Positions 1-64,000 of a stretch of DNA of 64,000 nt are shown in pieces (positions within the stretch are counted from its first letter, which is position 1; the number at the start of each line of letters is the position of its first letter). The translations under genes were made by a program, and so were the position numbers. Source of the DNA: an uncultured Chloroflexia bacterium (GTDB lineage Bacteria > Chloroflexota > Chloroflexia > QHBQ01 > JADMIH01); assembly GCA_963797095.1 (NCBI GenBank), contig CAWCNY010000004.1:320001-384000 (forward strand). Reading direction: 5' to 3'. The notes beneath the pieces are model-generated. The model worked only from the letters and a program-made list of their open reading frames with translations, did not search any database and was not told the DNA's origin.

Positions 1-8825: not shown

Positions 8826-9533
8826 CTACTTCTTTGTTTCTGCTTTTCGCCTCCTGCCTGACTGCTGATCCTTGCTCCCCTTCTTCTCAAGCTTGACCAT
8901 GCGCAATATGTAGCTTGATTCAACCGGTTTATCGGCCTCGATTATTGAGCGCAGCGTTTCAATGTCCAATTCCTTAGGGTCGGGCACCGCCACAGTGATA
9001 GTAAAAGTGCGCGCGCGGTCCTCACCAATGGAAGTATTGAGGCCAAGCCGAGCATCCCCATCCAACCGAAAACCGTTTGTTCTGTCCTGGAGCAAGGTAA
9101 GCCCGCCCGCATAAATCCCGATGTGCCTCTTTATTCCTGCCGCGGTGCCCCTCATCCTGTAGAGCGCCGCGATTGCCGCCACCAGTGCGCGCCTCTTGGG
9201 CATCGGCCAGTCGTCCGCCTCGTCGTCCAGGTTCACCCAGAACTCCATCCAATCAAGCAGAGCCACAGGCGCGGTCATTGGATCGAAATAATAAGGCTGG
9301 TTATCCACCATCACCTGGATCGGCCCAAGCACATCCTCGAAGATCCTCAGAAACCGCCCTGCGAAGCTATCGGCAGAATAAATGGCCGGCAGATACTTCA
9401 GGTAGTTCGAAGCCTCCGGCTCAGTACCATCCGGGAAAGGGGGTGCCGCATGCCCGTTCAATGTGGGCCCCTGCGGTATCTGCGGCGCACCGGTCTCAAC
9501 CGTTCCTGTTAGCGATGTCAGCTTATCAGGCAT
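8826..9533 (-). CDS. Baseplate wedge / phage tail protein (P2 gpI-like, Afp12-type)
   Basis: YLKYLPAIY...FAGRFLRIFEDVL...YFDPMTAP...LYRMRGT motifs; directly downstream of the baseplate J-like gene. Confidence 0.85.
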   Translation of the reverse strand: MPDKLTSLTGTVETGAPQIPQGPTLNGHAAPPFPDGTEPEASNYLKYLPAIYSADSFAGRFLRIFEDVLGPIQVMVDNQPYYFDPMTAPVALLDWMEFWVNLDDEADDWPMPKRRALVAAIAALYRMRGTAAGIKRHIGIYAGGLTLLQDRTNGFRLDGDARLGLNTSIGEDRARTFTITVAVPDPKELDIETLRSIIEADKPVESSYILRMVKLEKKGSKDQQSGRRRKAETKK

Positions 9534-9580
9534 AAAACCTACTTCCTATCTCCCAAGTCAACCTCACCATGCCCCACTTT

Positions 9581-11542
9581 CTACTTCACGCTGACTCTAT
9601 GCGTGTGCGATGCCAGCAACCCATCCTTGGGACATGACAGAGTAGCTCCTACACCCGTCCGGTTGTCGTTGGACACATCGACCACGAACAGCCGCACGTT
9701 CTCCACAAACTCCACTCCCTCAATTCCCTGCACCAGCGCCGTAACCTCCGATTGGAACAGGCTCCGCTCCCAGGGCCAACCCGTCCCTTCTGTCCCTCCA
9801 TGTACGGGGTTGATCAACCTGTAGAGTCGCTTCTGTATCTCGGCCAACAGTGCTTCCTTGTTCGCTCGCCTGCGCGATTGCACCTCGACCTCCACACTAA
9901 CAAAGCGATATTCGGGCGCGTCAAGTTGCACCTGCGAAGTAAGCAGCCTCCTGTCATTCAGATACTGCATTACCTCGGCCCGTGCTCTATCATTCAATCG
10001 CAGTTCGCTGAGCGGCACGGGAGTGTCCTCATGATTGGTCTGGGGCACCAGCAGCACCTTAATCACGGCCCGCCCCGCTGCCAGCGCATCCGGTGTGGGC
10101 GGCACGCATCTCGCTCGCGCCACCTCCGGCGAAGCCTGCATAGCCAAATACTCGAAATCGTCCGTGGTAACAGCACGCGATCGAGCCCGCAGCATCGCCG
10201 GAGCCCTCAGCATTGCCATCTCAAGGGTCTCAGCATCTTCCCCACCAATAGCAGGCGAGAAGTTGGTTACCCGGTCAATATACGGAATAGACGACTTCAG
10301 CACCGTGATAGTGTTCTTGCCTATGTTCCCCCGCGTGCCCCCACCCGTTCTGTAGTGCGTGAATCTGATCAGCCTTCCCTGTGGCGGCACCGCCCCATAT
10401 TGCACCTCGCGCCCTCCCGCGTCGCGTATTGTTGGCCCAAATCGTAGCACCCCGGAATATTCGTCCAGTGTATAGTGCAGGTCTTCGTTCCCCGAGTCCC
10501 CAAAGTCTGAAACCTCCTCCCACTCCTCGAAGCTGCCGTCCTCCTGCTCCACCTCCACTACCTCTCCAGGTCTCCGCTCAAGCACAGGCGCGTAGCTCAA
10601 CTGCCACTCCTGACCCGCTTCGCCGTTTGATCTCCCCAAAACCTCGTTCTCGATCCTCTCCACCTGGCTGGCCGGGACGATCCCACCCAGCGACTCTGTC
10701 ACCACCCGGTGAACCCGAGGCGCATTGGAGTACGCCGGTTGCTTGGGGCGCGGCGATATGGCCCGGCACCTGATCCAGAACGCCACCCGCCCATCAAGAT
10801 CGCGAGGGCGTGCCCCAAAGGGCACATGCACGATAACGATCCCCTCCCGGTTCAGGCCGCCCGTCGTGTCCTCTTCCAGGTGCATCGGAAGCCACTCATT
10901 GGCCGGACCGTCCCAATATTCCCAAGCGAGTGGAGGATCTTTGGGGTCCACGCCATACCCCTTGATCGTAGCGTCAATATCCAGCCGCAGGATATGCCCC
11001 CTCAAATCCTCATAATATCCGAAATACATAGAGTCGTTGGGCTGTGGCGGGTCCTGGAAAATACCAACATCCAGGCTAGCATCCCGAAGCGCAGGCATAT
11101 AGTCATAGAATGCCTGTCCAACCCTGCTCACAAGCAACCCGTATTGTGTTGGCACATAAATTGTCAGGTCATAGTCCGTGGCAAACGTAATCGCATTCTG
11201 CTGCTCGGTCCGGACCGTAGCTACCTCTGTACCCAATGGAATCAGCACAGCGGCGGGTTGGGGTGCGGTCAAATAGAGCACTATATCAGTACGGGCCGGG
11301 CGCGGTGGCTCCAGCTTCAACCCAAGCATCTCAAGCCACTTGATATAGTTGCGCTCCGGTACCCGGTTGATCCTGAACAGCAGTATATCCACCATGTAGG
11401 CGAACAGCTCGATCAACGTCACGCCAGGGTCCGACACGTTGTGATCGGTCCACTCTGGGGTGTATCGCGGAATGAGCTTCTTCGCCTCGTTTACGAGGTC
11501 CTGGAAACTGCGGTCATCAAGTCTCGGTACTGGTAAAACCAT
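9581..11542 (-). CDS. Baseplate assembly protein (baseplate J-like, Afp11-type)
   Basis: LPVPRLDDRSFQDLV...PEWTDHNVSDPGVTLIELFA, YRTGGG..GN, GGEDAE and RAVTTDDFE motifs. Confidence 0.92.
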   Translation of the reverse strand: MVLPVPRLDDRSFQDLVNEAKKLIPRYTPEWTDHNVSDPGVTLIELFAYMVDILLFRINRVPERNYIKWLEMLGLKLEPPRPARTDIVLYLTAPQPAAVLIPLGTEVATVRTEQQNAITFATDYDLTIYVPTQYGLLVSRVGQAFYDYMPALRDASLDVGIFQDPPQPNDSMYFGYYEDLRGHILRLDIDATIKGYGVDPKDPPLAWEYWDGPANEWLPMHLEEDTTGGLNREGIVIVHVPFGARPRDLDGRVAFWIRCRAISPRPKQPAYSNAPRVHRVVTESLGGIVPASQVERIENEVLGRSNGEAGQEWQLSYAPVLERRPGEVVEVEQEDGSFEEWEEVSDFGDSGNEDLHYTLDEYSGVLRFGPTIRDAGGREVQYGAVPPQGRLIRFTHYRTGGGTRGNIGKNTITVLKSSIPYIDRVTNFSPAIGGEDAETLEMAMLRAPAMLRARSRAVTTDDFEYLAMQASPEVARARCVPPTPDALAAGRAVIKVLLVPQTNHEDTPVPLSELRLNDRARAEVMQYLNDRRLLTSQVQLDAPEYRFVSVEVEVQSRRRANKEALLAEIQKRLYRLINPVHGGTEGTGWPWERSLFQSEVTALVQGIEGVEFVENVRLFVVDVSNDNRTGVGATLSCPKDGLLASHTHRVSVK

Positions 11543-11596
11543 CTATTGCTCCCAAGGCAGAGTGCGGAACGCCTATCTTCTGCGAGTCCTGGCCGC

Positions 11597-12001
11597 CTAC
11601 TCAGGCCTGATTAGATAGAACGGGTACACCAGATTACGCTGGTCATTCGTAGTGCGCACCCGGTAGTGAATATTGATCAAGAGTTTGTTGCGCTCATCGA
11701 AATCTGTATCCACGTCCACGCGCAGTATCTCGACGCGAGGCTCCCACCAACCTATCGCCTCAGTGACGTACGTCTCCACCAATCCAGCCGTCGTGGCGTT
11801 ATTCGGTGCGAACACAAGATCATGGATTCCGCAACCGAACTCAGGCCTCATATGCCGCTCACCTTTGGCCGTACTCAGTATGATTCGGATCGCCTCGTCA
11901 ATATCAAACTCCTGCCGCGACAGGGCGATCCCCCCGCTGGGGCTTATCCTGAACGGGAAAGCCCAACCATTACCAAGAAAATCACCTTCGTCCATACTCA
12001 C
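11597..12001 (-). CDS. Baseplate gp25/GPW-like protein (Afp9-type)
   Basis: FLGNGWAFP...IILSTAKGERHMRPEFGCGI...WEPRV...NLVYPFY. Confidence 0.93.
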   Translation of the reverse strand: MSMDEGDFLGNGWAFPFRISPSGGIALSRQEFDIDEAIRIILSTAKGERHMRPEFGCGIHDLVFAPNNATTAGLVETYVTEAIGWWEPRVEILRVDVDTDFDERNKLLINIHYRVRTTNDQRNLVYPFYLIRPE

Positions 12002-12044
12002 TCCTATGGTAGTAGATAGCCGCTAGTCATAATCAAGCAGCCAC

Positions 12045-12165
12045 CACTCGTCACTCGTTACTCGTCACTCGTTACTCGTTACTCGTCACTCCTCCAACTA
12101 CCGACTACCGACTACCGACTACCGACTACCGACTACCGACTACCGACTACCGACTACCGACTACC
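12045..12165. repeat. Two abutting heptamer tandem repeats: (C/T)ACTCGT x~6 and CTACCGA x~10
   Basis: Directly visible between vgrG and gp25. Confidence 0.9.
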
Positions 12166-12166
12166 C

Positions 12167-13894
12167 TTAATTCATATTGATCCTGATCCCCTTGATATTC
12201 ACCTGTCCCGGTGTGCCTTCGATGTCTACTCCTTGCAACCCACTGATCTTCACCTTGCCCGTCTTCGACTTAATTTCGATATCCTGTTGCGCCTCGATCA
12301 GTATCTTGTTCTCCTTCGCGATAATCCTGATCAGGTTCTGTTCCGTCTTGTCTATCAGAATTATCCCTTCCGTAGGATCGGGGCTGTCATCAATCGTGAT
12401 CTCGTGTCCCAGCCTGCTCCTCATCACGCGCCTGATCGTTTGGCCCCCTGTCACCAACTTCCCAAGAGGTTTCGGCAATTTATCGTTACCGTTCCACACC
12501 GCCCCCAGCACATACCCGTAATTGGGGTCGCCATTCTGGAACGCCACCACCACTTCATCGTTCACTTCGGGCAAAAACGCGATGCCCCTTTGCGCCCCCG
12601 CCATCGTGCTCGCCAGCCTGCACCAATGGCTCTCGGTATCCAGCGCTGGTATCTTCACCTTCACTCTACCCAGGTTGTCGGGGTCCATATTGTTCGTAAC
12701 CAACCCCACCAACACCCCGTTTGCGGTCGGCTTGCCGCCTCGACCGTTGCTGCCGGGCGCTGCCGATGCGCCATTCTGGCTCCCCGACAGCAGGTCTGTG
12801 ATAGTCATCGTGCCGTTACCCCCACTCACCCAGAATTGCGTCGTATAAGCCTTGGATGTGTACCGGTGTTGCGCCCTCGTCACCAGGTATTTACCGCTGA
12901 ACCGCTCGCCCACCCCCTCAATCTTCACTGCGGTAGAGGCTTGTATCGCGGGGTTGCCCGAAGCCCGCCCCTCTGCCTGGACGAAATTGCTCGACATCCT
13001 ATCCAGGGCCGCCTGCGCGACCTTTTCGGCCTCCTTCGGCGAAAACACGGGGCGGTCTACGATCATATGCTTACCATGGATCGAGTGAGCCAGTACCGCC
13101 TCAGTTGCCCCCGTCCTTCCCTGGTCCCGGCGGTTCTGCAATGCCCCGGATGGGCGTGTCGCCCTCCCTACGATCTCTCGCTTTCCTTTCGGGTCCCACC
13201 CGCGCACCTCCACCTCCGTCACCTGCTCCATCGTCGTCAGGCGCGCCCTGAACTGCTGCAACGTCAACCCCCACTTTAGTACAGTCTCAACAGAAGGAGA
13301 CTCGGGCGGCTTCTCAAAATGCAGCGTCTTCCCTTCCACGTACAACCTGTACCCTATCCGCTGCGCCCGCTCCATCAGGAATTCCCAATCGGTCTGGTTC
13401 GCCTGCATCAGATACTCATACACCTCACTTGTGGCAGTAACTACTGCACGCAGGCTGGCTCCCTGCGCCAACCGCTGGGCGATATCCGAATCGGTCATGT
13501 TCAGATATGTCGTTGTTCGCCGCACTCTATGCAGACGGTGCGACAAATCATACCCGCGCGCCGTCAGCGTCGAACGCTCGGTACTGTTGATGTCCGGCTC
13601 GATAGAAGTGATCTCGCCCTTCATGAGCAGCACCCGGTCTGTGCTGCTCTCCAGTTGTATAGATAACTTCACTTTCCTCCCAGGCTTAAACACATCCGCC
13701 TTCAATGCGTCAAGATTCGGGTCCATGAGGTGTACCGCGAACATATCCGGCAGATAGAGCGAATCGTCCACCTCTACGCCCAACAGATTTGCCATATGCA
13801 CAGGGTCAAGGTGTTGATACCCGCCATCGGCGTCAATGTCGCCGTCGGTCAACTGGATGTAAATTTGCGATATGTGTTGTGTTGGCCCGCTCAT
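12167..13894 (-). CDS. vgrG: VgrG-like spike protein (Afp8-type)
   Basis: Q-x-N-Q-T-D-W-E-F-L hub motif, VEVRGWDPKGK, gp5 OB-fold GLVTNNMDPDNLGRVKVK...FLPEVNDEVVVAFQNGD and a short C-terminal beta-helix ending IRINMN. Confidence 0.92.
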   Translation of the reverse strand: MSGPTQHISQIYIQLTDGDIDADGGYQHLDPVHMANLLGVEVDDSLYLPDMFAVHLMDPNLDALKADVFKPGRKVKLSIQLESSTDRVLLMKGEITSIEPDINSTERSTLTARGYDLSHRLHRVRRTTTYLNMTDSDIAQRLAQGASLRAVVTATSEVYEYLMQANQTDWEFLMERAQRIGYRLYVEGKTLHFEKPPESPSVETVLKWGLTLQQFRARLTTMEQVTEVEVRGWDPKGKREIVGRATRPSGALQNRRDQGRTGATEAVLAHSIHGKHMIVDRPVFSPKEAEKVAQAALDRMSSNFVQAEGRASGNPAIQASTAVKIEGVGERFSGKYLVTRAQHRYTSKAYTTQFWVSGGNGTMTITDLLSGSQNGASAAPGSNGRGGKPTANGVLVGLVTNNMDPDNLGRVKVKIPALDTESHWCRLASTMAGAQRGIAFLPEVNDEVVVAFQNGDPNYGYVLGAVWNGNDKLPKPLGKLVTGGQTIRRVMRSRLGHEITIDDSPDPTEGIILIDKTEQNLIRIIAKENKILIEAQQDIEIKSKTGKVKISGLQGVDIEGTPGQVNIKGIRINMN

Positions 13895-13967
13895 CCTTCA
13901 CCCACAATGCCCAATAAACCACTCGCTACTCGTCACTCGCCACTCGTCACTCGTCGTCTTCCGTCTT

Positions 13968-14627
13968 TCAATCATTCAGCGGCGGTACAACCAGCCGCTG
14001 CCCCGGCCTCAAACGGCTGGGATCGTCCAGCTTGTTGGCGGCTGCCAGGTGCCGCCACGCGTTACTGATTCCATACTCCACGAAAGCGATCCAATCTATC
14101 GTTTCCCCCTCTTTCACCATATGCATTGAATACCCCTGCTTAGCGCCCGAGGTGGGGTTCTGCCCAGGCCACTGTTCCTCCTCCTCGGCCTGAAGCATCT
14201 GGAGTGTCACTATCGACCGCACGGGCTTACCTTCCGGCAAGAACAGTGTAAACTTCTCCGATATCGACGTGATAACCGCCTTGAAGCTCCAGAAGCGCCC
14301 CCACCTGAACTCAATGTGGGGTGGCTCGCTCCGCTTGGTGGCCCTATCTTGCCTGCTTGGCGTTACCTTCATCATCTTCCATAACTTGCCCGTAACGTCG
14401 CGCACGTCTGTGCCCTTCTCGTACGTGTCGAACATCAATTCCACCTGCAAGGTCTTTGGCTGCCCCCCGTTGAACTTGGGTGGCTGCATCGAAGCTCCGG
14501 CTGCCTTGCCCGGCGTCCACTGATTCTGCTTGGAAAAAGTGTACTCTTTGGGCCGAAAGATGCACTGAACTTCATCCCCATCGGTGAGATTCTTTATGGT
14601 AGCTCGTTCCAGACTGGCACCGGCCAT
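13968..14627 (-). CDS. CIS tube initiator with C-terminal LysM domain (Afp7-type)
   Basis: FRPKEYTFSKQNQW...FDTYE...PPHIEFRWG...FTLFLPEGKPVRS, QNPTS, then LysM VKEGETIDWIAF.EYG...WRHLAAANKLDDP. Confidence 0.9.
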   Translation of the reverse strand: MAGASLERATIKNLTDGDEVQCIFRPKEYTFSKQNQWTPGKAAGASMQPPKFNGGQPKTLQVELMFDTYEKGTDVRDVTGKLWKMMKVTPSRQDRATKRSEPPHIEFRWGRFWSFKAVITSISEKFTLFLPEGKPVRSIVTLQMLQAEEEEQWPGQNPTSGAKQGYSMHMVKEGETIDWIAFVEYGISNAWRHLAAANKLDDPSRLRPGQRLVVPPLND

Positions 14628-14640
14628 CTTGTTTCTCCTC

Positions 14641-17600
14641 TTATGTAAAGTTCCGCTCTCGCTCGATAGCGAGCCTCCGCTGGATCAGTGAATATATCGT
14701 ATCAGCAAGTTCTTCCATGTCCGGCCCAAACGATCTTTCCTCGTTGGGTGGGCGCTCCTCTCCGCTATCGGGTGCCGATCGCTCCTCGCCTGCAAGGGCC
14801 AACGCCACACTGCTCGCCGAAGATACCGCCGCACCTCCCACCGAGGCCGCAATTACATCAGCCCACATCCCCGCCTCCGCCGCGGCAGCAGGCGACTCTG
14901 CCGCCTCACCCCATGAATAATCCGTAAGCCACCCTACACTCTCCCCAGGCGAGTCAACTCGTGCTGGTGCTCTTTCCCACTCTATTTCTGTGCTTAAGGG
15001 ATATGTATAACCGGAGGTTGTGCTATATGCCTCGCCAGCTTCAACCATGCCATTATCAGGAATAGAATCCATTTCACCATCGTCCGGTGTCTCACTGCCA
15101 AAATAGCTCGCCCGCTCACCGGGCACCGCAAAACCTGCGTATGGCACGGCCAACGGCAGCATCGTAGACCCCTCCTGAGGACCGTACAAACGGTTGAGTG
15201 CCTCGATGTAATCCTCTACTTCACCGCCCTCTCCCACCGCCTCTTCCGGCGCAACACCTAGCTGTGTTAGCCGCAACATCTGAGCGGGTGCGCGCAACAC
15301 CCCTGCAAATGGCTCGCTGCTTCTCGCGCCAGGCGAACCCGCCTGGGTCGCCGACGGCCCGCGCCCAACATAGGCAGCCACGCGTGACCCGATGTCGCCC
15401 CTTCTCTGCGCCGCCGCGAATTGTCCGCGCCCGGAACCACTAGCCAGCGGACTTGCAAACTGCCCTGGAATCGCCTCACCCGATGTTATAGGCATGGTAC
15501 TCCTTGCCACCAGACCGGGACGTGATTCAACCCTCCATACTCCTCCCATCGGCGCAATCACTGAGGGTGGCAAATCGAGTTCCACTGAGCCGGAACTTAC
15601 CATATCGGAAGCAATATCTCCACCTAGACGCAGGGTCATCTCCAGACTGCGCGCCTGTCGCCCCGTCTCCCTCGATATACTTCGCCCACCCCTTAGATCA
15701 CCCAACCTTGCAAGGATGCGGGCCAACAGTCCTCCACCTACCACACTCGCCAGTGGACGTGCCTCCACCTCCGGCAGAGGACTGTGCGCCTCGGTCACCG
15801 CCTCCGCCATTTCCGGCATCGACTCCCAGACGGGCACCTCCTGCGTTTGCGCTTCATATGGCCCTACTATTGGCGACTGCGCTTCCCCAGGCCGAGCCTG
15901 CTCAAGTCTCGTGTGCTCTGCAACCGCGTCAACGGGGCTTGCTGCTTCTAAGCTTGTGTTTGCACTTTGAATCGAGTGCGGGATCGTCGGTACCTCAATG
16001 GGCCTTCCGGCCTCCGACGCCACCTGCTCCACACTCCCGACTTGTTCCATCGGGGTTTGCAGTTCTTCCAGGTTTTGCTCAACATGCACCTCTTTTGCGA
16101 TACTATGCTGCTCGGTAAGCACAACCCCGACAGATTCGACAGGCGCAGATGCAACTACACTCAACATAGGCGGCATAGGCACGGCAAATTCTGATGATTG
16201 CGATGGCACACCAACCACCGGAGCCACATCGCTCTCCGAGGGCGTTTCTACTTGTTCGACATCCTCCCGAACTGGCTGATTCCGCCGGACCCACGGCAAC
16301 GTCAGAGGGGCTGGTCCTCTCGCTTCAGTCCGGGTCGCCCCGCGCCCGCCAAACCTACTGAACAAAGAGCTGAGCAATCCTGCTGGCCCACGGCTAACAA
16401 TAACCGCCCTCTCTTCTCTGGGTGAAACAACGTCCGGCGATGAAACCTGTACTCGTGATTGTTGATCCGCAAGCACAGGCGGAACCGCTAGGCTGACCGC
16501 ACGGCCTTCCGGTGCAGTAGCTCTTTCTTCTAACGAATCCTGATCGGCAATCTCATCTTTGACCGCTATAGGAATCTCTCTAAAGACAATGTTACTCCCT
16601 GTCGCCACCACTTCGTGACTTGAAGTAGTGGGTGGGCTTACCTCAACTCTCACCGCTTCGGGCTGGATTGTTACAGCTTCTCCTTCTTCCACTCGCGTAA
16701 CCGCCACTCCCGCAGTCGACTCTAATCCACCGCTCGCCTGTTCCACGCGTGGTTCCTGCTGTGCCAGCCGCTTCACCGCCTCCGGCAACGGCAATATCTC
16801 CACGATCCGCTCGATAACCCGGCCCACGACCCCCCTCTGTTGGGCAGGTCGAGTAAGGTCAACGAAATCTTGGTTCGTTTCCTCAATTCGTGGGCGTACC
16901 TGAGGTTGGGCCAACGGCATCGCTAGGGCCTGTGGCGCGCTCTGCGAGGGCGTCACGGGCAAGGTCTGTACAGCGATGCTTTGAGGCGAAGCCTGCCCAA
17001 CCTGCTCCTGCTGCGGAGCGGATGATGGCGAAAGCTCCAGCTGGGCAGGCCGCACCATCCTCGATAGGAGATCGGTTGTTGGTGCTAGCGGCTGTTTGTT
17101 TCCAACTTGCAAATCACGATGAACGGCAGACTCCAACGTCCCGATCTCGAGCGCAGGGCGCTCTATGCCTGCCATAGGTGCTGCCCTTGTGATCGGCACA
17201 AGTGCGGGCAGTTCAGGCGGTCGAGGCACGCCCACCGGAGCGGGCACATACTCTATTCGAACGGTCACTGCGGGCGTAAAAGTGGGCGGCTTATCCGCGC
17301 CTTCCCAACCACCTTCCGCTTCCTTCCTGCCGCCCACTGCCCCCAAGGCCCCAGGTTCGGCCCACCGATCCACCTTTGGCATTTGTGGTTCCACACGCGC
17401 CTCAACCTGTCGCGTTACCGGCTGCGGCTCCCCCACAACACGTAGCGCCGAACTTGCTGAGGTTCGCGCACCCGTTCGCCTCGCGAATGGATCGGTCTCA
17501 GGCGCTTCCTGCACCACGGGCCGGGCACGCCACACGAACTGCGGGGGCGAAGCCGCACGCCGTATGCCTGCTGATCCATTTGGGGGCGTCGAACCAGCAT

Positions 17601-17871
17601 TCCCCAACATACGCGAGTTAGCCACTTCCCCACTTGCCGATGGTGGCGAATAGCCTAACCTGCGCGTGATCTCTCGCCATAGTGTGACAGGGTGCGGTGC
17701 GCGCACCCCCGGCCTGGCGAACGGCGACTGAAGCCTGCTCAATATCTGGTTCGCCAACCGCGTCGCTGCCCCGGCCGCGAGCAAAGGCATACCGCCGGAC
17801 CTTTGAATATTGGTCCCGCTTACGCCATCGTTCGCATCCTGCTTTCTTCTATTGTTACCCTTGTCGGCCAA
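14641..17871 (-). CDS. 1076-aa low-complexity (P/E/A/S/V-rich) CIS protein; tape-measure-like or lumen cargo candidate
   Basis: Long ORF with GAGGA SD, between tube 2 and the LysM gene. Mostly disorder-promoting residues, with C-terminal ELADTIYSLIQRRLAIERER. Confidence 0.65.
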   Translation of the reverse strand: MADKGNNRRKQDANDGVSGTNIQRSGGMPLLAAGAATRLANQILSRLQSPFARPGVRAPHPVTLWREITRRLGYSPPSASGEVANSRMLGNAGSTPPNGSAGIRRAASPPQFVWRARPVVQEAPETDPFARRTGARTSASSALRVVGEPQPVTRQVEARVEPQMPKVDRWAEPGALGAVGGRKEAEGGWEGADKPPTFTPAVTVRIEYVPAPVGVPRPPELPALVPITRAAPMAGIERPALEIGTLESAVHRDLQVGNKQPLAPTTDLLSRMVRPAQLELSPSSAPQQEQVGQASPQSIAVQTLPVTPSQSAPQALAMPLAQPQVRPRIEETNQDFVDLTRPAQQRGVVGRVIERIVEILPLPEAVKRLAQQEPRVEQASGGLESTAGVAVTRVEEGEAVTIQPEAVRVEVSPPTTSSHEVVATGSNIVFREIPIAVKDEIADQDSLEERATAPEGRAVSLAVPPVLADQQSRVQVSSPDVVSPREERAVIVSRGPAGLLSSLFSRFGGRGATRTEARGPAPLTLPWVRRNQPVREDVEQVETPSESDVAPVVGVPSQSSEFAVPMPPMLSVVASAPVESVGVVLTEQHSIAKEVHVEQNLEELQTPMEQVGSVEQVASEAGRPIEVPTIPHSIQSANTSLEAASPVDAVAEHTRLEQARPGEAQSPIVGPYEAQTQEVPVWESMPEMAEAVTEAHSPLPEVEARPLASVVGGGLLARILARLGDLRGGRSISRETGRQARSLEMTLRLGGDIASDMVSSGSVELDLPPSVIAPMGGVWRVESRPGLVARSTMPITSGEAIPGQFASPLASGSGRGQFAAAQRRGDIGSRVAAYVGRGPSATQAGSPGARSSEPFAGVLRAPAQMLRLTQLGVAPEEAVGEGGEVEDYIEALNRLYGPQEGSTMLPLAVPYAGFAVPGERASYFGSETPDDGEMDSIPDNGMVEAGEAYSTTSGYTYPLSTEIEWERAPARVDSPGESVGWLTDYSWGEAAESPAAAAEAGMWADVIAASVGGAAVSSASSVALALAGEERSAPDSGEERPPNEERSFGPDMEELADTIYSLIQRRLAIERERNFT

Positions 17872-17958
17872 TATTCCTCACTTATCTCTTATTTCACCTG
17901 TCTCTACCCAAACAGGAAGTCCCTCATGTTGCTTTCGATCCGGTCTTCGACCAACCAT

Positions 17959-18390
17959 CTATGTAATTTGCAAGCCCTCATGAGTCAATTGCAGCGACTG
18001 TATTGCACCCTGGCTCTGGTCCGACTTGAATTGCGGGCCTGTCCATTTTACAGGCAGAGCATGTATGAAGCTCCAGCGCATCTTCTCAACCCCGTGCTGA
18101 TCAACCATAATGATCGACACATTACGCCGCTCAAAATCCCCCTGCAATATCTTCTTGTACCAATCCCACAGCTCATTTGACGTAGTAATTCCGTTCTTCA
18201 GGGTGATATCTGACACCTTCACACGCCCAGGCAGCCTGTGAACATGATCGTTCACGCCCCCCTCCTCGTAATTTGTCACCTCCACCTCTATATCCAGCCC
18301 CGTAACCTCGGTGAACACGGCCTGCCCCACACCGTCCACATGGAAGTGGAAAGTCGTCATAGGATCTGTGCGATTACTGGTTCCAGACAT
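17959..18390 (-). CDS. Tail tube protein 2 (T4 gp19-like, Afp5-type)
   Basis: DPMTTFHF...FTEVTGL...YEEGGVNDHVHRLPGRVK..DITLKNG...ALPVKWTGP. Confidence 0.92.
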   Translation of the reverse strand: MSGTSNRTDPMTTFHFHVDGVGQAVFTEVTGLDIEVEVTNYEEGGVNDHVHRLPGRVKVSDITLKNGITTSNELWDWYKKILQGDFERRNVSIIMVDQHGVEKMRWSFIHALPVKWTGPQFKSDQSQGAIQSLQLTHEGLQIT

Positions 18391-18455
18391 CTAGTCCCTC
18401 TTTCAGTCAAACACTTTATGCCCTGTGCAACACGCAGTAGACTATGATCTACCCC

Positions 18456-19100
18456 TCACCACCCATAAGCAGCCCGCTCCCGATCAAGCACAAGATCGCG
18501 CACGATCAAACCATACACGGCATCCGCGATGTCCTCCGGGTCAGGTGGCTCTTTGCCTGCCTGGTTCTCCGCCGTTGCGCCAACCCGCTGCCGCACCATC
18601 GCTTGCTCTATCGCTTCAGCAGCCACCTCTGATCCGGAAAGACTTGCCGGCGCTGGAGCATTTGGCCCCGGAGTTCGTTGAACTGCCAATCCCCTCCCGC
18701 GCGATGCGCCCGAAATCCCACTGGCACCCATACTCCGCGACCGCGCTCCACTGCTTGCCCTCAACAAAGGCATATCAATTGTGGGTGCAACACCCGTCTG
18801 CTCGCCAACATGGTATAGCTCATGGGCCAACAGCGACATACTCCTGGCACTAGCGGGTCGCATCAACTCCGGCCTTACATAAACATCGCGCCCCACGGTA
18901 AACGCACGTGCTCCCAACCGGCGAGCAAGCTCCCCCGCCTGCGCCGTGTCATGCACGCGCACCTCGCCCAACCGCCCAACCAACCTACGCACCCAGGCGC
19001 TCCGGTCAAGCGCCAAATCAGCATGTCCGACCAAAAAATCCTCACCTGTATATCCCAGCTCATCCACAACATTTCCCTTCCCATTCTGCCTACTCGCCAC
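18456..19100 (-). CDS. DUF4157 (eCIS core, HExxH) domain protein
   Basis: VRVHD...ARRLGARAFTVGRDVY...LLAHELYHVGEQ; C-terminal EDIADAVYGLIVRDLVLDRER. Start position uncertain because heptamer repeats overlap it. Confidence 0.85.
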   Translation of the reverse strand: MASRQNGKGNVVDELGYTGEDFLVGHADLALDRSAWVRRLVGRLGEVRVHDTAQAGELARRLGARAFTVGRDVYVRPELMRPASARSMSLLAHELYHVGEQTGVAPTIDMPLLRASSGARSRSMGASGISGASRGRGLAVQRTPGPNAPAPASLSGSEVAAEAIEQAMVRQRVGATAENQAGKEPPDPEDIADAVYGLIVRDLVLDRERAAYGW

Positions 19101-19124
19101 TCGTCACTCGCCACTCCTCACTCG

Positions 19125-19289
19125 TCACTCCTGCGTCTTGTTCAACTCAGTATTGATACTCGCGATCTGGTCCACCCAGGCGCGGCGCTCTGCGTGTTCC
19201 AGCTCCATTATCTCGGCCAGGGGCCAATGGAAGTAATACGCTATATAGGCTACCTCTTCTCTGAGCTGGTCGAGAGGGTAGCCGATCAT
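19125..19289 (-). CDS. DUF6760-like small protein (54 aa), absent from the ORF track
   Basis: Manual translation MIGYPLDQLREEVAYIAYYFHWPLAEIMELEHAERRAWVDQIASINTELNKTQE; ATGA overlap with the upstream chaperone stop. Confidence 0.85.
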   Translation of the reverse strand: MIGYPLDQLREEVAYIAYYFHWPLAEIMELEHAERRAWVDQIASINTELNKTQE

Positions 19290-19684
19290 TCCCCCGATGG
19301 AACCAACTCCACTTCAAACTGGTGCCCGCAATTAGGGCATTGCGTTGGGATAGTGCTGTGCTCCGCCTCGTTGATGCGCCGGTAAAGGTCTTGCAGATAG
19401 GCGAAGTCTGCCGAGAACATGTTTTCGATCACACCTGTATGCACCTGAGCCAGCGTCCCAAGCTTCGTGATCACCCGCGACAACAAGACGACGGTCAGGT
19501 AAGCCTGGTTCTGTTTGACCCGCATATCCCGCATCGGCACGATCTCGTCCATCGCTGTTGCGAGGCGCATCGTACCCTCCCGGTGCAGGTTCCCATCGCT
19601 ATCCACATACCCTCTCGGCAAGATGAAGTCGAATTCGGTTTGCAGCCCCTTCGCAGGCGCGCGCTCCTTCTCAGGTACGAACAT
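19286..19684 (-). CDS. Phage-type tail assembly chaperone with C-terminal CxxC
   Basis: LQTEFDFILPRGYVD..G.LHREGTMRLATAMDEI...AYLTVVLLSRVITKLG...FSADFAYLQDLYRRIN...CPNCG. Confidence 0.85.
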   Translation of the reverse strand: MFVPEKERAPAKGLQTEFDFILPRGYVDSDGNLHREGTMRLATAMDEIVPMRDMRVKQNQAYLTVVLLSRVITKLGTLAQVHTGVIENMFSADFAYLQDLYRRINEAEHSTIPTQCPNCGHQFEVELVPSGE

Positions 19685-19713
19685 TCCGCTTCCTTTCTAG
19701 CTTCGCGAATTAC

Positions 19714-19772
19714 GAATTACGAATTACGAATCACAGCTCGCTAACGCCGCCGCCATTCGTAATTCGTAATTC
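19714..19772. terminator. 18-bp perfect inverted repeat built from GAATTAC heptamers, downstream of tube 1; possible terminator or mRNA-stabilising stem
   Basis: Arms GAATTACGAATTACGAAT (19714-19731) and ATTCGTAATTCGTAATTC (19755-19772). Function inferred only. Confidence 0.45.
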
Positions 19773-19787
19773 ATGGTTCCTTTTAGC

Positions 19788-20252
19788 TTAGCCGGTCCGC
19801 TCCAGCCCTTCGTGCACGATCTCAAGCTCTTCGATGCCCACCTCGTTCGTGCTCGAATTGAGCGATGGGCCGGAGATCTTCCGGGGCCATGCGCGCAGGA
19901 AGCTCCAGCGCGCCACTTCGTCACCATTCTGGTTCACCATCACGATCGAGCCATTGGCGCGGGCCGATTCCACCTGGCCTTCCTCAACCAACTTCCGCCA
20001 CTGCCACGCCTCCATTGAGTTGGTGATGCCGCGCTTCAGGTTGATCGGCGTCCACTTCAACCGGCCTGGCACGGCCTGGATAGTGTGATAATCTTGTTTG
20101 GTGCTCCCCTTATACTCGATCAACTCGGTCTCCGAGCCGATACCGGAGCACTCGCGGAACACCATATTGTCAAGATGACCGTCCACGCTTACATAAAAGT
20201 GCGCCTGGACCAACGGGTCAACGCGAACTGCTCGTCCTTCCATTCCGGGCAT
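19788..20252 (-). CDS. Major tail tube protein (T4 gp19-like, Afp1-type)
   Basis: DPLVQAHF...FRECSGIGSETELIEYK...PGRLKWTPINLKRGIT...NGSIVM...AWPRKISGP...IEELEIVHEG; GGAGG SD. Confidence 0.93.
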   Translation of the reverse strand: MPGMEGRAVRVDPLVQAHFYVSVDGHLDNMVFRECSGIGSETELIEYKGSTKQDYHTIQAVPGRLKWTPINLKRGITNSMEAWQWRKLVEEGQVESARANGSIVMVNQNGDEVARWSFLRAWPRKISGPSLNSSTNEVGIEELEIVHEGLERTG

Positions 20253-20346
20253 AGTTGTGTTCCTCCATATTGGTACATGCTGGGCCCCAGCCCAACATCA
20301 TCGAATTGCCATAACCGAGAACTCGCCACTCGTCACTCGCCACTCG

Positions 20347-21948
20347 CTACTCACTGACCGACCCCCCGCTCTGCCACTGGCTCAAGCGGATAATCACAAA
20401 CTCGGCAGGTTTTACAGGGCAGATGCCAACTTCGATAATCAGCTGGCCCACGTCACGGGTCTCCGGTGGGTTGTTCTCTTCATCGCACTTCACGTAGAAC
20501 GCTTCCTTAGCGGTATTCCCGAAGAGTGCCCCATCGCGCCAGGTGCGCATCAAGAACGCCCCGATATCCCGCTTCACCCTCTCCCACAGGTCTCTGTCGT
20601 TCGGTTCGAACACTGCCCATTGCGTCCCCTGCAATAGCGACTTCTCGACATAGTTGAACAGTCGTCGCACATTCAGGTAGCGCCACGATGGATCGCTCGA
20701 CACAGTGCGAGCGCCCCATACCCGGATGCCCCTGCCGGGGAACGTCCTGATCACATTGATCCCGACCGGGTTCAAGATCGACTGCTCGTTGTGGGTCGTC
20801 TGGTATTCCAGGCCAATCGCACCAGCCACGACCTCGTTGGCCGGGGCCTTGTGCACGCCCCTCTGGTCGTCGTTGCGCGACCATATGCCCGCCATGTGAC
20901 CGCACGGCGGCACATAGATGCCGGAGCCATTGCCCAGCGGGTTGGCTACCCTGATCCAGGGGTAATACAACGTCCCGTACTTGCTATCGTAATTGACCTC
21001 TTTCATGCGCCAATCGCGGATGCGTTGAGGATTCATCCCCGGAGGCGAATTGAGGATCGCTACCCGGTCGCCCATGTTCTGGGAGTGGTCCAGCATCGCC
21101 TGTTGAACTGCCTGCACGCCCTCCATGTCGATCCGTCCAGCCTGGTACAGCGCCCACAGGTCCGGGAAGCAGACCATGGTAGCGTCCTCGGCCACTTCCA
21201 ACCCGTTAACGCCACTTCGCTCCGAGGCATCCCCTATAAGCAGGTCGGTTCCCATTCGCGAGTTTTGCGTCGCCAGCGCCGTCTCGCTTGGCAGCGACAG
21301 CGGGTAGCTGCCAGGTGATGGCATTCGCTCTGCCGCGCTTGCCGAGCTTTCACGCTCTGCTAACCTCACCAGCTTCAATTCGGCGTTCACTATATCTATC
21401 GCGTTGCGCACCCTGCGCCCGCGTCCCATAGTTACATTCTCGAATCTTTCCTCAGCATCGCCCTGCTTCACGACCACCGTGAATGCATCCTCCGGCGCTG
21501 GCTGGCCGTCGGCGGGAGCCGTGCCCGGCTGTATCTCCAGGGTGATCGAGCTACCCGTCGAGCCAGAGTCGCGTGCCGTCGCATCAAACGACACTGCCCC
21601 GCCACCCGCCAGCGCAGGCACACCCACACTCGCCGTCGGCAATTGAGCGGCCCCTCGCTTCGCCGAAGCGGCGTCGGCTTCGCTCATCGGCAGTCGGGTG
21701 ATATAGCACGTTGATCCGCCGTTGTTGAAGAACCCATATACGGCGTGCGCCAGGTAACCTCCAGGTATGAAGTTACCGAACGTATTGACGAACTGCGTCC
21801 AGTTGGCGATAAACGTAGGCTCGTTGATCGGGCCGCGCTCCGAAAAGCCCACAAAGGCCGCGATGCGCGTCCCCACACCCTCGATTGGCTTACTACCCTT
21901 ATCCACCTCCTCGACGTATACGCCTGGGGTCAAGTAAGTTGTGGCCAT
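20347..21948 (-). CDS. Contractile tail sheath protein (Afp2/3/4-type)
   Basis: YLTPGVYVEEV, YGFFNNGG, LYYPWI, VPPCGHMAG, RGVHKAPANE, VWGART, WRYLNVRR, WAVFEPND, PVKPAEFVI; ATG 21948 with AAAGGAG SD. Confidence 0.96.
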   Translation of the reverse strand: MATTYLTPGVYVEEVDKGSKPIEGVGTRIAAFVGFSERGPINEPTFIANWTQFVNTFGNFIPGGYLAHAVYGFFNNGGSTCYITRLPMSEADAASAKRGAAQLPTASVGVPALAGGGAVSFDATARDSGSTGSSITLEIQPGTAPADGQPAPEDAFTVVVKQGDAEERFENVTMGRGRRVRNAIDIVNAELKLVRLAERESSASAAERMPSPGSYPLSLPSETALATQNSRMGTDLLIGDASERSGVNGLEVAEDATMVCFPDLWALYQAGRIDMEGVQAVQQAMLDHSQNMGDRVAILNSPPGMNPQRIRDWRMKEVNYDSKYGTLYYPWIRVANPLGNGSGIYVPPCGHMAGIWSRNDDQRGVHKAPANEVVAGAIGLEYQTTHNEQSILNPVGINVIRTFPGRGIRVWGARTVSSDPSWRYLNVRRLFNYVEKSLLQGTQWAVFEPNDRDLWERVKRDIGAFLMRTWRDGALFGNTAKEAFYVKCDEENNPPETRDVGQLIIEVGICPVKPAEFVIIRLSQWQSGGSVSE

Positions 21949-22064
21949 AAACACTCCTTTCTAACTACACTGTCAACCCGCAACGGACGACATGATCTTC
22001 ATCTATTGCAACGACCCTCGTCCAATCCGAATTCTGTGATCCGAAATCCGAAATCCCAATAGGC

Positions 22065-23045
22065 TCACCTCCTCCGGCCTTTGCCGCCTGGCGACGGACC
22101 CGGCTGCTGGCCGGCGTCTCCTTCATTTGTGGGTGGCGATCTGTCACCGCCGCTGGTTGATCCTCCTTCCCGGCGCTGCCGTATGATCAAGTCGTAACCA
22201 TCACCGGGAACATCAATCTTCCTTTCGGTTTGCGCCCAATCGGGGTGCGTAGCCCGCAACATATAAGACCCATGCACCACATGCGAGAACCTGAAGCGGC
22301 CTTCAGGGTCAGTCTTCGACCTCAGCCCTCGCCCTACTATTTCCACTTCCACTCCCATGTCCCGGGCAGGCATGGGCGGCGCTCCATCGTTCTCCACCAG
22401 CACCCACCCTCCGATCTGCGACACAGGCACTTCATACGCCGCGGCCCCTTCCATATCGGGGTGCACCAGCACCCGCCTGGTGAGCACCAACGGCACCCCA
22501 ACCAGTTGGTCTGGATCGAGCGGCAGCGTCACCGTCAATTGCACCCCCGGTTTCACATACGACTCCAGGCTGCTCCACAGGTCGCTAGGATTCTTGAACG
22601 GCCCATCGCTCTGAGCAACCTTAACGGGCACCGGCCACTCCTGCTCGGCCAGCACTCCCTGTAGCTTCTCCTGTGGTATCTGGCGGTAGCGCATGAATGA
22701 AGCAAAAGCTCGCCACAGCAGCCGGTGTTCGTCCTCCACCAGGTTGGCCCAGGCGGTGATCAAATAGTGAGCATCGATCCGCGACGGCATCCTGCGTCTG
22801 ATCGCGCCCACCCGTATCCCACCCTCACCCGTCTGCATGGCTTGCATCCGCTCAGTTTCCCAGTCTAAGTTCCTCAGGTCGGTATTTTCCACCATGTGGT
22901 ACAGGTAGCAGTTCAGCGTTGGTCGCGCCAGCGACCCGCTCCACTCCTTCGTAGGCGCGTCAAACACCACGTCAATTTCGGCGATGTCTAGCGGCACCCC
23001 CTCAATCAGGAGTTGCTTGATCGTTTCGTCCAGGTCGGTAATCAT
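22065..23045 (-). CDS. Pvc16/DUF4255 cap protein with C-terminal carboxypeptidase-regulatory-like beta domain
   Basis: MITDLDETIKQLL...VFDAPTKEW...PTLNCYLY...HYLITAW...DEHRLL; C-terminal TDPEGRFRFSHV..GSYMLRA. Confidence 0.85.
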   Translation of the reverse strand: MITDLDETIKQLLIEGVPLDIAEIDVVFDAPTKEWSGSLARPTLNCYLYHMVENTDLRNLDWETERMQAMQTGEGGIRVGAIRRRMPSRIDAHYLITAWANLVEDEHRLLWRAFASFMRYRQIPQEKLQGVLAEQEWPVPVKVAQSDGPFKNPSDLWSSLESYVKPGVQLTVTLPLDPDQLVGVPLVLTRRVLVHPDMEGAAAYEVPVSQIGGWVLVENDGAPPMPARDMGVEVEIVGRGLRSKTDPEGRFRFSHVVHGSYMLRATHPDWAQTERKIDVPGDGYDLIIRQRREGGSTSGGDRSPPTNEGDAGQQPGPSPGGKGRRR

Positions 23046-23058
23046 GCGCTACAAACTC

Positions 23059-23385
23059 TCACTGTCCACTCGCCCTTGTCCTCGATTTCGATGTGCCCGC
23101 CTGCCCCTTCTTCTTGCCGTCACGGTGGTTCTCTTGTCCACCTACCTGCCTATCCGCCGCCCGCTCCCCATCCGGCTCCCGGCTCATGGGTGTATCATCG
23201 CTTTCCAGAGCAAACGGCAGCGACAACTCATTGACATCCGAGTGAGCCTGGATGAACTCCAACATCTCAGAAGGAGAGCTGAACCGCAGGCGCTCGCGGG
23301 TTGCGACGTGTTCAATAAGACCCCAGCGCCAGCCCTGCTCAGGCTCAACCCAGAAACGTAAGATAAAGGAGCTATAGTGTCCCAC
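23059..23385 (-). CDS. Small hypothetical protein, first gene of the CIS operon
   Basis: GTG at 23385 with AAGGAG SD; YSSFILRFWVE...WRWGLIEHVATRERLRF...EMLEFI followed by a charged tail. Confidence 0.65.
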   Translation of the reverse strand: MGHYSSFILRFWVEPEQGWRWGLIEHVATRERLRFSSPSEMLEFIQAHSDVNELSLPFALESDDTPMSREPDGERAADRQVGGQENHRDGKKKGQAGTSKSRTRASGQ

Positions 23386-23476
23386 ACACACTCCTTGCAA
23401 GCTTGGCCGTGATCGCAACGAAATAAGATAACAGGAACAACAAGAAAGCCGCTCCATGACAACGGGAACGGCCTTC

Positions 23477-23519
23477 AATCTAGCACCACTGCGTTAGCGC
23501 AGCATTAGCCACGCGTTAG
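23477..23519 (-). promoter_or_regulatory. SARP-type promoter: three heptamers (CTAACGC/CTAATGC/CTAACGC) with 4-nt spacers, 8 nt upstream of extended -10 TGcTAGATT
   Basis: Plus-strand GCGTTAG 23491-23497, GCATTAG 23502-23508, GCGTTAG 23513-23519 and AATCTA 23477-23482; directly below the SARP gene. Confidence 0.7.
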
Positions 23520-24532
23520 GGGAATGTATAGTGCGCCGCGCGCTCATGCAACTGGCACGTCACGAGCAACGCTTGTGTCTCCGCTCCCGGCTCCATCCCA
23601 AGCTCTCGCTTCAGCGTGCGCGCGCACAGGTTGTACCAGTAAAGGGCGCGTGCGGGTTGCCCCAACCTGGCATGGCTCAAGATCAGGTGGCGATAAGCAT
23701 CTTCTCGGCAGTCGTCTTGCGCCAGTAGCTTCTGCGACCATATCACAGCGCCCATATAGTCGCCCGCATCAAACGACATCCCGGCCAGCATTGTCAGAAT
23801 GGTTGAATATGCGTCGCGCAGCGCCTCTCGCCTGAGCAGCGTCCAGTCCGCATAAGGCTCGTCAAGCAGATAATCACCCGTGTACAATGCCTCGGCCTCC
23901 TCGTACTCCATCATAGCCTCCGTGAGCCGTTCGTCCCTTTTCAGCCGCCAGCCATTGTGCCAGTGCCGCTCGAACTCCTCCACGTCTACCCATAATTCAA
24001 GCTCAGGGTTGAGCATAATGTTGCTCCCCTGCGGAATCACCAGTTCCTCACCATTCGGCGGTGCGTAGCTACTGCTCAAGCTTCTCCGAAGGGTGTGCAT
24101 AACCACGCGCAGGCGGCCCTGTCCCACGGATGGAGAAGCATCAGGCCACAGCAGGTCGAGCAATGCCTCCCTCGATACCGGGTGCTTCCTGTGCCCGATC
24201 AAATACTTCAATATCGTTTGCGCCTGCCCAGGCATCTCGGCCAACACCTTGGTTTGCCCGGCCATCAGCTGGAAAGGTCCAAGCAAATACGCCCTTAGCT
24301 CCGGAGGCGCAGGCCTCTCGCGCCCTTCCTTCAGGTCCGCATCTTCGCTCAGATATGGTTCTCTAGCTTCGTTTGGCTGGTCAAGGGCATCGCCAAGCGC
24401 AGCCAGATCCTCTCCAAGGGCATTCAGCGAGGCCGCAAGCCGCCGGTATTTGGCGCGGGCCTGCGCGAATCTATCGCTAAGTGCCGAGGTTTCTCTTCCC
24501 CTCAGCCTGGCAGCCAATCCCTTCACATCCAT
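23516..24532 (-). CDS. SARP/AfsR-family transcriptional activator (OmpR-type wHTH + BTAD)
   Basis: AYLLGPFQL, SREALLDLLWPD...RLRVVMHTLRR, WVDVEEFE, ALYTGDYL..EPYADW, EDAYRHLI, LKRELGMEPG. Start at 24532 or 24583. Confidence 0.92.
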   Translation of the reverse strand: MDVKGLAARLRGRETSALSDRFAQARAKYRRLAASLNALGEDLAALGDALDQPNEAREPYLSEDADLKEGRERPAPPELRAYLLGPFQLMAGQTKVLAEMPGQAQTILKYLIGHRKHPVSREALLDLLWPDASPSVGQGRLRVVMHTLRRSLSSSYAPPNGEELVIPQGSNIMLNPELELWVDVEEFERHWHNGWRLKRDERLTEAMMEYEEAEALYTGDYLLDEPYADWTLLRREALRDAYSTILTMLAGMSFDAGDYMGAVIWSQKLLAQDDCREDAYRHLILSHARLGQPARALYWYNLCARTLKRELGMEPGAETQALLVTCQLHERAAHYTFP

Positions 24533-24779
24533 AACGTATCCACGGCTCGGTCTAAATGAACGATCGGTCGCCGGAGCAAACAAAAGATAGTCTAACCCGA
24601 CTTCTTTCCTGAAGACTAACTGGAGATAAGGCGGGTAGTACCAATGGAACCTGCTGGCACGAAGTGTGTCGTGTAGATGTTATTACCTGACCCCTCTCGT
24701 TTCAGGGGCCAATCAGGCAAGTGTATTTTGAATAATAGCACCGACGCTTGTGGGTGTCAACAGCACTATTGTCGCATAT

Positions 24780-25526
24780 TCAGGTGTTCCGCCCTATCCT
24801 CATAAAGATCGGCCAAAACGTCATTTTCCGCTCCTCAGCGTCTCCCCACGCCTCGGCCAGTTCGCCTTCCACCAGGTCCACAGGGTCGCTGCCGCGCGCT
24901 TCAATATACCGTCTCACAGGCGACCACGTCCTCAAATAGGCCAGCATATCGCTCAGGTCCCATTCAAGCTCAATACTGAACTGAGGTGGCTCGATCTCCC
25001 TGAAGGGGAACGCAAACGAGCTATAGCCCTCGTCCACGTACTTCCGCTCGCGCGGCCAGTATGGACCAACCGTCTCGTAATAAAAACGATCGATAATCCG
25101 ATCTATATCGCCACCTATCCTGCAAAGCGCGTAAGCCCACACAGCCAGCACTCCATCCTTTTTCAGCGTCCGATGCGCCTCCTCAAAGAAGCGTTCCAGG
25201 TCGAACCAATGGAGCGCCTGCGCCACCGTTATCAGGTCAACTGTACCACTATCCAACCCCGACCCCTCGGCCCGCGCCTCCCTGTACTCCACTTTCGGGT
25301 GCGCAAAGGCATTCCGCAATTGCGCCGAACTGGGGTCGGTAGCGATCACATGCTCAAAATAGTCGGCCAACCCCACCGCAGCCTGCCCGTTTCCCGTCCC
25401 ACAATCCCACGCCAACTCATGTCCGGCAGCCACCGAAGCCACATACTCGAACAACCGCGCCGGGTAATGGGGCCGCCGCCGCGCATACTCGTCCGATTGC
25501 GCAGAGAAATAATCCTTGAATTGCAT
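24780..25526 (-). CDS. Class I SAM-dependent methyltransferase
   Basis: FKDYFS...YARRRPHYP, AWDCGTGNGQAA, VDLITVAQALHWFD, YLRTWS. Confidence 0.92.
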   Translation of the reverse strand: MQFKDYFSAQSDEYARRRPHYPARLFEYVASVAAGHELAWDCGTGNGQAAVGLADYFEHVIATDPSSAQLRNAFAHPKVEYREARAEGSGLDSGTVDLITVAQALHWFDLERFFEEAHRTLKKDGVLAVWAYALCRIGGDIDRIIDRFYYETVGPYWPRERKYVDEGYSSFAFPFREIEPPQFSIELEWDLSDMLAYLRTWSPVRRYIEARGSDPVDLVEGELAEAWGDAEERKMTFWPIFMRIGRNT

Positions 25527-25552
25527 GCCACATTATACGCCAACCCAAAATT

Positions 25553-25700
25553 GAAACATGAAACATCCCAAATCCTAGGTTCAGCTTCGCAGTTGCGCAA
25601 TCTGGTTCTAAAATAGGCAAAATTCGGGGAGGGGTTGGGGTGGGGTCTGCGGTCATTCCCAATCTGTCTTACGCACGAATCGAAAATTCGGGATGCCTCA
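25553..25700. repeat. Dispersed intergenic repeat / MITE-like remnant
   Basis: 25553-25592 matches 52853-52892 at 35/40 positions; the right end AAATTCGGGATG is a near reverse complement of the CATCCC(A/G)AAT core. Confidence 0.5.
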
Positions 25701-25726
25701 GGTATGTCGTACCTGGCAAAGACTCT

Positions 25727-28117
25727 CTACGCGCCTGCTTGCGCCTTGTCTCCCTTCGACGTGCGTCGCGCAGCTTCAGCCTCGTCCTTCGCCGCCGAGC
25801 CAACCGGGATCGCTTCGTCCGGGTCACTCTCTCCAAGCCCAAGACGTGTGTACAACGCCGCCAAAGGGCGCGGAGCCCACCAATTCAACCGCCCAAGCAG
25901 CCTCATCGTGGCAGGCACAAGCAGCATGCGCACAACCGTCGCATCAACCAGGATCGCAAGCCCCAGCCCGACCCCTACCTGTTTGATGAACAACACGTCG
26001 CCAAGCGCGAACGCTCCGATCACCACCACCAGTAACAGAGCCGCGCTGGTGATGATCCCACCGGTCCGTTGCACTCCGGTCGCCACCGACTGCACTGTAT
26101 CGCCTGTGTGGTCGTAAGCCTCCTTGATTCGGCTCAGCAGGAACACTTCATAGTCCATCGACAGCCCGAACGCGATAGCGAAGATCAGCACCGGCATAGT
26201 GCCGTCGATATTCCCCAACGGTGTGAAATTGAGCACGTTCGACAGATGCCCATCCTGGAATATCCACACAAGCGCCCCAAAACTTGCCGAAAGAGACAGC
26301 ACATTTAGCACCACAGCTTTCAGCGGCACTACCACGCTCCCCAGCATCAGGAACAGCAGTATAAACATTACAGCTACGATCAAGATCACCGCGATGGGCA
26401 CGCCGGCCGCCAGGCTCGCAAGGAAATCGTCCAACTGAGCACTATATCCGCCGACCAACGCTGTTATCCCCTCTGGCGGCGCAACGGCACGTATCTGCCG
26501 CACTAGATCCTGTGCGCCACTGCCCAGTATGTCCCCCGAATAGATCACACGTACCTCGCTGTAATTCCCATTCGAGTACTGCGCGGCTGCCTGCGCGGCC
26601 AGCGCCGCCTGGGGGTTCGCCGAATTCCCTATTGACGAGTAGAAAGCTGCGTACGCTGCGCTCCCAAGGGAGTCCAGCCGTGGATCCAGCGTCACCAGAC
26701 TTTCAACCCTCGTAACTCCTGGCAGCGCCTGGAGCTTGCGAGTGTAGTTGAACAGCGCGCTCAGGTTGTCCGCGCTCGTAGCCGCACTGTCGCTATGAAC
26801 TATGACCTCGATAGGCTGAGTCTCGTTCTGCGGGAAATCGCTCGTCAGCGCCTCACCTACGGCCCGGCTCTCCGCACCCTCAGGCAGCGCCCGGTGGTCC
26901 GGAATAGACAGGTTAATTCCAAAGAAAGGCAGCCCCACTATAAGCAAAGGCAACACCGTCGCGACCAGCACCACCACCGGGCGGCGCATCACAAAGTTGC
27001 TCAGCCTGTACCACAGACCGCTATCGCTACCGTTCGCATTCCCGTTCTGCCCGGCGACCCCTCCTGCTCCTCTGAACCGTGTCGGCAGCAGTGAACGCAC
27101 CGACAGCATATTTACCCTCGGCCCCATCAGCGCCAGAATCGCGGGCAGCACTGTCACGGCCCCAACCATCGCGATCATCACCGCCGAAGCCCCACCCCAA
27201 CCCATGCTCTTGAGGAACATTTGCGGGAACACCATCAGGCTCAACAAACTGATCATCACAGTCAGACCGCTGAAGATCACCGTCTTCCCTGCCGTCTGCA
27301 TGGTCTTCGTCAGAGCCGGTTGCACGTTATTGTCGTGCCGCACCAGTTCTTCCCGGAAGCGGCTCACCATGAACAGGCTGTAGTCAATAGCCAACCCCAG
27401 GCCCAGCATGGTCACGATATTGACCGCAAATATGGAAACATCGGCAAAATTGGTCGTGATCCGCAGTATGAGGAACGCCCCCAGTATCGCCAGACCACCC
27501 GTAAACAAGGGCAAAGCCGCCGCCAGCAAACTCCCGAATATGATCACAAGTAGCACGAACACAATCGGAAAACTCAGTGTCTCGGCTCGCTCAAGGTCGG
27601 TCTGTACCAGTTCATTGATCTCCTGGCTAACCGCCGGGTACCCACCCAGGCGCACCTCCAGCGTATCGCTCGTGAGGAGAGGGCGCAGCCGCTTCATATT
27701 CTCTAATTGAACATCGTCATCACCCTGTAGCCCCACAACCGCATAGGTGCTTGTGTGGTCGTTCGACACCAGCGTGCTCGACCCGGTTGTGTAATAAGTC
27801 GTGATCCCCGCCACGTTCGGCTGTCCCTTGATCCGGTCCAGCGTAGCTTCCACCACCGCCTTGTAGCTGGGTGCGTCTACCTGCGTGCCGTCCTTCGAGT
27901 TGAACAGCACCACCAGCGTGCGGGCCGCCTGTCCCATTTCCGACTTGAGCAGACTCTCGACCTGTGCCGATTCCGAGCCGGGATTATCGTACCCGCCCGC
28001 TTTCAGGTCCGCGAAGACGCTCGTCCCAAAGACTCCACTTACTGCCATAAAGGCCAACCCGGCCACCAGCACAAACCATCTAGACTTGTAAATTGAGTTG
28101 CCTAGCCATGCGAACAT
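25727..28117 (-). CDS. MMPL-family (RND superfamily) transporter
   Basis: GLGLAIDYSLFMVSRFREE, TAGKTVIFSG, FGLSMDYEVFLLSRIKE, TGGIITSAA, DATVVRMLLVPA. Confidence 0.95.
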   Translation of the reverse strand: MFAWLGNSIYKSRWFVLVAGLAFMAVSGVFGTSVFADLKAGGYDNPGSESAQVESLLKSEMGQAARTLVVLFNSKDGTQVDAPSYKAVVEATLDRIKGQPNVAGITTYYTTGSSTLVSNDHTSTYAVVGLQGDDDVQLENMKRLRPLLTSDTLEVRLGGYPAVSQEINELVQTDLERAETLSFPIVFVLLVIIFGSLLAAALPLFTGGLAILGAFLILRITTNFADVSIFAVNIVTMLGLGLAIDYSLFMVSRFREELVRHDNNVQPALTKTMQTAGKTVIFSGLTVMISLLSLMVFPQMFLKSMGWGGASAVMIAMVGAVTVLPAILALMGPRVNMLSVRSLLPTRFRGAGGVAGQNGNANGSDSGLWYRLSNFVMRRPVVVLVATVLPLLIVGLPFFGINLSIPDHRALPEGAESRAVGEALTSDFPQNETQPIEVIVHSDSAATSADNLSALFNYTRKLQALPGVTRVESLVTLDPRLDSLGSAAYAAFYSSIGNSANPQAALAAQAAAQYSNGNYSEVRVIYSGDILGSGAQDLVRQIRAVAPPEGITALVGGYSAQLDDFLASLAAGVPIAVILIVAVMFILLFLMLGSVVVPLKAVVLNVLSLSASFGALVWIFQDGHLSNVLNFTPLGNIDGTMPVLIFAIAFGLSMDYEVFLLSRIKEAYDHTGDTVQSVATGVQRTGGIITSAALLLVVVIGAFALGDVLFIKQVGVGLGLAILVDATVVRMLLVPATMRLLGRLNWWAPRPLAALYTRLGLGESDPDEAIPVGSAAKDEAEAARRTSKGDKAQAGA

Positions 28118-28144
28118 TGCCTTCTCCTTGGTGTTTCCTCAGAT

Positions 28145-28161
28145 TGAATGAAGTTCATTCA
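28145..28161. promoter_or_regulatory. Putative TetR operator TGAATGAAGTTCATTCA upstream of the MMPL gene
   Basis: Perfect 8-1-8 palindrome, identical copy at 28864-28880. Confidence 0.75.
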
Positions 28162-28215
28162 TGCGCGGTCATAACGAGCGGGTTTTCATTATCAGGTGCC
28201 CGAAGCCTCAGGGGA

Positions 28216-28836
28216 TTACAGGAGGTCCGGGTTTACCAGCCAGCGGTTGAGGGCATCCACCAGCGCATCGATATATTCCGCCTGCCGCGTTCCTTCCTCC
28301 ACCACAAAACATTGCAGCAAAGCGCCATTCACCATACCGTATATCACAACGGCCGCCGTAGCCGAGTCCACGGGCCTTAGCGCTCCAATCTGAATCCCTT
28401 CCTCCAGGAACGCCTTCAATACCTCGAAGATCGACGCGGGGGCTTCCATATCCCACTTACCGACCAGTTCCGCCTGCACACCCATCAATTGCACCATGTT
28501 GGTGTGCCTGGCGCATATCGCAAATGTGGCCTCGATCATCGGGCGGGCGCGCAAGTGAAACGGGACGTCGTTCAACTCCGGGCGAGCAAGCGAGCCAAGC
28601 ACTTCCTGCTCCCAGCTACCCTTGACAGCCGCCAGTATTTCGCCCTTGTTCTTGAAGTACAGGTATACGGTCCCAACTCCCACGCCCGCGCGCTTCGCTA
28701 CCTGGGCTATGGTAGTGCTCTCGTAACCCTCCGTAGTAAACAGGTCGCGCGCCGCCTCGATAATAGCGTTTCGCTTGTCGAAGTCGGCACCCCGCACCTC
28801 GTCGTCCATATTTCGCTTGATTCGCTGGATTGCCAC
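28216..28836 (-). CDS. TetR/AcrR-family regulator
   Basis: IIEAARDLFTTEGYESTTIAQVAKRAGVGVGTVYLYFKNK. Start reset to GTG 28836 (GGAG SD) because the promoter and operator overlap the track start. Confidence 0.93.
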   Translation of the reverse strand: MAIQRIKRNMDDEVRGADFDKRNAIIEAARDLFTTEGYESTTIAQVAKRAGVGVGTVYLYFKNKGEILAAVKGSWEQEVLGSLARPELNDVPFHLRARPMIEATFAICARHTNMVQLMGVQAELVGKWDMEAPASIFEVLKAFLEEGIQIGALRPVDSATAAVVIYGMVNGALLQCFVVEEGTRQAEYIDALVDALNRWLVNPDLL

Positions 28837-28863
28837 TCTATCTCCAATGCTCCCTAACGCTAT

Positions 28864-28911
28864 TGAATGAAGTTCATTCAGTACCATATCACCGTTCTAC
28901 CGGTCTGTCAA
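28864..28911 (-). promoter_or_regulatory. Sigma70 promoter (TTGACA-17-TATGGT) with adjacent TetR operator
   Basis: -35 at 28911-28906, -10 at 28888-28883, palindrome at 28864-28880. Confidence 0.75.
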
Positions 28912-29065
28912 TACCCTCGCCCCATCAATTTACCGGGATTTTACCTTCCGCTCATATCCCCTTAATCTGCGTCCTCTAACATTGTGCTGAAACAAAGAAC
29001 ACGCCAATACCAAACCTATGCACCTCTCAAATCTCAAACTCGAAACGGAAGGAGAACATTCCCAA

Positions 29066-29245
29066 ATGTACCGCAGACGACTCAGACCATTGAGACCCAG
29101 GCTTTGGCGGACTCGCCCAATGCTAATCCGCCCCATCGGAAGACCTTTCGGCCCACGCCGCTGGTTCGGTGGCCGGTGGCTCGGTTTCTTCCCGCTAATG
29201 TGCCTCGGCCTCGTGTTGGCCCTGCTCCTCCTTCGCCTTTTCTAG
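29066..29245 (+). CDS. Small Arg-rich membrane peptide (59 aa)
   Basis: AAGGAG upstream of ATG 29066; MYRRRLRPLRPRLWR... followed by hydrophobic FFPLMCLGLVLALLLLRLF. Confidence 0.55.
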   Translation: MYRRRLRPLRPRLWRTRPMLIRPIGRPFGPRRWFGGRWLGFFPLMCLGLVLALLLLRLF

Positions 29246-29312
29246 CTACGTGTTCTAAGCGCGAGGTACACCTCGCCCCGTCATGACGACAAACGAGCCT
29301 GCAAAGCTCTCT

Positions 29313-30080
29313 CTAATCGAGAACCTTCTCCCTGTAGTGATAAGCATAAATCGTCTCAAACCCCAGCTTCTCATAAAGCCGGACCGCAGGCGAATTCTCC
29401 GCCACTACTTGCAAATAAGCCATTTCCGCGCCTGCATCGCGTGACCACACCCCCAACGCCCGCACGATCTCCGTCCCAATGCCCAGCCGCTGAAAAGTTG
29501 CTTTCGTGGCGATACTAAACAACCCAACCCACCCACGCTCCGCGACCGCGATCCCAACTCCCACCGCGTCCGCCCCCACTTTTGCAAGCGCAAATCCTGC
29601 ACGCGGCCCAATTGATGAAAACGCCAGTCTATAAGCCGGCCCTTGCGTCTCCGGAAACCCCTCGACCATCAGAAATTCCCCAATCCACTCGTCTGTGACA
29701 GGCTCCTCAATTTCCAGTTCGATATCGAGCGGTGGTCCGGCCCTCTCAATCATCCCCTCGACCGCGCCCACCATCACCGATGTCGGCGCGCTAACTCCAT
29801 AACCCCTTTGTTCCAACAAAGAGTCGAGAGCCAACGGAGATGCCGGGCTGATCTGGTAACGTGCAGGCAATCGTTGCCTTCGATAGAAATTCTCGACAAC
29901 TTCGAGCCAATCTGCCTGCTTCGGCATTTGAGCGTTAGTCAGCACGCTGTTCGCCCGCCGCGTGATGCCATCTGCCGCACGCAGTCGCCACCCCTCAAGC
30001 GCCTGCTGCACCCGTCCCGGACGAGCATTGGCCGCCAGCTCGTCTAACAACCTGATGTCGTACACCCGTCCCACTCCCAT
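29313..30080 (-). CDS. GNAT-family N-acetyltransferase
   Basis: GWRLRAADGITRRANSV; acetyl-CoA motif FQRLGIGT; AYLQVVAENSPAVRLYEKLGF. Confidence 0.9.
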   Translation of the reverse strand: MGVGRVYDIRLLDELAANARPGRVQQALEGWRLRAADGITRRANSVLTNAQMPKQADWLEVVENFYRRQRLPARYQISPASPLALDSLLEQRGYGVSAPTSVMVGAVEGMIERAGPPLDIELEIEEPVTDEWIGEFLMVEGFPETQGPAYRLAFSSIGPRAGFALAKVGADAVGVGIAVAERGWVGLFSIATKATFQRLGIGTEIVRALGVWSRDAGAEMAYLQVVAENSPAVRLYEKLGFETIYAYHYREKVLD

Positions 30081-30823
30081 CAGCCCACGCGAGTCGCGGC
30101 CTCTTTGAGACCTCGCACGTAATCCGATACCTCCAACATAATCTCATCCGGAGGGTGAGACACCAGAATTTCGTCCATCCCTCTCCCCACCAGTATCCCA
30201 TCAGCCGGCGCTGCCTCTCCGGCCACCGCCTCCATCCCAACAACAAGAGGCAGCCCGGTCCTGTCCAGCACCCGCTGACGAAGTTCGTTCACCCTGACTC
30301 CATTTGAGGAACCTGGAGTACAATACGCAAACCCGCCACCCTCAGGTATGCTAACAGCTATGGCGCCCGCCCACTGGTCAGAAACCGGCTGGATAGCATC
30401 CACCCCCGCCTCCATACACAAGGCACCAAAAGGCCCGAACCCCTCAATCGAAATATCGGGAATCAGCACACCATCGATCCCGGCTTCAGCGCATCCCGAT
30501 ACCAACCTGTCAAACCCATAATCGCGAGCCTCAGCGAGCGCACATACCAGTACCAACGGCACCTCGTTAGTCCGCCGAGCCTCGGCTGCGATGCTCAGGC
30601 AATCGTCCATACTTCCCATGCCCTCCAGCCAGCCGCCCCCACCTTCCAGTCCACGCAACCTTGCTGAGGTACCAAGAGCGATCAGGTCTGCCCCCTGCCT
30701 CCCGATCACAGGCAGCAGCGAGCGGCTGGTCTGCAAGTCCGGCAACCCAACAGGCAAATAAGGGATCACAGCCACCTCGCCCGTCTTACCCAATCGGCGG
30801 AAAGTCGATGCGATGCGGGTCAT
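30080..30823 (-). CDS. Tryptophan synthase alpha-like TIM barrel protein, catalytically degenerate
   Basis: RIASTFRRL...IPYLPVGLPD...GADLI.LG...GIDGVLIPDI...GFAYC...TGLPLVVG..ADGILVG; the ELGxPFSDPxADG motif is replaced. Confidence 0.7.
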   Translation of the reverse strand: MTRIASTFRRLGKTGEVAVIPYLPVGLPDLQTSRSLLPVIGRQGADLIALGTSARLRGLEGGGGWLEGMGSMDDCLSIAAEARRTNEVPLVLVCALAEARDYGFDRLVSGCAEAGIDGVLIPDISIEGFGPFGALCMEAGVDAIQPVSDQWAGAIAVSIPEGGGFAYCTPGSSNGVRVNELRQRVLDRTGLPLVVGMEAVAGEAAPADGILVGRGMDEILVSHPPDEIMLEVSDYVRGLKEAATRVG

Positions 30824-30915
30824 ACTCTATCGCCCAACGCGCAGGCCACATAAGTGGGGCATGATTTGCGGTCCATCTAAATAATTGTACAGCACCCACC
30901 CCTCAATCCCAATTC

Positions 30916-32820
30916 TCACCGTGGCTCGATCTGGTTGAAGTAGTCGCGCACCAGGTCCTTATATCCCTGCGGTATGTAATCGCTGTCGAGGGCCGTACCC
31001 GCCTGCTCCTTGTACTCGCCATACACATTCTCGTACGGCACAACCGAAGGCCCTATTGAATTCGCGTCCGTATTTGTTGGCGCTGTGCTCTGCTCCCCAC
31101 CTGGATTGTCCTGCCCCTGCACGCTCACAGGCGTAAGCGTGGCCTCCACGCTGCTGGGCGGCACATACACAGGCTCATTATGGCCCGTTCCCCACCCTCC
31201 GGCAGGCGGTCCCACATTACTCCCCTGTCCGTTCCCCTGCCCATTACCCTGTCCTTGTCCCCCACCTTGCCCTTGCTGGCCCTGTTGACCTTGCCCGTTA
31301 CCGTTACCCTGGCCCTGTCCTTGCCCGTTACCGTTACCCTGGCCCTGTCCTTGCCCGTTGCCTGCCGCCACTGGAGTGCCCGCCGTTGCCGTGCTCCCAG
31401 CCTGCGCTGTGCCCGCAATCGCCACGGGCGTAAGCGTCCCGCTCGCCCGCGCCACTGGACTTCCCGACAGTGTGCCAACCGCCACCGGGCTGCCTGTCAT
31501 GGGACTTCCCAGCGCCACCGCTGTCCCGTTCGCGCTCGGAGTACCTGGCGTGCCTCCCACAGCGGGCGTACCGGCCACCGCCGTCCCGCCACTCGTGGGC
31601 GTTGGCTGCCCTGTGCTCGCGATATTCTCCTTGCTCGCCTGAATCTGCGCCAGCGACTGCTCGATCTGCTTCTGCGTAGCGAGGTTTTGCCCTGTTTGCT
31701 CCACCTTATCCGACAGGTTGTTTAGCGCATCCTTAGCCGCCTCAGGATCCGCGTTCTCCAAAGCCGATGCCGCATCCTCCAATCTGCTCGCGAGTTCGGG
31801 GTCCAGGCTAGCCACCGCATCGCGTGCTTCGCGCAACTCATCGGCAAGCGCCTTCCGCGCCTCCGGTGTCATCTTGTCGGCACTATCGGCCAGGTGCTTT
31901 AGCTCCTCTGCCGACTTCTGTGGGTCGTCATTTTTGAGCGCATCCCCCGCCCGTTGAAGGTTCGGATCCCCCGAACTCGACAATTGATCCGCCAACCCCT
32001 CCATCGCCTGGCGCTCCGCCGCCACTTGCGGATCGAGCGCCTTCTGCAATTCGGCCTCCGTCTCAGACAGCCGTGCAAGCGCCTCCTCCTGAGTCAGGTC
32101 CCCTTCCTTGAGGTCATGCGACAGCAATTCCAATTCCTGAAGCACTTTCTGGAGCGCCGGGTCGGTGGCGTTCGGCGAGGTCTCGATCGCTTCCTTGAGC
32201 ACCTCGATGTTCCGTTGCTCGGTCGCGATCTGCTCATTAGCGGTATCCTCCCCGGCGCTCGACGCCAGGTTCGGGAAAAAGACCACCGCCAGCAACACTA
32301 ACACCAGCACCCCCACCGGCACAAACCGCTCTCTGCGAATTCTCACAGGCAGGTCACGCGCCGCGTTCACTCTTTCGACTGAGCGCAAAGCGTCGTCAAG
32401 TTGAGCGTCCCGCAACCCCATCATGGTTGCATTCGGACGCGCGGGCGGGCGACCGGCATCCTCCAACGCAGTCGAGAGCCTCTCGTCCAGGCCCAGGCTC
32501 AGGTCGGCGCGCAAGGCAGTCGCCAGCGGGTCGCGTGGCCTCAATAAAGCATATGCAAGCGCCGCCGCCATCCCCACAACAAGCAAGCCTGCTCCGGCAG
32601 CCCCAAGCTCAACCCACGACAAATTTCCGGTCAATCGCCAATAAAGCGCGATCAGCGCCACCACCCCAACAACCGCAGCCGCCACCCAGGGGGCCAGCGT
32701 CGCCGCCTCTTGCAATCGGAACCTCCGCTCAAAGCGCTCGAGAGCAGCCGCCAGCGCCCCCATGCGTGGGTCCGCATCGCCCGAGCTTGGCATCTTGATC
32801 CTGTCCCGTGGACTATTCAT
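30916..32820 (-). CDS. Membrane protein with coiled coil and G/Q/N-rich tail (DUF4175-like)
   Basis: Three TM segments, ADLSLGLDERLSTALE, acidic coiled coil, GQGQGNGN repeats, C-terminal IPQGYKDLVRDYF. Confidence 0.7.
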   Translation of the reverse strand: MNSPRDRIKMPSSGDADPRMGALAAALERFERRFRLQEAATLAPWVAAAVVGVVALIALYWRLTGNLSWVELGAAGAGLLVVGMAAALAYALLRPRDPLATALRADLSLGLDERLSTALEDAGRPPARPNATMMGLRDAQLDDALRSVERVNAARDLPVRIRRERFVPVGVLVLVLLAVVFFPNLASSAGEDTANEQIATEQRNIEVLKEAIETSPNATDPALQKVLQELELLSHDLKEGDLTQEEALARLSETEAELQKALDPQVAAERQAMEGLADQLSSSGDPNLQRAGDALKNDDPQKSAEELKHLADSADKMTPEARKALADELREARDAVASLDPELASRLEDAASALENADPEAAKDALNNLSDKVEQTGQNLATQKQIEQSLAQIQASKENIASTGQPTPTSGGTAVAGTPAVGGTPGTPSANGTAVALGSPMTGSPVAVGTLSGSPVARASGTLTPVAIAGTAQAGSTATAGTPVAAGNGQGQGQGNGNGQGQGQGNGNGQGQQGQQGQGGGQGQGNGQGNGQGSNVGPPAGGWGTGHNEPVYVPPSSVEATLTPVSVQGQDNPGGEQSTAPTNTDANSIGPSVVPYENVYGEYKEQAGTALDSDYIPQGYKDLVRDYFNQIEPR

Positions 32821-33779
32821 TCTACTTTAGATACGCCTTCGGGCAGCGGAATGTTCCCACCAGGCGGCAAGTCCTCCCAGCCACGGCGTCGCCTGTAGTG
32901 AATCGGCTTCACCAACCTGATACTCCACACCACCAGCACCGCGCTCAGCCACAGGGCCTCGATACAGAACAACAGCCACGGCGATACCACCAGCAGCGTG
33001 TGTCCCGGCAAAATCTCCGTATTCGTGTAAATGAAAAGCGGTTGGCCCATCAAATAGAACGTCTCGCTGATCGCCATCGCGATGATCGGATGAATCGATA
33101 GCACAACCCCGCTGACATACCAGAATCCCGGCTGGTCGGTGAGCCGAGACGCATTAGGGTCGTAATTGTTGATCCCCATGATCGTTATTGCGAGATAGTA
33201 GAAAAAAGGCAGCCCCACCATTTGCAGCAGAATCGTGCCGTAAGTCAGCACGTTGCTCGCCACGCTGCTCCGCACCACGCTAGACCAGAATATCCCAATC
33301 GAGGCGAACAGCAGCGCGGCCACCAGCATAACCACCTGCGACAATATCACCTCTTCCGGTGATACCCCACCGAACAGAAACGCCAGGCTCTCCAGCGGCG
33401 CTACTGCCAGTATGAGCAGCGCCACCCAGGCCAGCGCCGACCCAAGTTTCCCGAAGATCACCGACCTCGCAGGCAGCAAAGTGGTCATGAGCAGGTCATA
33501 AGTCTTCTGTTCGCGCTCAGAAGTGATCGCGCCTGCCGTAAAAGCCGGAGTGAGAAGCGCCACCATAATCGTCTGAAAGGTAACCAGCACGCTGAAAATG
33601 ATCTTCCCGATCTGCGAAGCCTGCGGTCCCCCGTATCCCGTCGATATGCCCCCTACCGCCAGGAACGTCAGCCAGGTCACAAATCCCAGCACCAGCAAAT
33701 AGCTAACCAGAATGACCACCGCGCGCCACCCGCGCATCCTCCCCCTCAGTTCTTTCATGATTACCGGATTCGCATGCAT
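32817..33779 (-). CDS. ABC-2 type permease
   Basis: NPVIMKELRGRMRG, TAGAITSEREQKTYDLLMTT...IFGKL; multiple TM helices. Confidence 0.9.
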   Translation of the reverse strand: MHANPVIMKELRGRMRGWRAVVILVSYLLVLGFVTWLTFLAVGGISTGYGGPQASQIGKIIFSVLVTFQTIMVALLTPAFTAGAITSEREQKTYDLLMTTLLPARSVIFGKLGSALAWVALLILAVAPLESLAFLFGGVSPEEVILSQVVMLVAALLFASIGIFWSSVVRSSVASNVLTYGTILLQMVGLPFFYYLAITIMGINNYDPNASRLTDQPGFWYVSGVVLSIHPIIAMAISETFYLMGQPLFIYTNTEILPGHTLLVVSPWLLFCIEALWLSAVLVVWSIRLVKPIHYRRRRGWEDLPPGGNIPLPEGVSKVE

Positions 33780-33797
33780 CGCGCTACACCATCCCTC

Positions 33798-34901
33798 TCA
33801 CTGCACCAACCCCCTGGTGGTCTTCAGGAATATCTCTTCCAGGTCGCTCACTGCCTCCTCATAAGCGAACACAGGTATGCCATCGCCCACCAGCCGCGCC
33901 AGTATTGACCCCAACAGCGAGTCATCGCCACTCACGCGCATATAGACAGTGGCAGGCCCGCTGTTCCCCACCGGGGCAGCCGCCACCATTCCCGGCGGCG
34001 GTGGAATATGCGATGCCTCCACGCCCGCCACCGGCTCGATGACTACCGGCGGAGCGCTTGGGATAGTCACCCCTCCCCCCTCGTCCGCGCCTTGCGATTG
34101 CCCATGCTTGTAACCCGCGGGCAATGTCTGCGCCACTATTACCGCTGGAAACGCTTTCACAATCCCAAGCGTCTCCTCTGCCCGCGCCAGCACCCTTATA
34201 TAAATCTCGCGTGCGGGCTGCATCGCCTGCAAAATATCGGCTACACTCCCGCTCACCAGTAGTCTGCCCCGTTCGATTATCGCCACGTGCGTGCACATCT
34301 CCGCCAGTTCCGTCAAAATGTGCGACGACACGAGAATCGTCTTTCCCAGCGAGCGCAATTCCTTCAGCAGCTCACGCAATTCAATTCTGGCGTGCGGGTC
34401 TAATCCCGAAGCCGGTTCATCCAGAATCAGCAAGTCCGGGTTATGCACCAGCGTCCGCGCCAAACACAACCTCTGCTTCATCCCACGTGACAGCTCCTCC
34501 ACGAAGCTATCATGCTTGGCCGAAAGGTCAACCAGCGCCAATAAGTCACCTATCATCCCCTTCCGCTTCTCCGCCGCTACTCCATACGCCGCCCCGAAGA
34601 AATCCAGGTACTCCCACACCTTCATGTTGTCGTACACGCCAAAGAAATCGGGCATATACCCGATCCTTTTCCTCACCTCCATGGGCGCTTCCGTCACCGG
34701 ATATTCCGACACCCACGCCTCGCCATCCGTCGGCTCCAACAGCGTGGCAAGTATCCTCATTGTGGTGGTCTTGCCCGCCCCGTTCGGCCCGATAAAACCG
34801 TAAATCGACCCGCGCTCTATCTCAAGATTGAGGTCGTCAAGCGCCGTGAAATTGTTGTTGTACCTCTTGGTGAGGTTCTCGGTAACCACAATCGGTGTCA
34901 T
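33798..34901 (-). CDS. ABC transporter ATP-binding protein
   Basis: GPNGAGKT, LSRGMKQRL, LLILDEPASGLD, SSH. Confidence 0.95.
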   Translation of the reverse strand: MTPIVVTENLTKRYNNNFTALDDLNLEIERGSIYGFIGPNGAGKTTTMRILATLLEPTDGEAWVSEYPVTEAPMEVRKRIGYMPDFFGVYDNMKVWEYLDFFGAAYGVAAEKRKGMIGDLLALVDLSAKHDSFVEELSRGMKQRLCLARTLVHNPDLLILDEPASGLDPHARIELRELLKELRSLGKTILVSSHILTELAEMCTHVAIIERGRLLVSGSVADILQAMQPAREIYIRVLARAEETLGIVKAFPAVIVAQTLPAGYKHGQSQGADEGGGVTIPSAPPVVIEPVAGVEASHIPPPPGMVAAAPVGNSGPATVYMRVSGDDSLLGSILARLVGDGIPVFAYEEAVSDLEEIFLKTTRGLVQ

Positions 34902-34905
34902 AAGT

Positions 34906-37596
34906 TTACTTGCCCGTATTCAGCGCCATCTCAAACGTCCCGCTAACCGTCGTGTCGTCCAATGAAGATACTATTCGCAGCATAACGGCCCCCCCGCCAT
35001 CCGTGTGCTGTGCCGCGTGAGGAATTTGAACCTCGGTCGCAGTCTGCCCGCGCTCAAGGTCCGCCACCCTGTCCCACTTGCCGGTAACTCTGTTATAGGC
35101 CAGCAACGCAAGCTTGTCTCCCTGTCCCGCATCCTCAATTGAGTACTTGAACGTCAAACTGTCAGGCTCCGCCCCCACCGGCAACCTGAACGTCAAATCT
35201 TCGTAAGGCGCTATCCGCGTGCCTGCCGTTGAGCCTGGTTGCCCCGGCTGCGGTGTCGTGGTAGGTATAGGCCCGGGCGGGAACTGTCCCTGCACATTGC
35301 CTGGGTAGCTCTGGTTGTACTGCGAATAGAGCGTGCTCATCCCTGAGTAAACCTTCCCCATTGGCAAGACCGAAGGATTATTCCCCGGTGCGTAGATCTC
35401 AAACGGCACAAAACCTGAGTTGAGCCGAGCCTGATCCCCCTCGCTCGCCGCCACTGGCACCATATCGACCCACACAGTGACCTCCTCGCTGCTCGTCGTA
35501 TAACCGTCCACGCCGAACTGTGTGGGTGGTGCGGGTCCCCAGGCCACCAGCGTCACACTCATGTCCGTCGGCGGCTCGCCCGCCACCAGCGAATAGAGCG
35601 CTGCCGACAGCGTCTCAACCTTGCGATCGTACAATCTCTGCTGCTGGTCGTTGCTTCCATTACCACCGTTGTAGCCTGGGTAATACTGGTTCGCCCCCGG
35701 CCCCACCGACACCACTCCCGCAGGCGCAGGCAGCAGCTTTGCCGGCGACGAATTGTCAAAGATCGCCGTGGACACACCGAGGTGAACATCCACCGTTTCT
35801 CCCGGTGCCATATACCCTACATATTGCACCACCCCGCCCCGCACCAGCGCTACGTCCTCCAACGGGCCGTTCGTGCAATTCGTCACCCGCCCCACGATCT
35901 CATTGTCCCCCAGGTGCAGGTCCGCCTCAAGTGGCGCTTCCACCTTCGCCGTGTGCTCGGCCAGGAACCCCCGCAAACTCCACGTGTCTATATTGATGTT
36001 CCCTATTGAAGTCGAGCCGTTGCCGCCCTGCACAGACAGCGCGTTACTGCTGTTCACCGTGTTGTAGTACCCGTACGAATTGATCTCTGTGAGCACACTC
36101 TCAGTGTTCAATTGCAAGCGATATGTGCGCCGCGCGGGAGAATAAAGCCCGAAATGCTGTGCCAGCGACGCCTCATCGCTCCCCGCCGCCATCTGGATCG
36201 CGTTGGCACGAATAGACACCAACTCCCCGCCCTTCGAGCCGAACGCCAGCCCATAAGCCACCACCGAAAACACCACCACCAGCGCAGGTATGGTCAGCCA
36301 GGCCAGTTCTGCACGCCTCATCCTACGCAAAATGATAAAGTTGACAGGCCCAATAATAATTATGTAGAGCAACAGGAAGCCGCCGACAAGCCACGGATCG
36401 GGAAGTTCCAGGCCCGGCAGCGCGAACAACCCCCCAAACGTCTGAAATATCGAGCCTGCCCCTGGGAATCCCAGGTAGCTGTAATCCGCGCTCGCTCTCA
36501 GTGAAGCGCCATACGAAATCCTCAAATCATGTTCGGAAAGGATCCGCTGCACCAACGGCACGGTACCTTCCCACCCCTTGAGCGGCGGCAGCGACGGCGA
36601 AAGCCCCAGGTACGCCACCTGACCTTGCCCCAAGTCCCGCACTACCAGCAGCGGCACCCCGTCCACCTGGGCAAGCGTCCGAGACGCATACCCCCCACCC
36701 TCCTTCACCTGGGCGTTCCCCACAGCCACCGACGCCGTCGTGGTAATAGGCGTGCCAACCAGATCGCTTAGCCCTCCCAACGACGATACGTTGCGCGACC
36801 CTGCCACTGTCACAGGCGGCAAATCGCCAAGACCGCCCAGAGTGTCGGCCCCGCCCGCCCTGTACACCGCCACCAACGTTCCACCGCGCACTACCCATGC
36901 TTCAAGCGAGGCCTTCTGCTCCTCCGAAAGCCCTTGCGTGTCCACATCGTCAATCACGAGCGCGCCCAGGCTATTCAATCCCTGCGATAGCGTCGGTATG
37001 TCGGCCAGTGCCATGTGCGCGATTGTTGCGGTCCCTCCCCCGCTCATGGCCGGGGGATTCGGCCCGTAGTACCCGAAGTTTGATGGCAGCATCTCGACAA
37101 TATGCCCCACCTGCTCGCCCTTCAACACATTGAGCAATGACGAATCCGACGACGCCACCCCCACGACCATATTGGTCGGCGGCTCGAATGGGTCGCCGAC
37201 CGCCGACACGGAGTCCAGCTCTGTATCGCCGTCCAACAGCTTCACCTGAAAATACCTGGAATAGCTGCTATCGTAAGCGTATAGTGTGATTTCCTTGCGC
37301 GAGGGGCTTGGCAAATCCACCACACGCTCATAAGCTTGCCCCAGGTTGGTCTGATTGGCTCCCGACAGCAGCTGCACACTCACCCGCCGCGATTGCCCGC
37401 CCTGCGGATTCGTCAGCGTGACGCGCACAGGCACCCACTCCCCCAGTAAATACGCGCCCGTATCCCCGTACCCGACCTTGGCAGTCATGGTGATCTTGGG
37501 CTGGCTTTGCGCGGTGCCTTGCGCACAGGCGGGCGCAAGGCCCGTCAGCAACAGCAAGAGGTAAAAAAATAAGGCAAGCGCAAGGCGTTTTCGCAT
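34906..37596 (-). CDS. Large exported membrane protein accompanying the ABC system
   Basis: Signal peptide, GEWVPVRVTL, class-I-GAT-like LEAWVVRGGTLV...GQGQV, two central TMs (FLLLYIIIIGPVNF...AWLTIP). Confidence 0.7.
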   Translation of the reverse strand: MRKRLALALFFYLLLLLTGLAPACAQGTAQSQPKITMTAKVGYGDTGAYLLGEWVPVRVTLTNPQGGQSRRVSVQLLSGANQTNLGQAYERVVDLPSPSRKEITLYAYDSSYSRYFQVKLLDGDTELDSVSAVGDPFEPPTNMVVGVASSDSSLLNVLKGEQVGHIVEMLPSNFGYYGPNPPAMSGGGTATIAHMALADIPTLSQGLNSLGALVIDDVDTQGLSEEQKASLEAWVVRGGTLVAVYRAGGADTLGGLGDLPPVTVAGSRNVSSLGGLSDLVGTPITTTASVAVGNAQVKEGGGYASRTLAQVDGVPLLVVRDLGQGQVAYLGLSPSLPPLKGWEGTVPLVQRILSEHDLRISYGASLRASADYSYLGFPGAGSIFQTFGGLFALPGLELPDPWLVGGFLLLYIIIIGPVNFIILRRMRRAELAWLTIPALVVVFSVVAYGLAFGSKGGELVSIRANAIQMAAGSDEASLAQHFGLYSPARRTYRLQLNTESVLTEINSYGYYNTVNSSNALSVQGGNGSTSIGNINIDTWSLRGFLAEHTAKVEAPLEADLHLGDNEIVGRVTNCTNGPLEDVALVRGGVVQYVGYMAPGETVDVHLGVSTAIFDNSSPAKLLPAPAGVVSVGPGANQYYPGYNGGNGSNDQQQRLYDRKVETLSAALYSLVAGEPPTDMSVTLVAWGPAPPTQFGVDGYTTSSEEVTVWVDMVPVAASEGDQARLNSGFVPFEIYAPGNNPSVLPMGKVYSGMSTLYSQYNQSYPGNVQGQFPPGPIPTTTPQPGQPGSTAGTRIAPYEDLTFRLPVGAEPDSLTFKYSIEDAGQGDKLALLAYNRVTGKWDRVADLERGQTATEVQIPHAAQHTDGGGAVMLRIVSSLDDTTVSGTFEMALNTGK

Positions 37597-37765
37597 GTGT
37601 CGTCCTCGTGAGTGCGCAACAGGCGTCGTCCGGCTCCGGCCTAGGATACCGGGCCTTCACCAGGCCCCGCCGCCCAACCGTACAACGATACTATACCGGC
37701 ATAAATGTAACGTTGCAACCACACAAAACGTTGCACATCTTTATGGTTTTCACACTTTACTTTCC

Positions 37766-39103
37766 CTACTTGCCCCGCAACACCTCGTGATACGCCTTAA
37801 TCCACGCTTCGATCTCGCCGTCCGGCCCCGCCGTCTGCCGCCGCGCATCGTCCACCCTTTGCATAATCTCCTGCTGGACATTTCGCGGGTGCGGAATCCC
37901 CGCGAACACAAACTCGGTCGCCTCCCCTGGTGTCTTGATCACCACGCTCCCATAATCGAGCAAGTTGGCAAGCGGCCCTGGGATCACGTACATCACGTCC
38001 GTGATCAAATTGATCAGCGTCTCCTTCGACTGCTCGCGCAGCCCAAAAGGCAGGCTCTCGATGTGGTACAACCTCTCGTGGTCCAGCTTGTACAGGTCGT
38101 TGCGCCAGTCCTCCCAGTTCCAGATCGTCCATGCCCCGCACACCGGCAGCAGCAAGAGCAACAACCACGTAAGCACACTCTCCACGGGCCCAACCACCCC
38201 CGGCTCGCCCAGCACAATCGAAAGCACCCACCCCACAAATACACTCCCCCAAACCAGCAGCGGCACCGCCAACCCTCGCACGAGAAATGCCCAGTGCTTG
38301 TGCCAGATACGCACAGCGGGCCACTTGCGTCGCGCCCCTACACCACTGGCCCTTCTGCTACCGGCCATGCCCTCTGCGTCCTGCCGCTTAACCCCCTCCC
38401 CCGGCACCCTACCAAGCACAATGGCCCGCACAGCCGACTTCCTCAGGTCCTCGGTCGGTGGCTTCACCGCCTCCATTGCCTTCTGCTGGCGAAAGATAGC
38501 CTCGCGCATATCCTTCGGTCGCGGCAGCGACTGAAAACGCAGTGTGCCCACCCCTGCCGTGTCCACCTCGATATCGCCAAAGTCCAGCGCCATCCCCAGC
38601 GCGTTCGGATATTTTGCGACCACATTCTGAACCTTGCCTATCGGCGCTTCCCTCCGCGTCTCCCGCAGGAAGAGCATCTTATCCATCACGATCACCCGCT
38701 CCGTTGTCAGGGCGATCCAGGCCTCGCGCCAGTCCAGCAATGCATATCCTGTCCACAACAACACCAGTAATCCGACCCCGAACCACACCGCCCACAACAA
38801 CGGCACAAGCCACGCAGGCGGCGCGTTGACCGCCACCAGCGGGTCAACGCTCAATCCGCTGAGAAAAGGCTCCACCAGCAAGAAGCTCATAACCCAAACT
38901 GAAAGCAACAACAGCGGCATAGCAAGCGCGCGCACCAGCACCACTGGATGCCTGCGCAACAGAAACACCACCCGCTCATCGGGCCTCCGGTCATGTATTA
39001 GCTCAGCATTTCGGGACGCGCGCGCCCCCTGCCGAGCGTTCCCGGCGCTCCCTGCTGTTCGACTTGGGCCAACTCGCATAACAGATTTCATGCTCGTAAG
39101 CAA
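37766..39103 (-). CDS. Membrane protein with two bacterial PH (bPH_2) domains
   Basis: Duplicated module: DERVVFLLRRH-TM-TM-LTTERVI...DFGDIEVDTAG and WHKHW-TM-TM-WRNDLY...DYGSVVIKTPG. Confidence 0.8.
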   Translation of the reverse strand: MLTSMKSVMRVGPSRTAGSAGNARQGARASRNAELIHDRRPDERVVFLLRRHPVVLVRALAMPLLLLSVWVMSFLLVEPFLSGLSVDPLVAVNAPPAWLVPLLWAVWFGVGLLVLLWTGYALLDWREAWIALTTERVIVMDKMLFLRETRREAPIGKVQNVVAKYPNALGMALDFGDIEVDTAGVGTLRFQSLPRPKDMREAIFRQQKAMEAVKPPTEDLRKSAVRAIVLGRVPGEGVKRQDAEGMAGSRRASGVGARRKWPAVRIWHKHWAFLVRGLAVPLLVWGSVFVGWVLSIVLGEPGVVGPVESVLTWLLLLLLPVCGAWTIWNWEDWRNDLYKLDHERLYHIESLPFGLREQSKETLINLITDVMYVIPGPLANLLDYGSVVIKTPGEATEFVFAGIPHPRNVQQEIMQRVDDARRQTAGPDGEIEAWIKAYHEVLRGK

Positions 39104-39194
39104 ATATTACACCCTGCCACAGACCGTGGCACAGATGTCCACACCCCGGTACTGTGGTACCCCGGCCGGAGGTCCGTACAAAGCTAGGATTCGG

Positions 39195-39405
39195 CGAAGG
39201 GGGTGCATGGGCACTCCCACGCCGACGGGTGCCCTCTGGGCGACAGTGGTGTCCCCCCAACTCTTCCCATGCTTACCAAAGCAAAAGGGGGTGCAGGGGT
39301 ACTCTCCTGCCGGGGGGATTGGGGGGACACCCCCCAACTCTACTTCTTCTTTTAGCTTCTCCCCTCGCCCCGTGTTCGGGGCGAGGGGCCGGGGTGAGGG
39401 GTGTT
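39195..39405. repeat. Cluster of G/C-rich REP-like hairpins
   Basis: TTGGGGGGACACCCCCCAA, CCCCTCGCCCCG-TGTT-CGGGGCGAGGGG and a duplicated AGGGGGTGCA...CCCCCCAACTCT unit. Confidence 0.55.
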
Positions 39406-39522
39406 AGCCTGCACTTATCAGCAGGTCTTAGTGAATGACCTGCCTGTGAAAGCGCCGGAGGTCTGTGGTCTCGCCCACCAATCCGGGCGGTGGCTCCCCC
39501 CAACAGAGTGTATAATCATCCT

Positions 39523-40038
39523 ATGGATGTAGATGGCGTCAGAATAGTCTGCCCTGCATGCGGCTCACAACTCGTGGTAATGCCCCGCGTTCAATACCTC
39601 GCGTGCAAACACTGCGGCAGCGAATACACCGTACAAAGGCGAGGCAACAGCGTTGGCCTGGAGCCATTCTCCGAAGAGCAATTCGAAATCAGCCAGAAGA
39701 TCGCCGAAGTCGAGCGCGCCCAGGGCGAAGGGTGCAGCAATGTCTTCTTCTGGATACTCCTCTTATCCGGCGTCCTATTCTGCGGCGTCGGCTTCCTCAG
39801 CCGTGCCCTCTTCCAGACCAGCATCCCTCTCATCGTCGGTTGGGCAGTCTCCATAACGGCCCTCGTCGCCGCTGCGGGCGTCCTCCTGCGCACCCTCAAC
39901 ACCCAGCGCGAAGAGCGTCTCAAGCTCGAAGCCCGCCAGGAAGAACTCTACCGAGAGGCTGCGTCAGACCATCCATCCACCCATGAGGAAGAAGGTGGCG
40001 AATACGGCTTGCAACATCCAACCCCCGCTCATGACTAA
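39523..40038 (+). CDS. Zinc-ribbon membrane protein, probably leaderless
   Basis: CPACG...CKHCG, two TM helices; TATAAT (39511-39516) 6 nt before ATG 39523 with no SD. Confidence 0.75.
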   Translation: MDVDGVRIVCPACGSQLVVMPRVQYLACKHCGSEYTVQRRGNSVGLEPFSEEQFEISQKIAEVERAQGEGCSNVFFWILLLSGVLFCGVGFLSRALFQTSIPLIVGWAVSITALVAAAGVLLRTLNTQREERLKLEARQEELYREAASDHPSTHEEEGGEYGLQHPTPAHD

Positions 40039-41319
40039 AGTATTCAGCCACGCGCGCTCGGCGCTCCACTTCCCCAGCAACAAGAAAGCCGGAAACGCCG
40101 CGATCAAGTACCGCCCCACCGATGCGAACGGATCGAAGTAGGTCGCCAGGGGACTGGTAAAACTCAATACAAGCGCGCTTGCCAGGTAGATCGTAAACGA
40201 CACCGGCAGACGCTTGACCGATGCCAGCGTCAGCACAAAGAACACAGGTATCGCCGCCACATCGATAATCACCCGCGCCTGGTTGAACGACCACTCCAAC
40301 TGCGCTGTGATAGAGTTCCAGGCCAGTGCAGGGATTTCCCACAACGGCACAAACGTATGCGCCCACGATGCCTCCACCTCCAAAAACAAGAAGGGATTCC
40401 CGAACACCAGCCCCAGGTGTAGCGCGAATAGCGCATTGGCGACCGGCACCGCCAGTACAATCGCCGCGCCCTGAGCCACGCTCCGCAACGACCACATCTT
40501 CTTCCACTCCCCCGAGAACACCCCATGCTGTCGGGCGAACTCCCACGCCAGCGGCAGCGCCAGTATGATCCCGGTCGGCCTCGCTAGCCCCGCCAGCAAC
40601 GCCAGCCCGGCCGAGGCATACCACCCACCCCGACGAGCGAAGTATATACTCAACACGGCCAATCCAAGAAACAGACCGTCCGGATAAGCGGCGGCAGTAA
40701 AGAACGAGAAGGGATAAGCCGAAAACACCAGCAGCACAAACGGAACAAAACGCAACCCAAGCTCGCGTGCCGTCACTAGCGCCAGCCCGATATACCCCAG
40801 CAACGCACCCAGGTTCCCAATAATAAGCGCCACGAGCAACCGTGGCTCGTTCCCTGTCCCGATTGTGACGCCATGTATCAGCAGCGGATAGAGAGGATAA
40901 AACGCGGCTCTCTGCGGGTCAGGCTCGTACCCCGTATTCGAGATCGGCATATACCAGCCCGTATCCCACTTATTCCAGCTTTGGAGCAATTCGTCCGGAA
41001 AAAAAGAGGGGCCAAGCCCCATCTTTATCGGGTCGAACCCCTGTGTGGTAAATATGACCGCTATATACGTGAAGACAACAAACACAATCCGCGTAACCAG
41101 CCACATCCCTGCTGCCTGCAAGGCAACCTTGCGCCAGTCAAACCCATCCGCCTGAGGATCAGCCGATGCACCGACCGGTTGCGAATCACGAGATTCCTCA
41201 ATCGGTTCGGCGCTGCCTGTAGATCCTTCCTCTACTCCTTGCTCTAGAGTGAGACTCTTCACGTCTTCCCTTGTGCACACAACGTAGTGCTTTTCACGCC
41301 TTATCCAGGGCCACAGCAA
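39964..41319 (-). CDS. GT-C mannosyltransferase family (PIG-V-like) membrane protein
   Basis: WNKWDTGWY..I...GY, AAFYPLYP, YPFSFF..AAYPDGLF, LARPTG, GRY; true start probably a little downstream. Confidence 0.85.
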   Translation of the reverse strand: MLWPWIRREKHYVVCTREDVKSLTLEQGVEEGSTGSAEPIEESRDSQPVGASADPQADGFDWRKVALQAAGMWLVTRIVFVVFTYIAVIFTTQGFDPIKMGLGPSFFPDELLQSWNKWDTGWYMPISNTGYEPDPQRAAFYPLYPLLIHGVTIGTGNEPRLLVALIIGNLGALLGYIGLALVTARELGLRFVPFVLLVFSAYPFSFFTAAAYPDGLFLGLAVLSIYFARRGGWYASAGLALLAGLARPTGIILALPLAWEFARQHGVFSGEWKKMWSLRSVAQGAAIVLAVPVANALFALHLGLVFGNPFLFLEVEASWAHTFVPLWEIPALAWNSITAQLEWSFNQARVIIDVAAIPVFFVLTLASVKRLPVSFTIYLASALVLSFTSPLATYFDPFASVGRYLIAAFPAFLLLGKWSAERAWLNTLVMSGGWMLQAVFATFFLMGGWMV

Positions 41320-42493
41320 GGTCCCGGATCAAATCCTGAGCGTCCTCAATTCCTACGCTGAGGCGCACCAGGTTATCCGGCACCTTGAGCGGTGAGTTCG
41401 CCACGCTGGCGTGGGTCATTATCCCAGGATGCTCGATCAGCGACTCTACCCCTCCCAGGCTCTCAGCGAGCGCAAACAGCCTGGTACTCTCCACTATCCG
41501 TCGTGCGCTCTCCATGCCGCCTCGCACCTCGAACGAGATCATACCCCCGAAGCAGCGCATTTGCCTCCCCGCCAGGTCATGCTGCGGGTGCGAAGGCAAA
41601 CCTGGGTAGCGCACGCGCTCCACCGCCGTATGCTGCTCCAAGAACTGTGCTATCCTTACCGCATTTGCCTCATGCGAGCGCATCCTGATCCCCAGCGTCT
41701 TGATCCCTCTCAGCACCAGGAAACAGTCCATTGGCCCCGGCACCGCTCCAACCGCGTTCTGAAGGTACTTGAGCTTCTCATAATCCGCGTCGTTCGACGT
41801 GACAACCAACCCACCAACCGCATCGCTGTGCCCACCCAAGTACTTGGTCGAGCTATGCACCACGATATCCGCGCCCATCGCCAGCGGCAACTGCCCATAA
41901 GGTGAAGCAAACGTATTATCCACTATCACCTTCAAACCATTCTCGCGAGCAATCGCAGACACCCCAGCAATATCAATCAACTTCATCAACGGGTTAGAAG
42001 GCGTCTCGATCCACACCGCCTTCGTCCCCTTCCCAACATGGCTGCGCACGTGTTCGGGATCGGTCAGGTCCATATAAGAAAAAGAGAGGCCGTAAGGCGC
42101 AAGCACCCGCTCGAACAGCCGGTAGGTCCCGCCGTACACATCATTAGACACAATAATATGGTCGCCCGGCGCGAACAGATACATAATTGTGGTCTCCGCT
42201 CCCATGCCGGAAGCGAAGGCCAACCCGTACTTGCCCTCCTCCAGCGACGCGATGCACTTTTCAAGCGCCGTACGCGTCGGGTTCCCCGTGCGCGAATACT
42301 CGTACCCCTTGTGCTGGCCCAGCCCCTCCTGCACATAAGTTGAGCTCTGATAAATCGGTACGATCACAGACCCCGTAGAAGGGTCCGGCTCCTGCCCTGC
42401 GTGTATAGCGCGAGTCTCGAACCCATATTGCTGATTACTCGCACTCCCCTCCGCCTCGTTCTCTACGCCTTCATTGCCATCTTTGTCAGCCAT
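41294..42493 (-). CDS. Cystathionine gamma-synthase/gamma-lyase (PLP-dependent trans-sulfuration enzyme)
   Basis: FETRAIHAGQ, YSRTGNPT, FASGM, IETPSNP, VDNTF, HSSTKYLGGHSD, AESLGGVESL, RLSVGIE. Confidence 0.95.
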   Translation of the reverse strand: MADKDGNEGVENEAEGSASNQQYGFETRAIHAGQEPDPSTGSVIVPIYQSSTYVQEGLGQHKGYEYSRTGNPTRTALEKCIASLEEGKYGLAFASGMGAETTIMYLFAPGDHIIVSNDVYGGTYRLFERVLAPYGLSFSYMDLTDPEHVRSHVGKGTKAVWIETPSNPLMKLIDIAGVSAIARENGLKVIVDNTFASPYGQLPLAMGADIVVHSSTKYLGGHSDAVGGLVVTSNDADYEKLKYLQNAVGAVPGPMDCFLVLRGIKTLGIRMRSHEANAVRIAQFLEQHTAVERVRYPGLPSHPQHDLAGRQMRCFGGMISFEVRGGMESARRIVESTRLFALAESLGGVESLIEHPGIMTHASVANSPLKVPDNLVRLSVGIEDAQDLIRDLAVALDKA

Positions 42494-42520
42494 CTTTGAC
42501 TCCTGAGGTATGCTAGCAAC

Positions 42521-42549
42521 ATTCTAGAGGCGACATCCCTTACTGTCAA
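42521..42549 (-). promoter_or_regulatory. Sigma70 promoter TTGACA-17-TAGAAT for the cystathionine lyase gene
   Basis: -35 at 42549-42544, -10 at 42526-42521, AGGAG SD before ATG 42493. Confidence 0.75.
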
Positions 42550-42618
42550 CTCACACTCACCAAGTAAGCAGGGCTGAAGCAAAGTCGGTATCGGACACAC
42601 CAGGTTTGGATCTACACA

Positions 42619-43368
42619 GTGCGCCCTTTAACGGCGTGATAGATTGCTCCTGAGGAGTTGTACTTGGACAACGGTGCAAGGACTACGCGGCAGGCGTCTC
42701 GCCTCGGCAAGTTGAGAGGTCTGAAGCCCGCGAACAAAAGTTCGGCTGCTGCTAGCCACAAGCGGTTGACCGACCAGTCCTGTGACCTATGCTGACGAGA
42801 GAAACCTGCGTTTGAGGCGTCGTCATCCAAAACAGGTGTAAGTGGCTGATACACCTAACCCAAAATGGGAAGGCGGCGGCTGATTGGCCTGTGTACCAAC
42901 TCAGTGTTGTCTCCAACCCGCCCGGCGTATAGCAGGCAGCTAAGGGTCACTTGATACGTCTATCACGTTGGAACTGGGGAACTCCCACCTCTTCTACCGA
43001 GGCAACTCGGCTGCGAAAATGCCAGCAGAGGGGTAAGGAGGACGGAGGCGGCGTAGTAGCCAATTGGCCGCAAAGTAAAAAGAAAAGATGTAAACAAAGG
43101 AAAGGCCATAATGCCCAGCTCTAATCGTTGGGACAGGGTGAAGGTCCGCCAGGGGAAGCGATGGGAGAAGCAAGCAAACAGACTTCAGTGCGGAAAGCAG
43201 ATGACGGTCGGCAGCGATAAGCATAAGTCCGGCTGGTGCGCCGCACAGTCGGCAACGACATGTCTGCACTTGGTCAGTACCACCGTCCAACTGGAAAGCG
43301 ACGTGCGGTGAAAGTCGCATGCGTCGTTTGGAGCGGGGGAAAGGTTGTAAGACCCTACCTATCGCTAC
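42619..43368 (+). mobile_element. ORF-less group II intron (750 nt)
   Basis: 5' GTGCG; domain V AAGCGACGTGCGGTGAAAGTCGCATGCGTCGTTT (43296-43329, AGC triad, GAAA loop); domain VI ending CTATCGCTAC; EBS1 TGTGTA (42890-42895) and EBS2 ATCCAAA (42825-42831) complementary to 5' flank TACACA and TTTGGAT; no RT ORF. Confidence 0.9.
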
Positions 43369-43415
43369 AAAAAGGAAATGGGTGCATGAGGACCCAACCA
43401 GACCCCATGCACCCC
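43369..43415 (-). terminator. Rho-independent terminator-like hairpin for the DUF5680-like gene
   Basis: GGGTGCATG...CATGCACCC stem followed on the minus strand by ATTTCCTTTT, abutting the intron 3' end. Confidence 0.5.
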
Positions 43416-43511
43416 CTTCCCCATACCTAAAACCTAAAACTTCAAACCCAAATCCCCAAAAACCTTCGTGCCCTTAGTACTCCTTCGCATCTTCGTGTAC
43501 AAAGATCCAAA

Positions 43512-43730
43512 TACGCAATACGCAGTACGCAGTACGCAGTACGCAGTACGCAGTACGCAGTACGCAGTACGCAGTACGCAGTACGCAGTACGCAGTACGC
43601 AGTACGCAGTACGCAGTACGCAGTACGCAGTACGCAGTACGCAGTACGCAGTACGCAGTACGCAGTACGCAGTACGCAATACGCAGTACGCAGTACGCAG
43701 TACGCAATACGCAGTACGCAGTACGCAGTA
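43512..43730. repeat. Heptamer tandem repeat TACGCAG (some TACGCAA), ~31 copies
   Basis: Directly visible; no spacers. Confidence 0.97.
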
Positions 43731-43753
43731 CCAACAACCCTTCATGCCGATCT

Positions 43754-44269
43754 CTACCGAATAAACCCACCCACATACCACAGGTGGTACACCAGCGACC
43801 CCCTGTACTTGATCGTCTCTTCCCCAAGAAATTCGGCAAGGTGCCCCAATGGGTGGTTAGAATACTCGAACCCGTAGTACTCATAGTGCAAAGGCCCCCT
43901 GAATGGCAGGTCTTCGTTCACCTGCGCCAGTGCCGCCCTCAGCACGGCATAGATCCATTGCGGCTGCAAGTCCCACATATAGTGGTTGATCAAGCCTCCC
44001 GAATATCCCATCCCCCACACCGGGCGGCTGTCATAGTGCACCACTTCCTGTCCGGAGAATCGCTCGAAGCCAAAGAAGCTGTTGTTATATGCGAAAAGCC
44101 CGCGCATATATTGCAGCTGTGACGCACCGGGCAGCGCCCCCTGCAATATGCCAGGGTTAGCCACCGGGCGGGCGCTGCGCTTCGCCTCCACCAGAAACTG
44201 CGTGAATGCTAAATTGTCGAATGGAGTTGTTTCGCGCTCCCTGCCAACTAAATCGTTCATGACTGTCAC
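43754..44269 (-). CDS. DUF5680-like protein
   Basis: FLVEAKR...[17 protein letters not shown]...PVWGMGYSG...LRAAL...PFRGP...FLGEETI...YVGGFIR; AGGAG SD. Confidence 0.75.
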
Positions 44270-44325
44270 AATTATCTCCTTGGAACGTGATATGTCAAGC
44301 GTGAGACCTTACGCCTTTTCACAAA

Positions 44326-45672
44326 TCAGGCTTGTTCCCGCGCTCTCCACCTCAAGCGCGCCACGTATACGAGCGCAAGCATAGTTAGGGACTGCACTAT
44401 CACAGGATACTCTTTGCCGCCCAGGCCCGCCTGAACAGCAACTACGATCAACGGCAGAACCGCTATCCAGCCGTAAATCGCTACGCGCCACAACTTCCAA
44501 CCACGCCCACCCTGTTCATCGGGCAACCCGCTTGCCGCCAGCATCAGCAAAGCTGGGAAAAGAAGAAGAATATGCTCATAGCCAAGCAAATAAGGACTGA
44601 TTACGCTATTTATCACGATCGTCAGCGCCAGGCTCATAGGCACAGGCGATCCAAGGTCAAGCAAGTCATGCCGCCACTGTGGCAGCAAAGCAGCCAGTCC
44701 AACCACTGTCAGAAGGGCCGCCACTGCCAACCACGGCAAGCCGTCGCCCAGCCACTGGTAGCTCACTCCCCACACCGAAGCCGACACCTGTACCTGGCTT
44801 CCCGCCTGCCCGCCCAGCACGATCCTCAACCAGTCGCCCAGCGACGAAGGGTACGCAATCATGGGAACAAACAGAAGAAACGCCAGCGACCCTGCGCCCC
44901 AGGCCGGGATCGCCCATCGCCGGCGGTTGATCGCCCACAACATCACCAACAGCACCGCCAAACCAACCGCCTGGGGCTTGGTCGCCAGTAGTGCCAGCCC
45001 AACCCCCACCAGCCCATCACGCAAGCCCGGCTGAGACCGCTCCCCTGCCAGGCATCCCCAGGTGCCTACCAGTATCGCGAACTCGATGATCGAGAACTGC
45101 CCGATATACACGGTAAGCAAGCTCTCCCGGTAAAGCATGCTCACCAACACCGTCAAAACAATAGCCATCACCGCAGCCGCACGCCCCGACCGGAAAGCTG
45201 GGCTAGACACCCGTAGCAATTGCACGATCCCCCATACCAGCAAAAGCATATTGAGCGCGCGCCACAAAGCCAGCGCCACCGTCAGCGGCAGCAGCGCGAA
45301 CGGAGTAAACGCCAGCGCCATCCACATCGGGTAGATAAAGTGATATTGTGCACCGCTATTGAAGGCGGTAGCACCGTCGAAGCTCGGAGCATAACTCCCC
45401 AGCGCACTACTTACCTGCTCGCTCGAAGGGTCATAAGGGTCCGCACCGTTCAGCAGCAGCCGCGAAGGCAGCCATACATTCTGAGTGAAATCGTTCTTCA
45501 CTCCGGTGCCCTGCCCCCACGCCGACATCACCCAGAAGGCAAGCGCGAAAGCCACCACCCATCCCACCACGCGCATTCCGCCTTGCACACGCGCAGATAC
45601 TCCACTTCCCACTGCGGAAGTAAGCACAGGCTGCGAGCCACTATTGAGCGTAGCGGTATCAGAAACGGGCAA
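44326..45672 (-). CDS. GT-C glycosyltransferase (family 87/DUF2029-like)
   Basis: NDF...LLNGADPY, FIYP...FTPFALLP, GQ, LATKPQ; many TM helices. Confidence 0.8.
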   Translation of the reverse strand: MPVSDTATLNSGSQPVLTSAVGSGVSARVQGGMRVVGWVVAFALAFWVMSAWGQGTGVKNDFTQNVWLPSRLLLNGADPYDPSSEQVSSALGSYAPSFDGATAFNSGAQYHFIYPMWMALAFTPFALLPLTVALALWRALNMLLLVWGIVQLLRVSSPAFRSGRAAAVMAIVLTVLVSMLYRESLLTVYIGQFSIIEFAILVGTWGCLAGERSQPGLRDGLVGVGLALLATKPQAVGLAVLLVMLWAINRRRWAIPAWGAGSLAFLLFVPMIAYPSSLGDWLRIVLGGQAGSQVQVSASVWGVSYQWLGDGLPWLAVAALLTVVGLAALLPQWRHDLLDLGSPVPMSLALTIVINSVISPYLLGYEHILLLFPALLMLAASGLPDEQGGRGWKLWRVAIYGWIAVLPLIVVAVQAGLGGKEYPVIVQSLTMLALVYVARLRWRAREQA

Positions 45673-45824
45673 GGAGATGCACCTCTGGAAACCCCAGTTT
45701 CTCCGAGTATAGCACCCCGATTCCGGCGGTGTAAATACCCCATTTGGTATAACTCGCGTGGGCCAATGGTAACGGTCCGCAACGTCATTGGAGGCCTTTG
45801 GCGAGTGCCAATCCTACTACGTCC

Positions 45825-47366
45825 CTACCCTCCGCCCCTAACAGACGCACTCCCAAGCGCCACCGCCAGCCGCCGCACACCCGCTCTTATTTCCGCCTCT
45901 GCCACTCCCGTATACCCAAGCAACAGCCCCGGTGCGCCACCCTTCCCCAGGTAGAATGTCGAAAGAGCAGGCGCGACCACACCCTCTTCCAATGCCCTCG
46001 CTGAAACAGCCACATCGTCCACCCCGTCGCCCAGCCACCCGATCAGGTGCATCCCCGCGTCCGCCGGGCTTACCTCCAACATCCCTTCCAACTCCTTCCC
46101 CGCAGCCTCCACAAGAATCGCCTGCCGCTCCGCATACAAAGCCCGCATCCGCCGTATGTGCCGCGCGAAGTGTCCTTCCGCAATGAAGTCGGTAAGGACT
46201 ACCTGCTCAGGCGTCGGAGAATGCACATCGGTACGTGCCCGCATCGCCACGAACGAGTCCACCAGGTCGGGCGGAGCCACCAGATAGCCTATCCTCAAGG
46301 AAGGAAATAGCACCTTGCTGAACGACCCTACATAGATCACTCGCGCCTCGTTATCTACACCTTGCAGCGCGGCCAGGGGCCTATTCGCATACCTGTATTC
46401 GCTGTTGTAGTCATCTTCCAGTACCCACGCGTCCGCCTGCACCGCCCACTCCAGCAGCGCCAACCGTCGTGCAAGGCTCATAGTCATCCCAAGCGGATAC
46501 TGGCACGACGGCGACACGCAAACCAACCGCACATGCGGCGCTCGTTCAATCCCTTCAGAAACAACCAATCCCTCACCGTCCACTGGCACACCCACAAGGC
46601 GTATACTGGAGCTAAGCAGCGCTCCCTTCACACCCTGGTAGCCCGGGTCTTCTACCCACGCCGTATCTCCAGGGTCAAGCAACACCCGCGCCGCCAGGTC
46701 AAGCGCCTGCTGCGACCCCGCAGTGATAACAATCTGGCCAGGTGCGCACCGCACCCCCCGCGCCGCACCCAGATATGCCGCTACCGCCTCCCGCAAAGGC
46801 CTGTATCCCGCAGGGTCGCCTGGCCTCAGCAGGTCCGGCGATGGGTTTCGCCAGTGCCTCGCGAGCAGTCCCGCCCAGATACGAAATGGAAACTCATCGA
46901 GAGCGGGCAGCCCTGGCTGAAATGCGCGTGGCATTTCTCGAAAACTCACCTGTCCCCCGGGCATTCCCGACACCTGCCGCCCCCGCCTCGAGATCTCACG
47001 CCCGCTGTGCGGAACCCCGCCTTTCCCATCAGGCGGGACGGCCACATTCAGCACCTGCTCTGGCAGCACCCGCGCTACGTAAGTGCCCGCCCCTACCTTT
47101 CCTTCCATATACCCTTCCGCCAGCAATTGGTCGAACGCGCTGACAACGGTGTTTCTCGACACCCCAAGTTCTCCCGACAGCGCGCGCGTCGAAGGCAGAC
47201 GCAATCCGCCCGCCAGCCGCCCCGATAGGATCGCTTCTCGCAGATAATCGTACAACTGCCGTTGCATCGGCACCTCGGACCACCGTTCAAGCACAACGGG
47301 CACAAATGGCATAGCATTAGACTGTTTCACCGGGTCATCCTCCACAACAGAACCGGCGCTTCGCAT
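45825..47366 (-). CDS. pdxR: MocR/PdxR-type GntR regulator with PLP aminotransferase-like domain
   Basis: LPSTRALS.ELGVSRNTV, ITAGSQQAL, EDPGY, CQYPLG, EDDY.SEYRY, GSFSKVLFPSLRIG; divergent from pdxS/pdxT. Confidence 0.85.
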   Translation of the reverse strand: MRSAGSVVEDDPVKQSNAMPFVPVVLERWSEVPMQRQLYDYLREAILSGRLAGGLRLPSTRALSGELGVSRNTVVSAFDQLLAEGYMEGKVGAGTYVARVLPEQVLNVAVPPDGKGGVPHSGREISRRGRQVSGMPGGQVSFREMPRAFQPGLPALDEFPFRIWAGLLARHWRNPSPDLLRPGDPAGYRPLREAVAAYLGAARGVRCAPGQIVITAGSQQALDLAARVLLDPGDTAWVEDPGYQGVKGALLSSSIRLVGVPVDGEGLVVSEGIERAPHVRLVCVSPSCQYPLGMTMSLARRLALLEWAVQADAWVLEDDYNSEYRYANRPLAALQGVDNEARVIYVGSFSKVLFPSLRIGYLVAPPDLVDSFVAMRARTDVHSPTPEQVVLTDFIAEGHFARHIRRMRALYAERQAILVEAAGKELEGMLEVSPADAGMHLIGWLGDGVDDVAVSARALEEGVVAPALSTFYLGKGGAPGLLLGYTGVAEAEIRAGVRRLAVALGSASVRGGG

Positions 47367-47448
47367 CAGAAATTGGTACTACCAAAATAGCCGAGAGTGG
47401 CCCTTGTGTCAATACCATTTGAGAGGATAAGATGTTAACACGAGCAAA

Positions 47449-47935
47449 ATGACACCATTCATGGAAACTGAAGCGTTAACCATTCAAATAAGACGTGCAA
47501 CACTCGCCGACGCCGAATCCATCGCGACTCTGTTGCACGATGCGTTTCGCGAGTACAGGTCGTCTTACACGAAGCGTGCCTTCGAGGCCACCACGCCCAA
47601 AGCCCACCGAATTGTCGCCCGCCTGGGCGAAGGCCCCGTGGCTGGCACTAGATGGCCCCACCGTCGTCGGCACCGTGTCTGCCACGCCGCGCAACGGCGG
47701 GCTGTACATCAGGAGCATGGCCGTCTTGCCCTCTGCGCGCGGCAAATCGATCGGCAATCTGCTCCTGGCCCAGGTAGAACAATACGCGCGCCTCTTCTTG
47801 AGCACCACACCCTTCCTGACCCGCGCCATCCGCCTGTACGAACGCTGGGGGTTTCACACGAAAAGCCGGTGGCACTGACACACTTTTCGGCACTCCCCTT
47901 TCCAGCATGGAGAAACACTTGGACTACAGGAGGCG
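47449..47935 (+). pseudogene. Frameshifted GNAT acetyltransferase
   Basis: N-half (IRRAT..DAESIA...RLGEGP) and C-half (WLALDG..VVGT...IRSMAVLPSARGKSIG..LL...LSTTPFLTRAIRLYERWGF) lie in different frames switching near 47640; an apparent short deletion and a further shift follow. Confidence 0.7.
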
Positions 47936-47998
47936 CACTCTCGCTTGCCTCTTACTGACCTTGAAGGTACAATTAGATCAGATCAACGGAGGATCAAA

Positions 47999-48880
47999 AT
48001 GGAGAAATCAACCTTTACCACCAAGAAAGGTCTCGCCCAGATGCTCAAGGGCGGCGTCATCATGGACGTAGTCACTCCTGAGCACGCCCGCATCGCCGAA
48101 GACGCAGGCGCTGTTGCCGTCATGGCATTGGAGCGTGTTCCCGCCGATATCCGCGCCCAGGGTGGCGTCGCCCGCATGAGCGACCCTGAAATGATAGTCG
48201 GCATCATGGCTGCCGTCACCATCCCTGTGATGGCGAAATGCAGGATCGGCCACTTCATGGAGGCCCGCATCCTCGAAGCCCTAGGCGTCGACTACATAGA
48301 CGAAAGCGAAGTGCTCACCCCAGCCGACGAGCGCTACCACATCAACAAGCACGACTTCAAAGTCCCCTTCGTATGCGGCTGCCGCGACCTCGGCGAAGCC
48401 CTACGCCGCATCGGTGAGGGCGCTGCCATGATCCGCACCAAAGGCGAGGCCGGCACTGGCAACGTCGTAGAGGCAGTGCGCCACATGCGCTCGGTCTGGG
48501 ACGGCATTCGCAAGCTCCAGAACATGCCCCGCGAAGAGCTAATGACCGAAGCCAAAGAACTCGGCGCGCCCTACGACCTCGTTGTCTGGGTCGCCGAGAA
48601 CGGCACCCTTCCCGTCGTCAACTTCGCCGCCGGTGGCGTAGCCACCCCCGCCGACGCCGCCCTCATGATGGCCCTCGGCGCAGATGGTGTCTTCGTGGGC
48701 TCCGGCATCTTCAAGTCCGGCGACCCCGCCCGCCGCGCCCGCGCCATCGTCCAGGCCGTCACCCACTACAATGACCCCGCGATCCTTGCGGATGTAAGCC
48801 GCAACCTTGGTGAGGCAATGGTAGGTATCAACGTCTCCACCCTCCCCCAGGAAGAGCTACTTTCGGTAAGGGGTTGGTAA
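47999..48880 (+). CDS. pdxS: Pyridoxal 5'-phosphate synthase lyase subunit
   Basis: [51 protein letters not shown]; GGAGG SD before ATG 47999. Confidence 0.98.
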
Positions 48881-48964
48881 ACCCATTGCGGGTTTTAGAT
48901 TTCGGATTGCAGATTGTTATCGCACGAGAAGTCCGAGATCCAAAATCCGCAACCTACAGTCAAA

Positions 48965-49546
48965 ATGATAAGGATTGGCGTTCTCGCCCTTCAGGGCGCA
49001 TTCCGCGAGCATGTCGAGGCCCTGCGTAAGCTGGGTGCCGAAGCCGTTGAGGTCCGTCTGCCTGAGCAGCTAGAGGGCCTCGACGGCCTCATCATCCCCG
49101 GTGGAGAAAGTACCACAATCGGCAAATTAGCGGTACAATATGGATTAGAGGAAGCGATCAGGCGCTTCGCTCAACAAGGCAAGCCGGTCTACGGCACCTG
49201 CGCTGGTATGATCATGCTGTCAAGAGATGTCGGGCGCGACCAGCCCCTCCTCGGCCTCATGAACATCAAAGTTGAGCGCAACGCCTTTGGTCGCCAGCTT
49301 GACAGCTTCGAAACCGACCTGGATATCCCCGCCCTCGGCAAGAAGCCGTTCCACGCCGTCTTTATCCGTGCACCCAGGATAGAGAGCGTGGGCGAAGGCG
49401 TCGACGTCCTATCCCGCCTTGACGACAACACAGCCGTCGCCGCCCGCCAGGGCAACGTGATAGTCACCGCCTTCCACCCCGAACTAACTGACGACTTGCG
49501 TTGGCATCGCTATTTCCTGTCATTGGTGGAAGATCAGAAAGCCTAG
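48965..49546 (+). CDS. pdxT: Pyridoxal 5'-phosphate synthase glutaminase subunit
   Basis: [45 protein letters not shown]. Confidence 0.98.
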
Positions 49547-49615
49547 TTACGAATTACACCCTCATCAATTCACCCGCTTAGTAATTGAAGTTCGTAACGT
49601 CCTGAAAGGAGAGGT

Positions 49616-50641
49616 ATGGCCTACAAGATGAGGCATGCGAATCTCCTTGACCTGTTGAGCATCAGCGCTACGCGGGGCAAGCAGCGTGTGCTCCGCCTCA
49701 ATCCCCCCTATACCCTCGTCCAGCCTCAGGCCCTCTTGACCGACCTCCTGCGGTCCCAACTTCCCATCCAGCCACGCTTCAACTTCGTCTACGTTTACCG
49801 CGATGCTGGCCGCACCCAGGGCTGGATTCAGGCCCGCTGCCGTTGGCAAAGGCGCGACGAGTGGACTATCACAACTCTCTCCACCAACGAAAAAGCCTCG
49901 CCATATGTCGGCGAGCGACTCCTCAAGGAGCTTGTACGTGAGGCGGGCGAACAGGGCGTGATCCGCGTCTTCGCCAAAATACCCGAAGACGAGCCTCAAC
50001 TCCGCACCTTCCGCGCCCTCGGCTTCACACTCTACACCAACGAAGAAATCTGGGGCAACCTCTATTTCGGTGCCTCCACAACCGTCACCGAACCGCGAGA
50101 CGGCCCCCTCCGCAAGCTCCTTCGCACACGCACAGCCCGCGACGCCTGGGACCTCATGCAACTCTACGCCGCCATAACCCCTGCCGTCGTCCAGCGGGCC
50201 GAAATGCTCACCACCCGCCAGTGGCATATCAGCCACATCCCGCGCCCCTGGTTCCTGGCACAGGGTCTGCTTGAAAAGTCGTACGTCTGGCAGGACCTCA
50301 ACGACAAGTCGGACGGTCTGGGCGGTTTCGTGCGACTCCTCACCGGGGCCAACGGCCACTGGATCACGGTCATGTGCAGGCCCGATCTAGCCAACCGCGC
50401 AGTCGTACCGGTTGCAATCGATTTTGTATTGTGGAAAGCCGCGCGCCACTCCAATAAACCGGTATATTGTAGTATCAGAGAATATCAGGCCGAGGTAGGA
50501 ACCCTGTTGGAGGAACGGGGCTTCCACCTACTAAGCAGGCAAGCGCTACTCGTCAAATACCTCGCAGAGCCGATCAAGGAAAAACAACCCGCCCTTGCCC
50601 CCTTCCTGGTAAAGACAGGTGAGTTGGTGGGGACGAAGTAA
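49616..50641 (+). CDS. Hypothetical protein, probable tandem GNAT-like fold
   Basis: GGAGAGG SD; VGERLLKEL...GVIRVFAK...FRALGF and LLEERGF resemble two GNAT C-terminal motifs. Confidence 0.6.
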   Translation: MAYKMRHANLLDLLSISATRGKQRVLRLNPPYTLVQPQALLTDLLRSQLPIQPRFNFVYVYRDAGRTQGWIQARCRWQRRDEWTITTLSTNEKASPYVGERLLKELVREAGEQGVIRVFAKIPEDEPQLRTFRALGFTLYTNEEIWGNLYFGASTTVTEPRDGPLRKLLRTRTARDAWDLMQLYAAITPAVVQRAEMLTTRQWHISHIPRPWFLAQGLLEKSYVWQDLNDKSDGLGGFVRLLTGANGHWITVMCRPDLANRAVVPVAIDFVLWKAARHSNKPVYCSIREYQAEVGTLLEERGFHLLSRQALLVKYLAEPIKEKQPALAPFLVKTGELVGTK

Positions 50642-50826
50642 GCTGGCACTTCTGAATTCGTAGTCACTGGTTTGAGCATTACACCCTCCGTGCGGGCCGA
50701 AGTCGGTCTACCGACCGATACACTCTAACAGCGAGTTTGGTACAATTAGGATAAAACCCTACTCAAACTTATACCTCTAAACCTCAAACCTCAATCTTCT
50801 AAACACAGAACTGCCAAACCAAAGGG

Positions 50827-52833
50827 GTGATCCTTCCTAATATGTATTCTCCAAAAATTGATCAGTCCGAACTGGACTACCAAGGTTCATTAACGAACCT
50901 GCCCTCCCAGGCTGAAACAGCCGACCTCCAAACCTATGGAGCGCAACTAGGCACTAATCCCAATGAAATAGTACGCGGTGGTGGCGAGCACGTAGTCACA
51001 GACGATCTGGACGCCCTCCTCGCCGCTCTGCCAATCCATATTGTCGATCCGCTGAAAGCCCTCAATAACAGGGTCAATCTGCTTGAAGTAGTCATGGACT
51101 TGGGGCGACGCCCCGAAGCCCGCTATCGTGGCAGCGAGGCCTCTCTCAGCGAAAACGAAGTCACCCGCGCCGAGCTTGACTATGTCATCTCACGCATCGG
51201 TGAATTCGGTGGAGACAACCGCGCCGGTATCGAGCGCACCCTCCACCGTATCTCCTGCATCCGCAACCGCCGGGGCGATGTGGTTGGTCTCACCTGCCGC
51301 ATCGGTCGAGCAGTCTATGGCACTATCTCCATCATCAAAGACCTCGTCGAGACAGGGCGAAGCATCCTTCTTGTCGGCCCTCCGGGCGTCGGCAAAACTA
51401 CCATCCTGCGCGAATGCGCTCGCGTCCTCGCCGATGAGCTTCGCAAGCGCGTGGTGGTGGTCGACACCTCCAACGAGATCGCAGGCGACGGCGATATCCC
51501 GCACAACTCCATAGGGAGGGCGCGCCGTATGCAGGTGCCCGTCCCTGAGCGACAGCATGCCGTCATGATCGAGGCCGTGGAAAACCACATGCCCGAAGTC
51601 ATCATCATTGATGAGATCGGCACCGAGCTTGAGGCACTTGCGGCCCGCACTATCGCCGAGCGCGGCGTGCAGCTTGTGGGCACCGCCCACGGCACCAGCC
51701 TCGAAAACCTCATGCTCAACCCCACTCTCTCCGACCTCGTAGGCGGCATCCAGTCCGTCACCCTCAGCGACGAAGAAGCCCGGCGGCGCGGCACCCAGAA
51801 GTCTGTTCTGGAGCGCAAAGCCCCGCCCACCTTCGACATCATCGTCGAGCTACTGGATCGCGAGCGCGTTGCCGTTCATCGCGACGTGGCCGAAACGGTC
51901 GACTCCCTCCTGCGTGGCGAGATTATCCCGCCTGAGATCAGGACGCGCCTCTCCGATGGCAGCATCCACACCGAGATCGCCCACCTCGCCCCCCCCACGC
52001 CTCGTGGCAACGGCGTCACAGGCAGGCGTGATAGCGGTCGCGGGCAGGAGCGAGGTTGGGGGTATCAGGGCGCTAGCAACCTTCCAAATGCCCCCAGGCG
52101 TCAGATGCCCGAAGCCCCGGCTATGCGCCGCGACAGGCCGATGGAGTACCCGCGCGGCGCGGCCCAACAAAGGGGAGGGATCCCCTACCCTTTCGAGCGT
52201 GAGCGCGCTGCTAACGGCAACCCTCCCTCAACCCCGGCCGGGGAGATGCAGGGCACATCGCGTGTGTACGACACGCGCGATCCCTGGGTTGCCCAGCAGG
52301 AAGAGCGGGAGCGCACCAACTCAGCGCGCATCGGCCCCAACGCAATGAGCGTTGTGCAAGGCGTCTCACCTAGCAAGCCATTGCGTATCTACCCGTTCGG
52401 CGTCGGCAGGAACCGCCTCGAGGCCGCCATCAAGAACCTCCGCCTGCCCGCCTCGATCGTCCGCGAGATGAACGACTCCGACCTGGTGCTCACCCTCAAG
52501 AACTACTACCGCAAGAGTCCCCAGGCGCTCCGCGCCGCCGAATCGGCAGGTGTGCCCGTCTTCGTCCTCAAAAGTAACACTCAGCTACAGATCGAGTCCG
52601 CCCTGGCAAACGTCTTCAACGTGGAGCCAGCGGGCGACCCGGTAACCACCGCCATGGTTGAGGCCGAAGACGCCATCGCCGTAGTGATGGAGACCGCCAG
52701 GCCCATGGACCTCGCCCCCCAGACAGCCGAGATACGCAAACTCCAGCACCAGCTCGCCGACCGCTACAACCTCGCCTCCGTAAGCCGGGGCAAAGAGCCG
52801 TTCAGGCGCGTCCGCATCTTCCGCCAGGCCTGA
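50827..52833 (+). CDS. Ycf45/SpoIIIAA-like AAA ATPase with C-terminal R3H domain
   Basis: [47 protein letters not shown]...S.GKEPFRRV. Confidence 0.9.
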
Positions 52834-52852
52834 TTTTCAATCGAGTGTTCGA

Positions 52853-52997
52853 GAAACATGAAGCATCCCGAATTTTAGGTGCAGCTTCGCAGGCGTGCGA
52901 TACCGACCAAGCCGTAGTCCCGTAAGGACTTAAGAATAAGCACTCCGATCCTATATGATGCAATGCTCTGCTGTCTCTACGGGACTACGGCTTTGGT
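52853..52997. repeat. Dispersed repeat plus REP-like inverted repeat
   Basis: 52853-52892 matches 25553-25592; ACCAAGCCGTAGTCCCGTA (52906-52924) pairs with TACGGGACTACGGCTTTGGT (52978-52997). Confidence 0.6.
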
Positions 52998-53182
52998 AGC
53001 AAGGGAGGCAGTGCCGCCACAAGGGGTACCTTTGAATTGCTGTTGCGCTTCAGATGATCTGAAACGCCTAACTGCAATCTTCTGCTTGACAGACCGCGCT
53101 ACAATCCGCTAGTATTGCCATCGTCATACCTCCACGCTCCCCCTAAAGCTCAAGTTGAACAATTCACCTCTCAACACGACAC

Positions 53183-53512
53183 ATGAAAGCAGTAGTGGCC
53201 GTAGTCCAGGGCCAGGACACAATAAAGCTGGGGAACGCTCTCCGTCAAAAGGGCATCCCCTTCACTACCATCGACAGCACGGGTGGCTTCCTGCGCGAGC
53301 GCAACTCCACCTTCATGATCGGTATGCCCGACGAGAATCTCCAGAACGTACTCGACGTGATTTCGGATAGTTGCCACACGCGCAATGAATACGTCTCGTC
53401 CTACCCCTCAGCCTTCGACCCTGCCGAATTCTACATGCCCCGCCCTATAGAAGTGCAGGTAGGCGGTGCCTCTGTCTGGGTCCTCGACGTAGAACGCTTC
53501 GAACCCCTCTGA
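53183..53512 (+). CDS. darA: c-di-AMP receptor, PII-like (DarA/PstA family)
   Basis: MK.VVAVVQ.QD, STGGFLR..NST..IG, C.TR, EVQVGGA.VWVLDVERF. Confidence 0.85.
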   Translation: MKAVVAVVQGQDTIKLGNALRQKGIPFTTIDSTGGFLRERNSTFMIGMPDENLQNVLDVISDSCHTRNEYVSSYPSAFDPAEFYMPRPIEVQVGGASVWVLDVERFEPL

Positions 53513-53711
53513 AGGGTAGCGAGTTCAAATTCCCCACTACTCGCGTCTCGCCACTCGCGTCTCGGTACTCGTCACTCGTAACTCTCACACGTCAGTATGA
53601 TATAATAGAGTTTACGTGCGGCCTCGGCTCCCACTTGGGCCGCTTTCTTGTGGAAACAACCTTACGCTTCCAGCGTACTAATATCCCCGATTGGATGGGT
53701 TCTAAGACAAA

Positions 53712-54143
53712 ATGCCGGAGTTCCTGAATCAAGTAGCTTCTTTCTTACAGTTCTTCCTCGCCTGCACAGGCGCATATCTCCTAGCTCTCTATTTTGCCAG
53801 CATAGTTTGGGCTTACCGCGACATCACAGCCCGCACCCGAGACGTATTTTCAATCACCCTCGGCCTGGGTCTGGTTATCCTCGTCCCCTTCGCTGGCCTC
53901 GTCCTCTATCTCGTCCTCAGGCCCAAAGAAACCCTCTCCGAGGCATACGAACGCGCCCTCGAAGAAGAATATCTCCTCCAGGATATAGAAGATACCGAGC
54001 TATGCCCATCGTGCAAGCGCCGCGTCCAGGGCGACTACCTGTTTTGCCCCCATTGCCGCACCAAGCTCCGCGACGAATGCGAGAATTGCGGTCGCCCAAT
54101 AAGCGTCCGCTGGGCCGCCTGCCCCTACTGCGGCAAACAATAG
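53712..54143 (+). CDS. Membrane protein with double zinc ribbon
   Basis: Two to three TMs, WAYRDITAR, YLVLRPKET, CPSC/CPHC/CENC/CPYC. Confidence 0.85.
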   Translation: MPEFLNQVASFLQFFLACTGAYLLALYFASIVWAYRDITARTRDVFSITLGLGLVILVPFAGLVLYLVLRPKETLSEAYERALEEEYLLQDIEDTELCPSCKRRVQGDYLFCPHCRTKLRDECENCGRPISVRWAACPYCGKQ

Positions 54144-54144
54144 C

Positions 54145-55119
54145 CTACCATCTCGGCCACGCTTCAACTGCCTCAGCCCGCAGCTTCACATAGCTCTCGT
54201 ATCGCGATAGCGCGATCTTCCCACTCTCCACAGCCCCTCTGACAGCGCATCCTGGCTCAGCCAGGTGCGCGCAATCGCTGAACCTGCACTCACCCAGAAA
54301 TGGGCGGAACTCAGGAAAGCAGTGCGGCAAATCCTCCGGCGGAATCAGCCACAATCCCACCTCCCGCAGCCCTGCCGTATCCGCCACCGAAGCCCCACCC
54401 GGCAACCTGATCAGGTACCCGCCCACTGTCGTATGCCGCCCTTTCCCATACGCCTCGCTTACGCGCCCCACCTTCAACCGCAATCCCGAATACAAAGCAT
54501 TGAGCAAACTCGACTTCCCCACACCAGACGGCCCCACAAATACAGATTCCTTCCCCTCCAACGCCTCCCTCAACCGCACCAATCCCTCCCCCGTTTCCAC
54601 GCTGGTGTAATGCACTGCGTAACCCGCCTCTTCATAAGGCCGCATCTCCACCCATATCGTCTTCTCACCATCCCCCTCTACCTCGCTACTCGCGTCTCGC
54701 GGCTCGCTACTCCCGGCAAGGTCCATCTTATTGATCACAATCTGCGCCACCAGGTCGTTAGCCTCCACCACAGCCAGGAACCTGTTGAGAGTAGCAGCAT
54801 TGAAAGCGGGCTGCGAGGCGGCAAACACCACCACCACCTGGTCGACATTGGCAATCAACACCTGCCTGCGCATCACCTTCCCCGCCGCCCGCCTTGCCAG
54901 CACGCTTCGCCTGGGCAATACCTCCGCGATAGCATAAGCGTCCCCCACCGCCTCAATCCGCACAAAGTCGCCCACAGCGGGAGGGTCCGCCCCGAATAGC
55001 CTCCCCCGGATCGCACACTGGATTGTCCTCTCCCCAACTTGCACCGTGGCAACATCCGCATACAACCTGATGATCTGCCCCCTGTTAGTACTCTGTGCCA
55101 AATGCCCCCCTTTAACCAA
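54145..55119 (-). CDS. rsgA: Ribosome small subunit-dependent GTPase A
   Basis: AVGD, ANVDQ, NKMD, GPSGVGKSSL, GRHTT, DTAG, C.FSDCAH..EPGC. Confidence 0.95.
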   Translation of the reverse strand: MVKGGHLAQSTNRGQIIRLYADVATVQVGERTIQCAIRGRLFGADPPAVGDFVRIEAVGDAYAIAEVLPRRSVLARRAAGKVMRRQVLIANVDQVVVVFAASQPAFNAATLNRFLAVVEANDLVAQIVINKMDLAGSSEPRDASSEVEGDGEKTIWVEMRPYEEAGYAVHYTSVETGEGLVRLREALEGKESVFVGPSGVGKSSLLNALYSGLRLKVGRVSEAYGKGRHTTVGGYLIRLPGGASVADTAGLREVGLWLIPPEDLPHCFPEFRPFLGECRFSDCAHLAEPGCAVRGAVESGKIALSRYESYVKLRAEAVEAWPRW

Positions 55120-55358
55120 TTCAATCCAATCAACCTCGTTCTACTCACGCGTGCATTATAGTTAGCCGCCGCCTGCGCCGTCAATCGGTTAACAGGAAAG
55201 CATCTATTTGTATCCTGATGTGTTAGAGAGCATGACAGATGGTACGTTCTCTGCTATACTCGAAGCCGTGCGCGTGTCATTGGCTGGCATTCTTGCCCGT
55301 TCATCAATGCTGCGCACGTGTCTTGTCGTGCCCATAACCCTCTCTAAAGGAAGATCAA

Positions 55359-56536
55359 ATGACCTCGACCCTCTGGCGCCGTTCGTTCTTGCTTGTCCTG
55401 CTCCTCGTCAGCTTCTCGTCGATTTCTGCCCCGACCGGTCGCCCCGAGGATCGTGGGGTAGCACACGCGCTGGCGAACCCCAACCCGCTCTTCGGCTTCC
55501 TGACGTCCCCCTCGCAACCGCCAGTACCGCCAATTACGCTTTCGCCACCACCACCGACGCCACTTCCACCAACACAGCTGTCGTCACGTCCACCGCCACA
55601 CCCACTTCCTCATCTACGATGACTTTCACATCAACCCCAACCAACTCCCCAACTCCAACCTCCACCAACACCGTCACCCCAGCCACTACTAACTCACCTA
55701 CTCCCATCGATAGTTACACAGCCACCCCCGCCCACACCCAAACGCCTACCCTGCCTCCCACAAGCACCGTCCCGGCCGCCACCAATACAGCAACAGCTAC
55801 CCCCTCCCCAACAGGAACGCTAATGATCGAACCCACCGCCACACAATCAAGCACAGCCACAAGCGTACCGTCCAGCACCACCACTTCCACACCGACCCCG
55901 ACCCCCTGCATCATCATCTTCAGCGACGTACTCCCGACCGACTGGTTCTACAACTACATCCAGTGGATGTACTGCCATTCAGTCGTCACCGGCTACACAA
56001 CCTCTCCACCCTGCTCTCCCGCCCAGGCCCCATGCTTCCTCCCCGCCAATCCCACCACCAGGGGCCAGATGGCAAAGATAGTGATACTCGCCTTCAACTT
56101 CCCGCCCAACACTACAGGCGGCCCACACTTCTCAGATGTCCCGGCGTCCTCCAACTTCTATGCCTACATCGAGACCGCCCGCAACCTGAGTCTAGTCGGT
56201 GGCTACCCCGATGGCACCTATCGCCCAGCCAACAACGTTACCAGCGGCCAGATAGCCAAGATGGTGGTCTCAGCCGCCATCGCCGCCGACCCCGCCCACT
56301 GGACCCTCCAAAACCCGCCCACCAATACCTTGCAGGACATCCAGCCGGGCTCCACCTTCTACGACTACATCGAAACCGCCTTCACCCACCAAATACTCGC
56401 GGGCTACCCATGCGGCGCACCCCCTGCCGGACCATGCTCCTCACCCGCCAATAAGCCCTATTACCTGCCAAACTCACAAGCCACCAGGGCCCAAATCTCC
56501 AAAATAACCTACCTGGCAGCCACCTACGACAGGTAG
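55359..56536 (+). CDS. S-layer homology (SLH) domain protein with Thr/Pro linker; signal peptide out of frame (frameshift near 55507-55511)
   Basis: Three SLH repeats (FSDV...TRGQ, FSDV...TSGQ, LQDI...TRAQ). A signal peptide MTSTLWRRSFLLVLLLV with AAAGGA SD starts at 55359 in another frame. Confidence 0.7.
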
Positions 56537-56710
56537 ACGGTAGTCGGAACCAGGAACTTGCACCTTGCAACTTGGAACTTGCAACTTTCGTCCTTCGCCC
56601 TCCCTCCCCTTGCCCCATCTCGTGATTTCCTTTACAATGAATCGGTATCCCCAATGAAGGGGATACACAAAATCGGCTTCATCACTGCATGAAAAACAAG
56701 GGGGTTCTAT

Positions 56711-58297
56711 ATGCAGGACACAATGCAGGCCGCCGGCCCGCAACTCGACATCGACATCGACCCAGATAGGCATAACCTGCCCACCGCCCTCCTCTACGAA
56801 CACGCCATCCGCAACAATGAAGGCCTGCTCGCGGCCGATGGTGCCCTCGTGGTCAGCACAGGACAATACACAGGCCGCTCGCCCAAAGACAAGTTTGTCG
56901 TAAAAGAGCCGTCAAGCAACTCCAAAATATGGTGGGGACCGGTCAACCAACCGCTCAGCGAGGAGCATTTCGACCACCTCCACCACCGCATGATCGACTA
57001 CCTCAAGGGTAAGAAGCTCTACGTACAGGATGTCTTCGTAGGAGCCGACCCTGACTACAGACTCTCCGTCCGTATCTACACCGAAACCGCCTGGGCCAAC
57101 CTCTTCGCCCGCAACCTCTTCATCAGGCCCACCCCTCACGAGCTAGCCACCTTCACCCCTGATTTCGCCGTGGTCAACGTGCCATCCTTCAAGGCCGGGC
57201 CCTCCGAAGAAGGCACCCGCACAGAGACATTCATCGCCCTCAACCTTGCCCAGAAGTTGGTACTCATTGGCGGTACCGAATACGCGGGCGAAATTAAGAA
57301 GAGCATGTTCACAGTAATGAACTACGTCCTTCCCATGCGCGGCGTCATGCCAATGCACTGCTCCGCCAACATCGGCCCCGATGGCTCAACTGCCCTCTTC
57401 TTCGGCCTATCCGGCACAGGCAAAACCACCCTCTCCGCCGACCCTTCCCGCACTCTCATAGGCGACGACGAGCACGGTTGGAGCGAGCGCGGCGTCTTCA
57501 ACTTTGAAGGTGGTTGTTACGCAAAAGTAATCAAGCTCTCCAAAAAAGCTGAGCCAGCCATCTGGCGCGCCTCTCACACATTCGGCACCGTGCTCGAAAA
57601 CGTCGTGATAGATCCGGAGACCCGCCAGCTTAACCTCGACAGCGACGCTCTCACCGAAAACACCCGCTCTGCCTACCCTATCGACTTCATCTGGAACGCC
57701 TCGCCAACCGGCATGGGCAGCCACCCCAGAAACGTTCTCATGCTCACCGCCGATGCCTTCGGCGTTATGCCTCCTATCGCCAAGCTCACTCCCGAACAGG
57801 CTATGTACTACTTCCTCTCAGGCTACACCGCCAAGCTGGCAGGCACCGAGCGCGGCGTCACCAAGCCCGAACCCGAATTCTCCACCTGCTTCGGCTCCCC
57901 CTTCCTTCCCCTCCCGCCCATGACCTACGCTCGCATGCTCGGTGAAAAGATATGGGAGCATGGCTCCGACGTATGGCTCGTAAACACCGGGTGGACCGGC
58001 GGACCATATGGTATGGGCCATCGCATGAGCATCGCCTACACACGGGCCATGGTTACCGCCGCCCTCGACGGCTCGCTCGCAAAAGTCCCCACCCACGTCG
58101 ACCCAATCTTTGGCATCCACGTGCCTACCAGTTGTCCTGGCGTCCCATCCGAGGTCCTCTGGCCCAAGAACACCTGGTCCGACCACAACGCCTACGACGA
58201 AGCAGCACACAACCTGGCGCTTCGCTTCCAGGAAAACTTCGCCCAGTTCCAGGATCAAGTCACAGCAGAGGTGCGCAACGCGGGTCCCAAAGTCTGA
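56711..58297 (+). CDS. pckA: Phosphoenolpyruvate carboxykinase (ATP)
   Basis: TGRSPKDK, YAGEIKK, MHCSAN, GLSGTGKTTLS, IGDDEHGW, NFEGGCYAK, NTGWTGG. Confidence 0.98.
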   Translation: MQDTMQAAGPQLDIDIDPDRHNLPTALLYEHAIRNNEGLLAADGALVVSTGQYTGRSPKDKFVVKEPSSNSKIWWGPVNQPLSEEHFDHLHHRMIDYLKGKKLYVQDVFVGADPDYRLSVRIYTETAWANLFARNLFIRPTPHELATFTPDFAVVNVPSFKAGPSEEGTRTETFIALNLAQKLVLIGGTEYAGEIKKSMFTVMNYVLPMRGVMPMHCSANIGPDGSTALFFGLSGTGKTTLSADPSRTLIGDDEHGWSERGVFNFEGGCYAKVIKLSKKAEPAIWRASHTFGTVLENVVIDPETRQLNLDSDALTENTRSAYPIDFIWNASPTGMGSHPRNVLMLTADAFGVMPPIAKLTPEQAMYYFLSGYTAKLAGTERGVTKPEPEFSTCFGSPFLPLPPMTYARMLGEKIWEHGSDVWLVNTGWTGGPYGMGHRMSIAYTRAMVTAALDGSLAKVPTHVDPIFGIHVPTSCPGVPSEVLWPKNTWSDHNAYDEAAHNLALRFQENFAQFQDQVTAEVRNAGPKV

Positions 58298-58327
58298 CCC
58301 ATACTTTCAACCTTAATCACAAATGAC

Positions 58328-58366
58328 ATACAACAGGGGCGGGTTTGAAACCCGCCCCTGTTGTAT
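58328..58366. terminator. Strong hairpin after pckA (terminator/REP-like)
   Basis: ATACAACAGGGGCGGGTTTGAAACCCGCCCCTGTTGTAT is a near-perfect palindrome. Confidence 0.65.
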
Positions 58367-58506
58367 GTTGCCCAGCACATTACCAAAGTCACCCCGTCAC
58401 TTACTTTCTCCATTCCTCTGTAATGACTTTGCCCTCTCACATCTAAGGCACTGCCAGTGGTAGGCTAAAAACAAGACATGAATTCACCCCCACTGAGGAG
58501 AAAAAG

Positions 58507-59490
58507 GTGACACTAGAAACAATAACATCGCAAAGAATTGGCGCAATTACGGCCCCAGCACCCCGGCCAACCGCCGAATCAGTGATCATCATCCAGGACC
58601 TTCGCGTATCCTACGGCACCGTGAAGGCCGTACAGGGCATCAGCTTCCAGGTCAAGCCAGGCGAGATTTTCGGCCTCGTCGGCCCAAATGGCGCGGGCAA
58701 GACCACCACCCTCTCGGTCATCGAAGGCATTGTAAAGCCCGACTCCGGCACTGTTTTCGTACTCGGCTATGATGTTCAGAAGCACCCGACCGAAGTGAAG
58801 GTACGCCTCGGCATCAGCCTCCAGAGCACCTCCTTCTTCGACAATCTCAAGGTCTGGGAGCTGATCGAGCTCTATGCTGGCCTCTACGAAGTCTATCTGA
58901 GCAGAGAACAGATCGACGAGCTGTTATGCCGCTTCGAGCTTCAAGAGAAAGCCAATGTGTTGGCCTCCCAATTGTCGGGCGGCCAGCAGCAGCGTCTCGC
59001 CCTCGCCCTTGCCATAGCCAACAACCCCCAAATCGTCGTCCTCGACGAGCCGACCACCGGCCTCGACCCCCAGGCCCGCCGGGCGGTCTGGGACATCATT
59101 CGCAACCTGCGCGACGAGGGCCGCACCCTCCTCCTGACCACCCACTATATGGAGGAAGCCCAGGAGCTTTGCAACCGCGTCGGGATTATCGACAGGGGCG
59201 AGCTAATTGCCCTCAACACTCCCGGCGGCCTGATCAACAGCCTCAAGGCCGAAAGCGTAGTGACCGTCACCGACCAGTTCCCCTTGTCCGACGTGCAGGA
59301 ATTGCCCGCTGCGTCGTCCGCACACTACGAAGCAGATCGACTTGTAGTCCACACCACCAACGTCCAGGAAACGGTCCTCGGCCTCCAAAAGCTGGCCGTA
59401 GAGCATCGCCAGCTCCTGAGCGACCTGACAATAAGGCAACCCGACCTCGAAGATGTATTTATCGCCCTCACAGGCAGAAACATAAGATAA
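58507..59490 (+). CDS. ABC transporter ATP-binding protein (multidrug type)
   Basis: GPNGAGKT, LSGGQQQR, VLDEPTTGLD, TTH. Confidence 0.95.
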   Translation: MTLETITSQRIGAITAPAPRPTAESVIIIQDLRVSYGTVKAVQGISFQVKPGEIFGLVGPNGAGKTTTLSVIEGIVKPDSGTVFVLGYDVQKHPTEVKVRLGISLQSTSFFDNLKVWELIELYAGLYEVYLSREQIDELLCRFELQEKANVLASQLSGGQQQRLALALAIANNPQIVVLDEPTTGLDPQARRAVWDIIRNLRDEGRTLLLTTHYMEEAQELCNRVGIIDRGELIALNTPGGLINSLKAESVVTVTDQFPLSDVQELPAASSAHYEADRLVVHTTNVQETVLGLQKLAVEHRQLLSDLTIRQPDLEDVFIALTGRNIR

Positions 59491-59520
59491 CAGACCTCAA
59501 CCTGACACAGGAGACCGACA

Positions 59521-60336
59521 ATGGCAACCACAGCAGTTACAATGCAGAGAAGCGGCTCAACAAGCGGATCGCTAAAGCGATTTCTACTTCTGTTGAACTC
59601 CAACCTTCTTATGTTCCTCCGCAACAGGGCGGCAACCTTCTGGATCATCGTCTTCCCCATAGGCTTGATGCTCGTACTCGGTGCGATGTACGGCAATGAA
59701 AAGTTCGATCCCACAGACCCCAACTCCCTGACCGCCATCAGCTTTATCACACCCGGCCTTATAGTACTCAGCTTGATGTCCAATGGCCTGGTTGGCAACG
59801 CTACCTCCATGGCCCAGCTTCGCGAGAAAGGAATTTTGCGCCGCATACAAACTACCCCCCTCCCAGTATCGCACCTGATCCTCTCACGCGTCCTGATGCA
59901 GACCATCATTATGGTCGGCCAGGCCGCCATCATGACCGCCACCAGCATCCTGGTTTTCACTGCACGCTATGACGTGGCCGGGCTAATCGAAGCCATTCCC
60001 TGGATAATCCTGGGAGCCATCCTCTTCATGGCTATCGGGCAGGCAGTGGCCGCCCTGGTCCGCAAGGTTGAGACCGTATCCGTCGTCTCTCAGGTTGTCA
60101 ACTTTCCTCTAATGTTCCTCGGCACCCTCTGGATACCCGCCAGCTCCATGCCCGACTGGCTGCAAGCTGTAAGCAAATTCCTCCCCAGCACAATGGTAGC
60201 CGACCTCGTAAGGACCCCCATGCTTGCAGCCATCCAGTATGAGCCAAGCATACCCCTCCTATTCGCCTTCCTGGGCATAATAGCCTACCTTGTAGCCGCA
60301 ATAGCCCTATCCACCCGCTACTTCAAGTGGAACTAA
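59521..60336 (+). CDS. ABC-2 type permease
   Basis: RN...FWIIVFP, REKGILRRI.TTP, six TMs, YFKW. Confidence 0.9.
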   Translation: MATTAVTMQRSGSTSGSLKRFLLLLNSNLLMFLRNRAATFWIIVFPIGLMLVLGAMYGNEKFDPTDPNSLTAISFITPGLIVLSLMSNGLVGNATSMAQLREKGILRRIQTTPLPVSHLILSRVLMQTIIMVGQAAIMTATSILVFTARYDVAGLIEAIPWIILGAILFMAIGQAVAALVRKVETVSVVSQVVNFPLMFLGTLWIPASSMPDWLQAVSKFLPSTMVADLVRTPMLAAIQYEPSIPLLFAFLGIIAYLVAAIALSTRYFKWN

Positions 60337-60364
60337 CCACAAACCAACAACACTTCCTGACCTC

Positions 60365-60725
60365 GTATGGGCACCCCTTGTGGGCAATGTTGTACCGTAA
60401 GAGATCAGCATAGAAATACCGATTGTAAGATGTACCCCTTGCAAGTACCCGATGGAATGCCACCCAAGCCAAGTCCCGAAGGGACGCAAGAGAGTAGCCC
60501 AGGGCGTAAGCCCTGTGGATCGCACAACCACCCAAAGCAAGTAGTCCCGTAGGGACGTAAGAGCATCTGGCATTGCATCATACAGGACTGCAGAGATCTT
60601 GTTCTTACGCCCCTTCTGGACCATGTTGGGATGGTCTACAAACAGGACACCAGTTAGCAGTGCCCGCACTTGGGCCACGTTCGTGGGTTTATGCGACCAC
60701 GCTGCCCCTAGTGGGTGCCCTGGCG
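60365..60725. repeat. Cluster of REP-like remnants
   Basis: GTCCCGAAGGGAC, AGCCCAGGGCGTAAGCCCTG, GTCCCGTAGGGAC hairpins and two related GCACCCCTTGTGGG / GCCCCTAGTGGGTGCCC units. Confidence 0.5.
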
Positions 60726-60955
60726 GAGAGGAATTGAGATATACGAGTAGTCCACCCCCAAAAGGAATGCCCCTGCCCCAAAACCACCCGAAATTACACC
60801 CCAAAATCTGTCCAGTTTTATCTCACCAATGCCCTATATTAAGTAGAGCCGAGTCCAACTACCGACCACGAATCAATCACCGGAAATCCAAAAAACCACA
60901 AACACACATACCATAGTAGACACCTAGCCACCCCAGTCCCCCAAGAATCCTCACA

Positions 60956-61023
60956 CTACCGGCTACCGGCTCCCGGCTCCCGGCTCCCGGCTACCGGCTA
61001 CCGGCTACCGGCTACCGGCTACC
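60956..61023. repeat. Heptamer tandem repeat CT(A/C)CCGG x~10
   Basis: Directly visible just upstream of TGcTATAAT and the kinase gene. Confidence 0.9.
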
Positions 61024-61050
61024 ACCATGCTATAATCAAAGGTAAAGACA

Positions 61051-62520
61051 ATGGACACCGACCCAACAAATACAAACGAAGTCTGCCTGCAAGACGAAGA
61101 CATGCCCTCCATAGTGAACACGATCCTCGTCTTCTTCTACGCGGTAGCATGGCTCGACCTGATAGTAATCTCCTATGGCGTTGTTAGCTTAGACCCCGCC
61201 GGAATCACCCGCTACATCCTTCCTCTTCTCTGCTACTGCCTGGTCCTCCTCACCTATCCGATCCTCAACTGGCGGCGCTTCCGTAGCGGTCGGGGCAAGC
61301 TGAGCGACCTTGTATGGGGCTACCGCTTCCAATCCCGCTACATTATTCTGTTCCTGCTGGCAAACTTCCTGGTAGTCGCCTGGCTCAGTGCGCTCAACGA
61401 GAACTTCGTCAACCTCTACTTCATGATCTTCGGCATAACCGCCGGTATGCTCGGCAAACGCCGCGCCGTCTGGCCCGTGATTGTAGTCGAGCTAATCGCC
61501 TTCGGCATCCAGTCCGGCCTCTGGCAGGAATGGCAGCAAACCGGCTTCAATGTCTTCACGCCCGACGCGGGCGGCTTTATCCTCGGCCTGGTCATCTTCG
61601 TCGCTTACGTGATCATGATCCAGGCCCTCATCTCCTCCCGCATCAAGAGCGAAGCTCTCGTGCTGCAACTAACCGCCACCCAGAAGCGCCTTGAAGAGGC
61701 CCTGCCCAGGGAAAAAGAGGTAGCAGTCCTCCGCGAGCGCGACCGCATGGCTCGCGAGATGCACGACGTGCTTGGCCACGCCCTTGTCCTCATAGCGGTC
61801 AAGATCGAGGCTGCCCAGCGCCTGCAAGTCGTAGATCCGGCGCGCTCCGCCGCCGAGCTTGAGGCCACTAAAGAACTTGTCCGCCAGAGCATGTCCGACC
61901 TCCGCGCTTCCCTGGCCGACCTGCGCGGCCCCGATTTCGATGCGGGCAGTAAGCCCCTCAGTCAGTCGCTTAAAGAGTGGGCCAACCGTACCGCCGCTGA
62001 GGGCAAGTTCGCGATCAGCGTCAATCTCGAACCCGAAGCAAACGCCTTTCCTGTGCCCGTCCAGGATGCTCTCTGGCGCGTCGGGCGCGAGGCCGTCCTC
62101 AACGTAGTAAAACATGCTCGCGCTCACCACGCGGAAATCAACGTCTTCACCAAAGATGGCAGTGCAATCCTCACCGTCAGAGACGACGGCGAAGGCATCC
62201 CGCACCTTTCAGAGGGCCAGGCTCGCCTCGAAGTCGATGGGCACTACGGTATGCGTGGTATGCGTGAGCGCGTAGAGGCCCTGGGAGGCCGCCTGACAAT
62301 CAGGCCGGGCCGCGACGACCAGGGCACGCTGGTGATGGTCGCCATACCCCTGCCACCGATACCATCCTCGTCCCCCGGCAAGCCTCAAGGCTCCACGCTC
62401 CCCGGCACCTCAGTAACCGTCGGAGCTACCTCCTCAACCAAAGGCACAACCTTGTTATCGTCGCTGACCAACGGCCCTCGAGCAAAGCCCAAACGCGTGC
62501 CATCCAAGAAGGAACAGTAA
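61051..62520 (+). CDS. Membrane sensor histidine kinase (HisKA_3, NarX/DesK type)
   Basis: ~5 TMs, ERDRMAREMHDVLGH, EAVLNVVKHA, DDGEG, G.RGMRERV..LGG. Confidence 0.95.
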   Translation: MDTDPTNTNEVCLQDEDMPSIVNTILVFFYAVAWLDLIVISYGVVSLDPAGITRYILPLLCYCLVLLTYPILNWRRFRSGRGKLSDLVWGYRFQSRYIILFLLANFLVVAWLSALNENFVNLYFMIFGITAGMLGKRRAVWPVIVVELIAFGIQSGLWQEWQQTGFNVFTPDAGGFILGLVIFVAYVIMIQALISSRIKSEALVLQLTATQKRLEEALPREKEVAVLRERDRMAREMHDVLGHALVLIAVKIEAAQRLQVVDPARSAAELEATKELVRQSMSDLRASLADLRGPDFDAGSKPLSQSLKEWANRTAAEGKFAISVNLEPEANAFPVPVQDALWRVGREAVLNVVKHARAHHAEINVFTKDGSAILTVRDDGEGIPHLSEGQARLEVDGHYGMRGMRERVEALGGRLTIRPGRDDQGTLVMVAIPLPPIPSSSPGKPQGSTLPGTSVTVGATSSTKGTTLLSSLTNGPRAKPKRVPSKKEQ

Positions 62521-63173
62521 TGGCGAGTACCAATATCAGGCTCCTCATATGCGAAGACCAGACCCTCATGCGCCAGGGTCTTGTGACCATCCTTGGCCTT
62601 GAGCCTGGCATAGAGGTAGTGGGGCAGGCAGGCAACGGCCAGGAAGCCCTCGATCAGGTCGCGGCCCTCAAGCCCGATATCGTCCTCATGGATGTGCAGA
62701 TGCCAGTCATGGACGGCGTAGAGGCCACCCGCCAGATCACAAGTCGCTACCCCGACACGCGCGTGATCATCCTGACCACTTTCGACTACGAGGAATACGT
62801 CTTCGAGGGCGTGAAGGCCGGCGCAATGGGCTATCTACTTAAAGACACTCCCGCGCCTGAGCTAATAAGCACCATCAGGCGCGTCCACGCAGGCGAGCGT
62901 TTCATCCAGCCCGCCGTAGCCAGCAAGATCCTCTTCGAGTTCGCCAGGACCACTGGACCCGAAGGACAATCCGGCGACTACGACCCCCTGAGCGAGCGCG
63001 AAATCGAGATAACAGGCAGGCTCGCCCAGGGTATGAGCAACCGCGAAATCGCCGATGACCTCGCCCTGGCCGAAGGCACGGTCAAGAACTACGTTTCCGC
63101 GATCCTGTCAAAGCTACACGCGGCTAACCGTGTGCAAGCCATCAACACCGCCCGCCGCCACAACATTATCTAG
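62520..63173 (+). CDS. NarL/LuxR-family response regulator
   Basis: CEDQ, PDIVLMDVQMP.MDG, LTTF, GYLLKD, LSERE...G.SNREIA..L.LAEGTVKNY. Confidence 0.96.
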   Translation: MASTNIRLLICEDQTLMRQGLVTILGLEPGIEVVGQAGNGQEALDQVAALKPDIVLMDVQMPVMDGVEATRQITSRYPDTRVIILTTFDYEEYVFEGVKAGAMGYLLKDTPAPELISTIRRVHAGERFIQPAVASKILFEFARTTGPEGQSGDYDPLSEREIEITGRLAQGMSNREIADDLALAEGTVKNYVSAILSKLHAANRVQAINTARRHNII

Positions 63174-63183
63174 CCGCTGAGAA

Positions 63184-63726
63184 GTGGAAAGCATAGCCTG
63201 GATCCTGATCGCATTTCTCCTTGTCGGAGTAGCCCTTGTCGCACTAATCATGTCGGTCCGTTTGCGCGGCGCAAGTGGCCTCCCCGAAGGCGAGGTCATC
63301 TCGTCAGATGTCAGTGTACAAACAAAAGGAAAACCCTTATACTCGGCCCGCTATGGTCTGACCGGCACCCCCGACTACCTGACCAGCACATCCGATGGTC
63401 TGGTGCCGGTAGAGATCAAGCCCACCCGCAAAGAGGAGGAACCTCGCCAATCACACCTGTTGCAGGTGCTCGCCTACTGTCTGCTGGTCGAGGAAACCGG
63501 TGGTCGTAAGCCACCCTACGGCCTGTTGCGCTACAGTTCCTCCACCTTTCGGGTAGATTACAACGACGCCACACGAGCACACCTACTCGAAGTGATGGAT
63601 ACCATGCGCCGCACCGCCGAGCTGGAAGAGTGGCAGATCGAGCGCAATCATGAAGTGCCAGGTCGCTGCCGCGCCTGCGGCTACAAACAAATCTGCGATC
63701 AATCTCTCTGGCCGGAGGAAAGATAA
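63184..63726 (+). CDS. Cas4-like PD-(D/E)XK nuclease with N-terminal membrane anchor, not CRISPR-linked in this window
   Basis: TM IAWILIAFLLVGVALVALI; GTPDY...PVEIK...QVLAY; C-terminal CRACGYKQIC. Confidence 0.8.
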   Translation: MESIAWILIAFLLVGVALVALIMSVRLRGASGLPEGEVISSDVSVQTKGKPLYSARYGLTGTPDYLTSTSDGLVPVEIKPTRKEEEPRQSHLLQVLAYCLLVEETGGRKPPYGLLRYSSSTFRVDYNDATRAHLLEVMDTMRRTAELEEWQIERNHEVPGRCRACGYKQICDQSLWPEER

Positions 63727-63971
63727 CCCACAAGCGTGCCGATGGTTTGCAGGCTATCGAGGTTGAGGTCCTCGGCGGCGATATCAACTCCAAACTCCTG
63801 CTCGATCCCGGCAAGCAGTTCCAGCCCGGTAAGCGAGTCGAGCGACAGACCCTTACCGAAGAGAGGCGTATCATCAGGCAGCCCCGTCGCCTGGTCCCGC
63901 GGCATCTCAAGCACGAGGGCAAGCAATTCGCGCACTCTGGCGCTAACCTGGCTATGCTTACGCTGCATCAC
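63699..63971 (-). CDS. Acyl/peptidyl carrier protein
   Basis: DDTPLF..GLSLDSL phosphopantetheine site, IEQEFGVDI, TIGTLVGY. Confidence 0.88.
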   Translation of the reverse strand: MMQRKHSQVSARVRELLALVLEMPRDQATGLPDDTPLFGKGLSLDSLTGLELLAGIEQEFGVDIAAEDLNLDSLQTIGTLVGYLSSGQRD

Positions 63972-64000
63972 TCATTCACGCGCACGAATACGCCTGTGCC

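Follow-up and report, generated by a model that had tools for sequence, protein, structure and literature searches.

A conserved C-terminal helix beside the second tube gene as a probable spike-hub anchor, and possible end of a length ruler, in lineage II contractile injection systems

Why do two proteins encoded on either side of one tube gene end in the same stretch of about 25 residues? The question arises from a 64,000-nucleotide stretch of DNA of an uncultured Chloroflexia bacterium (the window), which carries a contractile injection system (CIS). An earlier note had described the shared tail and had placed its two genes, ORFs of 1076 aa and 214 aa, on the flanks of tube 2, and both observations were borne out. 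The features of the locus are as follows.

8826..12001, minus strand: wedge genes (gp25, 11597-12001; baseplate J, 9581-11542; Tail_P2_I, 8826-9533)
12167..13894, minus strand: VgrG-like hub and spike (Cis8), fused type; hub domain at residues 8-357, the predicted partner of the helix
13968..14627, minus strand: LysM tube initiator (Cis7)
14641..17871, minus strand: 1076-aa low-complexity chain encoded in the plug (cis6) slot; candidate for both plug and tape measure
14653..14724, minus strand: basic motif copy (B), at residues 1050-1073 of the 1076-aa protein, as its C-terminal helix
17959..18390, minus strand: tube 2 (Cis5/Cis1b, gp19-like), between the two motif genes
18456..19100, minus strand: 214-aa ORF with DUF4157 (eCIS_core, residues 38-103), linker and motif
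18474..18545, minus strand: acidic motif copy (A), at residues 186-209 of the DUF4157 ORF, as its C-terminal helix
19125..19289, minus strand: small DUF6760 ORF, weakly P2 GpE-like, in the -1 frame relative to the chaperone; probable frameshift extension
19286..19684, minus strand: tail assembly chaperone (phrog_508, E 2e-6), with G GGG GAA preceding its stop
19788..20252, minus strand: tube 1 (Cis1)
20347..21954, minus strand: sheath (Cis2)
22065..23045, minus strand: Pvc16-type cap/terminator (Cis16)

The two 24-residue tails align without gaps at 13 of 24 identical positions. Ungapped comparison of the last 40 residues of each protein gave a BLOSUM62 score of 72, which none of 5000 shuffles equalled (maximum 43), and the runner-up among 901 window frames, ranked by summed score against both tails, reached 21 and 37. 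Moreover, a profile HMM seeded with 61 genes from the slot between tube 2 and LysM (slot B) of other genomes, the window being left out, recovered both window copies among 20,858 frames (iE 1e-6 and 0.006). The shuffle test and the window-free recovery together rule out chance similarity, and a recent DNA duplication was rejected, as none of the 20 largest repeat families (of 25) is common to both motif regions. Contrary to the earlier note, the two proteins are related; they belong to one modular family, in which DUF4157 occurs on either motif partner in other genomes.

The hydrophobic columns of the motif are periodic, in keeping with a C-terminal amphipathic helix like that of the Cis6/Afp6 plug. 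For the copy in the DUF4157 protein, AF2 predicts a helix at residues 188-212 (pLDDT ~91), preceded by a low-confidence linker. In this protein nothing but a linker and a short helix stands between the DUF4157 match (E 1e-17) and the motif, and there is no variable C-terminal effector domain. The real start of its gene is probably GTG 19067, giving 203 aa, because the Met of homologues aligns there and a 7-mer repeat of the intergenic region reaches into the additional codons. The 1076-aa protein lacks DUF4157, has no match in Pfam or PHROG and no transmembrane segment above 1.7 mean hydropathy, and consists to 60% of P/A/S/G/E/Q/T, with 10% Pro. Its middle shows no similarity to 60 other slot-B bodies, and two shorter relatives of its tail were found among three candidates.

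The distribution of the motif was followed with a genome scan on tube 2, chosen as query because the LysM alignment is too divergent for genome scanning; the best 80 of 574 matches were used, a sample biased to tube 2 relatives rather than a census. The earliest HMM, made from the tails of DUF4157 proteins, was so narrow that distant copies escaped it. Among the loci (GTDB) from these best 80 of 574 matches, the motif ends the gene between tube 2 and LysM in 61 of the 63 with LysM visible, 47 of the 61 having seeded the profile, and loci with a motif gene directly upstream of LysM come from both bacteria and archaea. In the same sample, all 81 motif matches in 18,730 frames fall in two slots beside tube 2, always at fixed structural-gene positions with one or two copies per locus. 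A library search with the motif profile returned 3351 clusters; in the best 150 of them the motif is terminal throughout, and the domains present are solely DUF4157 (4) and DUF5908 (1). These results support the CIS specificity of the motif. No family for the motif was found in Pfam, NCBIfam or PHROGs, and the ESM Atlas yielded unnamed clusters alone, most frequently from Chloroflexota and Deinococcota. PDB searches with the motif, the DUF4157 protein, the motif profile and a small slot-6 protein returned nothing beyond designed helical bundles or chance matches.

Slot-B proteins span 280-2000 aa and have a low-complexity middle that varies between conserved ends. The N-terminal ends of 28 of 61 connect via an F..xI..KY helix, whose HMM does not detect the 1076-aa protein. 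Length can differ between close relatives (1015 aa in L063, 1350 aa in L064), and Streptomyces motif proteins centre near 1000 aa, with 98 of 120 at 900-1200. In H. borinquense, a 2192-codon ORF ends in the motif and abuts the LysM gene.

The slot itself points to the plug. In the Serratia, Mycetohabitans, Azospirillum and Persicobacter loci a small DUF5908 plug occupies the place of the 1076-aa gene, with the second tube gene on one side and the LysM initiator on the other, as for Cis6/Alg6/Afp6/Pvc6; the DUF4157 gene lies instead upstream of tube 2. A bridge sequence, P0160, matches both the motif (E 4e-9) and, over profile positions 2-55 of 55 and with 30.2 bits against a cutoff of 27.7, DUF5908. 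Plug and motif further share a terminal amphipathic helix of about 25 residues and the hub as predicted partner. By contrast, known plugs are proteins of 53-62 aa with an N-terminal strand, whereas the helix here comes in two subtypes and ends a 280-2000-aa chain or a DUF4157 protein. Neither window protein is a small protein with an N-terminal strand matching DUF5908 (PF19265), and PF19265 matched none of 64 motif rows and neither window protein. Profile-profile comparison with four DUF5908 plugs by hhalign was not significant (probability 1.7%, E 0.028), the motif profile matched none of the solved plugs in the PDB, and seven small slot-6 proteins scored poorly against the motif HMM, a single one beating nearly all its shuffles (2 of 500 reach its score). 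Published work describes the plug as three C-terminal helices assembled inside the cavity of the spike (PMC8894135, PMC12546770, PMC8894136). Against a plug role counts the S. coelicolor baseplate model, which, as presented in PMC12237407, comprises Cis1b/7/8/9/11/12 and no plug chain.

The hub of the window clusters with Roseiflexus-type hubs in a quick tree, and its best structure match is 9GTR. The co-prediction with the VgrG hub that the earlier note had proposed, modelled as two hubs with three motif helices, scored 0.56 against 0.04 for the best control, in which an unrelated protein took the place of the hub. At least 84% of contacts recur between runs, the partner pLDDT is at least 61, and no interface was returned. 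The tool grades this result as weak: its mark is reached by 116 of 157 solved pairs and 2 of 215 mismatched pairs, and 18 of these solved pairs and both mismatches lie at 0.60 or under. Solved plugs already known to the predictor may account for the pass, and the model supports binding of the helix to the hub weakly.

One motif column separates the two subtypes, being acidic in all 19 copies upstream of tube 2, whereas 53 of the 62 copies downstream have a basic residue there (best 80 of 574 matches). The acidic subtype upstream of tube 2 marks a single, mostly Chloroflexota clade. A heteromeric bundle of acidic and basic helices is plausible from this charge pattern; it cannot be obligate, because Streptomyces has the acidic copy alone and most other loci the basic copy alone.

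The gene for the long chain is linked to that of a tail chaperone. All 59 loci in which chaperone and LysM genes are both visible have the motif; of 63 loci, 62 have DUF6760 in the -1 frame, and in 46 the chaperone gene finishes with a G-run (best 80 of 574 matches for each count). In 13 loci the chaperone is present without a DUF6760 match, and none of seven small-plug loci inspected has a chaperone between tube and plug genes. In phages the known client of the tail chaperone pair is the tape measure. Slot-B proteins resemble tape measures (Afp14/Alg14; diffocin CD1366) in being long, variable in length and conserved at both ends, with a C-terminal helix that would lie at the baseplate, and in being encoded beside a tail chaperone that has a frameshift extension. 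They differ from these tape measures in a low-complexity middle in place of a known coiled coil, in having no family match, and in that the motif gene in most loci follows tube 2 and does not precede it. The C-terminal helices of tape measures are reported to trimerise at the baseplate (PMC11329794). Four proxy pairs of protein and particle length gave 0.25-0.29 nm per residue, three of them pairing different species and the fourth using a contracted sheath scaled by the ratio of another species. Reports on the tube lumen count against such a chain: they describe it as mostly empty in an S. coelicolor effector mutant (PMC10066040) and as free of extra density in H. borinquense (PMC11566945). 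An SCO4249 peptide from purified particles was not taken as support for the motif protein, since a divergent promoter is reported to lie between sco4248 and sco4249.

We propose that the motif is the anchor (plug) helix of the spike hub and that its long carrier acts as a length ruler, a combined reading to which we assign a probability of roughly 0.6. The anchor role taken by itself is likely, and the ruler role stands at about even odds. Three copies of the terminal helix would most likely form a bundle docked in that cavity of the VgrG hub which faces the tube, as the Cis6/Alg6/Pvc6 plug does and as the C-termini of phage tape measures do. In lineage II the plug helix would end a long low-complexity chain that replaces the small free protein, runs up the tube during assembly while held by the adjoining chaperone pair, and probably sets the needle length. 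In Chloroflexota-type loci the second gene would supply an acidic helix, here fused to DUF4157, probably to the same bundle. A more specific version is tentative: a single gene product would be plug and ruler in lineage II systems of bacteria and archaea alike, with a largely non-helical chain at ~0.25 nm per residue held in the hub by this helix, and the anchor of the Chloroflexota-type clade would be a charge-complementary heterotrimer of two genes.

The helix could be anchored in the hub while the chain serves as luminal filler, scaffold or tethered passenger and sets no length. The missing tape-measure family match of slot-B proteins in Pfam and PHROG speaks for this, as do their widely differing lengths, the cargo-associated DUF4157 on eight of them and their low-complexity middles, given that the PROCIS preprint (10.64898/2026.05.27.728243) describes eCIS tape measures as almost wholly helical. 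We nevertheless consider it unlikely in view of the link to a -1 frameshifted chaperone pair, the conserved ends, the narrow length range in Streptomyces and the rank-order fit of protein length to particle length. It is improbable that the helix binds the chaperone, the cap or the tube initiator ring in place of the hub, or that it does no more than self-assemble as a coiled coil: tube-domain fusions in L036 and L072 hint at the tube ring, the plug homology lacks statistical significance, and the hub model lacks an interface, but replacing the hub with an unrelated protein abolishes nearly all of the score, and gene slot and P0160 indicate a plug.

The other half of the earlier note, a loading signal that would recruit diverse effectors and reveal further cargo genes, fared worse and is very improbable. 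The motif does end varied proteins, being fused to DUF4157 (window, L009), a tube domain (L036, L072) or almost nothing, and a DUF4157 protein of S. lividans is reported to co-elute with the tube initiator (PMC13277306). However, among the best 80 of 574 matches it occurs on one of 31 DUF4157 frames found with the domain of the window, and the 30 without it include those inserted in the same slot in L038, L042 and L049. Neither the best 150 of 3351 library matches nor 60 slot-B proteins contain a toxin or enzyme domain, the positions are fixed, and tested cargo uses N-terminal sequences. What stands of the note is anchoring at the spike/baseplate end, which the plug slot, P0160 and, weakly, the hub prediction favour.

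The 214-aa ORF shares DUF4157 with cargo and adaptor proteins (Cgo1/2, Tme, Sle2). Tme, encoded just upstream of baseplate genes, is reported to co-purify with spike and tube initiator (PMC11126660); it ends in a nuclease, whereas the 214-aa ORF ends in the anchor helix. The locus has the same gene order and fused VgrG as the cytoplasmic CIS of subtype IId in Roseiflexus (PMC12998442) and Streptomyces (PMC12237407). The Streptomyces account as available (PMC12237407) names no plug and states that a tape measure is absent, and the corresponding part of the Roseiflexus account (PMC12998442) mentions neither. According to Chen et al. 2019 (PMC6899500), afp6 is absent from lineage II except IIb and afp14 is generally absent, with compensation by unknown subtype-specific genes left open. 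Casu 2025 reports S. coelicolor particles all 268 nm long, yet no tape-measure gene, and for H. borinquense, where the 2192-codon motif ORF stands beside LysM, Zachs 2024 lists both plug and tape measure as missing.

The long plug-helix protein probably supplies the needle-base plug that lineage II systems were thought to lack, and it may also be their length setter. It would have been overlooked because of its low complexity, the lack of a family model and gene tables that record merely the last 71-182 codons of such ORFs. If the more specific version is true, particle length would be readable from sequence (about 270-310 nm at this locus) and tunable, and through one gene of the heterotrimer the spike would hold either a tethered DUF4157 adaptor or an additional tube domain. 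The 25-residue marker points to a candidate plug/ruler gene in each lineage II system, and makes testable how systems reported without plug and tape measure are built.

The window carries on its - strand an extracellular-type contractile injection system (CIS) cluster in the order Pvc16 cap, sheath, tube 1, chaperone, DUF6760, DUF4157 gene and tube 2, followed by the 1076-aa gene, LysM initiator, VgrG, gp25, baseplate J and Tail_P2_I. Neither a PAAR gene nor an Afp15-type AAA ATPase was found among the 50 ORFs scanned (window 2249-24583). In a quick hub tree, the VgrG-like hub clusters with Chloroflexota-type hubs; where relatives of the DUF4157 protein or of the 1076-aa protein's tail are named, they are Chloroflexia or Chloroflexota. 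A BTAD/SARP-type regulator (23516-24583) lies ahead of the cluster, and a DUF4159 protein gene (7616-8797, -) immediately follows the last baseplate gene. Three tandem genes at 2249-7613 (-) each encode Ig-like domains and one transmembrane segment, similar in architecture to Sco4256-type CIS-associated proteins, a likeness drawn from the description of architecture only. Intergenic arrays of a 7-mer (ACTCGCC/ACTCGTC) occupy three gene junctions (13907-13955, 19078-19140 and 20307-20355), and GAATTAC arrays form an inverted pair between tube 1 and the chaperone (19707-19779).

The C-terminal motif that the earlier note saw on both the 1076-aa and the DUF4157 protein is borne out: the two 24-mers share 13 identities, a score reached by 0 of 5000 shuffles. 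The motif is kept in DUF4157 homologues, where A192, Y196 and R209 are invariant across 52 aligned rows (51 of 98 matches, those of similar architecture, were used). The AF2 model of the DUF4157 protein, of low overall pTM (0.41), predicts the motif as a confident helix, which suggests that this helix does not pack on the DUF4157 domain.

A tube 2 alignment was used to fetch 80 GTDB loci (the best 80 of 574 confirmed), in which gene order is strongly conserved. Within these best 80, this ending recurs on the longest ORFs that separate tube 2 from LysM, in Chloroflexota, Bacillota, Actinomycetota, Cyanobacteriota, Acidobacteriota, Nitrospirota, Spirochaetota, Pseudomonadota and archaea. Sixty-one of these ORFs, picked after inspection, seeded an HMM, excluding L020, L056, L064 and L086, whose longest ORF lacks the motif; the first three loci and both window copies were regained as non-seed matches. 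A profile of 64 rows (2 from the window, 47 downstream and 15 upstream) gave 81 matches in 18,730 frames, each at most nine residues from a stop. In this search of CIS loci, of the kind proposed in the earlier note, all 81 fall in two positions: slot A, before tube 2, and slot B, between tube 2 and the LysM initiator. The motif fills slot B in 61/63 loci (L086 has a small plug-like gene there, and L088 is empty) and slot A in 17/75 loci plus L027 and L036, counts that are partly circular because most rows seeded the profile; the specificity, with no match outside the two slots, is not circular.

Among 22 plasmid stretches, the motif occurs in Nostoc, Paenibacillus, Rhizobium, Burkholderia, Brasilonema (two), Kovacikia and two haloarchaea, as well as in a rearranged Deinococcus grandis locus, behind the sheath gene. 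In Streptomyces, the motif carries a 4-residue insertion and is present in slot A alone; no copy was found in the part of the locus in view for Treponema (L006) and Deinococcus (L008). A search of 1.84 billion representatives with the profile matched 3351 clusters (E up to 0.001); in the best 150 of these, the motif ends at most nine residues from the C-terminus, and Pfam assigned DUF4157 to 4, DUF5908 to 1 and no domain to 145. These library matches come without genomic context, so their CIS linkage is presumed. The motif is a real, widespread and unannotated CIS motif.

The copies fall into two subtypes that differ at profile column 22: the residue there is acidic in 19/19 slot-A copies and in 2/62 slot-B copies, and basic in 53/62 slot-B copies, a charge rule that the window pair obeys. 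In most two-copy loci, slot A is a bare protein of 55-85 aa; it is fused to DUF4157 in the window and L009, and to a tube domain in two loci:
L036 254-886, extra tube-like gene, product ending in the motif, directly ahead of the normal tube 2
L072 9302-9979, extra tube-like gene, product ending in the motif, directly ahead of the normal tube 2
With slot A bare, an internal DUF4157 is found in slot B (8/60 slot-B proteins scanned), and slot B lacks DUF4157 where slot A has it (window, L009). Because of this complementary placement, the two genes resemble a single module divided in two different ways, and the earlier description of the two proteins as unrelated gives way to a domain alternating between partners. 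The nine two-copy rows occupy a single region of the quick hub tree (1 change), so these loci are kin rather than independent events, and the second subtype is clade-specific.

The earlier reading of the motif as a loading signal and marker of further cargo was rejected: 30/31 DUF4157 frames lack it, the exception being the L009 slot-A gene, in a search with the window's domain that missed eight divergent internal slot-B domains. DUF4157 cargo-like genes without the motif lie directly behind tube 2 in L038 (9245-10453), L042 (1615-2775) and L049 (10516-11868).

The slot B position points to the spike hub. In lineage I loci it is occupied by the small DUF5908 plug, which PMC8894135, PMC8894136 and PMC12546770 describe as three C-terminal helices inside the spike cavity, needed for assembly according to two of them. 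The library match P0160 joins a plug-type N-terminal strand, a linker and the motif, and scores above the DUF5908 cutoff. A model pairing three helices with two hub domains scored 0.56 versus 0.04 for the best control, with contact agreement of at least 84% and partner pLDDT of at least 61, returned no interface, and is rated weak on a mark reached by 116/157 solved and 2/215 mismatched pairs (18 solved and 2 mismatched at 0.60 or under); this score possibly reflects the model's memory of solved plugs. Against homology to plugs, hhalign of the motif profile with four plugs was not significant, motif HMM scores were weak on seven small slot-6 proteins, and no solved plug in the PDB was matched; the motif does not qualify as a DUF5908 member. 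Weighing slot position, P0160 and the hub model against this weak homology, the motif helix has a fair probability of working like a plug.

The slot-B chain carrying it is a candidate tape measure. Slot-B proteins span about 280-2035 aa and have no Pfam domain besides DUF4157; a short conserved helix links the N-termini of 28/61, and that of the 1076-aa protein links to a second group (n=16). The upstream chaperone matches phrog_508 and overlaps DUF6760 in the -1 frame (19125-19684, -), with G GGG GAA ahead of the stop; in 62/63 loci, DUF6760 comes next in the -1 frame, with the G-run conserved. Phage chaperone pairs share this arrangement, their client being the tape measure, and DUF6760 probably extends the chaperone by programmed frameshifting, as in P2 E/E'. 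In 13 loci (L010-L018, L020, L021, L027, L031), the chaperone is present with no DUF6760 match, and a bare motif gene directly follows it.

Published particle lengths are 217 nm extended (86.7 nm in purified preparations) for R. castenholzii, 365 (unit not printed) for D. aquatilis, 268 nm for S. coelicolor (PMC12237407) and 220 nm contracted for H. borinquense (PMC11566945). They were paired with proxies of 872 aa (uncultured Roseiflexus), 1259 aa (D. grandis) and 1011 aa (median of 120 Streptomyces matches), and with 2192 aa from the same H. borinquense strain, its contracted length scaled to about 550 nm. The ratio is 0.25-0.29 nm per residue with matching rank order; with four points that rest on proxies, this is no more than a lead. 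Such values lie between helix and extended chain, a possible parallel to proline-rich type III secretion rulers. Tube lumens that look empty (PMC10066040 and PMC11566945) and the S. coelicolor spike cavity left unmodelled (PMC12237407) argue against the chain being retained. The motif also closes open frames of 1380-2320 codons in L004 (5404-11982), L101 (1851-8819) and L002 (2237-6388); the plasmid gene tables list only their last 182, 177 and 71 codons, alongside small genes on the opposite strand, and GC is flat over codon positions in the L002 and L004 frames.

In the open literature searched, no paper was found on the motif or assigning these genes, and DUF6760 occurs in none of 23 listed papers; subscription papers, figures and bioRxiv supplements may already note the genes, and the subtype-specific gene groups of Chen 2019 may include them unnamed. 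Altogether, the motif is most likely a plug helix that anchors in the hub and is carried by a candidate tape measure; its second subtype is specific to one clade.
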